The notes below the pieces were generated by a model, which worked only from the letters and a program-made list of their open reading frames with translations, ran no database searches and was not told the DNA's origin. Position numbers and translations under genes: made by a program. DNA of 64,000 nucleotides from Barthelona sp. PCE (Eukaryota): assembly GCA_040285745.1 (NCBI GenBank), contig JAUFOR010000002.1, positions 1,550,001-1,614,000 on the forward strand, given 5' to 3'. Shown piece after piece: positions 1-64,000 of the stretch; position 1 is the first letter of the stretch; each line of letters opens with the position of its first letter.

Positions 1-1
1 G

Positions 2-1735
2 CCAGAAATCTTAAGCATTACTGACTTTGATGAGTATGATTTGGTCTTCTTCATAACAGTTGGAAAGATGATCTTTCGTTGGGCAAATGTTTTCATGAAG
101 GGACTGATAAAGAATCTAAACCTTACAGTTCTTATATTTGTTTACTATTCATTTTGCAAAATTTTTGAGTTTAACATTGTTCCTGATTTGGGCACTATTC
201 TTGTTTTCATCTTGTTTAATACTGATTTTCCTAAGAACAATCATCGTTTTGAGCTGAGTAATATGTCAGCTATGGTAAATTTTGAGTTTTTAAATGACAA
301 ACTGTATAATGGTATCAGTGGTAGGGTTTTAAAATTTGTCTTAGGTATACTGCTTTTTAAGTGCATGAAAGACAGTGATCCAACTATTTTCAGACGAACG
401 GTAAGTTCAAACATGGCTAAGCGCAATTATTTACAGATAATGAATCACAAAAACTTTATTAAAACTAAGTTTACAAACAGTTACATGAAGAAAATCATCG
501 CTGCCGTGGAGAAAAATGTTAAAAATAAGAAGCTTACTGTTGAACTAATACCAAAGTGGATGTATGAATGGGAGAAAATGGAGTTCAAAGAAATTCAGCG
601 TTATGAATCACCGTGTTGCGACACTTTGAGCTTTTACAATGTGTATTACAATACATTTCATTTGCATTACAAACGATATCTTAATATCCCCAGTGATATT
701 AATAGCAGATGCTTCTGTTTCCATTGTATTAAAAAGAGCAACTCATATATTGCACATAGAGAAGTTTTAAATGTTTTCCAAGGCATTTTCTCTACTGAGA
801 AACTAGTATCACTCCTTACTGCCAGTGTATCAAAATCGAAACCAAACAAATCTAAAAAGATGGGTAAGAAACTGTCATCAGGAACGTGCGAAAGCTGTTC
901 CCAGTTCACACCTGAACAGCCTGAATTGAGAAATATCACAACCCAGTTTCCAAAGCGGAAGCAAGTCTCCTTGTCTATTGTCACTGCAACAATTGTCAGC
1001 TCTGTTGAATCAATCCTGATATCAAAAGAGCTGACAGATCGAGACGTATATGCGCCAATTTCAATTATACTGTCTTCAGATGAGTCTCATCAACGACGTC
1101 TTGCCTCCTTTTGTTACAACCAATACAGCCTGGCTGCACAGTTAGGATTGACTGTTGTTCATCCGGATGAGCAGCTTCTCAACTCTGTCACTTGTGATTC
1201 AAAACTACAGTTGAATCTTATAATGCTCTTCTTTTTTGGTCCTTATTATGCGTTTCCCATGCTCGTTGACCGTGATAACCTGCGGGAAACACTAAACAAA
1301 CACAAGCTCTTCACTTTGGCCGATGCAATTGACGAACTAACAGTTTCCCAATTGATTACTTTTGATTTTTGTGATTTAAATGCCCTAAATGTAGGAATAC
1401 CCGTGGTGGAGCTTTTGAATAGGATCACGAAAACATATTACAGTATGTTTGATGTTGACATTACACCTTTAGATTTCTGTGTTGGAACAATAGAAAGAGA
1501 AGAAATGAGCCTGAGACAAGCCTATCCTGAGATGCACGTTGCTTATTCCATTCTCATGCCGCGTTTTTTACTGTTACGCATTTCGATGAGTAATGCTGAA
1601 TCTTTTGAGGAAAATTTTGCATATGATGATGTTTTATCTTTGCTTTATCAAGAACTGGTTGCAAACACCGCTTTTGAACGCAAGTTTCCTATTTCGTATG
1701 CTAAAAGCAAACCTCTGAAATATTCAGCTAAATAG
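2..1735 (+). CDS. Hypothetical protein, 5' partial (frame open from the window edge)
   Basis: 564-aa ORF whose frame has no stop back to position 2. Cys/His cluster (PCCD...CFCFHC). AATAAA near 1768. Confidence 0.7.
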   Translation, partial: PEILSITDFDEYDLVFFITVGKMIFRWANVFMKGLIKNLNLTVLIFVYYSFCKIFEFNIVPDLGTILVFILFNTDFPKNNHRFELSNMSAMVNFEFLNDKLYNGISGRVLKFVLGILLFKCMKDSDPTIFRRTVSSNMAKRNYLQIMNHKNFIKTKFTNSYMKKIIAAVEKNVKNKKLTVELIPKWMYEWEKMEFKEIQRYESPCCDTLSFYNVYYNTFHLHYKRYLNIPSDINSRCFCFHCIKKSNSYIAHREVLNVFQGIFSTEKLVSLLTASVSKSKPNKSKKMGKKLSSGTCESCSQFTPEQPELRNITTQFPKRKQVSLSIVTATIVSSVESILISKELTDRDVYAPISIILSSDESHQRRLASFCYNQYSLAAQLGLTVVHPDEQLLNSVTCDSKLQLNLIMLFFFGPYYAFPMLVDRDNLRETLNKHKLFTLADAIDELTVSQLITFDFCDLNALNVGIPVVELLNRITKTYYSMFDVDITPLDFCVGTIEREEMSLRQAYPEMHVAYSILMPRFLLLRISMSNAESFEENFAYDDVLSLLYQELVANTAFERKFPISYAKSKPLKYSAK

Positions 1736-1996
1736 TTACTTTTTGTTCCATCTTGTTGATAATTTACAATAAACAATAAATTGTGTCATATTTAGACCTT
1801 CTAAAAAGAATTTAAAGTGCTGCTGCAATATAGAAGAAGATACTCGAAATTTCAGCTCATGACCATAACTTTAAGGATTCTATTTTGGACTAAAAACATT
1901 AAAACTACACCATGTTTTCAAGATTCATGCAAAAATAGTAAACTGATCTTTGATACTTGATTTTCACTTTTCATAACCTTTTCTAATAATTGAGCG

Positions 1997-2626
1997 ATGT
2001 TAAGCTTGGGTAGGTACGTATACAGAAAGATAATTCAGCAGGAACAACGCAATGTAGCTCTATTTGGTCTTAGTAGCGGAGGAAAAACCAGTTTGCTGAA
2101 TTATCTCAGCAATATTGCAGGAAACGATCGTAGACAGAGGTTGGTGCCCACAGTAGGCGTTAATTTGATGAAACTAAAGTTTCCTAGCGTTGAGGTTAGT
2201 GTTTATGATTTGGGCGGTGGTTCTGCTGCTGTTGACAGATGGCATAACTATTATGATCGCATCCATGGCATTTTCTATGTCGTTGATAGCTCAGAATGCA
2301 TTGAAAACAGCATGAAAATTTTTGATGAACTCCGTACAAGTGAGCGATTGCGTGATGTTTTTATTGCTCTTTGTTTCAACAAAAAGGATCGTGCAGAGAC
2401 CATTTCGTGCTATGAGATGGTCATTGAGAAGTATCTTGAAGACCCTCGTCTTGAGATTTTTGAAACATGCACCCTACCACCTTCAACAGTTACGCAATCC
2501 GTCAATGAGGAATTTCAACCTGGAGTTGGCGTTCGCGAAGCAGTGGAGTGGATGAACGAGTCTCTTGTTACAACATCAATCGGTCAATCTAGAAAGGAAG
2601 CTGTTGAACACACAATTAAACGCTAG
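1997..2626 (+). CDS. Arf-like small GTPase, ARFRP1-like
   Basis: P-loop GLSSGGKTS, PTVGVN switch I, DLGG, NKKD. N-terminus lacks Gly2 and the C-terminal GVREAVEWM resembles ARFRP1. Confidence 0.8.
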   Translation: MLSLGRYVYRKIIQQEQRNVALFGLSSGGKTSLLNYLSNIAGNDRRQRLVPTVGVNLMKLKFPSVEVSVYDLGGGSAAVDRWHNYYDRIHGIFYVVDSSECIENSMKIFDELRTSERLRDVFIALCFNKKDRAETISCYEMVIEKYLEDPRLEIFETCTLPPSTVTQSVNEEFQPGVGVREAVEWMNESLVTTSIGQSRKEAVEHTIKR

Positions 2627-2627
2627 T

Positions 2628-4608
2628 TTATTGACTGAAATAATTAAGAATACATATACTGGAATCCTGTGACACTACAATAAGCTGCAATAGATCAGAA
2701 GACCACTTAATTGAGGTGACACCTTGGCAATGAGTCTGAAGTGATGCAGCAAGCTTCCTGTCAACAACATCAAAAACATATACCCATCCAGTGGCGTCAC
2801 CGACAGCAAGCAGGCGCTCACCTCCAACAGCCATACAAGTCAAATGCACCATTGATTTCTGACCGTTGATACCGTTGACATCAAATGAGAGCATCGGCTC
2901 CTCATACATGCTGTCCCAGAATGAGATCTTACCACCCAGATCACACGTAACGAGATGACGGTCACCAATGTTATTGAGCTGGTCCATAGCGCTGAATCCA
3001 TGCAAATTTTTCACATGAACACAATGCTGATTAGAACGAAGCCCCTTACGCATATCTAAGCTAATGATGCTCTTATCGTATGAGCATGCATGAATGTAAA
3101 GCTCTGTCTCTGTAGAGTCATTTGCGTTAATATGACGACCATCCATACCACGAGCACGCAACTTTCTCACTCTTTTTTCTTCGATAACGATACCGGTTGC
3201 AGCACTAGTAAATTCTGAGAATTGTCGTACAGGCTGTAGAGTCTTGGTAGACCATACTCGAACTGATCCATCTGCGCCACCAGTCGTGAGCAGATCACCA
3301 TCTGTACTTACATCAATTGAGCACACGCTCTCACGATGCGCGTTGGGGATATCCCACAGTAAGCGAAGATTGTCATCTTCATCTCTGAAGCAGCGAATGG
3401 AACCGTCTGAAAACCCAAACACATTGATGTTGCCAGCACGTGTTGAGCAAACTGGAACTACATTGGTTTCGAAACCAACAACGGACTTGACCGAATAATC
3501 GTCAAGAGACCACACACGAATTGTGTGATCATCTGAGCTTGTGACAAAGGAAGTGTTGTTCTCTGATATATCCAATGTCCTGATTGCACCAACGTGATTG
3601 TGTTTAACAGATTGCACAGCCATTGTGAGAGGATCAATGACGTATTGAAGACCGTCACCACTCACAACAACGACACTGACACCATCGTATACAGTACACA
3701 TTGTTGAAATAGTGTTTTCCAATTGGACTTGTGCGAGAGTCTCAAACTTGATATCGTAACCTTCAACAGTCATCATTTTACCATCACCTGCTGCCAACAC
3801 GAAACGTGAGTGGCCGAGCGGTACAACAGCTGTAACACCCAAGGATCCCACAGCAATGGAATGACGGAAAACAAGAGAAGTAGCACTGAAAACGCATATT
3901 TCTCCAGTTGTATTACCCAAGATAACATTACCGCCTTCATCACAAGTACCACAAATGTACTCACGCACAAGACCCTGAGATGGGAGTGTGCATACCTGAG
4001 AGTGAACGCGATGGCACAATTGAGAATTGTTATAAATGAGTTTGTGCAACACCGGGTTACTTCCATCAACTGTCCACAACCAGTACTCCGGGAATCTGGA
4101 TTGGCGGTTTGTTGCAGCCCAACAACCAACTGAAGATGGCTTCTCATGGTTGTACACCCCAATAATTGTAAGTGTATCAATTTCATAAACACAGAGTGAT
4201 CCATCTGAGCCTACACATGCAAGGAACTCACCATCATCTGAAAAGCTAACGTTCAATATTTTCTCACCCTGACTGTTCAACGTTCTGATGTGTTGAAATG
4301 AATAAAGATCAAATAATGATACTGAAGCTGCAGGCGTTCTGGGAAAGTCGGGAGAATAAGTTCCCACGGCAATTAATCTGTTTGAAACTGCAACTGTGCT
4401 AACTGGGTTCTCCAAAAATGGAAGTTTCTTTTGCTGATTCCTAAACGTTAGAGTCACTGTGCAACTCGTGCTATACATACAAATCTTGCAGATTATCGAA
4501 AATAACCGTTGATCCAAGCGGATATATGATAGTTGCAGAATCGTTTGGATGATGCATTAAGGATTTACGGAACGTAGCCGTGTTACCGATGATTCTTTCG
4601 ATTTCCAT
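2628..4608 (-). CDS. WD40 repeat flagellar protein, CFAP52/WDR16-like; exons 4608-4481 and 4440-2628
   Basis: Multiple WD repeats (TSSDDHTIRVW, TGGADGSVRVW). Splicing a 40-nt intron adds the N-terminus MEIERIIG...HPND..IIYPLGSTV, typical of the CFAP52 family. Confidence 0.8.
4441..4480 (-). other. Spliceosomal intron, 40 nt
   Basis: GTATGT...CTCTAACGTTTAG. Removal joins TT+G (Leu) and restores the frame. Confidence 0.9.
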
Positions 4609-4708
4609 TGCCCAACTGTACAAAAAAAAAAACCTGATAAGGAATAAGAAGCAATAACAGGAAAACCAAAAAAAAACTAAGCTATTTACATTAATGATAA
4701 TAAAAGAA

Positions 4709-7700
4709 TCAAACGAGTGACTCTAGCTTGTTGTTTGACATGTTTTTAAGCAGGTCATTCAACCTGCTTTTTAATACAGTCTTTTTTTGCTTGGAAGTGA
4801 TAATAAAAGCTTTAACAGCATCTTTACGAGAGCTAAAGTACGCTTTCCACAACCCATCGAATTCAAATGAATGACTACGATGTGTTATGAAGATCTTATA
4901 GGCACGAGTGAGAACAGAAGCAAATGTGTCTGAAAGGATAAACTCATCCTTATCGCTACGTTCGACTAGGGTGTATTTCGATGAAACAGACCGAAGCTCT
5001 GAAATAAGAGCTACGAGAGAATACGCTGCGATAGCGTTAATATTTGGAAAATTGGAATCGCTAACAACATCAATGCTTGGGAAACATAAATCTGAAACAC
5101 CAGATGCCAACTGTTTAAGGGAATGGAATATAAGGGTGTTTTTGACATCAATTTGAGGTAAATTATCTACTTTCTCTTCTTCAATGTTAGCCACAACATG
5201 ACTACGTGGTGTTCGATATGTGATCGATCCTGAATTGTACGGTACTCTGGAACCCATTGTATTGCGCAGTCGTGAAGATACTAGCGCTGCTGCTGATGCA
5301 CCAGTTTGTCCAGTTGTCTTGAGATTGAGCTTGGGTACTGGCAAAACGACAGTTTTATCTTTCTTGCTCCTCTTTTTCGTTGGCTTGTTTGTTCTGGCAT
5401 ACAGCAAACTGTGTAAAAATGCACGTGATGTCTGGTTTTGTTGACAGGTCTCGAAGAATAAGAGCATAAGAAAAGCCTCATCCATAACGGCAATGTCGAA
5501 TGGCATATCACTGTTAGTGATCTCCTTCTGCATCTTTCGACGTGACTTCTCTGCTGTAGCCATCGCTCGAGCCATCGGTGTGAGAGAGATTGTCTCTTTG
5601 ACTATACAATCAATAACAGGTGTACGAAGCAGCTGTAACAGTGCCTCATCCTCTTCTGTAAGTGGAGAAACATCCTTTCTTGGAGTTGGGGTCCTTGGCG
5701 TCTTCCTGTGAACAGGAGCCGGATCAGGTTCAGTATTCACCTCCAATGGGTTTATAGGACACACGTCCAACTTGATGGGAGGCAATGAAACATCGTTCTT
5801 GGACTTGTGAATAGACTTTAATGTGATACCACTTCCCGGTCGACCAACTCTAATTCTGCCTGAATGAATTGGTGAGATGTTTGGTGTGGGATCTACGGAT
5901 TTAAGTGCATTAACCAACATCATATCGTCTTCCATTGTGTCACTCCACTGTGTAGATACCGTCTCGGCATCAGAAGCGCCAACAACAGACTTCCAGTCAT
6001 CTTCGTCAGTTTCTGGGAGTAATGAATCTAGATCGATCGTTGTGGGTGTGTAATCAACTTTCTTGTCGATATAATTAAAAACACTACCCTGGTTCAAAGC
6101 ACCGTAGTCGATATCGGGCAACTCCACCGAGTCCAGATCGACAAAGTCTAACTCCGACTCATTGTCAGTTTCAGTTTCAGAATCCAAACCATGAAGTTGA
6201 ATTTCGTCAGCTTTAGGCACTCCAGTTCTGATTCGCTTGTTCTTTGGCGTTACACTCAGAAGCTCAACTGCCTTACGTGCAGCGACACCATTGCGGATAA
6301 CACGACCTAGCGCCTTAGGTGCACCTTTCGAAAACTGAACTGATTGGATCTCCAAAGGACGATCGGTTATTGGTTCTGGTTCTGGTTCTTGCTCGCGAAC
6401 AGATGCGGCTGACTCAACTCCACTTAGATGTGATATGAAATCAAGTTCGCTTTCGGATTCACTCAGTGCAACTGAAACGACGGGTGGTTTAGCAATGTCG
6501 ACTGTGATATTAGGAACAGTCGGACGCCAACGATGATCTCTTGACGCAGCCATACTATCAGTGAGCTTTTCATTGAGTACAACACTCTTTCCTGTATCCT
6601 CATCGTGGAATAAAATGGGCTCTTCCAATCTGGTCTCAGAACCGTCTGAGTCATAAGACAGCTTTTTTCGCCTGTCTCCTGGATCGCGCACATGTAGGGA
6701 ATGGTGCTTGGGCCGTGATTCACTGAATGGATGCAGTTTTGGCTGCTTGTTCGGCGATACGAAATTTTTGCTTATTGAATCTGTAAAAATCTCAACTTTC
6801 TTTCGGGTACGTCTGGATCGGGCATCCTGAACGCTCTCTGATGCACCAACATAACTTTTCTTCAGCGGTTCAACAACTTCTTTCTCAGCAATCTGTTCAT
6901 AATTGTACGGCGTTCCGTCATCGTAAACTAAATGCACCGGTGTATTATCCGATAACTCTCCATTAAACCCCATGATGAGGGCTGTACGCGGTGTGAGTGG
7001 TCTGGGCGACTCCACCTCGATAACGGGTTCTTGATTAGATGTAACATTAGTGAAAACGACAGGTGTTGTGATCAACTCATCTTCCTCGGTCTCTGAAGTA
7101 GTAGTTGAGAGTAATTCATTAACCATCTCAGTGTCTGACTCAGTCTGATGCTCTTGATAAAGATCGACATTTGCTGCTTGCGTTTCAGGGTCTGACATAT
7201 CATCAATTACATCGACAGGTATGCGTTCTAGCTCGCCGACAGAACACTCAGTGTCAGAGCGGTATGTGTCAAGATGATCGCTCTCAGAAATGATTGACAT
7301 TGACACCTCACTCAGCTGATCAAAGTCAAGTTGATGCATGACACTGGGGCGGCGGTTAACATCCATAGGTGCGTTCATGAAACTTGGGCGACGTTCTTTC
7401 CTTCTTGATTCTGTGATGCTGAACCTGCGATGGTGTGACACCGATGCAGGATCAAAAAACGAGGTTGTTAGGTCAACTGCGCCCTCCAAATCCTCTACAA
7501 TGTCATCATTCATACTAGCAGATTCGTTATCATAATTCGTTGACCTGACGTCACTCAACGAATGTTCTTCAGGTATAACATCAACGCGAGTTATATGCGT
7601 GTCAACTTGAAGCGCGATCAGGTCGTTATCGGACGCTATATATGATCCACGACGGTGACCAAACGCATGAACTTCAATTCCTTCAAGGTGCACAACAGGT

Positions 7701-10700
7701 TTTCTGTAGTCTTCCTCTGTGAACTTGTCAAGCTCACGGCGACGACGCTGTTCCAGCTCATGCTGCAACCGCTGACGAATAAGCATTCGCATGCGGACAG
7801 GGATGCTGCTGGACCACTGTTTACCTGTCAACGAAAGCGTCTCATCCGGTTCAAATTCGTTGCCAAACGAGTATACGTGGCCCTCGAGTACGGTCCCTGT
7901 CACGCTGTGTCTGCGCAAGTTGCCAGACTTGGTACCAAGGAAAAGATTCTTAAGCGCCGCCTCATTCTGCAGGGGAGTAACTGTAACATCACCTATTAAC
8001 TTACCTGGCAGTGCAAGAGACATGCGACGCTCTCTAGTCATCAGTGATGGCTGACCTGAGGCTAAATTGATACCCAGTTCAGCAAGTGACGCAACATGTT
8101 CATCAATTGCAACACTGACACTACTCTCTAGCATCTTTGACATCTTTGACAATGCTTTCTCCTCAACGGTCTTCTTCTTACCTCCAACGGCAGATGTAAC
8201 AAGTCCAAATAATCCTTCGTCCTCAGGCTCCTGTGATTTCTCCATCTGCATCTCGTAAGCAGCCATCATTTGCTGTAAAATGAGTTCCTCTGCATTTGCA
8301 AGGTTTTCTTCCTCCTCAATACGCTGTCTATTTGCTTGGGCAATAGTATCCAGCCGCTCGGAAGAGTTAAATAACTTCGCTTCTGTTTCTTCCTCCATAC
8401 GTTTAACCTGTTCAAAATATTCTGCAGCCTCCGCCTCCTTCCGTTTCTTCAACTCCTTCATATTGCGCAAACGCGCTTTGAGAGCCTTTGCAGCCAATTC
8501 CTCAGCACGATCATCGTTAAAAATGGCGTACAGTTCATCTTTCTTCCTCTTTTCCTCCACTATACGGTTGATCTCATCCTCTCTTGCCTTTGCTGCTTTT
8601 TCAGCACGCTCCATCCGCAAAAAGTCAGCGTTGTTACGCTTCTGTTGTTGTTCTCTCTCCAGTTCTTGCTTACGCCGTAAAGCTTGCTGTTTCTTACGAA
8701 TTTCTTCTTCAGCCACTGCCTTCTTGCGATCTAACTTCTTCTTAAAGTCATCTCTTATCTCTTGGGCGTATCCTGCCCATTCTTTCGTCTGCTCATCTCT
8801 CTCACGACGCTTCATTTCAGCAAGTTCATCAAAGTCAACGTCAGAGACTTCTTCTACACTTTCAAACTCTTTCAATTCGTCAACTTCACTAGTGAAAGAC
8901 TGTATAGGGGTACCCTCAAAATCTGTAGAACGGAACAAACTTGATCTTCGATTTTGGGTTTCACTCTCGAAAGAAGTAGAATGCTTGCGCATTATTTCTT
9001 CGGCAGAAGAAACCATATCACGATTTGATATACTCTTCCTTCTTGCAAAGTTCTTCTGGCGTCGTTCTCTCTGTCTATCCGCAACGCTCATCTTTCCTTT
9101 CCGCTTTCCATCATCATCCTCGTCTTCATGATCTTCATGCTCTTCAGATTCATGCGGAACATCAAATACGGAATCCGATAATGAATCAAGTGATTCAATT
9201 GAATCAAAACTGCCAATGTTCTGCTCCACAATATCCTCAGATTCTTCGTACAAACTACCTGCAGAATCGAATCTTTTCAGCAACATTGCCTTCTTCTTCT
9301 CACGTAGCACTCTTCGTCGCTCTTTAGCTTCTTCACTCAGTTCTGAAGCTTTAGACATCTCGTCGTTGTGAATCATCTCATTAACTGACATACCAACTAG
9401 TGCTACTCCACTACTGTTACGAGATATCACTGACAGCTCTGACTGTGAAACATCTAGCAACTCTGGCGTATGAGACTCGACATCTAAAACAAGGAACTCA
9501 TCGTTATTGTTCACATTCTTCAGTTGTGGCTGCTTGACTTTATCATTGGTACCAATACCAATACCAACGTCGGGAGTCCGGACGTTTGGTTGATTGGGAG
9601 TGGAAACATCCACATGCAAAGATGTTACAGAAACATCAGAGACATGAGAGACATGCTCTTCTCCTTCAACCTTATCCAAATCAAAGTGTTCGTCGAACTC
9701 TTTCTCATTGAGATTGAGGAACTTAACGATCGACTCTGGTGCCACCATTGGCTCATCGTCAGTAAGAATACCGTCTGTATCTGGCTCACTAAGACCCATA
9801 GAAAACTGAAGGATGTCACTGCGTTGTCTACTATCATATCCGCTAAATCCGTACATGAGTGGATCTGTCTGCTGTGGATCCTCAAGACTTTGCGGAGGAG
9901 GCCGAGCCAATAATTCAAATAAAGGGTTGCTTTCAGTCAGCTTCACCTGCTCATTGATTATCTTAAGAAGAGACTCACCATCATTCGTGTTACGGATAAT
10001 GCTCACGCGTTCGTCGAATGAAGATTGCGCCTGCTTGAAGAACTGCATCTCCTGATGTCGAGAATAAACATCCATATCAGCCATTAAAGCCATCTCTCTC
10101 TGTTGACTCTGTTCCTCCTCCTCAAGGGACCGCTCCTTCGCGATGATTTGATGCTGGTTGTCAATCATCCCAAGCAACTGACTCACGCCAGAGCTATCAA
10201 TTGAAATCTGTTCTTTGACTTTAGCGGATTTTGCCTTCTTCTTCCGTCTCTTCTTTCCAGATTTCAATCTTTTCTTTTTCATTTTCTCAGCTTCGATTAG
10301 CTTAATCTCATCTTGAGTCTTACGTTGCCATCGAACAACAGTAACAATACGAACGACAGTTTCGTTATCAATCTCATCTTCAACCTCCGTGTCGACCTCA
10401 AACTCAAAAAAGAAATCTGCCTGCGATGCTGGAGGGGGACGATAACGGATTATCTGCTGGTTCTCCTGTGATGGGTCTTCACCTTCATCGTCATAAGCAT
10501 CGAAATTAAATCCAACACCGAAATTGCGTATTATCCTCTTTAAATTCTTAGGTAAAGTAAAGTATGGGTTTTTCTTGCGGATCTGCTTCAGCTGTTTCTC
10601 TATCTTGAAGTTTAAAAATATGGAATCAAAAAATCGTTGTTTGTTCATCCAAATCTCTGTATTCTTCAATATAAGCTCACTAAATAACAACTTCTTCTGC

Positions 10701-12634
10701 TCCTCTGACTTGAAGTACGGCAATGTGACGTTGTAAAGATGATCTGTGTTAAAAGAAGCATGATAGTCGAGATACTGTTGATGTTGCACTTGTTGCTTAT
10801 CTTTCATCACAGCGTTAAATCTCTTTGAATTGTTCTCGCGGCGCTTCTTCTCGTCAACCATGAAGCGCCCCAGAAGTTTGAAATCTTCCCATGTAGGACG
10901 TTCTTCAATGTTTTGAACAACAATCTCCTCAATGTAAAAACGAAGCATGGATGATATTCTTGGAAGATTAACATCAATCTCAGCACAAAACCCTGAACTG
11001 CCATACAAAACAGGGCGCACAACCTCTCTATCAAGAAGAACCGTCTTGTTCACGGAATGACGCCATAATTGAAACGCTCCCTTCATAGAAATAAGAGCTC
11101 GATGTGCCAGAAACTCCTTGTACCGACGCTTCATGCTAACGTAGTGCTTGAACGCAAAGAATGACTTGTACAAAAGACCTATATCACTCCCACTTATCAA
11201 GTGAAAAACATGAATCATCTTTTGACGTTTATACTGCTTCTTAGACCGACAAACATTAATGATGTTACCCATTATGTAGTCCTTCTTGATGGCAACAAGC
11301 TTGCGTAACAAATCAAAGACCCGTCGCTTCTTATCCATTGCATCAACGTATTGCAACTTTGCAATCAATATTTCTTCTTTGTGCTTGAAACGGTACTCCC
11401 TGTACCATTTCGCAATCATACGCTTACCATGCACCTTCATGTAAATCTTCAGCTGTAGAACACGCTGCATGAAGGAAAAAGTGCGACTTTTTAACACCTT
11501 GTGTTTTGCTCTTAAAAATGTGTACTTCTTGTACTCAAGGGATTCATTGGCGTGGAACTTGTCCCGCCAGATAACAAAACATTTTTTAAGCGGCATTCTA
11601 TACTTAAAGAAATTGTATAAGAAAATGTGAAATATTTTCCTCTGTTTCTCCTTCTCCAAGAACAACTCCCATGCTGGAAAAATGTACTCCTGCTCTATAT
11701 CAGGAGGTAGCAGCTTTAAACGCTTGTGCTTCTGAAACTTTGTGTAATTCCGCCAAAATAAAAGAGAGTGCTTAAATCTTAACGCAGACTTTCTATCATT
11801 GTCAGTCTTGACTCGCTCTCTGAAGGCATTTCGCTTCCGTATCAAATAAATCCACTTCTGAATGGGTACACGCATTATACTATGCTCAATAGAAACCTTA
11901 GCTTTGCGTAACAAGTTCTCACGCTTCAATTTGTAATGCCATACCTTGAATGCACGTCTCTTCAGGCGAGCCTTGAAGAATTGCAATGGTGCAATAAGAC
12001 GATACCATGTTTGGAATGTGTCAAGCTTCAACTCGCTTACGTATAATTTACGAGATGCAACAACACTTTTTAAAAGCTTCTTTAATCGATACCAGCGCCA
12101 AAAACGAAGAATCACCTCAGCATAAACACCGTTTCGAAACTCTTTCTTGTAAGTACGAACAAAAGTACTGATGTGGTTCTCCGTATTACTACCATCATTG
12201 GATTCAACTAAATCGATAAGCCCCTGTTGCTCTTCATCTTTGAACTCGATACGGTCCAGTTCACCTGATGGTATGATCGTATTGGGGGAAATGCCCTGTC
12301 GAATCAATTCAAAAACTGTTAGATCATCATCAATTGTAACATTCTGCTCAATATCATAGTCAATCTGCGGTTTAAGTGCATGCATCTGTTGTGGATCAAG
12401 ACTAACTCGACGGGTCTTGAGGCTTACTAGCAAGTCCTCTTCAAATTGGTTGATCTCGCCCTCTTCCTTTGATTCAAAGCGGATAACGGCTTCGTTTTCA
12501 GCAACAGGATCTCGTATCCTAACGTTGACGCTTAGCAAATTATCACTAATTTCGAAATTATTCGAGTGAAGCTTTGCCTCTTTCAATGTCAGTCTGTACG
12601 CCTGATTCAAGGCCTCTTCCATATTATTTGACAT
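4709..12634 (-). CDS. Giant 2641-aa protein: N-terminal Sfi1-like Trp repeats, coiled coil, long acidic low-complexity region
   Basis: Uninterrupted ORF with recurring F-x-x-W basic helices (AFKVW, CFVIW, AFQLW, TFQTW). Confidence 0.7.
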   Translation of the reverse strand: MSNNMEEALNQAYRLTLKEAKLHSNNFEISDNLLSVNVRIRDPVAENEAVIRFESKEEGEINQFEEDLLVSLKTRRVSLDPQQMHALKPQIDYDIEQNVTIDDDLTVFELIRQGISPNTIIPSGELDRIEFKDEEQQGLIDLVESNDGSNTENHISTFVRTYKKEFRNGVYAEVILRFWRWYRLKKLLKSVVASRKLYVSELKLDTFQTWYRLIAPLQFFKARLKRRAFKVWHYKLKRENLLRKAKVSIEHSIMRVPIQKWIYLIRKRNAFRERVKTDNDRKSALRFKHSLLFWRNYTKFQKHKRLKLLPPDIEQEYIFPAWELFLEKEKQRKIFHIFLYNFFKYRMPLKKCFVIWRDKFHANESLEYKKYTFLRAKHKVLKSRTFSFMQRVLQLKIYMKVHGKRMIAKWYREYRFKHKEEILIAKLQYVDAMDKKRRVFDLLRKLVAIKKDYIMGNIINVCRSKKQYKRQKMIHVFHLISGSDIGLLYKSFFAFKHYVSMKRRYKEFLAHRALISMKGAFQLWRHSVNKTVLLDREVVRPVLYGSSGFCAEIDVNLPRISSMLRFYIEEIVVQNIEERPTWEDFKLLGRFMVDEKKRRENNSKRFNAVMKDKQQVQHQQYLDYHASFNTDHLYNVTLPYFKSEEQKKLLFSELILKNTEIWMNKQRFFDSIFLNFKIEKQLKQIRKKNPYFTLPKNLKRIIRNFGVGFNFDAYDDEGEDPSQENQQIIRYRPPPASQADFFFEFEVDTEVEDEIDNETVVRIVTVVRWQRKTQDEIKLIEAEKMKKKRLKSGKKRRKKKAKSAKVKEQISIDSSGVSQLLGMIDNQHQIIAKERSLEEEEQSQQREMALMADMDVYSRHQEMQFFKQAQSSFDERVSIIRNTNDGESLLKIINEQVKLTESNPLFELLARPPPQSLEDPQQTDPLMYGFSGYDSRQRSDILQFSMGLSEPDTDGILTDDEPMVAPESIVKFLNLNEKEFDEHFDLDKVEGEEHVSHVSDVSVTSLHVDVSTPNQPNVRTPDVGIGIGTNDKVKQPQLKNVNNNDEFLVLDVESHTPELLDVSQSELSVISRNSSGVALVGMSVNEMIHNDEMSKASELSEEAKERRRVLREKKKAMLLKRFDSAGSLYEESEDIVEQNIGSFDSIESLDSLSDSVFDVPHESEEHEDHEDEDDDGKRKGKMSVADRQRERRQKNFARRKSISNRDMVSSAEEIMRKHSTSFESETQNRRSSLFRSTDFEGTPIQSFTSEVDELKEFESVEEVSDVDFDELAEMKRRERDEQTKEWAGYAQEIRDDFKKKLDRKKAVAEEEIRKKQQALRRKQELEREQQQKRNNADFLRMERAEKAAKAREDEINRIVEEKRKKDELYAIFNDDRAEELAAKALKARLRNMKELKKRKEAEAAEYFEQVKRMEEETEAKLFNSSERLDTIAQANRQRIEEEENLANAEELILQQMMAAYEMQMEKSQEPEDEGLFGLVTSAVGGKKKTVEEKALSKMSKMLESSVSVAIDEHVASLAELGINLASGQPSLMTRERRMSLALPGKLIGDVTVTPLQNEAALKNLFLGTKSGNLRRHSVTGTVLEGHVYSFGNEFEPDETLSLTGKQWSSSIPVRMRMLIRQRLQHELEQRRRRELDKFTEEDYRKPVVHLEGIEVHAFGHRRGSYIASDNDLIALQVDTHITRVDVIPEEHSLSDVRSTNYDNESASMNDDIVEDLEGAVDLTTSFFDPASVSHHRRFSITESRRKERRPSFMNAPMDVNRRPSVMHQLDFDQLSEVSMSIISESDHLDTYRSDTECSVGELERIPVDVIDDMSDPETQAANVDLYQEHQTESDTEMVNELLSTTTSETEEDELITTPVVFTNVTSNQEPVIEVESPRPLTPRTALIMGFNGELSDNTPVHLVYDDGTPYNYEQIAEKEVVEPLKKSYVGASESVQDARSRRTRKKVEIFTDSISKNFVSPNKQPKLHPFSESRPKHHSLHVRDPGDRRKKLSYDSDGSETRLEEPILFHDEDTGKSVVLNEKLTDSMAASRDHRWRPTVPNITVDIAKPPVVSVALSESESELDFISHLSGVESAASVREQEPEPEPITDRPLEIQSVQFSKGAPKALGRVIRNGVAARKAVELLSVTPKNKRIRTGVPKADEIQLHGLDSETETDNESELDFVDLDSVELPDIDYGALNQGSVFNYIDKKVDYTPTTIDLDSLLPETDEDDWKSVVGASDAETVSTQWSDTMEDDMMLVNALKSVDPTPNISPIHSGRIRVGRPGSGITLKSIHKSKNDVSLPPIKLDVCPINPLEVNTEPDPAPVHRKTPRTPTPRKDVSPLTEEDEALLQLLRTPVIDCIVKETISLTPMARAMATAEKSRRKMQKEITNSDMPFDIAVMDEAFLMLLFFETCQQNQTSRAFLHSLLYARTNKPTKKRSKKDKTVVLPVPKLNLKTTGQTGASAAALVSSRLRNTMGSRVPYNSGSITYRTPRSHVVANIEEEKVDNLPQIDVKNTLIFHSLKQLASGVSDLCFPSIDVVSDSNFPNINAIAAYSLVALISELRSVSSKYTLVERSDKDEFILSDTFASVLTRAYKIFITHRSHSFEFDGLWKAYFSSRKDAVKAFIITSKQKKTVLKSRLNDLLKNMSNNKLESLV

Positions 12635-12695
12635 ATTAAATGTTGAAAATATTCATTTCCATTGATAATGGTTAAAAAAAATGTAACAAAAAACT

Positions 12696-13649
12696 TTACT
12701 GATTGAGACCCAAAACGTGTGCTAGCTCTTCCTCTGTCATATCTATCAGCTTACCAGCCTCAACATGTAGCCTTTGCCTTTTCAGAATATCTATAAGCTT
12801 TGCCTGCTTCTTGATAACCTTCATTAATTCACGCTTCTGCCTTGTAAGCTTGTTCTTAGATCTATCTAAGTCCTGTACTTTTGTAGTAAGCTCCTCTTCT
12901 CTCGTTTTAAAAAGCAATTTGTCTTCTTGGTATTTCTTCTCTACCGTTTTCAGTTTCCCACTCAACCTTCTTAATTTAACATTGTTTGACTGGCTCTCGT
13001 GCCTGTTTCTGTTCTCATGTTGCCGTATATTACCTATTTCTTCTGTTAGTTCCTCTTTCTCATTCCGCAGGTTTCGATATTTCTCTTCATTTATCATACT
13101 CTTCCTTTTATACTTGTCCAACTCGCTCTTGAGCTCCAAATTGGCGTGGAATAACTGTAACTTTTCCTTCGAAAGCGTTTTCAACTTCTGATTATACTCA
13201 TTTCTTTCTTCCTCGCCAAGTTGCAAATCAGAGTATGCACGCTTCAGCTTCTCTTCCAAGCTCTTGACTGTTGCTGCTTGATACTTTAAAGCTAAATCTA
13301 AACCGTACTGATTAACTAAGTCAATCGGCAATTCAAGCTCTTCGATCAATCTGGCATCAAGAGAGCCCTCAACGAGCTTGTCGTCTGCCTTGGGAGGTGC
13401 CCCAGACACATCTGGTTCGATAGATTCCTCAACCTTAGGGTTTTGTTGAGCATTCACCTCTCCATCAGTCAAGAAAGTTTTTTGATCCGGAATCATGACC
13501 AAATCGTCATCTAATTTTTCATTTTCAAGCCTTTCTGCCTTTCGAAGCACTTCTTCACAACGCTCATCTATTTCCTCATCCAGCTCATCGATCTCTTTCA
13601 TATGCCTTTCAAAGAGATTATCGATTGATTCTTTCCACTTGTGCTCCAT
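12696..13649 (-). CDS. TEX9: TEX9-like coiled-coil (centriolar/ciliary) protein
   Basis: C-terminus KKQAKLIDILKRQRLHVEAGKLIDMTEEE matches the TEX9 family signature. First ATG at 13649. Confidence 0.75.
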   Translation of the reverse strand: MEHKWKESIDNLFERHMKEIDELDEEIDERCEEVLRKAERLENEKLDDDLVMIPDQKTFLTDGEVNAQQNPKVEESIEPDVSGAPPKADDKLVEGSLDARLIEELELPIDLVNQYGLDLALKYQAATVKSLEEKLKRAYSDLQLGEEERNEYNQKLKTLSKEKLQLFHANLELKSELDKYKRKSMINEEKYRNLRNEKEELTEEIGNIRQHENRNRHESQSNNVKLRRLSGKLKTVEKKYQEDKLLFKTREEELTTKVQDLDRSKNKLTRQKRELMKVIKKQAKLIDILKRQRLHVEAGKLIDMTEEELAHVLGLNQ

Positions 13650-13804
13650 TAAAACCCCTAAATAATACAAAAAGATAAGTGTGTAGGTGGATAATCGCAA
13701 AAACAACTTGTTGACATTAAATATCAGCTGTACAGTAGTGAAAGATTCGCTGCACCCACAAAAGAGCTATCGAAACACAAAAATAAATAGACTAAAACAG
13801 TTTA

Positions 13805-16486
13805 CTAACAAATGATGTCAAGAATACCTGACATGATTTCATCGCTCATCTCAGCCAAGTAAGGCTCAAGCTCGAGACACTCCTCAGTAATTGTAACGGG
13901 ATGAAGATGGACCAAAGAAGTCAGCTTGCAGGGCTTGATTTTGGCATCCTCCAATGTTCCCATCTGTGTAAGACAAACACCTTCAAGTCCAACACCAGTT
14001 AACAAGACCTTACAGCCAATATCGTGGGCAAAGTCGAGCATGGGACCAGTAATTGGACCCAATGTAACGGTGGCAGGTACTTGCTCGAAACCTAAGCGCT
14101 CAGCAATCTTCTGGTTGGTTTCAGCATCATAAAGCTTGGTAGCGTCGGGGAATCTAGTTCCAATCTCGACGCAGTTGTGACCCCAGAGGGAAGAATCACC
14201 CCATTGATTGACTAACTCATTAAGGATGATAGGCTTGGAAGTATCAATAACACCTTCACGAACATAACCTTGGTGAACTGAAACAAAGTGATGAACACCC
14301 ATCAAGGCCAAAGCGCGCAACAACTTTGTGGTACCCTCAAGAGGGGCACCATGAGTACAATTGAACTCACCAGTAACGATGACGACTGGAGTTTCCTCAC
14401 GCATCTCAACACGGATGGAACCTGAAGGGTGGAAAGGAATGGAGACGCCACCATCTGCACCGTCAATGATAAAGGCAACAGCCTTTGAACCTTGATAATC
14501 CCACTCAAGCAAGTTCTTGAGAACATCAGCATCCTCAACGGCTTCACTGTAAGATGATCCATTGATCTGCTCGGTGTAGGGAGTGTAAACACGCTCACGT
14601 ACAACAGGAGCCTCAACATAATCGGGGCCGAAGTTATCAAGATCAAGACGGGACTCTACTAACATATTAGCGATTGAGGCACCAAAAACTTCAGCGCTTG
14701 AAACGTCCATTGGCTCAGCGACACCACAAAGAGTGGCACCGATGATAGCAGTGGGAATACCGTGTGAACGAAGGGAGGTAAGGATACCAAGATCTGCAAT
14801 GGTAGTTGCCTCGCACTTCATGAACTTCTCCTCAGGCGAAATAATTGAGCTAGTAACGCCCAAGTATCCACGAAGAGTACCAACGGAAGGAATTGTAGAA
14901 GGAGCCTCTACAGCAAGATTAATGGTGGGGAATGCGCTTGAGCCAGTTGAAGCAAGATTTGTACGAAGACCGGGCAAGACAGTATGTGACTCGTAATAAG
15001 GAGGAAGCATGGGGCATGGAATGTTCTTAGTCATAAAGAGGGTATCCTTAACAATGAATGGTGTTCTGGTGAGCTCATTGTCAGAGTTAGATACTGCAAT
15101 GACAGATTGCATAGCCCAGCTGATACCCATTCTCAGAAGAAGGGTAGCGATGTAACGTGACTCATCAGCATCAAATACCGAAGAGATGGATATGGGGATG
15201 GCCATGATAACACGTGTCCTTTCAACATCGGAGTGCTCTGGGTCGTTAAGCTCAGCAAAGACAAGGTTAGTGGTGTTAGCAAACTTGGACTTCCAGGGGA
15301 AACCCTTGAGAGTGGTAACAGGTACTTTATAAAGGATTTCCTTGATAGCGGAACCTGCCTTATGCTTACACTCACAGAAGAATGCACCGTCGATTTCGAG
15401 CTCACCAATGGTTTCGCGGATGACAGCAATGTCAGCATCAATGACATCAATTGTGGGACACTGTTCACGTGTGGGAACAAGAGGAATCTTCATCTCAGGG
15501 TGCTCGAAAGTAAGCTCATGATGCTCGAGGGGATCGTTTCTGCCAAGATGAGCAAAAATCTCACGAACCAAAGGCTGGAGAGTAAATGAAGCAAGTTCTG
15601 CAGCTTCCTTAACCTCCTCGTGAGTAAGTTGATGCTTAGAATAACCAGCAGCAAGGTTGCAGATGACAGAAATGGCAAAGACCTCCATGCCAAGAGCATG
15701 AGCAGCAATGGTCTCGGGAACAGTGGACATACCAAAAGCAATGGCGTTCATGGACACACCACGGTGAACTTCGTTCTTGGTCTCGAAAGAGGGGCCGGGG
15801 GACCAACAGTAACAGCCACGGTGAAGTTTCTCCTGAAGCTTGTCGTTGGCTTCTCTCTGTCTGATAGCTTCCTCCTCAGTCTCAGCTTCTTCAGCCTTCT
15901 TGAGACGGTAAGCCTTGATGGCTTCCTCACGCTCGGCAAAGATCTTGGGGAACAGTTCTTCAGACAGGGTAGCGAGACGCTCCGAATAAATATCACGAGC
16001 ATCAGTGAATTCCTGACCGTTAGAGAACCCTGGTTCAGCAATGGTCTGGAACACAGGAGACATACCTGTACCGTTGTAGTGATCCTTAATGATCATGAGA
16101 TCAGCACCCTCAAAGTTGAGGTCGGCACCGCCTGCAGCATTGGTAGCAAAGTATAACTTACAACCACAAGCAGCTGCAAGACGTGGAAGCCAAGTAGTGA
16201 GGTGAGTGGGGTAGGACTCGTAAGCGTGGAAACGACCAGCAAAACAAAGTACCTTATAGCCATCAAACGTGCCCAGTACTAACTCTCCACGATGACCAGA
16301 TACACCAACAGCAGGCATACCAGGAATATCTTGGTATTTGATTCTAGGACAGCTAGCATCAAGAACATCAACAACGAAGTTCGAAAGACCAGAACCGAGA
16401 GTTAAAGCAGCATGACAAAGGCCAAACCTCTCCTTAACGTATTCTGCGGCCTTGAGAAGGCCGTCTGTATAATCGTTAACAATCAT
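13805..16486 (-). CDS. PNP: Purine nucleoside phosphorylase (trimeric NP-I type) with two extra degenerate PNP-like domains
   Basis: LGSGL, GRFHAYE, TNAAGG, GPSFET, GMSTVPE, CNLAAG in the N-terminal third. Codon usage looks strongly biased. Confidence 0.9.
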   Translation of the reverse strand: MIVNDYTDGLLKAAEYVKERFGLCHAALTLGSGLSNFVVDVLDASCPRIKYQDIPGMPAVGVSGHRGELVLGTFDGYKVLCFAGRFHAYESYPTHLTTWLPRLAAACGCKLYFATNAAGGADLNFEGADLMIIKDHYNGTGMSPVFQTIAEPGFSNGQEFTDARDIYSERLATLSEELFPKIFAEREEAIKAYRLKKAEEAETEEEAIRQREANDKLQEKLHRGCYCWSPGPSFETKNEVHRGVSMNAIAFGMSTVPETIAAHALGMEVFAISVICNLAAGYSKHQLTHEEVKEAAELASFTLQPLVREIFAHLGRNDPLEHHELTFEHPEMKIPLVPTREQCPTIDVIDADIAVIRETIGELEIDGAFFCECKHKAGSAIKEILYKVPVTTLKGFPWKSKFANTTNLVFAELNDPEHSDVERTRVIMAIPISISSVFDADESRYIATLLLRMGISWAMQSVIAVSNSDNELTRTPFIVKDTLFMTKNIPCPMLPPYYESHTVLPGLRTNLASTGSSAFPTINLAVEAPSTIPSVGTLRGYLGVTSSIISPEEKFMKCEATTIADLGILTSLRSHGIPTAIIGATLCGVAEPMDVSSAEVFGASIANMLVESRLDLDNFGPDYVEAPVVRERVYTPYTEQINGSSYSEAVEDADVLKNLLEWDYQGSKAVAFIIDGADGGVSIPFHPSGSIRVEMREETPVVIVTGEFNCTHGAPLEGTTKLLRALALMGVHHFVSVHQGYVREGVIDTSKPIILNELVNQWGDSSLWGHNCVEIGTRFPDATKLYDAETNQKIAERLGFEQVPATVTLGPITGPMLDFAHDIGCKVLLTGVGLEGVCLTQMGTLEDAKIKPCKLTSLVHLHPVTITEECLELEPYLAEMSDEIMSGILDIIC

Positions 16487-16675
16487 AAATAAGAAAAAGT
16501 GCAAAAAAGCGACAACAATTTATTGAATCGATGTGTTGACCACCTCTACTAACTGAACACCTTTTATTCAATGTACATGGCACTCTCATGCCTATCATGA
16601 CCCTTTCAGTGGCTGTAGATAGCCTAAATACTTCTTTTTGTTTAATTCCCTTTTTTCACTAAAGTAGCTATTACT

Positions 16676-17089
16676 ATGGGTATGTTAAGACATTAAAACA
16701 CCTTGATGTGGCATTTACATTTAGTTAAGAGCACACAGAAGTTCCGTGAGATGAACGTTGAGGAAATCATGTCCTCACTCAAGAAGGAGAAGAACGAGCT
16801 CCTCAAGCTCCGTGTCTCCAAGGTTGCCTCCGGTGGCGCCTCCAAGCTTCTTCAAATGAAGAACATTCGTCGTGAAATCGCCAGAATGAAGACTATTATG
16901 CGTGAGAAGCAGCTCGAGGAACTCAGGACCAAGTACGAGGGCAAGAAGTACGCCCCTATCTGCCTCCGTACCAAGGGAACACGTGCCATGCGTCGTGCTC
17001 TTTCTGAGGAGCAGAAGGCTATGCAAACTGTCCGTCAACAGAAGCGCGCCAACAGCTTCCGTGATTACACTTACGCTATCGAGGCTTAA
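16676..17089 (+). CDS. RPL35: 60S ribosomal protein L35 (uL29); exons 16676-16679 and 16725-17089
   Basis: ELLKLRVSKVASGGASKL, IRREIAR, GKKYAPICLRTKGTRAMRRAL. ATG G|intron|TT AAG. Confidence 0.95.
16680..16724 (+). other. Spliceosomal intron, 45 nt
   Basis: GTATGT...TTTACATTTAG. Removal gives MVKSTQKF. Confidence 0.9.
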
Positions 17090-17141
17090 ATGTTTCTCCA
17101 GGTTTTCTACTTGCAATAAAAGGACGCTCTACTATTTTTGT

Positions 17142-18155
17142 TTACAATTTATCGTAAGGTTCGTTGATTAAATGACTATGTAACTCTGCAATATAACCAT
17201 TAAAAGCAGCAGTTAAAATAAGTGCATCTTCTTCTTTCATTTCATTAGGTTGCTTGTCAATTATATTTTTAACAGCAATAACACGCAAGAATAGCTTCAA
17301 ATCTGGACGGCCATATGCATCAAGTGATTTATCAATGAATGCAATGTCTGTGAGTTGATAAGTTGGATATTCACAATCAACAGGAACAGTTATCTGTAGT
17401 AAAGAGTTATCCTCATTAACTACTATTTCACTGTTATAACAGTAATCATTAACTTCCGTATCAGCAAATGCATCATTTGTTCGTAATGAACAAAACAACT
17501 TATAACCATAAAAACCATAGGAGCTTAGATGTGCCCAATTTTTTGTCTTTGGAAATGACTTCCTGTTACTAAAATTACTGTTTTCAGGAAGTACCATCTT
17601 TAATGTAAGATCTCCAGCCACGTTCTGACACTTAATATTGTGAAAAACTGCCTCATCAAGATCAAAAATTGATCTCTCATCCTTTGCTGATAGTTCTGGT
17701 GCAACAGGTAATAAAGCTCTGAATTGTGGCTGTTCTTCGTCCTCTCTAATGTCAGTTGGGATGTCAAATACATAACCATCCTGTTCCCCTTCACTGTCCT
17801 CATTCATTATCAATAAGTCTTCTTCATCTGAATCAATTTCTATGATGCCACTGCGCCCACGGGTACGTTGCAACTTCGATGGAAGATCATAATTCCTACC
17901 AGGATGTTTTTGAGACAGAAAAGCCCTTTTATCTTTTGTCCATTGTTCGAGCAGTCGCTTATCCATTTCTAATTCAGGTACGTCCTTAAAGACTGGTATT
18001 CCTTGTGAGTGTTTGAAACATTGCCATTGCTTTTGGTTGTAAACACGAACTGTTAAGCCTGGAAACAGTGGACAATCGCAATATGCACACTTTTTCACCG
18101 GTTGACCGGGTAGCCTTTCATCTGTGTCCGGTATTTTATAGACTTCAACAACCAT
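17142..18155 (-). CDS. Hypothetical protein (N-terminal CxxCxC, acidic linker); may have upstream exons
   Basis: 337-aa ATG-initiated ORF. GTATGT intron signal just upstream at 18209. Confidence 0.7.
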   Translation of the reverse strand: MVVEVYKIPDTDERLPGQPVKKCAYCDCPLFPGLTVRVYNQKQWQCFKHSQGIPVFKDVPELEMDKRLLEQWTKDKRAFLSQKHPGRNYDLPSKLQRTRGRSGIIEIDSDEEDLLIMNEDSEGEQDGYVFDIPTDIREDEEQPQFRALLPVAPELSAKDERSIFDLDEAVFHNIKCQNVAGDLTLKMVLPENSNFSNRKSFPKTKNWAHLSSYGFYGYKLFCSLRTNDAFADTEVNDYCYNSEIVVNEDNSLLQITVPVDCEYPTYQLTDIAFIDKSLDAYGRPDLKLFLRVIAVKNIIDKQPNEMKEEDALILTAAFNGYIAELHSHLINEPYDKL

Positions 18156-18430
18156 ACGTCTAGAAAGAGTGAAATGAAGTGAAACAAGTTACGAAAATTT
18201 TTAACATACCTTGGATACGCTAAATGCTGTTATATTGCTGTGGTTATTACAAATTTTTCCATTACAAGAGACAAACTCAAAAATTTATACGCAGGCTAAG
18301 CATTCAATCAGTAAAATGTATTTCACAATTACATTATAACTTTATAGTTTATTTTCTGCTGAATCTAAACTAATCAATATTTTTAAAAGAAAAAAAGAAC
18401 TGTAGTATAAAATTCACTCCATTTCTTGTG

Positions 18431-19114
18431 ATGCCAAAGCGAAGAATTCAAAGCCTCATGCCGCCGTCAAACTTTTCGTGCATCTCAGAGGGCCTGTATC
18501 GTGGTGGTTATCCTCTTATTCCCAATTACTCTTTTCTGTATCAATATCAATTCAAAACAATATTGAGTCTCGTTCCTGAGGAGCCTATACTCGATTACGT
18601 CGAATTTTGCAATGATAACGATATCAAACTCATCTGGAAATCTGTCAAAAAATTCGATGAGGACATTTGCTTCACAAACGATGAAATGGCATCTATTCTT
18701 GAGGTAATAATTAATTGTAACAACTACCCTCTTTACATTCACTGCCTGGATGGAAGCCATAACACCAGTTTAGTTGTAATGTGTTTAAGAAAGTTACAAA
18801 ATTTTTCAATGAGTTATATTACGAATGAAGCCAGACGGTATTCTGCGGAAGTTTTTGCGTATGAATTTCAGTTTATTGAATCATTTGACGGACCAATCAA
18901 TGTGAGTTTTGCAACACCACATTGGTTATGGCCGAATCAACAGATCTTGCATCCATCCATTCAAATCATATTTAGAAGGAATTATATGAGTAAGAAGGCG
19001 TCAAAGAAGGTAGAAACGCACGAAATAGAAGTCAATGATAGACATAATCTACTTGAAGCGCTTGATCTCGAAGGTCTAACCGTTACCAAAGACCGTAAAG
19101 AAGTTATCGAATAG
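18431..19114 (+). CDS. Siw14/Oca-family atypical dual-specificity phosphatase-like protein (Oca6-like)
   Basis: PPSNFSCISEGLYRGGYP, PLYIHCLDG, CLRKLQ. Confidence 0.85.
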   Translation: MPKRRIQSLMPPSNFSCISEGLYRGGYPLIPNYSFLYQYQFKTILSLVPEEPILDYVEFCNDNDIKLIWKSVKKFDEDICFTNDEMASILEVIINCNNYPLYIHCLDGSHNTSLVVMCLRKLQNFSMSYITNEARRYSAEVFAYEFQFIESFDGPINVSFATPHWLWPNQQILHPSIQIIFRRNYMSKKASKKVETHEIEVNDRHNLLEALDLEGLTVTKDRKEVIE

Positions 19115-20387
19115 TTCTCTTGAATGCAGCAATATAAAACCCGTTGCCTGTGTCTCCAGGCTCAAATCTTAAGCTGCATTCCGCAACTAACTGGGAATCA
19201 TTTGTGGAGGCAATATCATTTCCTCTTGTACTAAGTTCAGGACACACCTTCACCAGTTCCCAACCATGTTCACGGGCAAGTGGGAGCACGTCAAGAATCA
19301 TTTGCTCATTCTCTTCGTTGTTAACGGAACATGTTGAATAGACTAAGAAACGTCCCATAGGCATATTGCTCAATGATTCTTCTAAGCACTCCTTCTGAAA
19401 TGTTGTATATTTTCCAAGGTCAGGCTCACCAAAAACGTGTGACATAAGCACAGCATCGACGCTACGGACAACTCCTGAGCTTGAACATGATGGGTCCAAC
19501 ATAATGTGTGTCACATTTTGTTTCTCCGAGTCTGTCAAGTCTAAACAGCTCTTGTTATAAGTAATCACGCCTTTCGAGAAGGGGTGACGATCCAGATTGC
19601 GACGTAACAGATTGTATCTTCTCCTATTCAATTCAACAGCCTTCTGTGTAATATGAGGATCGAGTTCATTCAGCATATGCGCAAGATACGTAGTCTTGTT
19701 ACCAGGGGCTGCGCACATATCAAGAGTACATACATCCTCATAGTCATCAAGATTCTCGTTTTTGAGTGCACTCATCATTACGTGTGGTGGGAAACAACTA
19801 GCACGATCTTGAATGACTACAGTTCCTTCCTTTGCCATACGACTGAAATTGATTGCATTTTTGCGTGTATTTTCAAATGAATAAACGTTTTTAAGCAAAT
19901 CATCTGGTTTACCATTAAGCTTTGCTGTAATTGAGCGAACAAACAGCGGCATATCAGATGCAGCCGTTAAAGGGCAAGCTTCAGGTAATCTATTTGACAA
20001 TTCTTCATATTTTGAACGGAAAAAATCAATGTGCACAATAAAACGACGAACAAAAGTAGGAAAACGTTTACGCTTCAAAGTCTTCTTTGAATCTGCCTTG
20101 TATGGTCCTTCTAGGAGCTCATACAGTGCAATGACATGCTCTGCATCGAACTCAAGTGAAAAATTGAACTCTTTCTGAGATAACTCATCCACAACTTCTA
20201 AAAAGAACTCATTAAGTCTGCTGAAATGTGAGAGTGCCGAAACTACAATACCATATAGTGCAGCCTTTTGCTTGGCTGGCAAGGGCAATGAAAAAACTGA
20301 ACTTTTCAATGACATCGATTGCTTAGCCAAAAACCCCTTAACAATATTTGCTGCGTGTTCCTGAATACGTTTGCTTTTATCTCCCAT
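19104..20387 (-). CDS. NSUN5: rRNA cytosine-C5 methyltransferase NSUN5/Rcm1-like
   Basis: IQDRASCFP, DMCAAPGNKTT, DPSCSSSG, YSTCS, GFYIAAF. Confidence 0.85.
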   Translation of the reverse strand: MGDKSKRIQEHAANIVKGFLAKQSMSLKSSVFSLPLPAKQKAALYGIVVSALSHFSRLNEFFLEVVDELSQKEFNFSLEFDAEHVIALYELLEGPYKADSKKTLKRKRFPTFVRRFIVHIDFFRSKYEELSNRLPEACPLTAASDMPLFVRSITAKLNGKPDDLLKNVYSFENTRKNAINFSRMAKEGTVVIQDRASCFPPHVMMSALKNENLDDYEDVCTLDMCAAPGNKTTYLAHMLNELDPHITQKAVELNRRRYNLLRRNLDRHPFSKGVITYNKSCLDLTDSEKQNVTHIMLDPSCSSSGVVRSVDAVLMSHVFGEPDLGKYTTFQKECLEESLSNMPMGRFLVYSTCSVNNEENEQMILDVLPLAREHGWELVKVCPELSTRGNDIASTNDSQLVAECSLRFEPGDTGNGFYIAAFKRTIR

Positions 20388-21174
20388 ATTAATCTGTATG
20401 TTTTAGAATTATGGATATGAATGTAAAAACACTTATTAAGTATTTACATTTCAATGGAATACAATATGCATAATGATGCATTGGAAAAAACTCATTTTCA
20501 ATAAAAGAAGAAGCATGCTGTGATCTAGAAGTACATTAAACTGAACAGGGTTATAAAAAGGTCTTTCATGATATATTTACTAGCTTTTTCGCTTGATTGC
20601 TGTTAAAAATTAGTCCTAAACAGTATTTAAATGAATGAAAAGAGCAACTCAGCAACAGCAACTACCCAATTTATATCTCAGCTCTTTGTTTTAGCAATTG
20701 TATGATTACAGTTACTATCGCTGTCATGAATCATAACCTTAAAAAGAACCACGACTTTTTGTTAAAGAAAAATGCCGGTTAATGCAGGCTTCCTTATATC
20801 TGTAAATAGCAAATGATTTGAACATAATGTTAAGGCATTACCAACTTAAAGTGGATGAGAGTTCCAATTAATGGTTATTTTGAAATTCTATTTTTAATAT
20901 CACTAAATACACTATTTATTGTCAATGCGGTGCGTATTACGTCGTTATCTACCATAAATAAACTTATTGTTTGGGTTACCATCCTCCGTAAGTGCTTTAT
21001 GTTGCAGAAATCATATATCCACAAAATATGGTGTAAAACATATTATTTCCAAATAAATAAGGTTCTAAATCACTATTTATATCAAAATATGATAATATTT
21101 TACCTTAATAATTTTTTACGTTAGCAAAGTCACTTTAAGTAAAAGGTTACATAATCTTTACATTTTTCCTTATA

Positions 21175-21803
21175 GATGAGAAGTGTTGGGGTGGGTCGTG
21201 GTCCTGATCAGGGTGATTGATTTTCTTCCGGTGACTCGTAGGAGGTTGTAAATTTACTTCGGAGTTAGACACTTGTACGGGAGTTGCGAGCTCCCTCGAG
21301 TGCTGTGCTTGCACTGAGAATTGTTCTAGAGCCCTTTTTTTAAAATAAAAGGGGAGAAAGAAATGATGTAAGTACTCACAGAGTACAAGAGGGAAGACCG
21401 CGTGTCTACTCCTCAGTAGATTTACTCCTACGAAATAGCGTGTTATTCACAAGCGTGCCATACAGGCGCTAGACTTTATACTTGAGGTAGTAAACAGCGG
21501 AGGGGGACGAAGCGAACCGTCATGTGTAGTAGGTGTCCGTAGGACCCGATACGGTTTTTCTTACCTTTTTCAAAAAAAAAAGGTTTTAGGCCACTTCCCG
21601 GACGAAACACCCTCTACACGTGAAGGCGAGCCTTCCCACGTGAGCGTTCCCCGACGTCAATAAACCTACTTCAGTATAAAGAGTCTCATCCATGTTAACG
21701 GGTAATAAAGGAAAGTAATCAGATTCTTTACAGAGATCTAAGTTCGGATATGGTGCCGCATATGGGCTACCTTCTTCAGAGTTTGGAAGTCCATATATCT
21801 GAA
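21175..21803 (+). ncRNA. Unclassified large structured non-coding RNA candidate (~630 nt)
   Basis: No ORF and more GC-rich than its flanks. Closing helix 21175-81/21684-90, two long nested arms (21236-21433, 21474-21681) and a 3' hairpin (21743-21803). G-U pairs work on the + strand. Confidence 0.75.
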
Positions 21804-22027
21804 AAATAGTAGTATTTCAATTACTAATAATACAATAAAATAAATAGGAAACTGTAAATGGTGAGAAATCAAAATACACCCGCATACGTTCTATTCCATT
21901 CTCTGTTCAAAATCATTTGCAGGATCTTTTCAGGCCCAGAGGCGATAAAAGCATTGAAGACTTACTGAAGAATGTTGGAAAACCTTTTGCATTGGGAACT
22001 TTTGTGTGTGATTATTTTTCATTATTA

Positions 22028-22525
22028 TTATTGTGCAATGTACTCCTCAATCCATTTACGATTCAAGCGCTCGTTGGAACGTTTGGGGTTATACATATAC
22101 TCAAATGCATCAGAACGCTCCTCACTCTGCATTATAGCGTCAGTTAAATGTGGTGCCTGTTCTCTAAATTCTGTTAAACTAAACTCATGAAGGGTCTCAC
22201 TAGGCATGCCATCGCAGCAGTACGCAATAGTGATACGCAAATCATTCTCAGGAATATTGGTAAGGTCAAGTTCAACAAAATCCATTCCTGTTGATCCTAC
22301 AGGGCATAAATAAATGCATGTTCCGCATGGTCCATAGTGATTCCTACCAACATAATGATTATACCCACATTTTGCAAAGGTTCCGCTTGGGAACTTAAGT
22401 TTCAGTTTTTCAATCAGCTGCTCGATTAACTCAGGGCCATACTCGATATTAATGCGCTCATTATTTTGATTTTCATGATCTATTAACATTTTTAGCTGGA
22501 AAGAAGGTTTTAAAAAGTTTTTCAT
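22028..22525 (-). CDS. Hypothetical Cys-containing protein (~165 aa)
   Basis: ORF with first likely ATG at 22525, protein-like composition, tandem stop codons. Confidence 0.6.
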   Translation of the reverse strand: MKNFLKPSFQLKMLIDHENQNNERINIEYGPELIEQLIEKLKLKFPSGTFAKCGYNHYVGRNHYGPCGTCIYLCPVGSTGMDFVELDLTNIPENDLRITIAYCCDGMPSETLHEFSLTEFREQAPHLTDAIMQSEERSDAFEYMYNPKRSNERLNRKWIEEYIAQ

Positions 22526-22789
22526 TTTTTTGATGTTTTCACTTGTCTTTGTGGTACACCTACGGATTAATAGGATTGACGCATAGAATCTGTATGGTTT
22601 GAAAACCTTGTAAAACAATTTTGTGCTATGCGAAAAATGCAGGCATTCAGAATTATGCATTAATGCGCAATAAAAGCATCAAAAAGAGATCAAAAAACCA
22701 GAATACTGCCTTTGATCGTCAAAGTTGTACTTTGAAGTCTTCTCTTATACATATTTTGATTAAAGCACCCTTCTCAGCCCTCAACGTGC

Positions 22790-25700
22790 ATGTTGTTAGG
22801 CTTTATAGCGAGCATTTGGCTCTCATTGTTTTATGGAGGTACGGGTGGTATCGACGTACTCTCACTTTCACAAAAATCGGGTTCCGACACACAGCTTACG
22901 TTTTTTCGTTCAATATCGGCGTTGGGCTTCAGGATACTCATGTTTGCTCTTTTTTTCAGCATCTCGGCACTAGTTTTTGTATTTCCAATAGCAAACATTA
23001 ATATTAAACTTTTTATCACACTTTTGACATTCTTTAATGCATTATTCCTCCTTATAGCGAAATATTACTCCACAGAGCGCTTCACAGACCATATTTCACA
23101 CGCGTTGATTAAATGTTATGTTGATATAGTTTCGTGGAAGGAGTTTCTTCTCAGAACAATTACAGTTTTCGTTACATGTTACACATTCTCGATGATTGTT
23201 GAGGAAATGTATGGTTTTGCACATTTAGCAGTCTGTTGGACTTTAAGTATGTCTTTATTGTCATTATTAATCACGCCTTTAAAAGACAGCAACTCGCAGA
23301 CAATTGCCCAGAAAGGATCAGCATACTGGCGTGGATTCTGGTTCTCAGTATTTGCAGTCTTAAGATCAGTTTTTTGCAGTATTGATCGATCATCTTTTGT
23401 TTTGTACAGCATTGATTTAGGTCTTTTGTGGGACATTTGTAACTCAGTGACTTACGGCTTACTCTCTACATACCCGTTCCTTGCGATGTTTGGTGTTGTA
23501 CCGACGGTAAAGCAGGGTTTATTGTATTTGTACGAATCATTAACTCGTGTACTGTTTCTTCATCCAATTATGACAAAGATAAGAGAAAACATACTCAAAA
23601 CCGCAGTGGATATTTGTATTGTAAGTGTTTTCTGTTTTATATTCAAATCAGAATCATTTATTCTTACCCTCATACTCTCAGTGGTTGTAGTGTTTTCAAT
23701 TACGCTTAAAGTCGGATTCATGAATATTTGGGCGATATCACTTATTCTACTGGGTTCTACATGTTTATTCGTTACAGGTTATCTTATGGCATCGGTTTTC
23801 AACACGCATTGGTTTGTAGCGTTGCTATCAGCATGTTTGGGATATATTGCGTATTACATATTGCCGGAGATGAGATCGGCATCCCCATTCGGTGTGCTTA
23901 AGAAACCTATTTTCCCCTTTGTTTTTGATCGTACAAACAACATAATGGCAAAGAGGAGTTGGTTGAAACTAAGGGTGCTCGATGTCACCATTCTAATCAT
24001 CAAAGTAGCTCACATCGTCTTCACATATGTTTTTATATTCATGTTTGACTGGAACGAGGTTTTCCAGCACCAAATACTGGCTGTACTTATATTGCAGCGA
24101 CTGCTCAGGTCATCATATGTGGACTGCCACACAATACCGCATGTCCAGTTGATGTTTGTGTTATTAATCAATTTTGATTTGACATTCATAAATATAGAAT
24201 CCAAAAGTGCAAAAGGTTTACTTTTATATGCAACTCTTGTGGTTTTTTTTTTCAAAGTTAAAGAAACTGTTCGTAAATCCAAATTCGTCTTTTCTCACGT
24301 CTTTTTAAACGCCAATCACAAGACTATCGTCTTCTTCTTACCATTCTTACCAGTATACATGATGAGTTTTATCGTGGCATGCGTTTTCAGCCTTCCATTA
24401 TCAGCCATAACGTGCATCCCCCTCGTTTACATTCCAGGTTCGGCCAAGGGCAGGAAGTTTTTCAACGACATTGACCCACAACTTGATATCCCAGAAGAAG
24501 CACCGAACGGAGAGATCGTTGCGGTGGAGTATGACAGTGTATCAAAATCATTGGCTAGGTCATTGTTATTCGATAGCTTTCTCGGTCGTATTCCGTTTGC
24601 AGGTGACGATAGCGTGTTATTGATGGTTCATGATCAAACAATGTGTTTTGTGCATATATGGTCGATGAACATGTTTGATGCACGCTATCAGCTTCGTGGA
24701 CTGGAGACAAGTGGAACAATTTGTCATAACTACGAGCAAGCGCGATTATTAGATACTGTTAACAACAAGAATAAGAATATCAAGGACACAGTACTATATT
24801 GGTTTAGTTCCACAGCTCGCCCAGTCACAGAGTCGTATCTCACAAGCGCTTTCTCAAGAAACGTTGTCAGACTGAGCCATGTTGTTACGAGCTCAAGTGA
24901 CAGTGTCTTGTCATTCATTCAATACTATACATACACAGTTCTGATCATGTTATCCAGGTTATCAGAGCGGGAGATGCATGATCAGATCAAAGCTATTGAG
25001 CAGCATGGTGGTGAGGCGTTTGAAAGAATTTTATCTCGATTGTCAACTCTCAGTCTCTCAGAGCAGTATGTCTTGGTTGACGTTAAACCACAGATGAACA
25101 TTGGATCGTTTGTGCAGCGGTATTGCAGTACTTTCTCAGATACAATGGTGCGCCGAGTGGGGTGGTTTTATTACTTCTGGCTTTTCCATAACTTACAGGG
25201 TCGTGCAACAGGCTCATTCGTCAAGGAGGTATACCATATTGGAACGGGTAAGATGCGCTTCCGAAAATCAATGGCGTTCATGAAACGTGAGGTTGATTCG
25301 CAGCACGTCAAAACGATGAGCAATATTGTGGAACGTTCTGTTCACTATTCAATTCAACTGCTTTTTGATGAGCTCATCATGCTCATATCAAAGGAAACAC
25401 CTGTTGCACAACTGAGGGATAGACTCTCAGTTATTGACCGTGAATATTGCCTAACTCATATTAATAGTAGAGATTTTAGAAAAGGAGTTACTGCACAGAA
25501 GAACCACGTACAGGTGTTAATGAACCCACACGCACCGATTGTTCAGCGAATGGATAAAACAATTATATATCCCACAGTGTTTATTATGAACACTGAGGCG
25601 TTAAAGGCGTTATGGGAGATGGGTCTTCAAGAAATCGTGTATTTCAATGCTTCACACAACGAACGTGCATCAGTTCAGTCGAATAGTGTTATTTTAAAGA

Positions 25701-25843
25701 ATTTATGCATTTCAGCAGCGAATACACCATTAGGTTATCCAGTTAGAATATCAAAGGATGAGTCATCGGATCTGAGACTCATGTTTGAGAGCAAAAAGAA
25801 TTCATTTCAAATGAGAAATCCATTAAAACAAAACCAAGTGTAA
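22790..25843 (+). CDS. PCNX: Pecanex-like multi-pass membrane protein
   Basis: Many TM segments. QLRGLETSGTICH and ERASVQ...PLGYP are pecanex C-terminal motifs. Confidence 0.85.
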   Translation: MLLGFIASIWLSLFYGGTGGIDVLSLSQKSGSDTQLTFFRSISALGFRILMFALFFSISALVFVFPIANINIKLFITLLTFFNALFLLIAKYYSTERFTDHISHALIKCYVDIVSWKEFLLRTITVFVTCYTFSMIVEEMYGFAHLAVCWTLSMSLLSLLITPLKDSNSQTIAQKGSAYWRGFWFSVFAVLRSVFCSIDRSSFVLYSIDLGLLWDICNSVTYGLLSTYPFLAMFGVVPTVKQGLLYLYESLTRVLFLHPIMTKIRENILKTAVDICIVSVFCFIFKSESFILTLILSVVVVFSITLKVGFMNIWAISLILLGSTCLFVTGYLMASVFNTHWFVALLSACLGYIAYYILPEMRSASPFGVLKKPIFPFVFDRTNNIMAKRSWLKLRVLDVTILIIKVAHIVFTYVFIFMFDWNEVFQHQILAVLILQRLLRSSYVDCHTIPHVQLMFVLLINFDLTFINIESKSAKGLLLYATLVVFFFKVKETVRKSKFVFSHVFLNANHKTIVFFLPFLPVYMMSFIVACVFSLPLSAITCIPLVYIPGSAKGRKFFNDIDPQLDIPEEAPNGEIVAVEYDSVSKSLARSLLFDSFLGRIPFAGDDSVLLMVHDQTMCFVHIWSMNMFDARYQLRGLETSGTICHNYEQARLLDTVNNKNKNIKDTVLYWFSSTARPVTESYLTSAFSRNVVRLSHVVTSSSDSVLSFIQYYTYTVLIMLSRLSEREMHDQIKAIEQHGGEAFERILSRLSTLSLSEQYVLVDVKPQMNIGSFVQRYCSTFSDTMVRRVGWFYYFWLFHNLQGRATGSFVKEVYHIGTGKMRFRKSMAFMKREVDSQHVKTMSNIVERSVHYSIQLLFDELIMLISKETPVAQLRDRLSVIDREYCLTHINSRDFRKGVTAQKNHVQVLMNPHAPIVQRMDKTIIYPTVFIMNTEALKALWEMGLQEIVYFNASHNERASVQSNSVILKNLCISAANTPLGYPVRISKDESSDLRLMFESKKNSFQMRNPLKQNQV

Positions 25844-25891
25844 ACATAATGACTTAAGAATGATTTGTTTCTAAGATTTTTACCTTTTCCA

Positions 25892-27904
25892 ATGCACAAG
25901 AAAAATGCTAGATCGAGGAAGCGCACCTTTTCGAACAAACCAAACAAGGTTCATGCAGTTGAAAACGATCTTCGAACAAGAGCAGTTGAGTTGCTTGACA
26001 TAAGACGAGAGCTCCCTGTATTTGATGCACGGGACAACCTGGTAAATGCGATTAGGGAGCATAAAGCTGTTGTAATTGTTGGACATACAGGTTCTGGTAA
26101 AAGTACCCAACTTCCACAGTTTCTTTCTGAGTGTGAGTTTATTTCGGGCATGATTTCAGTTACACAGCCACGTAGGGTTGCAGCAATCACGCTGGCACAG
26201 CGTGTAAGTGAAGAAATGGGTGTTGAAATTGGCCAGGAATGTGGCTACTCAATTCGTTTCGAGAATAAGACATCTAAGCAGACTCGTGTGCGTTTTTGCA
26301 CCGATGGTATGCTTCTGAGAGAAGCACAGGATGACCCTCTACTTTCTAAACAGGGTGTCATCATCCTTGATGAGGCACACGAACGAACCATAGCGACTGA
26401 TATTCTTTTTGGTATCATAAAGAACGCCATGGTAGAGCGCGACGATCTCAGAGTCATTGTGATGTCTGCTACATTACAAAGCGACCTATTTTCCAAATAC
26501 TTTGATTGTCCAGTTCTTTTCGTTAAAGGTCGTCAACATCCAATAGCATATCACATGCTGAAGTCACCAGTTCCAGACTATGTCGAAGCAGCAATCAATT
26601 CCGTGTTTCACATTCATTTGCATGGAAAACCGGGAGATATTCTAGTATTTTTAACTGGACAAGAAGAGATTGAGAGCACAGCTGAAATAATCACACAAAG
26701 AAGTGAATTTCTACCAAAAGATGTGTTAAAGTTGCAAGTAACAACTCTTTTCGCAGCAATGCAGTCGTCAACACAATTAGATGTGTTCAAACCAGCAAAA
26801 CGTGGTCATAGAAAGGTTATTCTGGCTACAAACATTGCAGAAACATCAATCACACTTACAGGAGTCCGTCACGTCGTTGAGAGTGGTGTGGAGAAGATAA
26901 AAACGTTTAATCCGGCCACTAACATCCACCATCTGATGGTGACGCCCGTCTCGAAGGCTTCCGTTTTTCAGAGGTGTGGTCGTGCAGGTAGAGAGGCTCC
27001 GGGCGACGTTTGGATGCTTTACACACTCAATTCATTCAATGCATTACAGCAAAGCCAGGTTCCAGAGGTGCTGAGATGCAGTGTTGTGTCTACCGTACTT
27101 CGGCTGAAGGTATTAGGCGTGGAAAATATTCGGAAGTTTGACTTTTTACAGGCTCCCAACAAAAGTTCCATCAAGAGCGCACTGCGAACACTTATGTATT
27201 TGAATGCATTGGACAGAAAGTTGTGCTTGACAGATCTCGGTCGGAAAATGGCTGCTTTCCCGGTAGAGCCGTCGCTTGCTCTTGTCTTATTGAGAAGTCA
27301 TGAGTTTCATTGCTCAGAGGAAATGCTCACGCTTGTTGCATTGCTGAGTGTTGATAATTTGCTTGTTGGAGGAAAAGGTTTCGACGAATCCAGTCGAAGG
27401 ACTCTGCAAACACCTGACGGAGATCACATTATGCTTTTGAACGTATACCGTATGTATAAGAAGTCACCAGACACGCATCGGTTTTGTGAGCAGTATGGTG
27501 TCTCATATCGAAGCATGAAGCAGGCAGTACGCATTCGTGTTCAACTAAAGGACATACTGTGTAGGGAACTTGGCACCAAGAAGTTGCGTTCTATTGCGCC
27601 TTTACCTGGAGAGAAGAATATGTTTGGCATGTGTGTTGAGGGAAGTGAGAATATTCGTCGTTGTTTAGTATATGGGTTTTTTAGTCAGTGTGCACAGTTG
27701 AACGAGTCTAGAAAGGCGTTTCAAACAGTCCTATCACACCAAGAATGTCAATTGCATCCAACAAGTTGTCTTATGCGTCATAAACCTGACTTCCTCATTT
27801 TTAGTGAGTTACAGAAAAGTAAGAACAGGCTTTATATGAAGCTTTCTTCCCCCGTCGAACGTAGTTGGTTGCTTGAAGCAGCTCCAATGTTGTTTGGCAA
27901 TTAA
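25892..27904 (+). CDS. DEAH-box RNA helicase, DHX33/Dhr2-like
   Basis: GHTGSGKST, TQPRRVAA, DEAH, SAT, TNIAETSIT, QRCGRAGRE. Short N-terminus. Confidence 0.9.
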   Translation: MHKKNARSRKRTFSNKPNKVHAVENDLRTRAVELLDIRRELPVFDARDNLVNAIREHKAVVIVGHTGSGKSTQLPQFLSECEFISGMISVTQPRRVAAITLAQRVSEEMGVEIGQECGYSIRFENKTSKQTRVRFCTDGMLLREAQDDPLLSKQGVIILDEAHERTIATDILFGIIKNAMVERDDLRVIVMSATLQSDLFSKYFDCPVLFVKGRQHPIAYHMLKSPVPDYVEAAINSVFHIHLHGKPGDILVFLTGQEEIESTAEIITQRSEFLPKDVLKLQVTTLFAAMQSSTQLDVFKPAKRGHRKVILATNIAETSITLTGVRHVVESGVEKIKTFNPATNIHHLMVTPVSKASVFQRCGRAGREAPGDVWMLYTLNSFNALQQSQVPEVLRCSVVSTVLRLKVLGVENIRKFDFLQAPNKSSIKSALRTLMYLNALDRKLCLTDLGRKMAAFPVEPSLALVLLRSHEFHCSEEMLTLVALLSVDNLLVGGKGFDESSRRTLQTPDGDHIMLLNVYRMYKKSPDTHRFCEQYGVSYRSMKQAVRIRVQLKDILCRELGTKKLRSIAPLPGEKNMFGMCVEGSENIRRCLVYGFFSQCAQLNESRKAFQTVLSHQECQLHPTSCLMRHKPDFLIFSELQKSKNRLYMKLSSPVERSWLLEAAPMLFGN

Positions 27905-28161
27905 TTGCAATTTGTCAGTTTTTTTTAATGGTTCAATGTTTTCAAACTACATAATGTTTGGCACAGCGTATAAGCACATCATTTCATACTCTACTGGTAA
28001 TAGAAAAAATAATCCAATAAACCTGCAAAATATTTTGGAAGTTCTGTTTGTTTTAACACTGTTTTAACAGCTTAAATTGGCTATATATTCAATTTTATCA
28101 GTTTTTGCACAGGTAAAATATACAATACTCTCGTTTTTGCTATTCTTACCGTTTCAATCAT

Positions 28162-29352
28162 ATGGAGCCAATTGTAATTGCTAGTGTTCCCGGTAACGAG
28201 CACGTAAGCGTCGTTAGGGCCGAAGAACCAGAATATGAGGAAGTTAACAAGCTTTTTGAGCATGCGCAAAAAATGCTTAAGTGTAGCTTCGATTTCGCGA
28301 CTGAACAACTTAGTAAGTTCAGCGGGGACGCGACAGTGTTGGGTTCTTTGCGTGAACGTCTGCATAGTCGCATCAGAGAGATTGCAGCTCTGCAAGTTGC
28401 AATTTCTGATGCTCAATTAGGTTGTTTACATGAGAGAGATCTTGCAATCGTTCTCATGCGAAAAATTAACGTGATGCGACTGCAGGAAATTCAAGATAGA
28501 CGCAAAATTCAAGCATTATTGCAACTTACGACAGAGGACAGTGAAGAAAACCGCAAACTCACACGGCCTACGTGGGAAGACTTGGGATTCGATAGCTTTG
28601 AAGAACAGAAAGAGCTGTTAACGGTTATGATGACATTGCGCAAAGAGGTGGATATCATCCGGGAGCACGGAAATCAAGAAGCTGAGTTTTCCTTAAGGCA
28701 GAGGGCTGCAGAAGAGACAAAACGTGCAACAGACCTGAATGAAGTTCACGCTGATATCGAAATATTTAACGAACGTTCGTGTGAATGTGAATCAAGTTTA
28801 CAGAGTGTGGTTCAGAGTGTTATCGAGGAGAAGTTTTATGGTCTTGAGCGTATCTTAACTATCAATCAGGAGATTGAGACACTGGATAAAGATATGAACG
28901 CCATAAACGCTAGAATTAGGCAAGTTCGTCAGGAAGCTCAAGCTCAAACTGCAGATAAAATGCAGAGCATTAAACGTTTCAGTGAAGAAGATAGGAACAA
29001 CTTGGCGAGCCAATGCGATAAGCATTCAGAGGAGATCACTTTGTTGAAGCAAGAAATACGAAATTCGAAACGAAAATATGAACGCAGTATTAAAGCAATG
29101 GATAAGGAACGTAAAATGAGCGAAAAGCACGTTTCAGAGGCACTTGCCAACCGTATGTTCTTATTTGAAGGGTTTGAAAACTCTATTGTGGTTTTGAAGA
29201 GAGATTTGAAAAAGTTGTTATTCTTCTATAATACTAAAGACATGAAAGAAGCCGATAAAACGCAATTAGATGAGGTAATCAACCGTCTTAATTTAGAAAT
29301 TAATTTGATTGAAAAGAAATTTACAACAATGAAAAATATTTTTGATGCTTAG
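28162..29352 (+). CDS. CCDC77: CCDC77-like centriolar coiled-coil protein
   Basis: LQVAISDAQ...ER...QEIQDRRKIQALL resembles the CCDC77 conserved block. Coiled coil. Confidence 0.65.
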   Translation: MEPIVIASVPGNEHVSVVRAEEPEYEEVNKLFEHAQKMLKCSFDFATEQLSKFSGDATVLGSLRERLHSRIREIAALQVAISDAQLGCLHERDLAIVLMRKINVMRLQEIQDRRKIQALLQLTTEDSEENRKLTRPTWEDLGFDSFEEQKELLTVMMTLRKEVDIIREHGNQEAEFSLRQRAAEETKRATDLNEVHADIEIFNERSCECESSLQSVVQSVIEEKFYGLERILTINQEIETLDKDMNAINARIRQVRQEAQAQTADKMQSIKRFSEEDRNNLASQCDKHSEEITLLKQEIRNSKRKYERSIKAMDKERKMSEKHVSEALANRMFLFEGFENSIVVLKRDLKKLLFFYNTKDMKEADKTQLDEVINRLNLEINLIEKKFTTMKNIFDA

Positions 29353-29353
29353 C

Positions 29354-30151
29354 TTAATTTGAGAACTTGTGAATAGAATGATTAAATGTGTTTGAGAATA
29401 CATAAAAGTCTTTTGTCTGGGTTGGTGCTTCTTCCTCTTTCCTATTTAACAGCGTATCATTCCTTTGACTCAAAAAATCTAAATGTTGTGGAATTGTAAC
29501 AAAGTCTGTGTCATTTTTTTTTACGGGTGCTACTTTAACGGTAAGCTTTTCTTCCCTTTCCCTACGTCTACGTTCACTGATCTCAAGAGCTTCTTTAGCA
29601 AGATCTCTTTCTGTGATTGAAGCTTGTCGTACTTTTCTTTTTGGTTTCCTAGTTTTCTTCTTTGTTGTTGTGAGCGTCTTATTTGCATCAGGGTTTGCGG
29701 GTTCAGATGTTATCACCCTGTCATACCTGTCAACAAGAAGTCCGTTTAATAGCTCCAATTGAGGAAGGACTTCAAGAACTCTTCTTCTGAACATTCTTTC
29801 TTTTTCTGCAGGATTTCCTCTTAAATCAAGACGTTTAAGTGATGTGAGTGTCTTCAACTTTGTCAGTAGTAAATCTAAATTGCGTAATCTGTTGTTTCTA
29901 ATGCTTAATACTTCCAAATGTTTTGGAAGAACAATGTCTGTGATTATGTTGGAGTTTGCATACAGCTCCCTGAGGGTTATATTATCCGAAAGCCCCACCA
30001 GATCTGTAATTTTGTTGCTATTCAACCACAAACGCTCCAAATTCGAAAAACGTCCTAAATCCGGAACGTATGTAAGCTCTTTATCGCTCAAATAAAGATC
30101 AATGCAACGCTTAGGATTCCCAGGATATACAGCTAGAACGATAGGATCCAT
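29354..30151 (-). CDS. Leucine-rich repeat protein (LRRC72-like)
   Basis: LxxLxLxxN repeats and LRRcap (LRGNP...R..V...LPQLELLNG). Confidence 0.8.
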   Translation of the reverse strand: MDPIVLAVYPGNPKRCIDLYLSDKELTYVPDLGRFSNLERLWLNSNKITDLVGLSDNITLRELYANSNIITDIVLPKHLEVLSIRNNRLRNLDLLLTKLKTLTSLKRLDLRGNPAEKERMFRRRVLEVLPQLELLNGLLVDRYDRVITSEPANPDANKTLTTTKKKTRKPKRKVRQASITERDLAKEALEISERRRREREEKLTVKVAPVKKNDTDFVTIPQHLDFLSQRNDTLLNRKEEEAPTQTKDFYVFSNTFNHSIHKFSN

Positions 30152-30367
30152 CACAAAAAGGAAGATATTTATAAAACACATTTATAATTCAGAATCGAAA
30201 AGTATTGTTGTTTTGACTTTTTATTGGTGAGCTATACCACGTTTGATAAATATTATGAATATTGAAAGTCATGTTGGTGTTGAACTTTAATCATGATACT
30301 GTGAAATTCATTATTAAACACATTTTATTCACATTCATAATGAATGTTTACTATTCATGCTTGTTGT

Positions 30368-31130
30368 TTAACAAGCACAAGGATTCTCATCATCAGCTGG
30401 GGGAAGACTGGTTTCCGTTGTGTTAGAGATTGCCCATAAGTCAGTTGTATCATCAGTGTGGTTAGCAAGAGCCAATTCACTGGCCTTCATAAAAGCTTCA
30501 GTTACGTTAATGTTTAGTTTTGCGCTGACTTCTATATAATTCTCCACATTTATGTTGCTCTTGTGGCACCATGCTCTGACTTCTTCCTCGAGGATAACCG
30601 AGTCATTGGCAAGATCACACTTGTTGGCAACAACAACGAAAGGGAAGTTATCGACATCAGTAGGACCGGCCTGAACCAGGAATTCTCTGTGCCAATTAAT
30701 AAGCTTGTCAAAAGACTTACCATCAGTGATATCGAATACCAAAATGCAAGCATGAGCACCACGGTAGAAAGTAACACCTAAAGATTGGAATCTTTCTTGA
30801 CCAGCAGTATCCCAAAGTTGGAGGGAGACAGGAGTACCTTGTACGAGGACTTCTTTGCTGACGAAATCGGCTCCAATAGTAGCACGATATTGGTTGGAGT
30901 ATCTCTTTGCTGTGAACTGATTCATCAAACAGGTTTTGCCTACACTAAATATTAGATAATTTTTGATCCCTTGACCCTGAATTTGTGAAAATAATGTATT
31001 TTGCAACGAAATAGAGCTGTTAAAGTGCTCCTCTCATTTGCTTGATTTAAATCCCCAATATCCTTCGTGATCGTGATACATACCCGGCATCACCAAGCAA
31101 GATAATCTTCTGAAGTGTTTTCTCAGACAT
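30368..31130 (-). CDS. RAB7: Rab7 GTPase; exons 31130-31084 and 30944-30368
   Basis: Spliced P-loop LLGDAGVGKT, YRATIGADF, WDTAGQERFQSLG, NKCD, C-terminal CAC prenylation motif. Confidence 0.92.
30945..31083 (-). other. Spliceosomal intron, 139 nt
   Basis: GTATGT...ATCTAATATTTAG. Removal restores the GDAG-VGKT P-loop. Confidence 0.93.
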
Positions 31131-31287
31131 GAAAAGCAAAAATAAATGAAATATGGGGTTTCAGTTCACTTTGATAGTGGTAAGGGCGACTCATTCTAAT
31201 TTATGTGTCATTAATGACCTTTATTAAGCGTAATAGAACTTGTAGAACTTGTTTCACTTTTTCACACGTTTTGGCGCCTCTACAAGA

Positions 31288-33669
31288 ATGAGCTTGTTTG
31301 GTTTGGGCGACTCATGGGAGTATCGTATTTCTGGGACAGAGGAGTTTGCGCACGGCTCTTTTTTGTATTCTAATATTGATAATTGTGATAAGGGCGATAA
31401 GAAGATTGTTATAGCTAGTATTCAGGGTAATATGAGCATATTTCAGCCTCAGACGACCACTTTTAGTCAGGGTAACCTCCTAATGGAGCACGATTTTCAA
31501 CAACCTGTTTATCAGATCCTTGATGGACGTTTTGTACCTGGAAGCGATGCAATAGGTCTCGCAGTGTTGCATCCCCGTAGTTTATCTGTCTATATTGTAC
31601 AGAATGACGGTGATAGTTATTCGATTCACGAAATTTACACGCATACAATGAGTCGCAATGTTTTTTCAATGACTAAATTCTGTGTTGACTCCAACAGCTC
31701 GGATGATGGTATCGTTGTACAGTCTGCAGACGGAGTATGGTATTTCTACGAGCAAGACACGAGATCATTTGATGTATCTCTGTTAAGCTTCCTAATTCCT
31801 TCGGCTTTGACGTACTGTGCACCATCAGACTCTTTTATTTGCTTCAACTCATCGTTAGTTGTCTGTAGTTATCGATATCAGTCGTTAAGCGCTGCAAATA
31901 ACGCCGCTTCTAACGTCAAAGCGGACTGGACGTTCAATATTGGTGAGCAAGTGCTCGATATTATCATTGCAGAAGTTCCATTCACGCAGCGTAGCCAGAG
32001 TGGCAGTGCGCGAGAAACGGAGATCATTTTAGTGTGTGAACATTCCATCTTTGTGTTGGATGTTCGCGGTACGCTCCGTATGCAACTAAGACTCGGTTAT
32101 TTTCCCCTTGCAGCATGTACATATGTTGTTCCATCGGGAAATCAGTCCATTTTGGTCATTGCAACCGATACTAACGATGTGCTCGTGTACCAGGGTAGTG
32201 ATTTGAAGTGGATGGCCAAAACCACATCTATTTTGAACGCCATCACGGTAGGTACAGTTGAGAGGCAGGAAGGTATGTTCTTGACACTCTCTGAGGATAA
32301 CTTTGTTCGTGCCAGCTTTTTAGGAACAACTCCGACGAAGCGTACGTTCACATTGGTAAATGATCGTAGACCCTTGACTCAGATCGAGAAGCGTAAAGCA
32401 AAGGTGCTGAAACAGGTACATAAGATTACACAGAGGTCGTCATCAACAGTTTCTACTAATGATGATGAAGCACCAATGAGCATGAATCTTTTTGTTGATG
32501 ATATTTTCAGTTTTGAAAACGGTGTTGGTATGACGCTTAAAGTATTTGTGAGTTACACAGGTGAACACTTGACTGAAGCACATGTATCAGTCCAAGCACC
32601 GGCTCCATTCCACAGCAATCCACCAACACAACGTGTAGAGTTACGCCCCGGTTCGACCACCCCTCGCCCTTTGGAGTTCAACCTCGTTTTAGAGAGCCAA
32701 GAAAGTTTGCCTGGTTGTCTTGAGGTAAACGTCAATGTTCTAGCTCCAAAGAAGAAGAGTCTAGTGCAGATGATGTCCTGTTTCGACTCAATCATGTTGC
32801 CGTTGACAGCTGTAAGCAAGCCCACCTCAACAGGAAGCCTGCGTTTTAAGCACAACTGGGATGTACCGGCAGAGTTGAAACTTGAACATATACTAGATGA
32901 TGATCTGCGATGTGATCCTGACATTGTTAACAATATTCAGTTTGAGAAGATCGGTTTTGAGTTTTTGACTGGTGATCTTGCTTCCATTATGATTCGCAAT
33001 GGACGGGTTGTGATTGAAGGTAGTTCATATCATGCAATTTCGTTGTTAACCCAAAAATTGATTGCTTTCGTATGGGAAGTAAGCGAAGATAAGAATGAAA
33101 CTAATTATCGTTTTAATGACGAAGTTCCAATCGAGGCACTATTAGATCTGATAGAAGATATTCACAAGGATGAAGGTGTAATGAAAGAGATAGATGATCA
33201 GATCCACCAAGATGGAGGTTTCCTCCGAACAATTCAGAAGAGACTACTCAGTCATTTCAGATCAAAAAGTCCCAGTGACCTTATGGCTTTACATACATTA
33301 TATTCAGCTGCTCAGGCTGAAATATTAAATCATTTAGGCGAAGCACAGCATCATCAGAAGCATTTATTGAACAAAAAACGTGAGCTAATGGCTCTAGGTC
33401 GCCTCACAGTAATGACAACAAGTGGTTCTTATGATATTGATCTTTTGAACACATCAACTCTAGAAGGTGTTCTGGGTAATCCTATTCGTGATGATGACTA
33501 TCACGCATTTGTTAACAACGCCAGTCTTTGGTTTTATGCTACTTTATCTCGAACAGATGTTAAGAAGGTAAGGCAAACAAAGCTGCGAAAGAGTATTTCT
33601 AAGGTTTTTGAAAGGTTGGTATCTGGTCACCGCTTAAAGCCTGCTGAATCAGCTGAAGAGAATTCATGA
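31288..33669 (+). CDS. BBS9: BBSome subunit BBS9/PTHB1
   Basis: MSLF..DSW...EEF N-terminus, LAVLHPR, VQSADG, FLGT, FLRTIQKRLL. Confidence 0.9.
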   Translation: MSLFGLGDSWEYRISGTEEFAHGSFLYSNIDNCDKGDKKIVIASIQGNMSIFQPQTTTFSQGNLLMEHDFQQPVYQILDGRFVPGSDAIGLAVLHPRSLSVYIVQNDGDSYSIHEIYTHTMSRNVFSMTKFCVDSNSSDDGIVVQSADGVWYFYEQDTRSFDVSLLSFLIPSALTYCAPSDSFICFNSSLVVCSYRYQSLSAANNAASNVKADWTFNIGEQVLDIIIAEVPFTQRSQSGSARETEIILVCEHSIFVLDVRGTLRMQLRLGYFPLAACTYVVPSGNQSILVIATDTNDVLVYQGSDLKWMAKTTSILNAITVGTVERQEGMFLTLSEDNFVRASFLGTTPTKRTFTLVNDRRPLTQIEKRKAKVLKQVHKITQRSSSTVSTNDDEAPMSMNLFVDDIFSFENGVGMTLKVFVSYTGEHLTEAHVSVQAPAPFHSNPPTQRVELRPGSTTPRPLEFNLVLESQESLPGCLEVNVNVLAPKKKSLVQMMSCFDSIMLPLTAVSKPTSTGSLRFKHNWDVPAELKLEHILDDDLRCDPDIVNNIQFEKIGFEFLTGDLASIMIRNGRVVIEGSSYHAISLLTQKLIAFVWEVSEDKNETNYRFNDEVPIEALLDLIEDIHKDEGVMKEIDDQIHQDGGFLRTIQKRLLSHFRSKSPSDLMALHTLYSAAQAEILNHLGEAQHHQKHLLNKKRELMALGRLTVMTTSGSYDIDLLNTSTLEGVLGNPIRDDDYHAFVNNASLWFYATLSRTDVKKVRQTKLRKSISKVFERLVSGHRLKPAESAEENS

Positions 33670-34034
33670 ATGTAAAGACAAATTGTAAAGATTGTAAAAG
33701 TGATGATGAAAATATGCTTCAATTTAGCAAGTATGCTAAAATATTTGTCTCTATTGTGGATCGCCAGACGGTATAAGCGTCTAATTATGAATGAAATAAT
33801 GAGTACAATGAGTAGAATAACAAGAGCCAAAAGTATATGTACTTTACCATTCTGTATCATAGTTCCTAGTATGAAAAATAAAACGCAAAGCAATAGTTTG
33901 TACCACTTTTTCACCTTTGCACCAGTTGTTTCAGCCCATGATATAAATTCTTTATCTTTCTCAGTTTGATAATTGTTTTTAAGCTTCTCCTTCATTTCAG
34001 GAGTAAAGTCCTCAATAGGAATTTCCTTTTTCAT
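33627..34034 (-). CDS. Small membrane protein (about 3 TM)
   Basis: 135-aa ATG ORF with hydrophobic segments. 3' end overlaps BBS9. Confidence 0.55.
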   Translation of the reverse strand: MKKEIPIEDFTPEMKEKLKNNYQTEKDKEFISWAETTGAKVKKWYKLLLCVLFFILGTMIQNGKVHILLALVILLIVLIISFIIRRLYRLAIHNRDKYFSILAKLKHIFIITFTIFTICLYIHEFSSADSAGFKR

Positions 34035-34106
34035 ATTAAAATATTGATATATTAAAAAGAAGAAGTAGAAAATAGATTTACAAGATAATAAAAAAAAGTG
34101 CTCTAA

Positions 34107-35057
34107 TTAATCACCGTGTAGAGAAACTGATTTTAAAATGTCAATAGAATTTTCAACTGTAACGCTCAAATTACAATTTTCTTGGGTCTTTTTAAATGCT
34201 GATTTATCTGTAACCAGTTCAACATGTCTTGAGAAGATCTTCTTATATTCCAAAACAACCGAATCATTAAATGCGTATTTAATAATGTAATCAAAAGATT
34301 TGAGTGGAAAAAGTAATATTGATATAAACCGACCAATTGATAATATATCTTTACGTTTTCGCAAGAAACAAAAACGTTTTGGTACCGGTTTACCAGTCAA
34401 TGTACCATTGAATTTCTCTGTAAACCAAATTTCCTCCGAAAATGAAACGTCTTGATCCATCAATGAACAACTGGTTTTAAATGTATCAATAGCTGTTACA
34501 TATTCATCAGAAGTCTTGTCGTCGTAGGGTACAGCTTGAATACCCAAACAAATACAATAGTCTCTGTCGGAAGGTAATTCAGGTATTTCACTAACATCTG
34601 CCCAGTACTTTGCTGTGAATGATAGGAACCGCTTCTCTCCTGTTGAGTTGATTGTGACCGAACACGACGACGAGGTAAGGCGTGTGAGCAGGTCCATCAG
34701 GTTCTTTCTTTCATATATTACATCATGAGAAGCTGTTGGAATTGTATACAGTGATATGGAACTCAAAACCATACCAAGAAGCCCCCATATGATCGATTGA
34801 AGAAAGAAACATAGTACAAAGCACAAATAGCTCACTAAATCGATGCTAAGCATTGTAAAAAAATATGCTTTTCGTATTGATGGTTCTGACTTCTTCTTAA
34901 GCCACCCTAAGACAGCAAAAACGCACGGAAAAATGCATACAATCGTCAAACATAAAAGAACTATGAAAGGAAGTTCTATAGTTGCTACAGAAGCAATTGT
35001 GAGGAAAACTAGAAGGAAACACACGCATATGTTTGCGCAGACCTCAAAGCCTAACAT
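34107..35057 (-). CDS. Membrane protein, possibly TMEM151-like
   Basis: Four N-terminal TM segments and a soluble region containing YWADVS. Confidence 0.6.
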   Translation of the reverse strand: MLGFEVCANICVCFLLVFLTIASVATIELPFIVLLCLTIVCIFPCVFAVLGWLKKKSEPSIRKAYFFTMLSIDLVSYLCFVLCFFLQSIIWGLLGMVLSSISLYTIPTASHDVIYERKNLMDLLTRLTSSSCSVTINSTGEKRFLSFTAKYWADVSEIPELPSDRDYCICLGIQAVPYDDKTSDEYVTAIDTFKTSCSLMDQDVSFSEEIWFTEKFNGTLTGKPVPKRFCFLRKRKDILSIGRFISILLFPLKSFDYIIKYAFNDSVVLEYKKIFSRHVELVTDKSAFKKTQENCNLSVTVENSIDILKSVSLHGD

Positions 35058-35224
35058 TGAAAAGACATGAAAATTAGAATACGACCAGTGTACATTACAA
35101 TGTTTTGATTTTTGGTGAATTTATTTGAGATGACTTGAGTGTTTGACGCTTGTGAACTTTATTATGCTTAAATAACTTGAAAAACTCTGAATTTCAATTT
35201 TCAGATAGTATCTATTTCTAAAAT

Positions 35225-35872
35225 ATGTTCAATGTGCTTCCAGCAGTGCTACTGGGTCTGTTTAGCTTGGTTTTATTAATTATGGGGCGTTTAGGTTTCT
35301 TTTCCAAGTCAAAGGTTTCCCTTATGAGATTACCAAAGGGTTTTCTGGTGTATAGATTGGTCCAATGTGACTTTGACAAGATTGGAAAAGAACAATCAGC
35401 TTTTATCACGGAACTTTCTAGGGATAATATGCTTTTTAAGGATGCTGCAATATTTTGTATTGTTGCAACTCCCAGTAAGTATCACCTTGGTGCAAAAAAC
35501 TTGTTTGTCATTGGTGTTCTTGTTAAAGATTGCGAGGAACAGGATGATCTTATTTCAGATGTTATTGCCTCAAACCAATACCTTTACACTCGTATGACAG
35601 ATGACATATCCTCCTATTGCGCAGCAGTAGATCTCCCTAATCGCTTCAGCATCTACTACGCACCAACAAAGGCATACGGTTCATTATCAAAGCGTTTGCG
35701 CGCAGATGATACAAAGATTTGTGACTTTTCAATGGAGGTTCAAGTTCGCAGCCACTATTTTGTATACCAACCACTGGAGTTTCCGGATAGTTGGAACAAT
35801 TTGTTCAGAGAGATTGTGGACAAGTATGATGTGAAGCATCCTTTCTTATTGGAACAATTGGAAGGGTTTTAG
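35225..35872 (+). CDS. Signal-anchored protein, possibly TEX264/GyrI-like fold
   Basis: N-terminal TM followed by a ~180-aa globular domain. Family call tentative. Confidence 0.6.
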   Translation: MFNVLPAVLLGLFSLVLLIMGRLGFFSKSKVSLMRLPKGFLVYRLVQCDFDKIGKEQSAFITELSRDNMLFKDAAIFCIVATPSKYHLGAKNLFVIGVLVKDCEEQDDLISDVIASNQYLYTRMTDDISSYCAAVDLPNRFSIYYAPTKAYGSLSKRLRADDTKICDFSMEVQVRSHYFVYQPLEFPDSWNNLFREIVDKYDVKHPFLLEQLEGF

Positions 35873-36133
35873 GTATATCGGCGGGGTTTTATGGCACGAT
35901 AAACATAAACAGGTGTTTGAAACAGAACTGTTTTATTCCACATTAAGTGAAAAATTTCAGCGTTTTTGTTTCATCTCTCAATAAATGTAGATAGGGTTAC
36001 ATAATGATCTTTAGTGAATTTCATTTGTATTTGTACCTGTTTAAACATATAAATACTATTTTGTTTTGTTTTTCTAAATCTGTTCTCTTTCCCATGTTCC
36101 TCTTTTGAATTATTGAAAAAAATGTAGTTCGTT

Positions 36134-36562
36134 ATGCAATGTTCGGGCAATTGTAAGAGAAACATTCTAAGGATTATGTTGGCGTTAATTTTATTGGTTA
36201 GCATCAGTTTGTTACATTTTCATGAAAGTATAGATGGAAACACGTTGGATTTAATGATTTTATTCGCTTTTATTCTATTTTTGGTGATAATAGTGATCGT
36301 AATACGATTGTTGAAATCAAACCAAAGATCTAGACGGTCAAACATGTATTTTTCGATGAATGATACACTAGACATCGATACATCCATTAGAACAACCAAG
36401 AAATCCACTGGAAAAGCAAAAACTAACAAATATGATACGATTTACACGTATACCGACTTGGATATTGATGAAAAAGTACATCCCCTGCTGCAAGCAGGTA
36501 ATATCCTAGGTTCTGTACCCACTGGTTTCACTCCAGACTGGGAATATGTTCCAAGTGATTAG
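36134..36562 (+). CDS. Small membrane protein (signal peptide plus TM)
   Basis: 142-aa ORF with two hydrophobic segments. Start may be 36176. Confidence 0.55.
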   Translation: MQCSGNCKRNILRIMLALILLVSISLLHFHESIDGNTLDLMILFAFILFLVIIVIVIRLLKSNQRSRRSNMYFSMNDTLDIDTSIRTTKKSTGKAKTNKYDTIYTYTDLDIDEKVHPLLQAGNILGSVPTGFTPDWEYVPSD

Positions 36563-36570
36563 CTTTTGTA

Positions 36571-36909
36571 TCAATCGTTACTTTCCTTCGGCTTTTCAAA
36601 TACCTGTTCATGGTACAGTTTCAAGCGTTGAATTTCCTGAGATACAGGATGATCATCAGTCGAGTAGTCATTTATATGCAATAAACTCTTAACTAAAACA
36701 TTATATCCATATGCAATGCTGTATAACAACTGAGATTTTTTATGCTTTGGGATGCTATCATCGTCTAGCACCCGTTTAAGGTTAATTTCATCTAATTCTG
36801 CAAGCATAGTCTCAACATTATCAAGTTGTTTAGGTAATGCACTGATCGATTCAATTGCAACTTCCCCAAGGAGCACTTCCAAGAGCTCAAAGTCTTCACA
36901 TGCTTCCAT
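36571..36909 (-). CDS. C1D: C1D/Rrp47 (Sas10/C1D domain) exosome cofactor
   Basis: AYGYNVL...L.IN....DHPVSQEIQRLKLY. Confidence 0.75.
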   Translation of the reverse strand: MEACEDFELLEVLLGEVAIESISALPKQLDNVETMLAELDEINLKRVLDDDSIPKHKKSQLLYSIAYGYNVLVKSLLHINDYSTDDHPVSQEIQRLKLYHEQVFEKPKESND

Positions 36910-36992
36910 TAAAAGCAAATAGTGTTGAAAGAGGGTGTATTTGGTTTAATAACCGTTTTGCTTCGGTTTTTTGCACATTTACTTTTAAATAC

Positions 36993-38105
36993 ATGTTTAA
37001 TGGGCGTGAATATGAGGGCATTTGTAATTATTGTGGTAGCAGACGTTTTAATGAGATAAATGGTCAACCTCACTGTGCTAACTGTGGTTCAGCAGTTGCA
37101 AATGTCATCATGGAAACACAGGAGTACGATTTTGACTCCAGGCAGCACACTCAACAGTCTGCTGCTCTTGAATCCATTAAGGTACAGAAAAGAAGTAATA
37201 CAGATATTTTTGCAACAATTCAAGCAATGCTTTTGGATGATGTTATGGCAACTCTACAGTTCATTGCTCAAGATGACAAATTAGCACAGTTGATCGATTT
37301 TCGACAATATCCTCTTTTAAAAAGATTAAATTCTTACTGGAAACGTTTGTTAGATCATTTGTTCGACACATCACAGTTAAATTTTTTTAGTTTTATGAGG
37401 AGCAAACGTCGTTTCACAGTTGCTTTTTTGTATTTAATTTTTAGAAGTTTTTCTTTGCCTATTGACATAGGATATATAGTAAGAATACTGAAACACCCCT
37501 TTTTAGGTAACCACGTTCATATTTATCGTGTTTATTTTCACATAATTCGCTTAGGAATTTTCTCTGTTCCAAGCTCTAATTTACCTTTGATTTATTGTTA
37601 TTATTTCACTGAAACATGCCCTCGCTTCATCAACACATTCATTAATTCCCAGTTGAAACACATTGTGACGGACAGCTATGAGATCGACGTAATTTTGTTA
37701 GAGCTTACTTGTTTCTGTTGTCAATTTATAAAGTATATTTCTTCTAATGGTGGTATAGAGTTTTTAAATATTCAAGAGAAGGATTTGCAAGAGGATTACA
37801 GAGAGTTTCGTTCTTTTGTTGTGCGTATTTTAGATTTTCCACGAATTTTTTTAGTTGAATCTGCTATTGATCAAGCTAAACTCTCCAAATATAAGTTGGT
37901 AGATATCATTGAGCGATTGTTTTATAATCTCAGAAGTCATTTTTGTATATTTTTTACAAGTATAGTCTTTCACAACTTTAAGAGGGTTTTTAATCAAAAT
38001 CAATGTGAGTTACCAACTAAATTTTCTTCCTACACACTGGTATCCACAGAATATCTCCCGGTTACAAGTCAAGATGAATCAGAAACTGATACTTTGTCAG
38101 AATAA
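36993..38105 (+). CDS. Zinc-ribbon protein, TAF1B/Rrn7-like (Pol I initiation factor)
   Basis: N-terminal CxxC...F...NG...CxxCG ribbon followed by a helical region. Confidence 0.6.
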   Translation: MFNGREYEGICNYCGSRRFNEINGQPHCANCGSAVANVIMETQEYDFDSRQHTQQSAALESIKVQKRSNTDIFATIQAMLLDDVMATLQFIAQDDKLAQLIDFRQYPLLKRLNSYWKRLLDHLFDTSQLNFFSFMRSKRRFTVAFLYLIFRSFSLPIDIGYIVRILKHPFLGNHVHIYRVYFHIIRLGIFSVPSSNLPLIYCYYFTETCPRFINTFINSQLKHIVTDSYEIDVILLELTCFCCQFIKYISSNGGIEFLNIQEKDLQEDYREFRSFVVRILDFPRIFLVESAIDQAKLSKYKLVDIIERLFYNLRSHFCIFFTSIVFHNFKRVFNQNQCELPTKFSSYTLVSTEYLPVTSQDESETDTLSE

Positions 38106-38145
38106 ATTGTTATCTTTTTTTTTGCCTAATTCACCATTCAAAATA

Positions 38146-39315
38146 ATGGAAACCGGCACATATTCATGTCTTCGGGGCTTTAGATCGCAAAATCTTGATT
38201 TTTCTCTTGTAATGGGAAATCATACAAATTTGCTTCATCAATTTCCAATCCCTTTCATTTCTGATGCAGATGAGACAGGCGCATTTGCACAGGTTATATT
38301 TGATGTTATATTTGACGATGCAGTTGTAGCTGATAAGAGGAGTTATTATGCTGCTGTTGTATCTGATGCATTACATGGAAGGTTTAACTGTTTAACCTTC
38401 CTGGACAAGGATATCAGCCCGATGCAGAAACTGTGCGTCGTACTTCTTCAGGAGAAACGAATAGCAAACGAAGCACTGATTGAGGCAGGTTTTGAATGCC
38501 TCAGTTTGCTTCGTACTGGTGATGGGGCGGTTGCAGCAGCACTGGGACAATGGTTTTCATTCGATATGGACGATGCACGCTTCTCTATTGTACCATACGA
38601 TGCTTTGATAATTCGTCTATGTGAAGTTCTCACTACCCTTTCAGATGATGTTGTAGCTCGTTTCCTTGCCAATTGCAACATCCATGTTTTTGATTCGCTA
38701 CAGAACAATCATAATTTCACGGATGCTTTTAAAGGCTATGTGGAAATTTTTGGTAGAGCTCTTCCATTATTTTTTTCTGCAAGAAGTGAGACTTGGCATT
38801 GTGACACCGGTTTTTTCTTTGTTAACTTTGCAGTTATGTTTATACAAGCTACACAATCGGTGATTCGTTCTCTTGAGAAGGATTTCCTTGATATATTTAC
38901 CAATAATCTATTTATACTAATGCGTAACTTCCATATGCTAACCCGTGATGAGGCAATTCCACTACCACTCCTTATTTTAAATTTCTTTCAAGGAAACAAA
39001 GTTGTTTTGGAGCCGTATTATACGCAATATATCAATTGCTTCCTTTACACATTGGAGCGTCTGTTGAAAGATAATATGTTGGCTTATACCAGTGTGGGAA
39101 CGATGGAGGAGCACTTTCGCTTCATTGAAAAATTCGGAACCAACAATCATATGATGCAGCTTGTTGATGTTCAAAGTCGTGTTCAGCCTCTTGAGGCTGA
39201 TTATGAGCTTGAAGAAGAGCTTAGGAAGAAGGGTATTGATATAGACCAGTTTAAAGATGATTTCGAACCCAGTATTGATAATCTCACACTAGATGATTTG
39301 GACATTGTTTACTAG
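38146..39315 (+). CDS. Hypothetical helical-repeat-like protein
   Basis: Long ORF with likely ATG at 38146. Confidence 0.65.
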   Translation: METGTYSCLRGFRSQNLDFSLVMGNHTNLLHQFPIPFISDADETGAFAQVIFDVIFDDAVVADKRSYYAAVVSDALHGRFNCLTFLDKDISPMQKLCVVLLQEKRIANEALIEAGFECLSLLRTGDGAVAAALGQWFSFDMDDARFSIVPYDALIIRLCEVLTTLSDDVVARFLANCNIHVFDSLQNNHNFTDAFKGYVEIFGRALPLFFSARSETWHCDTGFFFVNFAVMFIQATQSVIRSLEKDFLDIFTNNLFILMRNFHMLTRDEAIPLPLLILNFFQGNKVVLEPYYTQYINCFLYTLERLLKDNMLAYTSVGTMEEHFRFIEKFGTNNHMMQLVDVQSRVQPLEADYELEEELRKKGIDIDQFKDDFEPSIDNLTLDDLDIVY

Positions 39316-39326
39316 ATATAATATGA

Positions 39327-40436
39327 CTAATCAAGACCCAGAATCTCACGCTCGACATCATCGAGGTTGTCAAGTGATACAACACCGAGCTCCTCATCCT
39401 TTGGAACGTAATTGGGATCGTCTTCAATAACAACGCGAACTGGTCCAGGTTCCTTTTTCTCATCGATCATGATCAGTTCCAGAGCCTCATCACACATACG
39501 CACAGTGTCGCTGTCAGGATTCTGTTTCTTGATCTCTCGAATTATAGCAGGAACAGCTTTGATTGTAAGTGCAGTTCGGATTATTGGATCGGCAGACAAG
39601 CAAATGATAGCGCTGATCATATGTTGAATGACATGAAGAGACTTTGAACTACTTTCTACTTCACTGATTTTGGAACGAGCTCGAGGTAACATCATTTCCA
39701 GTTCATCATTAGTGTAAACTTGGCCCGGACTAGTTAATGCGAGAACAAGCTCATCACCATTGTTCAGTAAACGCTCAAAACACACAGTGCGATATAAAGG
39801 ATCAATGGCCATGTTTCGGACAATTCCGGCGAGCGACACCTTTCGCAAATCACCACCCCTGTGCCAGTGCGCAGCCATATGTTTCATGAGAATGGGCGTT
39901 ACACCGAGGGCCTGTCTGCCGAGTGTTGTTGAAGTAACGGTGTTGAAAAGAGCCATACAATAATCAAGAGGGTGTGTGTCGTCGTTGGATTCATCCAATC
40001 CTTTGACCTTTGAACATAGTGACCAGTATCTAAGGAGGGTTTTCTTGTTGGCAAAGAACTGTTGGGCCGATGGGAGCTGACACATGTTAGAAAGAACCAT
40101 TGATCCGACTAATACGATGCGCCCAAACTTATAATCAACAATAAATTGAAATACTTTGGGTGTGAGTGGTGCAATGAATCTGAGAGAATCATCATCTTGT
40201 GTAAAATTAAGGAGCAATTGCATAAAAACTCGCCCACTATCTTCAAAGTCATTGTGCAATTGTAATCTACTGAACAAGCCGTCTAATGCAGCATACATCT
40301 CAGGTGTAGCCAAACTAATTCGGTTTGTTTGTGAAGTGCAGTGAGAAAGCAAACCTTGCAGCATGGAAACTGCAATGCTAATATCTTGGGCAGTCAAAAA
40401 CCTTACGATGTCTGTGGTTGAAACCTGTTCTGTCAT
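39327..40436 (-). CDS. HGH1: HGH1-like eEF2 chaperone (ARM repeats)
   Basis: VLSN, GIVRNMAID, YTNDELEMMLP, R..L....VPAIIREI, LIMIDE. Confidence 0.75.
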   Translation of the reverse strand: MTEQVSTTDIVRFLTAQDISIAVSMLQGLLSHCTSQTNRISLATPEMYAALDGLFSRLQLHNDFEDSGRVFMQLLLNFTQDDDSLRFIAPLTPKVFQFIVDYKFGRIVLVGSMVLSNMCQLPSAQQFFANKKTLLRYWSLCSKVKGLDESNDDTHPLDYCMALFNTVTSTTLGRQALGVTPILMKHMAAHWHRGGDLRKVSLAGIVRNMAIDPLYRTVCFERLLNNGDELVLALTSPGQVYTNDELEMMLPRARSKISEVESSSKSLHVIQHMISAIICLSADPIIRTALTIKAVPAIIREIKKQNPDSDTVRMCDEALELIMIDEKKEPGPVRVVIEDDPNYVPKDEELGVVSLDNLDDVEREILGLD

Positions 40437-40544
40437 AAAAAAGTTATTGAAAGAGGTGTAAATCGAAAACCGCAATTACAGTTCGTTTATGATTTTGTAC
40501 CCTTTTACATCTTCACAAGAACGGTAAATTGTCCGTTTTACATC

Positions 40545-41276
40545 ATGCAGAGGTTTCGTATTAAGCATATTGCAACTAGCACATTTTTTCTTTCATTATA
40601 TTCACAATTTCTTTTTTATATTTTTATTTTTCGGTTTTACTTGGGTGATTTGTGGATGAAAGTTTTGTCAAGAACAGTGGATGATATGTATGTTTTTATT
40701 GGATTTGTATTCATTGTCTTATTCAGCCTTTTGAAGTTTTCTACTGTTGAAATTTTTATCCACAATACGTTTCAAAGCGCAAACCTACTTCTACTACTGG
40801 GAATTAGTATTAAAAGACCGTTATTCACAATTTTTGCAGTTGTGTTTTTCCTTTTCTTTAATTTTCTCTTTGTTCCCGATTCACCAGCCATTAAATTGCC
40901 TAAAAATTTTCATAAGATTTTCACAATAGATGATTACCTGAACTTCCTTGATCAAAAGTCAAAAAAATCTGTCTTGGTCTTTTTTAATAGATCAATAATA
41001 GAAAGCATACTCAGTGAAGCTTTTATTTTTGAACGACTGTTAAAGTTATCTGATGAGGTTGATATTGGTATCATTAATTGTGATTTATTACCCCATATAT
41101 GTGATGAACATAGTGTTAAAAAAATGTCCCATTTTCATGAAATTCCAAGTATTCTTATTCAGCAAAAGTTAAAGGTCACACAGAGGTTACCAGATAAAAG
41201 TAATTTTAGTTACAAACCAGACAAATTTAGAAAGTATCTTAATTCGTTAGATGATTTGTTGGCTAGCGTTGAATAA
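40545..41276 (+). CDS. TM plus degenerate thioredoxin-fold protein (TMX2-like)
   Basis: N-terminal TM segments. C-terminal GIINCD...IPSIL...RLP lacks CxxC. Confidence 0.55.
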   Translation: MQRFRIKHIATSTFFLSLYSQFLFYIFIFRFYLGDLWMKVLSRTVDDMYVFIGFVFIVLFSLLKFSTVEIFIHNTFQSANLLLLLGISIKRPLFTIFAVVFFLFFNFLFVPDSPAIKLPKNFHKIFTIDDYLNFLDQKSKKSVLVFFNRSIIESILSEAFIFERLLKLSDEVDIGIINCDLLPHICDEHSVKKMSHFHEIPSILIQQKLKVTQRLPDKSNFSYKPDKFRKYLNSLDDLLASVE

Positions 41277-41287
41277 AGTGATCATAG

Positions 41288-42160
41288 TTATAGTTTACTG
41301 CCAAATTCCAGTTGAATTACTTCCAAGAGTCGTTCAAAACCTGTTTGATAAACTGAATGAGGTAACCTTCGCTTAGCTGTGTCCAAAAATCGAAAATAAT
41401 CATTGTGGCAATCATGAAGCAAAAAAGGGTTACTATCACAGAAGTTTAAGACGTTTTTGACTAGAAGTTCAACGTTTTCTATTGATATTTGATGAATTAA
41501 TCGTTGATAAATGCTCAATGCTAATTGTAAATCTTTTGAATTTAACTCATTAAGTAATTCCCATAACTGATCATGTTTTAACATCGATTCGTCACACAAT
41601 GTGAAAAAAAGAAGAACAAATCCATAACTTTGTGATCCTTGATGACTGAACAAAGAAAAAAAATGTTTCTTAACGTCTTCTTCTGATATAATCAGTTTCA
41701 AAAGCAATTTAATATAAGTTTTGAACTTAACAAATATTAAATATAATAGCTCAAATAATTTTTCATTGCGATTTTTAACAAAAAATAATTCTTTTAGACA
41801 AACCTCACAAAATTCTTGTTTTTCGATACCTAAAAAGAATATGTTTAGTAATTCTACAGCTAATATTCGAAATGAAGTGGAGCAGAAGAACCAATCAATC
41901 AAAAAAATGTATAAACGCCCTAAAATATGCCAAGAAGCTGTTTCATTGATGTTTCTTGAAACTATTTCAAAATTTAAAAACAAGGTCTCCAAATATTGCC
42001 CAAAAATGTAAGCATGGTCACCACCGCTAAGCGGTTTTTGTGTTCTACGATGAACAGAATCAAAAATGTTATATATAGTCATAAAACCATCATGATAAGA
42101 GCATTCATTGGCTGAAAACGCCTTCAACTGGTCCACATAAGGTTTAAAATCTATGTTCAT
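41288..42160 (-). CDS. Hypothetical helical protein
   Basis: 290-aa ATG-initiated ORF. Confidence 0.6.
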   Translation of the reverse strand: MNIDFKPYVDQLKAFSANECSYHDGFMTIYNIFDSVHRRTQKPLSGGDHAYIFGQYLETLFLNFEIVSRNINETASWHILGRLYIFLIDWFFCSTSFRILAVELLNIFFLGIEKQEFCEVCLKELFFVKNRNEKLFELLYLIFVKFKTYIKLLLKLIISEEDVKKHFFSLFSHQGSQSYGFVLLFFTLCDESMLKHDQLWELLNELNSKDLQLALSIYQRLIHQISIENVELLVKNVLNFCDSNPFLLHDCHNDYFRFLDTAKRRLPHSVYQTGFERLLEVIQLEFGSKL

Positions 42161-42185
42161 GCTTTTAAGGGTTGTAATAATAATT

Positions 42186-43481
42186 ATGACTTCTTCTCAA
42201 GAGGGTGAGGGTAAAACCCACTCAAGCACGATAAATGTCGCGGAATTCACCGCAAAGAACATTAGATCGATTAAAACATTGAGATCCAATGTATTGGATA
42301 TGCGAGGCAGTCGTAGGGCAATGCAGATGCTTCCTCCTTTTATGAGAAGGCGTCAGGCTACACATAACCCATACAGGGTTCCCAGAAGACTTCGCGAGAA
42401 AGCTAAATGGGAAAATTCTAAGTCACCACCAGGACCTAAGCGTATTCGATCCTTTAGACGCAAGAAACGCAACTTAGAGAGAAGCAGAAAGGCAGCTATC
42501 GATGGGAAATGGACACAACTTCATGTTTATCATGCAAAACGCTTTAAGCAGTGCAAACTGGAGAATAGCGACTTAATTCTACCATATTCACCCACCCAGA
42601 AATGTGGCAGATGGTTTCTTCGATGCATGCGTCATCAAAGCGTCATGTTTGATATGTCACATTATAGATTGTTTTTAGTTGAGGAGGAACAACAGAATTT
42701 CGGAAGTTTTGAGCGCAAATGCGATGAATCAACAGATTTCTGGGATGTTTTCAAGTTCGGGAAGTATGTTTTAGCACCGATATTTTTGATTGAACGGATC
42801 GCTTCTCCTATAAGATGTCTTCCTTTTGCACCATTTTTTGTTGCGGGAAGACAGAGCCTCTCTGATCTTGGGGAAGTCTTTGGTATTGGTGACAGTAGAT
42901 CTTATGGTGAATTCAAGGAAGGTGTTTATTGTTTTGATTTTGAAGATTTTCGTGTTAATGATGAGATATCAACAAGATGGAATCCTCAATTACTAACAAA
43001 AGATTGCGATTTGGGGGTTTTTAACGATTTTTTAACGGAAAAGGATATGAGTCTGCTTAAGTCAGAAAAAATCCTTGATCAAAAGAACCAATTTGTTTCA
43101 AAAGGTATTTTCCTCAACACAGATGCAGTTTACAGTCCGGAAATCAACTCAATGGGTGCATTTTTCCTTGTGCCAGATACAATATATCCTTTTATGTGGA
43201 GAAAACTTGAGCTACATGTGCGTCCTTTTGGTCTTTTCGAATGGTTTCATTTAAAACTTGAATTGGGTGTGCTTCCTCCGCTGGATATCATCAAGGTCGT
43301 ACTGGAGCGTTCAAAAAAGAAACTCCCATGTGACTTTGAGGAAGCCGAATGGGAAATCGTGGTTTCTCGTAAACAGTGGAGGGAACAGTGTTCTAATCTG
43401 TACAGTGTTTACTCAGCATTTTCGTTTGTTAGCAATTCCAAGTTATATTTGGCTGTAAGACGAAATAATGATGAGAAATGA
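42186..43481 (+). CDS. POP1: RNase P/MRP subunit Pop1 (compact)
   Basis: QMLPPFMRRRQATHNPYRVP (R-box), WTQLHVYHAKRF (W-box), DMSHY. Confidence 0.85.
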   Translation: MTSSQEGEGKTHSSTINVAEFTAKNIRSIKTLRSNVLDMRGSRRAMQMLPPFMRRRQATHNPYRVPRRLREKAKWENSKSPPGPKRIRSFRRKKRNLERSRKAAIDGKWTQLHVYHAKRFKQCKLENSDLILPYSPTQKCGRWFLRCMRHQSVMFDMSHYRLFLVEEEQQNFGSFERKCDESTDFWDVFKFGKYVLAPIFLIERIASPIRCLPFAPFFVAGRQSLSDLGEVFGIGDSRSYGEFKEGVYCFDFEDFRVNDEISTRWNPQLLTKDCDLGVFNDFLTEKDMSLLKSEKILDQKNQFVSKGIFLNTDAVYSPEINSMGAFFLVPDTIYPFMWRKLELHVRPFGLFEWFHLKLELGVLPPLDIIKVVLERSKKKLPCDFEEAEWEIVVSRKQWREQCSNLYSVYSAFSFVSNSKLYLAVRRNNDEK

Positions 43482-43517
43482 TAATCTACAGCTGCATTTC
43501 AATTTTTTACTTTCTTG

Positions 43518-44894
43518 ATGACTGAACCGACCCCTCCTACCGAATTCGACGACACGACCACGGACAGAAGCACTAGAAGCGCAAATTCAATAATTGAGGA
43601 TTTTCCAGAGTTTTTGGTGGATGATATTACGTTAGATCGTTTAGGTCGGCAGGAAATCAAGGTTGTGAGTTCCCTGAGCGACATTCTCCTGTGCATTCGT
43701 CGAAAATTTACAAAAAAATGCTCGTTAGAAGGGCATCATTTTGCTTGCTGTTTACATCTCAATGCTCATACAGCTCTGTTCCTCGAAACACTCATTCAGT
43801 GCAAGTGTAAGGTTGCAGTGGTGGCAGCGTCACAATTAACTGTTCAGAATCATGTTGCTGCAGCGATGGCTTCTGCTGGAATTCGTGTTTACGGCAGCAC
43901 TGCAATGACAACTAGTCAGTTGCACGCATGCTACGAACTGGTGTGCTCATGGGAACCCACATTCATTTTAGACGAGTTTGGCGAGTTCTTGCAGTACTTC
44001 TACAGGAATCACATGGATCGTCTTCGTCATTTGAAGATTGTCTACACTCTTAGCAGCTCCGCATTCCACTTCTTGAACCGCATACAGGGTAGTCAGGGGT
44101 ATTTTGCAGTACCAATCGTCAATATAAACTCGGTTGAAGCATTTCGTCTCGCGCAAGTTAATGACACCCTGACAGCAACGGCAGTTATAATCAAAATGTG
44201 TGGATTTGTGCTTCCTGGGAGCGAAGTCTGTATAAATGGTTTTGATGAGGTTGGCTGTGAGTTAGCTCGGCAATTCTCGCGAACAGGAGCACATATAACT
44301 GTTGTAGAGACAGACCCACGGTATGTTCTCAATGCAGTGTTCAATGGATATACGGTGGGTCAGTTCCACACGCTTTCAAAGAAGGCAGATATAATTCTTT
44401 TCACAGAACCGGTACTCACACCTATGACAAGTAAGATCTTTAAACATCTTAAGAACGGATGTCTCGTGGTGAACGTGAGCAATTATTCGTTGTGTTCATG
44501 TCTTCCTAGTCTGAAGCATATCAACTGCAACTGGCTCGATCTTCAGCCTAATATTCAAGCTATAGTGGATCGATCTAGTTCGTCAACCAGAAGGGTTTTT
44601 ACTGTCAACAAGGGTCGGCCATGTCTGCATCTATTCCATAATGTCAGTTTTCGGACTGAAACTATAAAATTCGGTATAATTTCGAGTTGTATACTGGAGA
44701 ATTTCTCTTCTAACCCAAAGTTTGGTTTGAGTTTCGCTCATTTGCACCCTGGTGGTGTTCAAAACCAGGGTGGGGAAATTATGAATGTGTCACCAAGCGC
44801 GGAATTGCTGTTTTGCAGTTTGGTAGTTGAAGGACTTGGCGTAAGGATGGATCATGATAAGCAAAGGTTAATATACAATCAATCATATCAATAA
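43518..44894 (+). CDS. Adenosylhomocysteinase-like protein, catalytically degenerate
   Basis: GRQEI, CCLHL..HTALFLETL, QNHVAAAMA, VVETDP, LKNGCLVVN, GRPCL. Confidence 0.85.
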   Translation: MTEPTPPTEFDDTTTDRSTRSANSIIEDFPEFLVDDITLDRLGRQEIKVVSSLSDILLCIRRKFTKKCSLEGHHFACCLHLNAHTALFLETLIQCKCKVAVVAASQLTVQNHVAAAMASAGIRVYGSTAMTTSQLHACYELVCSWEPTFILDEFGEFLQYFYRNHMDRLRHLKIVYTLSSSAFHFLNRIQGSQGYFAVPIVNINSVEAFRLAQVNDTLTATAVIIKMCGFVLPGSEVCINGFDEVGCELARQFSRTGAHITVVETDPRYVLNAVFNGYTVGQFHTLSKKADIILFTEPVLTPMTSKIFKHLKNGCLVVNVSNYSLCSCLPSLKHINCNWLDLQPNIQAIVDRSSSSTRRVFTVNKGRPCLHLFHNVSFRTETIKFGIISSCILENFSSNPKFGLSFAHLHPGGVQNQGGEIMNVSPSAELLFCSLVVEGLGVRMDHDKQRLIYNQSYQ

Positions 44895-44928
44895 ATGCAC
44901 CAAATTTACAAAAGAAAAGAGAAAAGCA

Positions 44929-45507
44929 CTAATTTGTTGTTGCGATGGGAATACCACTGATAAAGGCATCAAAGGCTTCCTCCTTTGGTAGAATGTTCTC
45001 AAACACGTAATCAAACAGACCAGGCTCATTCTCTAAAGCATCAAATTCAATTTTGGCGGTGTTAAGACGATTCTGTAATGTTCTGTATGTTTCGCTACCT
45101 CGGTTGTTGATACGGTCAACTAGAATCTCAACAGGGGCCGTTACGAATATATAAAAGAGCTTATAGTTGGTCTGATGTAATGAACGAACACCCTGAACAT
45201 CTACATCGAAAATGATCGTCTTACCAGAGGCAATAACATCATCAACTGCACGAAATGTGGTTCCGTAATGGTTGCCATGTACTACGGCAGTCTCAATGAA
45301 AGAATCGGCATTTTCAAGAAGTGTAAATTGACTCATATTCACAAAATGATAATCTTTATGATTCTCTTCGTAATGTCTGATTGGTCTGGTAGTGTGGCTG
45401 ATAGAAAAAGCAAAGAAATCATACACTTCCATGAGTTGCTTGATGAGTGTCGATTTACCGACACCACTGGGCCCCACGAATACTATACCTTGATAATCGT
45501 TCTGCAT
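44929..45507 (-). CDS. GUK1: Guanylate kinase
   Basis: GPSGVGKST, SHTTR, DYHFV, HGNHYGT, DVDVQG, RGSET. Confidence 0.93.
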   Translation of the reverse strand: MQNDYQGIVFVGPSGVGKSTLIKQLMEVYDFFAFSISHTTRPIRHYEENHKDYHFVNMSQFTLLENADSFIETAVVHGNHYGTTFRAVDDVIASGKTIIFDVDVQGVRSLHQTNYKLFYIFVTAPVEILVDRINNRGSETYRTLQNRLNTAKIEFDALENEPGLFDYVFENILPKEEAFDAFISGIPIATTN

Positions 45508-45818
45508 TGTTGTGCGAGATGTGATTTTGAAAGTGAATGAGCTTTATAGAGGTGAGTTATGATAAACCATAGTGATTCACATGTTTTCAGTGCTCCATTG
45601 GCGATTTCAGAGCATATCATCTATTACCAGTCGCATTATGATGTAATATTTATCTTAAGACCACCTACAACAAGCATCTCCTCAGAATTTTTATTCTCAA
45701 AATATTTGCCCTTGTTCTTGGAAAAATTGATGAGAAAATGCACCATTGGGCTGGAAAATGATGCCCATTGTCCATAATTATGCACTATCAGTAAGCAATT
45801 TTTGTTAATGTAATGATT

Positions 45819-47231
45819 TTACTCAATGTTTTGCGCTCCGCGAATCTTTTCCATCTCAGTGTCAAGTCCATTTAACACCATTCCCATCTCACGAATATGA
45901 TTTGAAAATGTGTCAATGAAATTATCGACCTTTGTCTCCAAAATATTGTATCTAACATTTTGATCCTCTCTCAAGATTAACATCTCCTTTTCTACAGCGT
46001 TCTCGACTGTTTTATCGATGATATTGAGGATCTCAATCTCTTGACTGTCAACATGGAGCTTCATATCCGAGAAATTCTGCTGTACTTCAGCTATTGATGT
46101 GTTAATGTGGGTCTTATGGCGCTCCATAGCATCAAAGGAAGCCTGCTTATGCCCCCTTATGGTCTTTAACACTTCCAATTGTACATTTTGAATGTCCGAC
46201 TTTAAACCGTTGATCCTCCGGTTCAACACAACCATCTCAAGGCTTTGCTCCTTCTTATCCTCCTCCTCTTCCGCATCGGGTAGCAAAGGGTCAAGTATGT
46301 GATCAAGAAGTACCAAGTCGCTGTCTCCGCGTATCTCCTTACGATGGTCTAATCCTCCAATGGCAATAAGATAACCTCCAACAACAGTCAATGAGAACAA
46401 GAAGCGCTCTTGCAGCAGCTCTGAAGTACACTTCCATGTATCAAGAAGAGTATTATAAACATAGAGCCTCTTATCAGGAACATTGTTAACGACACCACCA
46501 CCAATAATAATATATTCATTGAAGACAGTCATGGCTTGTCCGAAGCGTGCCATGGGACCGTTGTCCATCGCTATGCGAGACCATACTCTCTCGTTGATAT
46601 CAAACTTCCAGAAATCATCGTAATCACCCGTTAAACCTCGACCGCCGTACAAAAACAAGGAATCACCAACGCAGGCGAGGGTTGCATGGCTTCTACGGGA
46701 TGGTTTAAGACCAGACTTGATATCTATCATGCTCCAAACATTTGTATGCAAATCAAAAACATAAAATTCATGAAGTTTCTCCCCTGCATTGTTTAAACCA
46801 CCAAACACATACATTTTGTCCTTGTGGATACAAGCAGTGTGGAACGCACGGGGTGTTGGGGTGTTGGAGGTATTGAGTTTGCTCCAAGATGTGAAGCTTG
46901 GTGAATAACTATAGACTGCATTTGTCATAGTCCTGCTTGTTGCTCCGCCGAACGTTACAAGTCTGCCGTCGAACTCCACCATTGAACAATTTTCGAGTGG
47001 TGCAATAGCAGTTTTAGTTTCGATTAATTCATAATCTGCGTAATTCACAGAATAGGAAAGCTGAGCAGAAACACCCGTGACAGTTACACCCCCAAAAACG
47101 TATAAAGTTGTACCAATATTGCTTGCACAATGACCATATCGCAAAGTTTGTGGCAACGACTGTATCGCATGTTGTTTATGTGATTTTTTAGGTTTTGGGC
47201 TCCTAAGAGTACTTGGAATGGAACTATACAT
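45819..47231 (-). CDS. Kelch-repeat protein with C-terminal coiled coil
   Basis: Six GG-containing kelch repeats (YVFGG, TFGG, YVFGG, LYGG, IGGG, IGG). Confidence 0.85.
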   Translation of the reverse strand: MYSSIPSTLRSPKPKKSHKQHAIQSLPQTLRYGHCASNIGTTLYVFGGVTVTGVSAQLSYSVNYADYELIETKTAIAPLENCSMVEFDGRLVTFGGATSRTMTNAVYSYSPSFTSWSKLNTSNTPTPRAFHTACIHKDKMYVFGGLNNAGEKLHEFYVFDLHTNVWSMIDIKSGLKPSRRSHATLACVGDSLFLYGGRGLTGDYDDFWKFDINERVWSRIAMDNGPMARFGQAMTVFNEYIIIGGGVVNNVPDKRLYVYNTLLDTWKCTSELLQERFLFSLTVVGGYLIAIGGLDHRKEIRGDSDLVLLDHILDPLLPDAEEEEDKKEQSLEMVVLNRRINGLKSDIQNVQLEVLKTIRGHKQASFDAMERHKTHINTSIAEVQQNFSDMKLHVDSQEIEILNIIDKTVENAVEKEMLILREDQNVRYNILETKVDNFIDTFSNHIREMGMVLNGLDTEMEKIRGAQNIE

Positions 47232-47349
47232 ATTAGTTGCAACCAAATGAACGGAAATACAAAAAAACAGAATGCTTTAGAGGTATAGAAATAATAGTGA
47301 ACGTTAGAGAGATTTAGTGCCGATTAAAGTCCATAATTTTTTGTACAAA

Positions 47350-47556
47350 ATGTTTCGCGGCATTGAATACGCATCTATTTTTGTTTTTTACTTCTTGAAC
47401 ATTTTTGTAGCATTTTTGTGGTGTAATAGTTTATTACTAAGGAGACACCCGTATTTTTTTGACAGATCATTTCAGTATGTATGATTTGTTGTAGTTCAGT
47501 TTATCACATCATACAGTGTTTTATGGTGTAATTATTCCAAGTACACTGACAATTAA
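47350..47556 (+). CDS. Candidate spliced microprotein (~54 aa, one TM); intron 47475-47516
   Basis: ATG ORF with a hydrophobic segment. The 42-nt GTATGT...TCACATCATACAG intron removes a stop. Confidence 0.4.
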
Positions 47557-47757
47557 GTACCTTAAGCCTGAAACTGTTGATTTTTAAGAATGAAATGGAA
47601 AAGTTCTAAATTTATTCTTCAAATAAAAAGATATTGTTGTCTATGTGTGAAAATTTATGCTTGAAGTGCAGTTAAACGGTCCTCTATGGAAGGAATTCTT
47701 AATAAAAAGCTTGTTAAAGCGTTTATTACCTTATTCAGCGTTGGACTCTTATTTTCG

Positions 47758-48558
47758 ATGCCAGCAAAGCAGAAAGAGGTCTACACAATTGTACAAAGCA
47801 CCGAGGAACTTGAGAATGAGCTGAAAACACCAGGTCATCTTTGTTTCGTTGAGGTATATGCTGAATGGGCAGGCAGGTGTGAAGCTGTAGTTCCATTGCT
47901 CCAACAGTTCGTGGTTACATACTTTTCCAACCCAGTGAAGTTTATCTTGGCAAAAGACATCTTTTTAGAGGATGTTGCTAGGGATGATTCATGTCCTTTA
48001 TTCAGATTTTACCTTAGCGGTCAGCTAACCACCTTCATTAGAGGTGTAGATGCTCCCAAGATCAGAGAAGTCTTTGCAGACTTGGTTCCAGAACCCATCA
48101 AGCCGGAAAGTCCTTCACCAGAACCAGAAGCTGAAGCTGAACCAGAGCCCGTTGTATCAGAAGTTCCAGTGGAAGAGGAGAAGGTTGGTGAAGAGGGAGA
48201 ACAGCCTGAAATTGAAGAGGAATCCGCAGAAACAGTTGAAGAAGAAGAAGAAAAAGTGAGTGATTCATCTTCACAAGCAGAAGCTATAGAAACAGTTCAG
48301 TCTGAGAAGACAGAATCAGAAAAGGCAGAATCAGAAAAGGCAGAATCCGAGAAGGCAGAATCCGAGAAGGCAGAATCAGAAAAAGCTGAGTCAGTTCACG
48401 ATATGAGTGAGCCTGAGGAGGTTGAAAGTCCGAAGGAGGACGAGAAAGAGGAGAAGAAGGGATTCTTTGAAACCATTGTTGATGAGGTAAAGGATGAAGC
48501 AACCGAAGAGAAGAAGGACATTGATAATACCGTTGATAATTTATTGGACTCTCTGTAG
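47758..48558 (+). CDS. Thioredoxin-fold protein (NME8/dynein light-chain thioredoxin-like) with acidic tail
   Basis: VEVYAEWAGRC, CPLFRFY..G....IRGVDAP. Confidence 0.75.
   Translation: MPAKQKEVYTIVQSTEELENELKTPGHLCFVEVYAEWAGRCEAVVPLLQQFVVTYFSNPVKFILAKDIFLEDVARDDSCPLFRFYLSGQLTTFIRGVDAPKIREVFADLVPEPIKPESPSPEPEAEAEPEPVVSEVPVEEEKVGEEGEQPEIEEESAETVEEEEEKVSDSSSQAEAIETVQSEKTESEKAESEKAESEKAESEKAESEKAESVHDMSEPEEVESPKEDEKEEKKGFFETIVDEVKDEATEEKKDIDNTVDNLLDSL
48301..48393 (+). repeat. Coding 15-nt tandem repeat, about 6 copies (SEKAE)
   Basis: tcagaaaaggcagaa / tccgagaaggcagaa units. Confidence 0.9.
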
Positions 48559-48585
48559 AACTATTAAAAAAGTGTAAATTTACTG

Positions 48586-49782
48586 TTACCGGACATTTAA
48601 GCCTTGTTTTTGCATTTTTCTTGAATGATTTAACTGTTGTTTAAGAAGATTAAGTGATGGTGTACTGTTAAATAAACGCCAAAAACGTATGGTTTGATCA
48701 CCTGCCGTGCACACCGTCTCCCCATCCGGGCTGAGAGTCGAATGTAGGACTCGATCTGTGTGACCCCTTATTTCAGCAACCTTTTTGAATTTAGGCCAGC
48801 TCCATAGACACACCGAATTACTGCTATGGCCATGTGTTGTGACGATCTCCTTACTGTTGGTGGACCAAAGAACGCTGCAAACCTGGGACTCGGTTTGGAC
48901 GGAATTAATCAGTGCACCGCTTTTTGTGTCCCAAACCTTTATGGTGCGGTCGGCTGCACCTGCACCAGATGCCAATATATTTGTCTGTTTAGGGGAGTAT
49001 GTCAGTGCTTTAACACTTGCAAAGTGATCGTTAAACGTGTACAATGAGTCGTTATCTCTCACATCCCACACTTTGATGAAGTTATCGTTACCTCCACTCG
49101 CAAGCTGTGTTCCATCGCTGTTGTATGACAGTGAACATATCTCTTGCTCGTGTTCTTGGTAATGTGAAACAATGTGCTGTTTTACGCGAACATCGGAGTT
49201 CATTATGATTCCGTCTTGGGAACCACTGCTCAGAATATGGGAGTTCCAGGCAGCAGCACCGACTCGGGACCCATGGCCCTTCAGAGAACGAAGCTGCTTT
49301 CCTTTAACAGGATCCCACAGTTGTACGTCTCCACTTGATGTTCCAATCGCAATATGTGTGCCAGAATCCATCCATCGCACAGATGTGACGGTATTAGACC
49401 CACTCAAGTTCAGTAGAAGTGATACTGAACCTTCATTCCCGTTCCACAAAAATACGGAATCCTTAACACCAACTGCAACAACATTGCGTGATGACCAATC
49501 AAGGACGTTGGTGTAGAAATCGTTTGTCATACCGCTTGCACTCAAGATACGTTCCGCCTGACTGGGAACCACACGTCTTTGAACAGCTGACTTAGTAGTA
49601 TTTTGGGTAAACAACACCCTGTTCCTGTTCAGGTGACTTTTTGGAGGATTAGGAGCCTTGTCATCAAAAGAAAGAACTTTTGAATTGGAAAGGTCCTCAT
49701 CCTTTTCTGTACCCGTAGAAATATCAACAAACATGTTTGCAGTCATGCCCGATTCACCCACTGGCAGTAATCTATCTGCCAT
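48586..49782 (-). CDS. CDC20: APC/C activator Cdc20/Fizzy family
   Basis: ERIL...NDFYTNVLDWS, H.QEICSL, LASGGNDN, SQVCSVLWS, GHTDRVL. C-box-like DRLLP and tail NVR. Confidence 0.88.
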   Translation of the reverse strand: MADRLLPVGESGMTANMFVDISTGTEKDEDLSNSKVLSFDDKAPNPPKSHLNRNRVLFTQNTTKSAVQRRVVPSQAERILSASGMTNDFYTNVLDWSSRNVVAVGVKDSVFLWNGNEGSVSLLLNLSGSNTVTSVRWMDSGTHIAIGTSSGDVQLWDPVKGKQLRSLKGHGSRVGAAAWNSHILSSGSQDGIIMNSDVRVKQHIVSHYQEHEQEICSLSYNSDGTQLASGGNDNFIKVWDVRDNDSLYTFNDHFASVKALTYSPKQTNILASGAGAADRTIKVWDTKSGALINSVQTESQVCSVLWSTNSKEIVTTHGHSSNSVCLWSWPKFKKVAEIRGHTDRVLHSTLSPDGETVCTAGDQTIRFWRLFNSTPSLNLLKQQLNHSRKMQKQGLNVR

Positions 49783-49819
49783 AGGAAAAGCAATGATTTG
49801 AAAAAATGAAAAAAGTTAT

Positions 49820-51112
49820 TTACACAAGTCCTTTAGTTAAATCTGATAAGTATACATGTTGAATCATGGTCTTCTTGCTGTCTGCATTGTAAGATCGACT
49901 ATTCTCACTCAGATCTCGAAGCCCAATTCTCATGCAGGTATACTTTTTTTGAAAATCTGCATCTCCCTTTATACGTGAAACCACGACAATTAATGGTAGT
50001 TTTGACAGAGAAAACTTTGATTTGCTATTTCCAATGCGTGTTATATAATTTTGAATATTATTTTGCGTTTGTGTACGTTGAGAAAATGATACAAAAACTG
50101 ACAAGTGAGAAAACAATCCAATATCCATGTGTTCAATCCACTGAAGCGGTTTCGGAGACCTATAACACCAATCCATGTTTGTGGTGTAATATTCATTTGA
50201 GAAAAATGGATTTACGCTATCGTAAAGTAAAAGACCGCTAATGTCTAATTGCGCTTCATTCTTCTTCAATTCAATCTCATTAGCAGCCGCCTCGAGCACA
50301 GATGCACTGGAAAAGTCATGGCTAACAACAATCGGTCCTCTATTCAGCACGTCAAACAGGATATGTCTGAATTGATCCATAGTGCCTTTTATATCATACT
50401 GTTGATAATCAAAGAACCGTTCTGTATACGCTTCTCCAGCGATTGTTATGTAGCAATTTAGTAAATCTGGTGAAGCAAGCCGCTCAAAGGCTTCTTTCCG
50501 ATCCTCAACATTTTTGTACGGGATCAACCCTTCTTCTTCAATAAAACCAACGAACAGCCCAACAGGTACATCTTCAGCGTATGTATAGTCACCAAATGAG
50601 GTGTAGGCATCACAGAAAAAAAGTCGGTTCACATGATTTTTATCTAAATAATAGTATGGAGAAATACGATGGTTATACACAATGTTCTGGTTCACATATG
50701 CCAAACGGAAGAAATATAAGTAGCATACGGATATAATGATACTGTACGTTAATGTAATTTTTTGGTTGTTAATGATTTTCGAGTATGATTCCAAACGTGA
50801 GTACCAAAAAAAAATGCATATGATCATAAAACACCCAAAATACAAGGAAGCTTCAAGCAATCCTCCAGTATTCAACGAACACAACAGTGTAGTAACAAGT
50901 GATACGAAGCATGCAAAAACAAAAAAAACTTTGGTCGTCTTGTTGTTGTTAAAATCATCCAATTTGAATATGTCGGCTGTTGTAACGTATAAAAGTGTCA
51001 GGATGCACAGATAATGTGCCCGGAAAAAGTACCAATACACGTAACACAAAAACAAAATGAATGAACATAGTAATACAAATAATGCAACCATAGGTTTAAC
51101 AGTACTGTGCAT
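49820..51112 (-). CDS. Multi-TM protein with degenerate alpha/beta-hydrolase-like C-terminal domain
   Basis: About five TM segments, then PIVVSHDFSS, GLLLYDS, LPLIVV. Confidence 0.6.
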   Translation of the reverse strand: MHSTVKPMVALFVLLCSFILFLCYVYWYFFRAHYLCILTLLYVTTADIFKLDDFNNNKTTKVFFVFACFVSLVTTLLCSLNTGGLLEASLYFGCFMIICIFFWYSRLESYSKIINNQKITLTYSIIISVCYLYFFRLAYVNQNIVYNHRISPYYYLDKNHVNRLFFCDAYTSFGDYTYAEDVPVGLFVGFIEEEGLIPYKNVEDRKEAFERLASPDLLNCYITIAGEAYTERFFDYQQYDIKGTMDQFRHILFDVLNRGPIVVSHDFSSASVLEAAANEIELKKNEAQLDISGLLLYDSVNPFFSNEYYTTNMDWCYRSPKPLQWIEHMDIGLFSHLSVFVSFSQRTQTQNNIQNYITRIGNSKSKFSLSKLPLIVVVSRIKGDADFQKKYTCMRIGLRDLSENSRSYNADSKKTMIQHVYLSDLTKGLV

Positions 51113-51177
51113 ATGATACCTGTTTTAAAATCAATTCATCAATGAAAAAGGAAATAATTAAAAATACAATATTTTAC

Positions 51178-54100
51178 TTAATGATTCTCAGTGAAATCAA
51201 CATCAGCACGAGACAGCAAGGCTGCAGTACCTCTCTTGATCCACTTTTGAGGTGTGGATTCACCACAAGGAAGCTCAAGCGCACAAACAAAAGCAGGACG
51301 CTCGCGAGTACCAATTCTCTTTTCAGAACAATAACAAGGACAGATGTATGTTGTTTCCTCATCAACAGTATGGTTCTGTACAGGTTTAAAATGAATAATT
51401 GGCATGTGATCAATTAAAATCATTGGCTCAGGATCAGTAATGCACAACTCTTCATCATCCCAACGGGCACCTTCCAACAAAATACCCTTGATGTATGCAC
51501 CATCATCAGGTTGTGAAAGGATTTCATGTTCAGACTGCTCCATGATAATAAACTCGAAGCTAAGTGTATCAATAGGAATACCATGACGTCTAGCGGTTGT
51601 TTGTAACAGTGCAGTTAGGAAACCAGTAGGGAAAGTGAATCCACCGAGCCAGAACACAGTGGGTGGGTTAAGACTCTCAGCCCAGTTACGCAACTGTTCA
51701 ACACGTCCGACCAAGTCCTGTGCCCAAGAGGCAAGAGACTTCTGAGACTGATAACAGAACGAGTGCGTTGTTGGAACTCTGTTATCATGGTAGGCATCGA
51801 AGATTTCTTCCAGATCGGGAGAAATAACTTCAAGACCCTTAATACCACGTTTCATACGAATAAGGTCATCATGAACCTTCTCAAGCAACACGTTGTAACG
51901 TGTAATTTCCTGAAGAAGAACAGTGGACAATGGTGAGACGTTACCTTCCAATGATACAACAACTGAGTGGTAATCAATTGGCTTGGGAATGGTATCCTCA
52001 AGCTTCTCGCACATAGAGTAAACCTTAGACTCACGATCTTGACCACCTGCACCACCTGTACGGGGTTGTAGGTCAATGATGGTCTGCAACAGTGAGTTTG
52101 ACTCGTCAATAGTTGAGGCGATATCAGCGTTAAAGTGTTGACCAAATACTTCAGGCGTATCAGCAAGAGGAAGACCGTTGATGAACTCAAGGAAGTCGCT
52201 GAGATTTCCGTCTTCAGGAACAACAAAAGCGGGAGACTCAGACAATAATTGTTGGGGCTTAAAGGCAATATTATCGTTGTATACCTCGTTCATGTAAGTC
52301 AGTAGAATACGACGATCCCAATCATCAGTAACACGACCACCATAGTTGGCTTCACCTGTGAGGTAACGAAGACCCTTCCAATCAATGTTTCCATCAGATT
52401 GAAGAGCGCGGTTGAGATAATCTACCAATAACTGGAAACAGATATTGAAATCTGCATCAGAGAAGTCATAGACAACTGCCCAACCAAGGGACATGAACTT
52501 CTTACGCTCAAGTAAGACTGAGTGGAAGAAGGAAAGGGCAAACAGTAAGCGTCTGAAGGGAACAGTGTTATCGCAAGTGTTGTACTGACTGGCAGACATA
52601 TTACCATAGATACGCAATAAGTTAGCCTTGACACCCTTGGGTGCTTCTGTGGTAATTTTAAGAGAACGCTGGAGGATGGCAATAGGGAACTTGGGATGGG
52701 GGTTACTCGTGAGCCACAGACGGAAGTCAGGATGAATATCGTTGGGGTTCTGAACCATGTGGTAGAGAAGTTTATCGAGTACGGGTAACCACTTCACACT
52801 GAGGTGACAGTTCACCAACAATACCCAATTACCGCGTTTCATACCTTCTTGGATAGCAGCTTCGGCCTTAGGGGTCTGACCCTGACCGAGAGCAACTGAT
52901 ACAAAGCGATGTTCCATTCCACTTGACAATGCAAAAGTATTGAGTTGATGTGATGGATCGACACCAGGTGCAAGGATAAAGATAAGAGGTGTAAGACTGT
53001 TACTGTCCTCGAATGTCTGAGCAAGATTGAACGCTGGTGGTTCAATGAACTCAGGACCAAGGTTAGAAGCAATAAAGTGTGAAATTGTGGAGAGGAGACG
53101 ATCTTGACGGAGTGAACGAATAACGAGCATTTTTTGGAACTCTCCTAATTTAGAATCCCATTCACCAGGAAGACCAACAGCCTCAGGACGCTCAGTCTTA
53201 TACCAAATCATCCAATCTTCGCTCTCTGTTGAAGATTCGAAAGAAGATGCAATTCCATGCATGGAAGCAATCTTGTCGAGCTCCCACAAATTATCCCAAG
53301 CAACTTGTGGTAACCACTTCTGTGGGTTGGGTGCCTGCTTCTTACGATCTAAAACGATACCACCCTTGAGGAAGAATGAATATTCATTGTGATCAATCTT
53401 CTTCTCATTGAGCAAGATCTTAACAAGAATCTGGAAAGAGAATAATAATTTATGACGTTCAAACAAAGCACGACAAATGTATCTGTAGAAATTGAGTGTA
53501 TGGAACGAAACAATTTCGTTGATTCTCTCCTTCTTGTCTTCAGTGCGCTTGGCATTGCGAATCGAAAACATAAAGAGGTTGAGATAACTCTCGAGTGAGA
53601 ACTGATACATTGTGTCAATGTTAGACATATCAGTGAGAACAAAGAAAAGCAGTGATGCACGGCGAGCAATTGCTCTGTACAAGTTACGGTTCTCATCAAT
53701 CTTAATCTCAGTCTGCTTGGCGATCTTGAGAGACTCTGAGATCTTATGAGCAGTTTCTTTTGAGTTGTTGAGCGTAACAACCATCTGCTCATCATCAAGA
53801 ATGTTATCAGTGGAGTTAAGAAGCTCAAGAATACGATCCTCAAGTACAACCATCTGCTTACGTTGCTCAGCCATAGAAAGAACAAGGTCTGACTTGCGTT
53901 TCTCTAAAGCGGGCATCTCCTGTTGTACGACAACACCCAGTAATTGCTCTTCAAGACCTTGTTCCTTGACAGCAAAGTTAACAATGGTTGTGATAGCAGC
54001 AATCTCTGGAGAGAAGTGAGGGTTGCTAAGTTTAGTTGTAATGAAGAAGACGAAATCCTCAGAGTACTGGATGAACTTATCGCCCAGTCTGATCTTTGTG

Positions 54101-57100
54101 ATACCACCATCATTAATCAGCGTTTTGTTGAGAACATCATTTAGAGATGGATCAAGATCCTCACTTACATTCTCTAACAAACAAGGCGAACCGTAAACGA
54201 TTGAGCTTTCAAGTGTACGTAAGAAATTACGTTGTTTGAGATCAATGATACGCAAACCTTCAGCCTCATACAGACGCTTGATCCATGAATTTGCTTGATC
54301 TTGGGGATCAATCATGAGTGGCCAACGGTGACCGCGAGTGACGAGCACACCGTTTTCGATTGAAAACGAGTCAGAAGGAAGACCACGGATATTCCAATCA
54401 CGTACTTCTGTTGGAACAGCGAGGAAATCGATGAAATCAAACGTCTCACTATGAGGGATATTTGCCTTCTCAATAAGCTCTCTCCAAATTGTGTCTACGA
54501 GCTCAGAACGGTACTGTGACGGGAAGGGGCCACAATAACTAAGGAAGGCTGCTGCAAGAAGACAATCGCCGGGTAGAAGCTCAATCTCACGATCGAAAAT
54601 TGCAATCTGCTCTTGCCAACGAATACGCTCATCAGCAAGACCATTGACAATTGAAGCAGCTCTGTCAAGCTTAAGCTCAGTAAGCTTAGCTTCAGTTTCG
54701 AGTTTTTCTTTGACGGACATTGCACCCTGATACTCGTCATCAAGGTCTTGGATTTGCTTCTTGAGATTAGCAAGCTTTGCCTGAGCATCGCTAAGCATAG
54801 CACGTTTGATCTCCAGTTCGTTGATGGCACGGTTAAGAGCCTGTTTCTTGGGAGCAACCACACGATAAACCTTGGCGAACTCCTGCATGCACAAAATCCA
54901 ATCCGCAAGGATAGCGACGGGTTGGGAGACAAGTGCGAGTTTATCGACGTCGAAATTCTCATGTGCAGTGACCTTTTGCAACTTCTTGAGCATCTTATCA
55001 GTAATGTTCTCCTTAGGATAGTGTGTTAGTTCATGCAACAGGTGAGTATTTGCAAGATGAACACGGCAAGTAGCCCAATCCGTTTCTGAGCCACGAAGAA
55101 TCATAAGACCCTTGAGTACGAGATGCACAACTGCTGGAGGATTTTGCATCGCACGAATATCAGCAAGAGACTGACGAGAAAGCTTGTTAAGTGCTTCAGA
55201 AGCAGCAACGAGCATTGGCATAACCTCTTCAAGATCCTTTTCGGCGTTGGCAGCGACGATAGAACATTCCTGCTCTTCGATCTTCAGCTTGGAGGCAAGT
55301 TCATCAACTTCCTTCTTCTGGGCATCAGCCTCAGTCTTACGATTGACGAGGGTAACAAGTAACTCATTACATTCAATAGTCTTCTTGGCCAAAGTCTCCT
55401 TTGTCTTATCAAGTTTGATGGTCATAATTTCAACCTCCTTACGTGTGTCAACCAATTTTGAAAGACCATTTGCGAGTTTCTGTTTCTTTTGGAAAATTTC
55501 ACTACGCTTATCACGGAATGTCTGCTTATATGAGTCAAGAAGATCAAGGAAGTTGGTGGGTGTGACATAATTATGTCTCCTCAATTCATCACGCATCTTT
55601 TCAGAAAGACGTTCAACAGACGTGTGAATATCAACAAGTGTTGCTGCAATGGGGCTGATGTACTCATCTTCGATACCATAGTCAATCATCTCAACAATGT
55701 TGTTTGAAGCAACTTCAATAAGAGCATCTGCAGGCCAGTTACTGAACCAATCAATGGTTGTACAAGAAACAAGTGCCGGGTAAAGACGGACACGGTTACG
55801 GAAATCGGCACCGATGGGAGACATGCACAGAATAACGTGCAAGTTCTCACGAACACGATCAACAAAGAATCTCCATAAGTTCTCCTCTGTTTCTGGGAGA
55901 GTGGGATGGTTCTTTCTGAATTCTGGACGCAATGAATCATAAAATTCCTGTGGGTTGTCAATATCATCATATAAACCAGGCACCATACCTGAAGCAAGGA
56001 TATTATTAATATCCTCAAGGAAAACCTCATCAGTAACCTGAGTGTCAGAGAATAGGAACACTGTTGGCTGATTTTCGATACCACAGATGCTAAAGAGTTC
56101 ACGAAGATCATCGTAGAAATCCTTTTGGGAGTAGTTCTTCTTCATCTCAATCTCAAAGATTTCATAATCTACAATGTATGATGCCAAACGAGTTAGAGAC
56201 TTACGACCAGAACCACCAACACCAATGAGTAATACGTTACCCTGAGGCTGATTCAGCACACGAATGATACGGCACATATGGTTGATGGCATCCTTGAAGA
56301 GGACGAGGTTTAGAGGCTGCTTTGACTCAAGGTTGTGAGCATCTTGCTTCTCATATACTTCCTCACGGAGCTCCTCGAATGAAGGTAACTCTTGGTATGA
56401 TTGATCCAAAGTCATGAAAGAGCCGAAAGGTGTAACGATATTGTTCTCGCAAAGACGAGCCCAGTTGGCATCGAGTGTGAGTGAGAGTTGTTCCTGAATT
56501 GATGTACGGAAGACAGCACGATCTTGATCAATGGCGAGCTTATCATGGAACACACGATAACATTCGTGAATCCATAATTTGATAAATTGGTCACGTGAGT
56601 ATGAACGTGAGCACTGAAGAAGGCCTTGGAAGACCTTACCCACATCTCTAAGTGAGAAGATGTAATGGGATTTTGTTGGGGTGGGGAGCATAGTCTCCTT
56701 CATGAACTTGTAGATATTGAAGGTTGCTGTGCAAACATTATCAACAGCAGAGCGAATATTATCTTCAAAGCCAACAGAAAGGTGCTGGTTCAGAAGAATA
56801 CCAAATATTCGACGAACAGATTGCTGAGAAGGCTCGGCAAAGTTGATTAAATGGAATCGATCAACAAGACGATCACAGATAACTTGACGACCACCACCAG
56901 GAGGACCCATAGCACCGACAAGCTGCATGTTCTTAACTGTTTGTTTGGTTTGTTTCTTGATATCATACCAAAATCCGTAATCAATGAATTGTCTTAGTAA
57001 CTCAAGCGGAGGTTGAGCACCGAATATTTCCTTACCAGGCATGTTAAGATCGTCGATGAAACAGATCATTGTTTTACCAGCTTTTGGAAGATAGACTGCA

Positions 57101-60100
57101 CCTCGATGATCGAGTGTACGTTCAAATATCTTTTGTAGTGACTCAACTGAAGTCTGGGCAGAGAAGTTAACACGCATAGAAATATACTTTCCATTGCTTT
57201 CTTTATACTTTTGAATAATATCTTCGATAATGATACTCTTACCGACACCAGTATGACCTACAACAAGAACGTTTTGTCCAACAGGGAGTAAATGCTTGAA
57301 CAGGAATTCTGCACGAACGGTATCCATTGTAGGAACAACAGCACGATGCATAGGTACACCTTCTGAGGGTTTCCAACTTGTAGGGAAGAACTCGGTCCAT
57401 GATGTCCATGATGTCTTGCGATTGTCAACGTGATAGTCATACACAGTATCTGTAGGAGGGAACTGTCCATCAATGGTACGCAAGAACATATCGAAGTTCT
57501 TACGAGATTTGGCATCTAATGAGGCTCCAAGTGTCCAGATGAGTGAGAAGACAAAGTACATCTCAATTAATCGCGGGAAATGATCCTGGTTTTCAGGTGT
57601 AACGTTGTTCTCAGATGTTGCGAGGGTGTCATACAATTTTGTGAGTGAGCGAATTGTGGCAAGAGTTGATACAGGAACAAGCTCCTTCCACTTACGCTTT
57701 TGCTCCACACAACGTGGTACATACTTGGAGAACATTGCCTTAAGGGTAGCCTCCTGAGCAGCATTAACCTTGCTAATCTTGCTACGTTTTTCAAGCCATG
57801 TTTCAACAAAGGGTTTCCAACCCAGATCGATTTCATCAAAGTAGACCATACCACAACGTGAAACAGTAGCGGGTGATGCGACAGAAAGATCACGTGTCTC
57901 GAACAACAAGGAAACCTGTTGAGGGAATGAAATACGTTCGGCGTTAATGAGTGTAAGGATACGTGAGTCATCGAGTACAGTGTTCATAGACTCGATCCAA
58001 AGAGTATCAATTGGACCATCAAATACAATCCATTTTTGGTCAGGGGAAGCATCAGCTGAAACTTCACGGAGAACACGAGAGAGAACACCATCGTTCCATT
58101 CACGAGTTGAAAGGTCATACCAACCATACAGTTCGCTCGTCTTAGGGTTGATGAGGTGCGTGTGTACGGGGACCCATTCTGACTTGGGATCTTTTTTATG
58201 CATAGCTGTCATTGTATTCTGAAGAATCTCCCAAGCAGTTGATTTTCCTGAACCGGGGAGACCAACAACCATTGTACCATGACGAATAACTTTTGTTTCA
58301 TACAACTGTACAATTTTGTTAATCATATGCGGAATTGGTTGTAGATTACGTTTACGCAGTTCGTCAATAATTGTTTCCTGGAAAATGCCGCGATCCTGCT
58401 CTACAGTCTCGATTCCTGGGAAAAGATCCTGAATAAGACCCAGGAAAAGACCAATATCATCAGATACGAGCTTGGGAATATTTGAGTCACGGAGGGCACG
58501 GAGTAGGATAATATCCTCAGATGTATCGGGTTCGTTACGTTTGATACCACCAGCAGTAACGAGAACTCCCTTGATAGCACGAAGACCGAAATCGTAGTGA
58601 TCCTGTTTGGAAAGCTGTTGACCCATAAGGCTATACAGGGTAGTGATCTTTTTGGACAGAACTCTGGCCTTGCTGAAACCTTGTGCATAAAGGATAATCT
58701 CAGCAATCATAGCCAGATCGGGAACCATCATAGCCACAGGTCTGAACAAAGACTTGAGGTTATCAGGGAGAGGAGTACGACCAGCGTAACCGGGGTTCAT
58801 AGTGATGAACAGACCAACGTTGGAGTTGAGAGGGATCATTTGACCTTCAAACTCAAAGTTCGAACGTCCAGCAGCAAGAGCGTTAAGGATTGAAGAAATC
58901 TGTTGGGCTACAACAGAAAGAACGTCGATCTCAATACGATTGAACTCATCGAAACAACCGAAGAAACCACCTTGGACAAGACCTGAGAATGAGTTGGCCA
59001 ATGAGACATAATCAAGCTCCTCTGAGGCGTTGAAGACAATTGTAGGACGCATAAGATTACGTCCCATGTCCTTAACAGTTTCGGTCTTACCAGTACCGGC
59101 AGGACCACGGGGATTACCACCGAACTTTAGAGCAAGTGCAGTTGTGAGAGTAAGATAACAACGATCAGTAAGAGGAGTGATGACAAGACGACCAGGGTTA
59201 CCAAAGTATTCATAACCGAGATCCAAAACAGAAGTGGTTTGGAACGCCTTAACATCATCACCAACCAAACCGAAACGGAGCTGACAAGTCCAGTCAAAGT
59301 CTTCAGGTGATGAAACCTGGTTGGTAATGAGCTTTTGGATAACATCCTTTGAGTGTACCTCCATTGTAATAGCTGTGACAACCTTACTACGATCAACTTT
59401 CGACAGGTCTGAACGAACCATGTTTGTGAGTCTGTTGAGGAGCGCCATGTACCTCTTACGAAGAATTTTCAGACCAAACTTGGACTGACCTTTCTCAATA
59501 TCGGTAAGGCTCTTACCAACATCGGCTGACCATTGACAAAGTGATGCAGCAATACCGAGCTGACCCAACCAGTTCTTGAGCCACTTCTCACGCTTAACAG
59601 GATAGTTACGGAGAGAAGAAACACACTCTTGGAGTAAATCCTTAAGTGTGAGGGCCATAGTTTGTTCGACATCGACCAACCATGCTTCAACGTTAGTATC
59701 AGTGGGTATGGGACGTGCGAGGTTCAAACGTTCGCCATCCATCGAAACCATTGCAATGATAGTCTTGCGAATTGAATCTGTATTGAAGATGAGCTTGCGT
59801 ACACCATCGAAACATTTGTTAATATGCTTATTGATAGTAATTGGATTGCGAGATTGACCTAAAATTTCCAACAAATCATCGTTAGATAGGAAATAGAAAC
59901 GAGGGAAGGCCATACGTTTTGTCTCCAGATACTGTTCAAGTTGCTTCTGGATAATTTCCAGAGCTTCAATTATATCACGAAGAATAGCAGCAACCTGTTT
60001 CCAAAGTAAACCATGGAAAGCGTGACAGCGGAACTCTTCAATGAAACCAATGAACAGCTTGTGCCAATTACGTGAAACAGCATCAAATTCTGCTGCAGTC

Positions 60101-63100
60101 TTTGGCAATTGTTTTGAGATACCATCAGAAAGAGAGAAAATGTTCTCAAGATATTTGAAATCTTTTTGGGTTTCCATCCAAGTATCAAGGTTATCAAATA
60201 GAGTAGATAGATCCTTATCCCACTTCTCAACGTCAGACATAAAGGGAAGTGAATACTTGTTGTTCTTAATGTTGGTAAGTTTGACTGTATGCTTCTCTTG
60301 CTCTTCCCTCATTGATGCAAGAACAGCACTTGAATTGTCAATAACATAGGTAGCTTTGTATGACTTGACATCGATGCAAAGTTCATCATCAAGCCAGAAC
60401 TGCTCAATTTCCTTTAGATCCTCAAAGATAAGCATTTCCTGTGTTGCAGTGATAGAAACTTGTTCAATTATATCTTCATGGAGCTTAAGATTCATACCTA
60501 AGATTTCAGCCAGCGTAGCGTTGAAATCAAAGTCGAAACCAAAGTGTTGTTTCAGTTCCTTCCAATGACGTGTCAACATAGAGGGATTCTTTAGGTGTTT
60601 GAGTAGAGGTAAGAATTTCTTAAACGATTCTACCTCCTTCTTTGTGGTCATCCACACGTTCTTATTGCGGAGAATGCGTCCCAACTTGTTGATACGCTTA
60701 ATAAAGCCCAAAATCTCGTTATCAAGATGATCAATGTCAATGTTCTTGAAAACAAGTTTGAGCCAATTTTCATAGTTTGACTGGAACTCGAAACGAAGAT
60801 GCCACATACTCTCCAAAACGGCTAGACTTTCAGAGACTTCCTGAATCTCCTTTCTTTCTTCTGTGTGAATGTTAAACAGTAGTAAACCGGTCATAATAAC
60901 CTTTTCTTGTTCAACAAGTTCAGCAATATCATCTTTGAACCCATCAAGTAATTCAAACACGGCGTCACGACTGAGATCAGAATCATAAGGAGCAGTTTCT
61001 TCAAACCGGTGTTTCATATCGTTAACCAGCTTCTGGAAGTTCTTCATTTGGAACATTTGCAGATCTTTCTGTTTACCCTTCATTTCAGAAATATTATCCA
61101 GTTGAGAGTTGAGCATTCTAGCGTAATTAACATATCGAGATGGAAGATTATCATAGACTGCAATGACACTATCATCCAAAGTGAATGATTGATTGAGAAG
61201 CTCATTGTACAGCTTGATTACAGGAGTACGAAGAACAGTGTTGAAAGCAAAGAGTTTAAGCTCCATATCGAAAGAACGAATTGCTTCATCGAGTTGTTCT
61301 AGCGTACCAACACCAAGAGTAATATCTTTTCTATCAGTAACGAATTTCGAAACGTCATTGATCAGTTCCTCTGTGACTGTGTTGATGAGCATAAGGAAAC
61401 CTTGAATCCATTCGTTGAGATAGAAGTCAAGCAAGTTCTTTAGTTTCGATATATCAAGATGCAAGAATTTTTTGTGTACAATAATTGATTCTTGCATGAT
61501 CTGAACGGATAGAGACTTAAATTCACGAACGCGATCAATGAACTGTTCGAGAATATTGGCTTCAGACAAGAGAAGCGCGTTGAAAATCTTGCTAATTGAT
61601 TCCTGATGAGTTTCATCCTTGATAACCTGCTTGATAAGTTCCTTCCAATCGAACTCAAGCTCGTTTGGATCGAAAGGTGCTTCTTCTGTAGCGTGAGGTA
61701 CAATGAAACGCTTGAACTTCTTGGTTGCAATTGCACCGTTGAGTTCATCAATCTCCTCTTTTTGGAATGCCACAAGATTTGAACGAACGTTGTTGGTGAA
61801 CTCTTCACGAATGGAATGAAGACGTTCCTTCTCAGCTGTGAGAATGCTTTTCTTATCCATACTCCAAACGTCCTTGTATTTTGTCTGTAGACCATTGAGG
61901 AAGAGTTCAAGATCCTTATTCAAATCTGAAAGGGTTGAGAAGATTATGTTGAGTAGGTTACGGATGTTGGTATCCTTAGCAAGGAAAGAGTAAAGCGATA
62001 CAAGATCAGGATCACGGTTGATCTGGTGCATCAGTTCGTCAATGTCATCCTCCGAGTAACCGCTCAAATGCTCAACAAGTGAATCACGAGAATAATTACC
62101 AACATTATTAGAGTAATAATCTTCAAGAATTGTCAGTAACGCAGAGCTGAATTCACAAAGGGAGTTCAGGCTTGTTACCAAACGAGGCACACTTCTTGTA
62201 ACGGTCATGATATCACGTACCAATGAGTTGAACGACTCCGTCATCTGTTCAACACTGGGCTCTAATACACATCTATTGTTCTTGAGAACTACAAAAACGT
62301 TGAAAAGAGGAATGACTTCTTGTTTTCTTGAACCATTGAGCAAGAAATTAAGGTAAGAGAAGTTTTTAACAATCATAACCTCCAATGCTTTAAGTAAATC
62401 AAACTCTTTAGTAGCAACGTAATTGAACCAATGTGTTGTGACTGTTGAATCCTGTTGGAAAAGCCCAAAGTTAAGGCGGAAAAAGTCAATAATTTGGTTG
62501 TGAGTGTTTTGTAACACCTGAATGTTGCTGGTGATCTGAGACTTGATAAGAGAGTTGAATGATGTCAATGAATGTAGTTCCTTACGGGACAGTTTAAACA
62601 ATTCAACGTTCGCAATCTTTTCAAAGAGAGAGTCAATATTGAAGTTGTTCTCCTTAAACGTAAAGATGAGGTTGAGGATATCCTGTGTAATTTGGAAACA
62701 GTCACTCACATAGTCTCGGAGGTTCTTTGAATTCCAGGTTAGAGTTTCCAGACCAGGACGGAATTTCTTCTCAACGAATGAAAGACGTTCCTTGAATAGA
62801 AGTTTGTCTGAATCTTGCAATAACTCGAGAATACGGTTGTAATGCAAAATAACAGCAAGCACTTCTTCGTTCTTTTGATGAAGTGTCTTGAAATGAGTAA
62901 ACAAATATGCAGCGTTATATGGAATATCAAAATCGCACTTCTGCCACAAAACAACTTCACGTAGCAGTTTGAACAGCTCAGGCTCAAAGTTGACTTGCAA
63001 CTGCATTGACCGCATGCCTGCGGAATCAAAGTCACGTTCAACATCCAGAACTCTCATCATGAGAACGTTATCGAGTGCAGAAGTAAGGTTGTTGTTGGTG

Positions 63101-64000
63101 ATAATATCGCTCCAATCCGTATACTGGTTGCGAACATAATCCTCACAAGTGTTTTTGAAACGAAGAAATGACGCAACAATGGAAGCCTTTTCGTTCTGGA
63201 AAGCTTCATCAAAGTTAACAATGCTGAGGTTCTCCAAGAGTTCCAGATCTTCTTCAAGATACATAATCATAGAACGAGCCCAGACAGCACTGCCAGAGAA
63301 AAGTGGTACACCAACTGTAAGTGGTGCAGACTTTTTTCCAGCTTCAAACTCCTTTTTGTAAATATCAATGGATTCGTTGAACATATTCCACAAATCCAGT
63401 TTCTTCTTTGACACAAATGTCTTGATGGACTGGAGAGAAGCAAGACGATCATAAATGATTAGATACTTATAGTTCTCATGGAAGTTATCCGTCAGTTGGG
63501 AGCTGAGCAGATTGGTGTAAATGATGTTGAGGTACTTGATACTATTCTTGAATGTAAGATAGTGTTGATACCATTCACTATTGTTGATACTTAGAATACC
63601 TGCTTCTTCATTTGCTGTGAAAAGGATGTTGAGCTTCTCAAGAAACAAAATACCAATCTCATCAAGTGACTTCGTGAGCCTAAAGTTCCTGGGTACCTTA
63701 TCTTCGAAATTGGTAAATTGTTCGTGAAGTTTAAGTACTTCCAAAAGATCTTCAAGACGTTGCTGGAAAGCTTCGACTGAACTGAACGAACTAGTCTCTT
63801 TGTTTGAAACTGGGATGTCCAATTTCACAAACATATGTTTCCATAACTTCAGAAGCTTAATGGAGCGCATGATATTGTTGAGGTTATAATCTTTCTTATC
63901 AAGAAATTCATCAATGTTGATGAAACGCTTGCACAATACAATGAGTTCATTGCCGAACTTGCTCAGAATATCCTCCAAGTGAGGAGCATACTTCAAGACA
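51178..64000 (-). CDS. DNAH2: Axonemal dynein heavy chain, inner-arm I1-beta/DNAH2-like; 5' partial
   Basis: FPRFYFLS. P-loops GPAGTGKT, GLPGSGKS, GHTGVGKS, GVGGSGRKS. GFTFPTGFLTA and WIKRGTA resemble DNAH2. Frame open to the window edge. Confidence 0.9.
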   Translation of the reverse strand, partial: VLKYAPHLEDILSKFGNELIVLCKRFINIDEFLDKKDYNLNNIMRSIKLLKLWKHMFVKLDIPVSNKETSSFSSVEAFQQRLEDLLEVLKLHEQFTNFEDKVPRNFRLTKSLDEIGILFLEKLNILFTANEEAGILSINNSEWYQHYLTFKNSIKYLNIIYTNLLSSQLTDNFHENYKYLIIYDRLASLQSIKTFVSKKKLDLWNMFNESIDIYKKEFEAGKKSAPLTVGVPLFSGSAVWARSMIMYLEEDLELLENLSIVNFDEAFQNEKASIVASFLRFKNTCEDYVRNQYTDWSDIITNNNLTSALDNVLMMRVLDVERDFDSAGMRSMQLQVNFEPELFKLLREVVLWQKCDFDIPYNAAYLFTHFKTLHQKNEEVLAVILHYNRILELLQDSDKLLFKERLSFVEKKFRPGLETLTWNSKNLRDYVSDCFQITQDILNLIFTFKENNFNIDSLFEKIANVELFKLSRKELHSLTSFNSLIKSQITSNIQVLQNTHNQIIDFFRLNFGLFQQDSTVTTHWFNYVATKEFDLLKALEVMIVKNFSYLNFLLNGSRKQEVIPLFNVFVVLKNNRCVLEPSVEQMTESFNSLVRDIMTVTRSVPRLVTSLNSLCEFSSALLTILEDYYSNNVGNYSRDSLVEHLSGYSEDDIDELMHQINRDPDLVSLYSFLAKDTNIRNLLNIIFSTLSDLNKDLELFLNGLQTKYKDVWSMDKKSILTAEKERLHSIREEFTNNVRSNLVAFQKEEIDELNGAIATKKFKRFIVPHATEEAPFDPNELEFDWKELIKQVIKDETHQESISKIFNALLLSEANILEQFIDRVREFKSLSVQIMQESIIVHKKFLHLDISKLKNLLDFYLNEWIQGFLMLINTVTEELINDVSKFVTDRKDITLGVGTLEQLDEAIRSFDMELKLFAFNTVLRTPVIKLYNELLNQSFTLDDSVIAVYDNLPSRYVNYARMLNSQLDNISEMKGKQKDLQMFQMKNFQKLVNDMKHRFEETAPYDSDLSRDAVFELLDGFKDDIAELVEQEKVIMTGLLLFNIHTEERKEIQEVSESLAVLESMWHLRFEFQSNYENWLKLVFKNIDIDHLDNEILGFIKRINKLGRILRNKNVWMTTKKEVESFKKFLPLLKHLKNPSMLTRHWKELKQHFGFDFDFNATLAEILGMNLKLHEDIIEQVSITATQEMLIFEDLKEIEQFWLDDELCIDVKSYKATYVIDNSSAVLASMREEQEKHTVKLTNIKNNKYSLPFMSDVEKWDKDLSTLFDNLDTWMETQKDFKYLENIFSLSDGISKQLPKTAAEFDAVSRNWHKLFIGFIEEFRCHAFHGLLWKQVAAILRDIIEALEIIQKQLEQYLETKRMAFPRFYFLSNDDLLEILGQSRNPITINKHINKCFDGVRKLIFNTDSIRKTIIAMVSMDGERLNLARPIPTDTNVEAWLVDVEQTMALTLKDLLQECVSSLRNYPVKREKWLKNWLGQLGIAASLCQWSADVGKSLTDIEKGQSKFGLKILRKRYMALLNRLTNMVRSDLSKVDRSKVVTAITMEVHSKDVIQKLITNQVSSPEDFDWTCQLRFGLVGDDVKAFQTTSVLDLGYEYFGNPGRLVITPLTDRCYLTLTTALALKFGGNPRGPAGTGKTETVKDMGRNLMRPTIVFNASEELDYVSLANSFSGLVQGGFFGCFDEFNRIEIDVLSVVAQQISSILNALAAGRSNFEFEGQMIPLNSNVGLFITMNPGYAGRTPLPDNLKSLFRPVAMMVPDLAMIAEIILYAQGFSKARVLSKKITTLYSLMGQQLSKQDHYDFGLRAIKGVLVTAGGIKRNEPDTSEDIILLRALRDSNIPKLVSDDIGLFLGLIQDLFPGIETVEQDRGIFQETIIDELRKRNLQPIPHMINKIVQLYETKVIRHGTMVVGLPGSGKSTAWEILQNTMTAMHKKDPKSEWVPVHTHLINPKTSELYGWYDLSTREWNDGVLSRVLREVSADASPDQKWIVFDGPIDTLWIESMNTVLDDSRILTLINAERISFPQQVSLLFETRDLSVASPATVSRCGMVYFDEIDLGWKPFVETWLEKRSKISKVNAAQEATLKAMFSKYVPRCVEQKRKWKELVPVSTLATIRSLTKLYDTLATSENNVTPENQDHFPRLIEMYFVFSLIWTLGASLDAKSRKNFDMFLRTIDGQFPPTDTVYDYHVDNRKTSWTSWTEFFPTSWKPSEGVPMHRAVVPTMDTVRAEFLFKHLLPVGQNVLVVGHTGVGKSIIIEDIIQKYKESNGKYISMRVNFSAQTSVESLQKIFERTLDHRGAVYLPKAGKTMICFIDDLNMPGKEIFGAQPPLELLRQFIDYGFWYDIKKQTKQTVKNMQLVGAMGPPGGGRQVICDRLVDRFHLINFAEPSQQSVRRIFGILLNQHLSVGFEDNIRSAVDNVCTATFNIYKFMKETMLPTPTKSHYIFSLRDVGKVFQGLLQCSRSYSRDQFIKLWIHECYRVFHDKLAIDQDRAVFRTSIQEQLSLTLDANWARLCENNIVTPFGSFMTLDQSYQELPSFEELREEVYEKQDAHNLESKQPLNLVLFKDAINHMCRIIRVLNQPQGNVLLIGVGGSGRKSLTRLASYIVDYEIFEIEMKKNYSQKDFYDDLRELFSICGIENQPTVFLFSDTQVTDEVFLEDINNILASGMVPGLYDDIDNPQEFYDSLRPEFRKNHPTLPETEENLWRFFVDRVRENLHVILCMSPIGADFRNRVRLYPALVSCTTIDWFSNWPADALIEVASNNIVEMIDYGIEDEYISPIAATLVDIHTSVERLSEKMRDELRRHNYVTPTNFLDLLDSYKQTFRDKRSEIFQKKQKLANGLSKLVDTRKEVEIMTIKLDKTKETLAKKTIECNELLVTLVNRKTEADAQKKEVDELASKLKIEEQECSIVAANAEKDLEEVMPMLVAASEALNKLSRQSLADIRAMQNPPAVVHLVLKGLMILRGSETDWATCRVHLANTHLLHELTHYPKENITDKMLKKLQKVTAHENFDVDKLALVSQPVAILADWILCMQEFAKVYRVVAPKKQALNRAINELEIKRAMLSDAQAKLANLKKQIQDLDDEYQGAMSVKEKLETEAKLTELKLDRAASIVNGLADERIRWQEQIAIFDREIELLPGDCLLAAAFLSYCGPFPSQYRSELVDTIWRELIEKANIPHSETFDFIDFLAVPTEVRDWNIRGLPSDSFSIENGVLVTRGHRWPLMIDPQDQANSWIKRLYEAEGLRIIDLKQRNFLRTLESSIVYGSPCLLENVSEDLDPSLNDVLNKTLINDGGITKIRLGDKFIQYSEDFVFFITTKLSNPHFSPEIAAITTIVNFAVKEQGLEEQLLGVVVQQEMPALEKRKSDLVLSMAEQRKQMVVLEDRILELLNSTDNILDDEQMVVTLNNSKETAHKISESLKIAKQTEIKIDENRNLYRAIARRASLLFFVLTDMSNIDTMYQFSLESYLNLFMFSIRNAKRTEDKKERINEIVSFHTLNFYRYICRALFERHKLLFSFQILVKILLNEKKIDHNEYSFFLKGGIVLDRKKQAPNPQKWLPQVAWDNLWELDKIASMHGIASSFESSTESEDWMIWYKTERPEAVGLPGEWDSKLGEFQKMLVIRSLRQDRLLSTISHFIASNLGPEFIEPPAFNLAQTFEDSNSLTPLIFILAPGVDPSHQLNTFALSSGMEHRFVSVALGQGQTPKAEAAIQEGMKRGNWVLLVNCHLSVKWLPVLDKLLYHMVQNPNDIHPDFRLWLTSNPHPKFPIAILQRSLKITTEAPKGVKANLLRIYGNMSASQYNTCDNTVPFRRLLFALSFFHSVLLERKKFMSLGWAVVYDFSDADFNICFQLLVDYLNRALQSDGNIDWKGLRYLTGEANYGGRVTDDWDRRILLTYMNEVYNDNIAFKPQQLLSESPAFVVPEDGNLSDFLEFINGLPLADTPEVFGQHFNADIASTIDESNSLLQTIIDLQPRTGGAGGQDRESKVYSMCEKLEDTIPKPIDYHSVVVSLEGNVSPLSTVLLQEITRYNVLLEKVHDDLIRMKRGIKGLEVISPDLEEIFDAYHDNRVPTTHSFCYQSQKSLASWAQDLVGRVEQLRNWAESLNPPTVFWLGGFTFPTGFLTALLQTTARRHGIPIDTLSFEFIIMEQSEHEILSQPDDGAYIKGILLEGARWDDEELCITDPEPMILIDHMPIIHFKPVQNHTVDEETTYICPCYCSEKRIGTRERPAFVCALELPCGESTPQKWIKRGTAALLSRADVDFTENH

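Follow-up and report, generated by a model that had tools for sequence, protein, structure and literature searches.

A two-armed, highly structured element in the one large intergenic gap of a Barthelona window: a candidate gene for a large noncoding RNA

What is the folded, GC-rich sequence that occupies the one long gene-free gap of an otherwise densely coding stretch of the Barthelona sp. PCE genome? We analyzed a window of 64,000 nt (the whole stretch of DNA considered here), in which the gap at 20388-22027 measures 1640 nt and is the largest of the 35 gaps between open reading frames (ORFs) of at least 110 aa. The second-largest such gap is only 454 nt, which bears out an earlier description of the locus as the only large noncoding gap. 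Most intergenic spacers in the window are shorter than 300 nt (the median being tens to a few hundred bases), and several genes overlap. Within the gap, the element forms an island of 47% GC (44 to 54% locally) between flanks of 20 to 31% GC, and 220 nt of AT-rich sequence separate this island from the gene to its right.

That right-hand neighbor is an orphan gene recorded as a 153-aa protein (22028-22489, - strand). The underlying ORF (22028-22660, - strand, 210 codons) is longer, and its sole record is the 153-aa protein starting at 22489, for which no homologue was found among 1.84 billion representatives. Other genes near the gap encode a Pecanex-like protein, a DEAH helicase, BBS9/PTHB1, an AdoHcy-hydrolase-like protein, and a Kelch protein; an axonemal dynein heavy chain and a POP1 homologue (Pfam PF06978, E 2.3e-20) are also encoded in the window. 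From these genes, we conclude that the organism is a flagellate. The closest relative of its BBS9 shares only 27% identity, and the nearest named relative of the dynein heavy chain is that of Barthelona sp. PAP020, at 57% identity; we accordingly regard the host as a barthelonid-like metamonad. The POP1 gene belongs to a divergent pair, 42153-43481 (+) and 41288-42160 (-), whose start regions overlap by 8 nt, and further gene overlaps were seen at 19104-19114 and 38074-38105. Elsewhere in the window, the 2641-aa ORF at 4709-12634 (-) matches no Pfam family at E<=0.001, and five copies of a repeat with a 15-nt period at 48288-48392 (+), inside a thioredoxin-like ORF (47686-48558), correspond to a short peptide repeat. 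ORF 16706-17089 (+, 127 aa) has the second-highest codon score (0.39) and overlaps the - strand ORF 16775-17116; its exact sequence is absent from the protein collection.

The first-pass annotation, made from the letters alone, had stated that the element contains no ORF, and three lines of evidence agree for the gap as a whole. Pfam searches of its 10 longest stop-to-stop frames returned no match above threshold, codon log-odds of gap frames ran from -0.11 to +0.04 (versus 0.05-0.40 for 31 ORFs), and 0/7 of its ATG-initiated ORFs of at least 30 aa are present in the protein collection, where the flanking genes are found. We considered and rejected ORF89 (20855-21124, 89 codons) as a gene that would have the element as its 3' UTR; its codon log-odds of -0.006 fall below those of all 31 ORFs, and it is absent from the protein collection. 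A structured intron of a split gene was likewise rejected, as there are no coding- or Pfam-bearing exons at either side. The ORF overlap at 38005-38105 is explicable without an intron. The sole weak Pfam match in the gap, to DPM2 (E 0.006, 17.3 bits versus a cutoff of 27.3), lies outside the element at 20389-20535 (-), where it covers the C-terminal half of a possible small DPM2-like gene (20389-20569, - strand) immediately upstream of the NSUN5 gene. The ATG of this candidate, at 20569, is in a different frame, implying a frame break or a tiny intron, and its codon score (-0.11) is unsupportive.

The features of the gap and its borders are given below; X1 is a public sequencing run, used as contigs.

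19104-20387, - strand: gene for an NSUN5-type methyltransferase, neighbor of the gap.
20570-21174: left part of the gap, AT-rich (20-35% GC), without structure.
21162-21167, - strand: TGTAAA, candidate 3'-end signal for a - strand RNA.
21175-21181, + strand: 5' strand of the closing helix, partner 21684-21690.
21182-21235, + strand: leader, G/U-rich, with little structure; GC skew +0.22 to +0.36.
21236-21433: arm 1, a 198-nt irregular hairpin with a basal 30 bp in four helices.
21332-21353: tip hairpin of arm 1, T7/A-rich, 85% identity over 20 nt with the tip of arm 2.
21389-21401, + strand: asymmetric bulge in the 3' strand of arm 1, purine-rich, 13 nt.
21434-21473: inter-arm linker, where the MFE structure places two small hairpins.
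21474-21681: arm 2, a 208-nt irregular hairpin with 39 bp in five helices.
21537-21581: apical extension of arm 2, a T5/A10 hairpin; other sequence in the X1 contig.
21582-21660: 79-nt block, 3' strand of arm 2, identical in the X1 contig.
21632-21644, + strand: internal loop of arm 2, CUUCCCACGUGAG, 13 nt unpaired in the MFE structure, within the 79-nt block.
21691-21803: 3' tail, two competing weak hairpins; z -1.72 (+) and -2.84 (-).
21853-21858, + strand: TGTAAA, candidate 3'-end signal for a + strand RNA.

The structure at 21175-21690 is real and unusual. All 11 helices previously drawn by hand pair base for base, and the nine that make up the two arms persist when pair probabilities are computed in three contexts (21175-21803, 21175-21690, and 21100-21900). 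In arm 1, helices 21236-44/21425-33, 21249-58/21415-24, 21261-64/21409-12, and 21266-72/21402-08 have pair probabilities of 0.90-1.00; in arm 2, helices 21474-82/21673-81, 21484-90/21666-72, 21502-09/21645-52, 21520-29/21614-23, and 21532-36/21607-11 also have probabilities of 0.90-1.00, apart from the first of them. All or nearly all pairs of these nine helices are present in the MFE structure across the three contexts. The weakest, 21474-82/21673-81 (0.66-0.94), keeps 6 of its 9 pairs in the MFE structure in both longer contexts. The longest uninterrupted helix is 10 bp, and arm 2 contains large asymmetric internal loops.

Outside the arm helices, the proposed fold held up less well. The closing helix consists of 7 Watson-Crick pairs, as drawn, but its support depends on context: for an RNA ending at 21690 its probability is 0.97, whereas both longer contexts give 0.00. 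The 5' leader, taken as 21175-21235, is less structured than its own shuffles (z +1.91 on + and +1.72 on -). The three apical hairpins assigned to arm 1 (21279-95, 21299-315, and 21332-53) reach probabilities of only 0.17-0.32 and are absent from the MFE structure, which favors an extended rod over a multiloop at this apex. A further hairpin proposed at 21738-21806 does not differ significantly from its shuffles on the + strand (z -1.72, equaled by 16/300), and the two G-U pairs cited for it (21746-800 and 21766-790) come from two mutually exclusive helices that share a strand. The 3' tail at 21691-21803 may be part of the element. On the other side, the left part of the gap (20570-21174) could be a promoter or an unstructured piece of a longer transcript.

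Comparison with shuffled sequences places the core well outside expectation on both strands. For 21175-21803, the folding tool gave -208.0 kcal/mol on the + strand (z -4.06) and -184.2 kcal/mol on the - strand (z -3.83), with 0/20 shuffles equal in each case, and separate dinucleotide shuffles gave z-scores of -4.58 (+) and -4.48 (-). The core at 21175-21690 was more extreme (z -5.65 on + and -5.51 on -; 0/100 dinucleotide shuffles each), as was arm 1 (z -5.29 on + and -6.73 on -; 0/300 dinucleotide shuffles each). Arm 2 reached z -4.94 on the + strand (0/300 shuffles) and -2.72 on the - strand (3/300), the latter being the only case among the whole, the core, and the arms in which shuffles met the observed energy.

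We also ranked the locus within the window by scanning 2900 windows of 220 nt on both strands for the MFE residual against composition. Arm 2 ranked 2 and windows in arm 1 ranked 9, 14, and 19, and windows of 120 nt over the remainder of the gap revealed no structure. Rank 1 of 2900 went to 28249-28468, which lies inside an annotated ORF, so rank alone is no proof of an RNA gene. The structured region there, 28249-28512, falls within ORF 28162-29352 (+), which encodes 396 aa without a Pfam match; folding 28240-28520 gave -89.7 kcal/mol (z -3.40, equaled by 1/200 shuffles).

The strand of a putative transcript is less clear. The first-pass annotation had taken G-U pairs inside the helices as a sign of selection on a + strand RNA and against a DNA inverted repeat. 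The four G-U pairs in the arms (21254-21419, 21486-21670, 21506-21648, and 21523-21620) are present, but at least one A-C apposition also occurs there (21531 opposite 21612) and the z-scores of the two strands are equal, so the pairs argue only weakly for the + strand. The case for an RNA over an inverted repeat fared better in its general form than in its strand-specific form. The arms carry bulges and possibly a multiloop, and their halves depart strongly from perfect inverted repeats, so an inverted duplication of recent date is disfavored; the equal z-scores, on the other hand, make a DNA-level palindrome compatible with the energies. The advantage of 24 kcal/mol that the + fold enjoys is mirrored in its shuffles (-177 versus -155), arm 1 scores better on the - strand, and energies and flanking signals alike are compatible with both strands. 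An excess of G over C on the + strand of the element (135 versus 107) is a weak hint for the + strand.

Flanking signals were sought from the gene ends of the window. The motif [TA]GTAAA occurs within 60 nt after the stop codon of 11/31 ORFs versus 4/31 upstream controls, sometimes overlapping the stop codon, and is likely a 3'-end/polyadenylation signal in this window. It resembles the polyadenylation signals of Giardia. Copies flank the element on both strands, and the signal therefore does not give the strand. We rejected TTCACT as a promoter-like motif, as it lies upstream of only 5/31 ORFs and has no exact copy in the gap; the gap offers a single near match, TCACTT at 21130, which precedes the element by 45 nt. 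A 27-nt motif (core TTTCACTT) is common to 18164-18190 and 31246-31272, 20-40 nt upstream of two ATGs, and its looser form, T[TC]CA[CA]T[TC], is found within 120 nt upstream of 9/31 ATGs; it may be a promoter or initiator element.

Does the element belong to a described RNA family? The hand reading had found no match to known classes, and model searches agree. Rfam returned 0 matches at gathering thresholds in the 64 kb and 0 matches even at E<=10 in 21160-21820 (661 nt), which spans the element; at E<=10 in the wider region 20300-22200 (1901 nt), there were two matches to Listeria sRNAs (E ~8-9), both outside the element. A tRNA scan with ARAGORN gave 0 hits. The suggestion of a viroid- or virus-like origin is unsupported, with no match to a ribozyme family and none to viral contigs.

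The suggestions of a divergent telomerase RNA or RNase P/MRP RNA fared no better in direct searches. No template for 27 telomere repeat types was found on either strand of 20388-22027, which holds just scattered 7-9-mers; the repeats tried were canonical ones plus barthelonid and skoliomonad ones, and may not be the host's own. Part of PMC11316075 gives the telomere repeat as the 10-nt TATATGGTCT in one barthelonid and TTAGGG in a skoliomonad. The best template match to TATATGGTCT, at 21787, was an 11-mer containing 1 mismatch, and the window has 11 matches of this quality in all. Telomerase RNA covariance models gave 0 matches at E<=10; these models are clade-specific and thus a weak test. 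Using consensus strings for CR-I, CR-V, the Sm site, and the C box, we found 0 CR-I-like sites (<=1 mismatch, both strands) and a single CR-V-like site, on the - strand and without a CR-I partner. The element also lacks the P4 arrangement and any match to the RNase P/MRP covariance models.

Other RNA classes were rejected on similar grounds. For spliceosomal snRNAs, isolated box matches of 6-8 nt (21526, 21559, and 21730) lie inside helices or the tail, distant from any plausible 5' end, and the element has no exact Sm site. For C/D snoRNAs, it contains 0 exact C boxes. For H/ACA snoRNAs, long ones of the snR30/U17 type included, the + strand hinge (21434-21473) has no ANANNA; the - strand hinge has one, but the second hairpin is not followed by ACA. 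As described in part of PMC3510501, Giardia ncRNAs bear a 12-nt processing motif that coincides with the mature 3' end or closely follows it. This motif occurs exactly at 21332-21343 and, by eye, at 11/12 positions at 21563-21574, in both cases in a hairpin tip. The window holds 14 matches versus 8.0 +/- 2.7 expected, with 2/100 shuffles reaching 14, and we judged the exact match to be probably due to chance.

Among the public sequencing runs screened, no RNA run was listed as carrying the sequence, and the only relative of the element came from X1, apparently a DNA run, which carries 0.05 of the sampled words; no X1 contig covers the remainder of 20300-22700. One X1 contig of 196 nt matches 21582-21660 at its bases 118-196 with 0 differences, and its preceding 117 nt are unlike the 64-kb window. 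No more than 5 of the 30 nt before the junction align with the window's own 5' strand of arm 2. The last 23 of these 30 nt are able to form helices of 6, 5, 4, and 3 bp with 21591-21611, which is suggestive of the same hairpin with a shorter and different tip. The reverse complement of the flank scores 21 against the arm 2 region (1704 tiles: mean 12.7, sd 2.2, max 23), and the duplex of flank and block has an energy of -26.3 kcal/mol, which 74/1000 flank shuffles reach. This partial contig is the sole relative, and the paired strand is invariant in it. An exact-pattern scan with pieces of the block gave 0 matches in metagenome, viral, and prokaryote genome contigs. Judged from the sequence, the 3' strand of arm 2 may be constrained beyond its pairing, and the T5/A10 tip may be dispensable; the same pattern could also be expected among copies of a repeat family.

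Within the 64-kb window itself, the element has no second copy, the longest exact match being 13 nt. No complementary target of the element was found in the window either. Neither arm is abutted by direct repeats, and the arm halves align with each other solely with many gaps and mismatches. We rejected the idea that arms 1 and 2 are duplicates of one another (many-gapped alignments with local scores of 33 in direct and 54 in reverse-complement orientation).

Several readings other than an RNA gene of a new kind have to be weighed against these data. We consider it unlikely that the locus is a DNA-level repeat without an RNA function of its own, that is, one decayed foldback or MITE-like mobile element or a pair of neighboring ones. 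Such a repeat would explain why the structure is equally strong on both strands, why both arms end in similar A/T-run tips, and why the 79-nt block sits in another context in X1, as repeat copies would; it accords poorly with the single copy in 64 kb, the lack of direct repeats beside either arm, the gapped arm halves with their asymmetric loops, and a relative's genome that, according to part of PMC11316075, is just 4.46% repetitive. Quite unlikely, in our view, is a very divergent RNase P/MRP RNA, telomerase RNA, or spliceosomal snRNA that covariance models miss in a fast-evolving lineage. The empty Rfam search at E<=10, the missing CR-I-like site beside a lone - strand CR-V-like one, the absence of a template for any of the 27 telomere repeats (with the best TATATGGTCT match one of 11 similar ones), and the lack of an exact Sm site or C box, with snRNA-box matches buried in helices, all speak against it. 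On its side are the POP1 homologue, which means that an RNase P/MRP RNA must exist in the genome, the strong divergence of the organism's proteins (as for BBS9), and a size and multi-helix shape that fit telomerase RNAs of fungal or trypanosome size. The portion of a review of Giardia telomerase drawn on here reports no identified telomerase RNA.

It is very unlikely that the element is a small-RNA precursor, a single transcript with two long imperfect hairpins cut by RNase III into miRNA- or siRNA-like guides: two adjacent intergenic fold-backs of ~200 nt and an unequal conservation of the arm 2 strands, as for guide versus passenger, would fit, but helices of at most 10 bp without interruption, large asymmetric loops, an invariant block of 79 nt that far exceeds small-RNA length, and the lack of a complementary target in the window would not. 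A structured UTR of a neighboring mRNA, such as a long 3' UTR belonging to the 153-aa gene, appears highly improbable. No [TA]GTAAA follows the stop of that gene within 60 nt, and the first such signals on the - strand lie at 21732 and then at 21426, 21258, and 21162; a UTR of 850 nt, however, would be exceptional where 11/31 ORFs have a signal within 60 nt and spacers are mostly under 300 nt, and the AT-rich 220 nt would intervene between GC island and gene. Finally, the unique gene-free, AT-flanked position in a genome almost without spacers, together with a symmetry independent of strand, would suit a centromere core, a replication origin with dyad symmetry, or some other chromosomal cis element. 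The structured part is a mere 0.5 kb and is GC-rich, not AT-rich, and we regard this reading as extremely improbable.

The element is the best ncRNA gene candidate in the 64-kb window. We give about an even chance to the reading that 21175/21230-21690 is the gene for a lineage-specific, highly structured ncRNA of ~0.5-0.7 kb that belongs to no described family. We favor this reading because the fold is a real outlier, the gap is noncoding, Rfam has no match, and part of arm 2 recurs in X1; the first-pass proposal of a new large ncRNA thus remains the best one, shorn of its claim of strand-specific selection. A 1.6-kb gene-free gap with a folded GC island, kept amid overlapping genes and short spacers, is unlikely to be junk.

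If the element is such an RNA gene, it would yield a stand-alone transcript, probably the product of RNA polymerase II acting from one AT-rich flank or the other. Polymerase II is likelier than polymerase III because runs of T5-T7 on the + strand and T10 on the - strand inside the element would stop the latter. Two irregular arms of ~200 nt each, joined by a short linker, would serve as a protein scaffold. The strand at 21582-21660 would be under the strongest sequence constraint and, including the open loop CUUCCCACGUGAG, is a putative recognition site for a protein or another nucleic acid. CUUCCC of the arm 2 loop (21632-21644) may pair with GGGAAG of the arm 1 bulge (21389-21401) and so unite the two arms.

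Large structured RNAs beyond the universal set are rare in eukaryotes, and even the universal structured RNAs are poorly known in metamonads. We tentatively suggest, as a possibility that falls short of an even chance, that the locus stands for a previously undescribed family of large structured RNAs, one of barthelonid-like metamonads. A two-armed RNP scaffold of 0.5-0.7 kb would then occupy the one sizeable spacer kept by an extremely streamlined genome, and an invariant strand of 79 nt or more would be the scaffold's functional site. Such an RNA might take the place of a housekeeping RNA still missing from the metamonad inventory; one example would be a telomerase RNA with noncanonical templating of an unusual repeat. 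If transcribed and conserved, the element would define a new RNA family and offer a handle on the RNP biology of a deep, little-studied branch of eukaryotes. If it is instead a repeat or a UTR, the lesson would be that, in genomes of this kind, RNA genes are over-called when fold statistics are the sole criterion.

Compared with known systems, the element resembles Giardia ncRNA genes, as portrayed in part of PMC3510501, in being intergenic, preceded by AT-rich sequence, and undetectable by homology; it differs from them in carrying the 12-nt motif in a hairpin tip rather than at the 3' end, and the Giardia ncRNAs are far shorter. With fold-back or MITE-like elements, it shares long imperfect inverted repeats and structure of equal strength on both strands, yet its arms are very irregular, it lacks a target-site duplication, and it occurs just once in 64 kb. 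Long-hairpin precursors of small RNAs are known from plant or algal MIR-like loci. The element is similar to these in its intergenic fold-backs of ~200 nt and asymmetric strand conservation and unlike them in the shortness of its helices (<=10 bp between interruptions) and the length of its conserved block (79 nt). Like nuclear RNase P/MRP RNA, it is multi-helix, and a terminal helix may join its 5' and 3' ends; typical P/MRP RNAs are smaller, and the element, unlike them, has neither a CR-I motif nor the P4 arrangement nor a model match. Telomerase RNAs of fungi and kinetoplastids are lineage-specific, multi-arm molecules of 0.9-2 kb. Unlike these, the element has no repeat template and no Sm site or C/D box at its 3' end. 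It is like them in being large, single-copy (here, within the 64-kb window), fast-evolving, and invisible to family models, with long irregular arms that extend from a junction and carry U-run and A-run segments.
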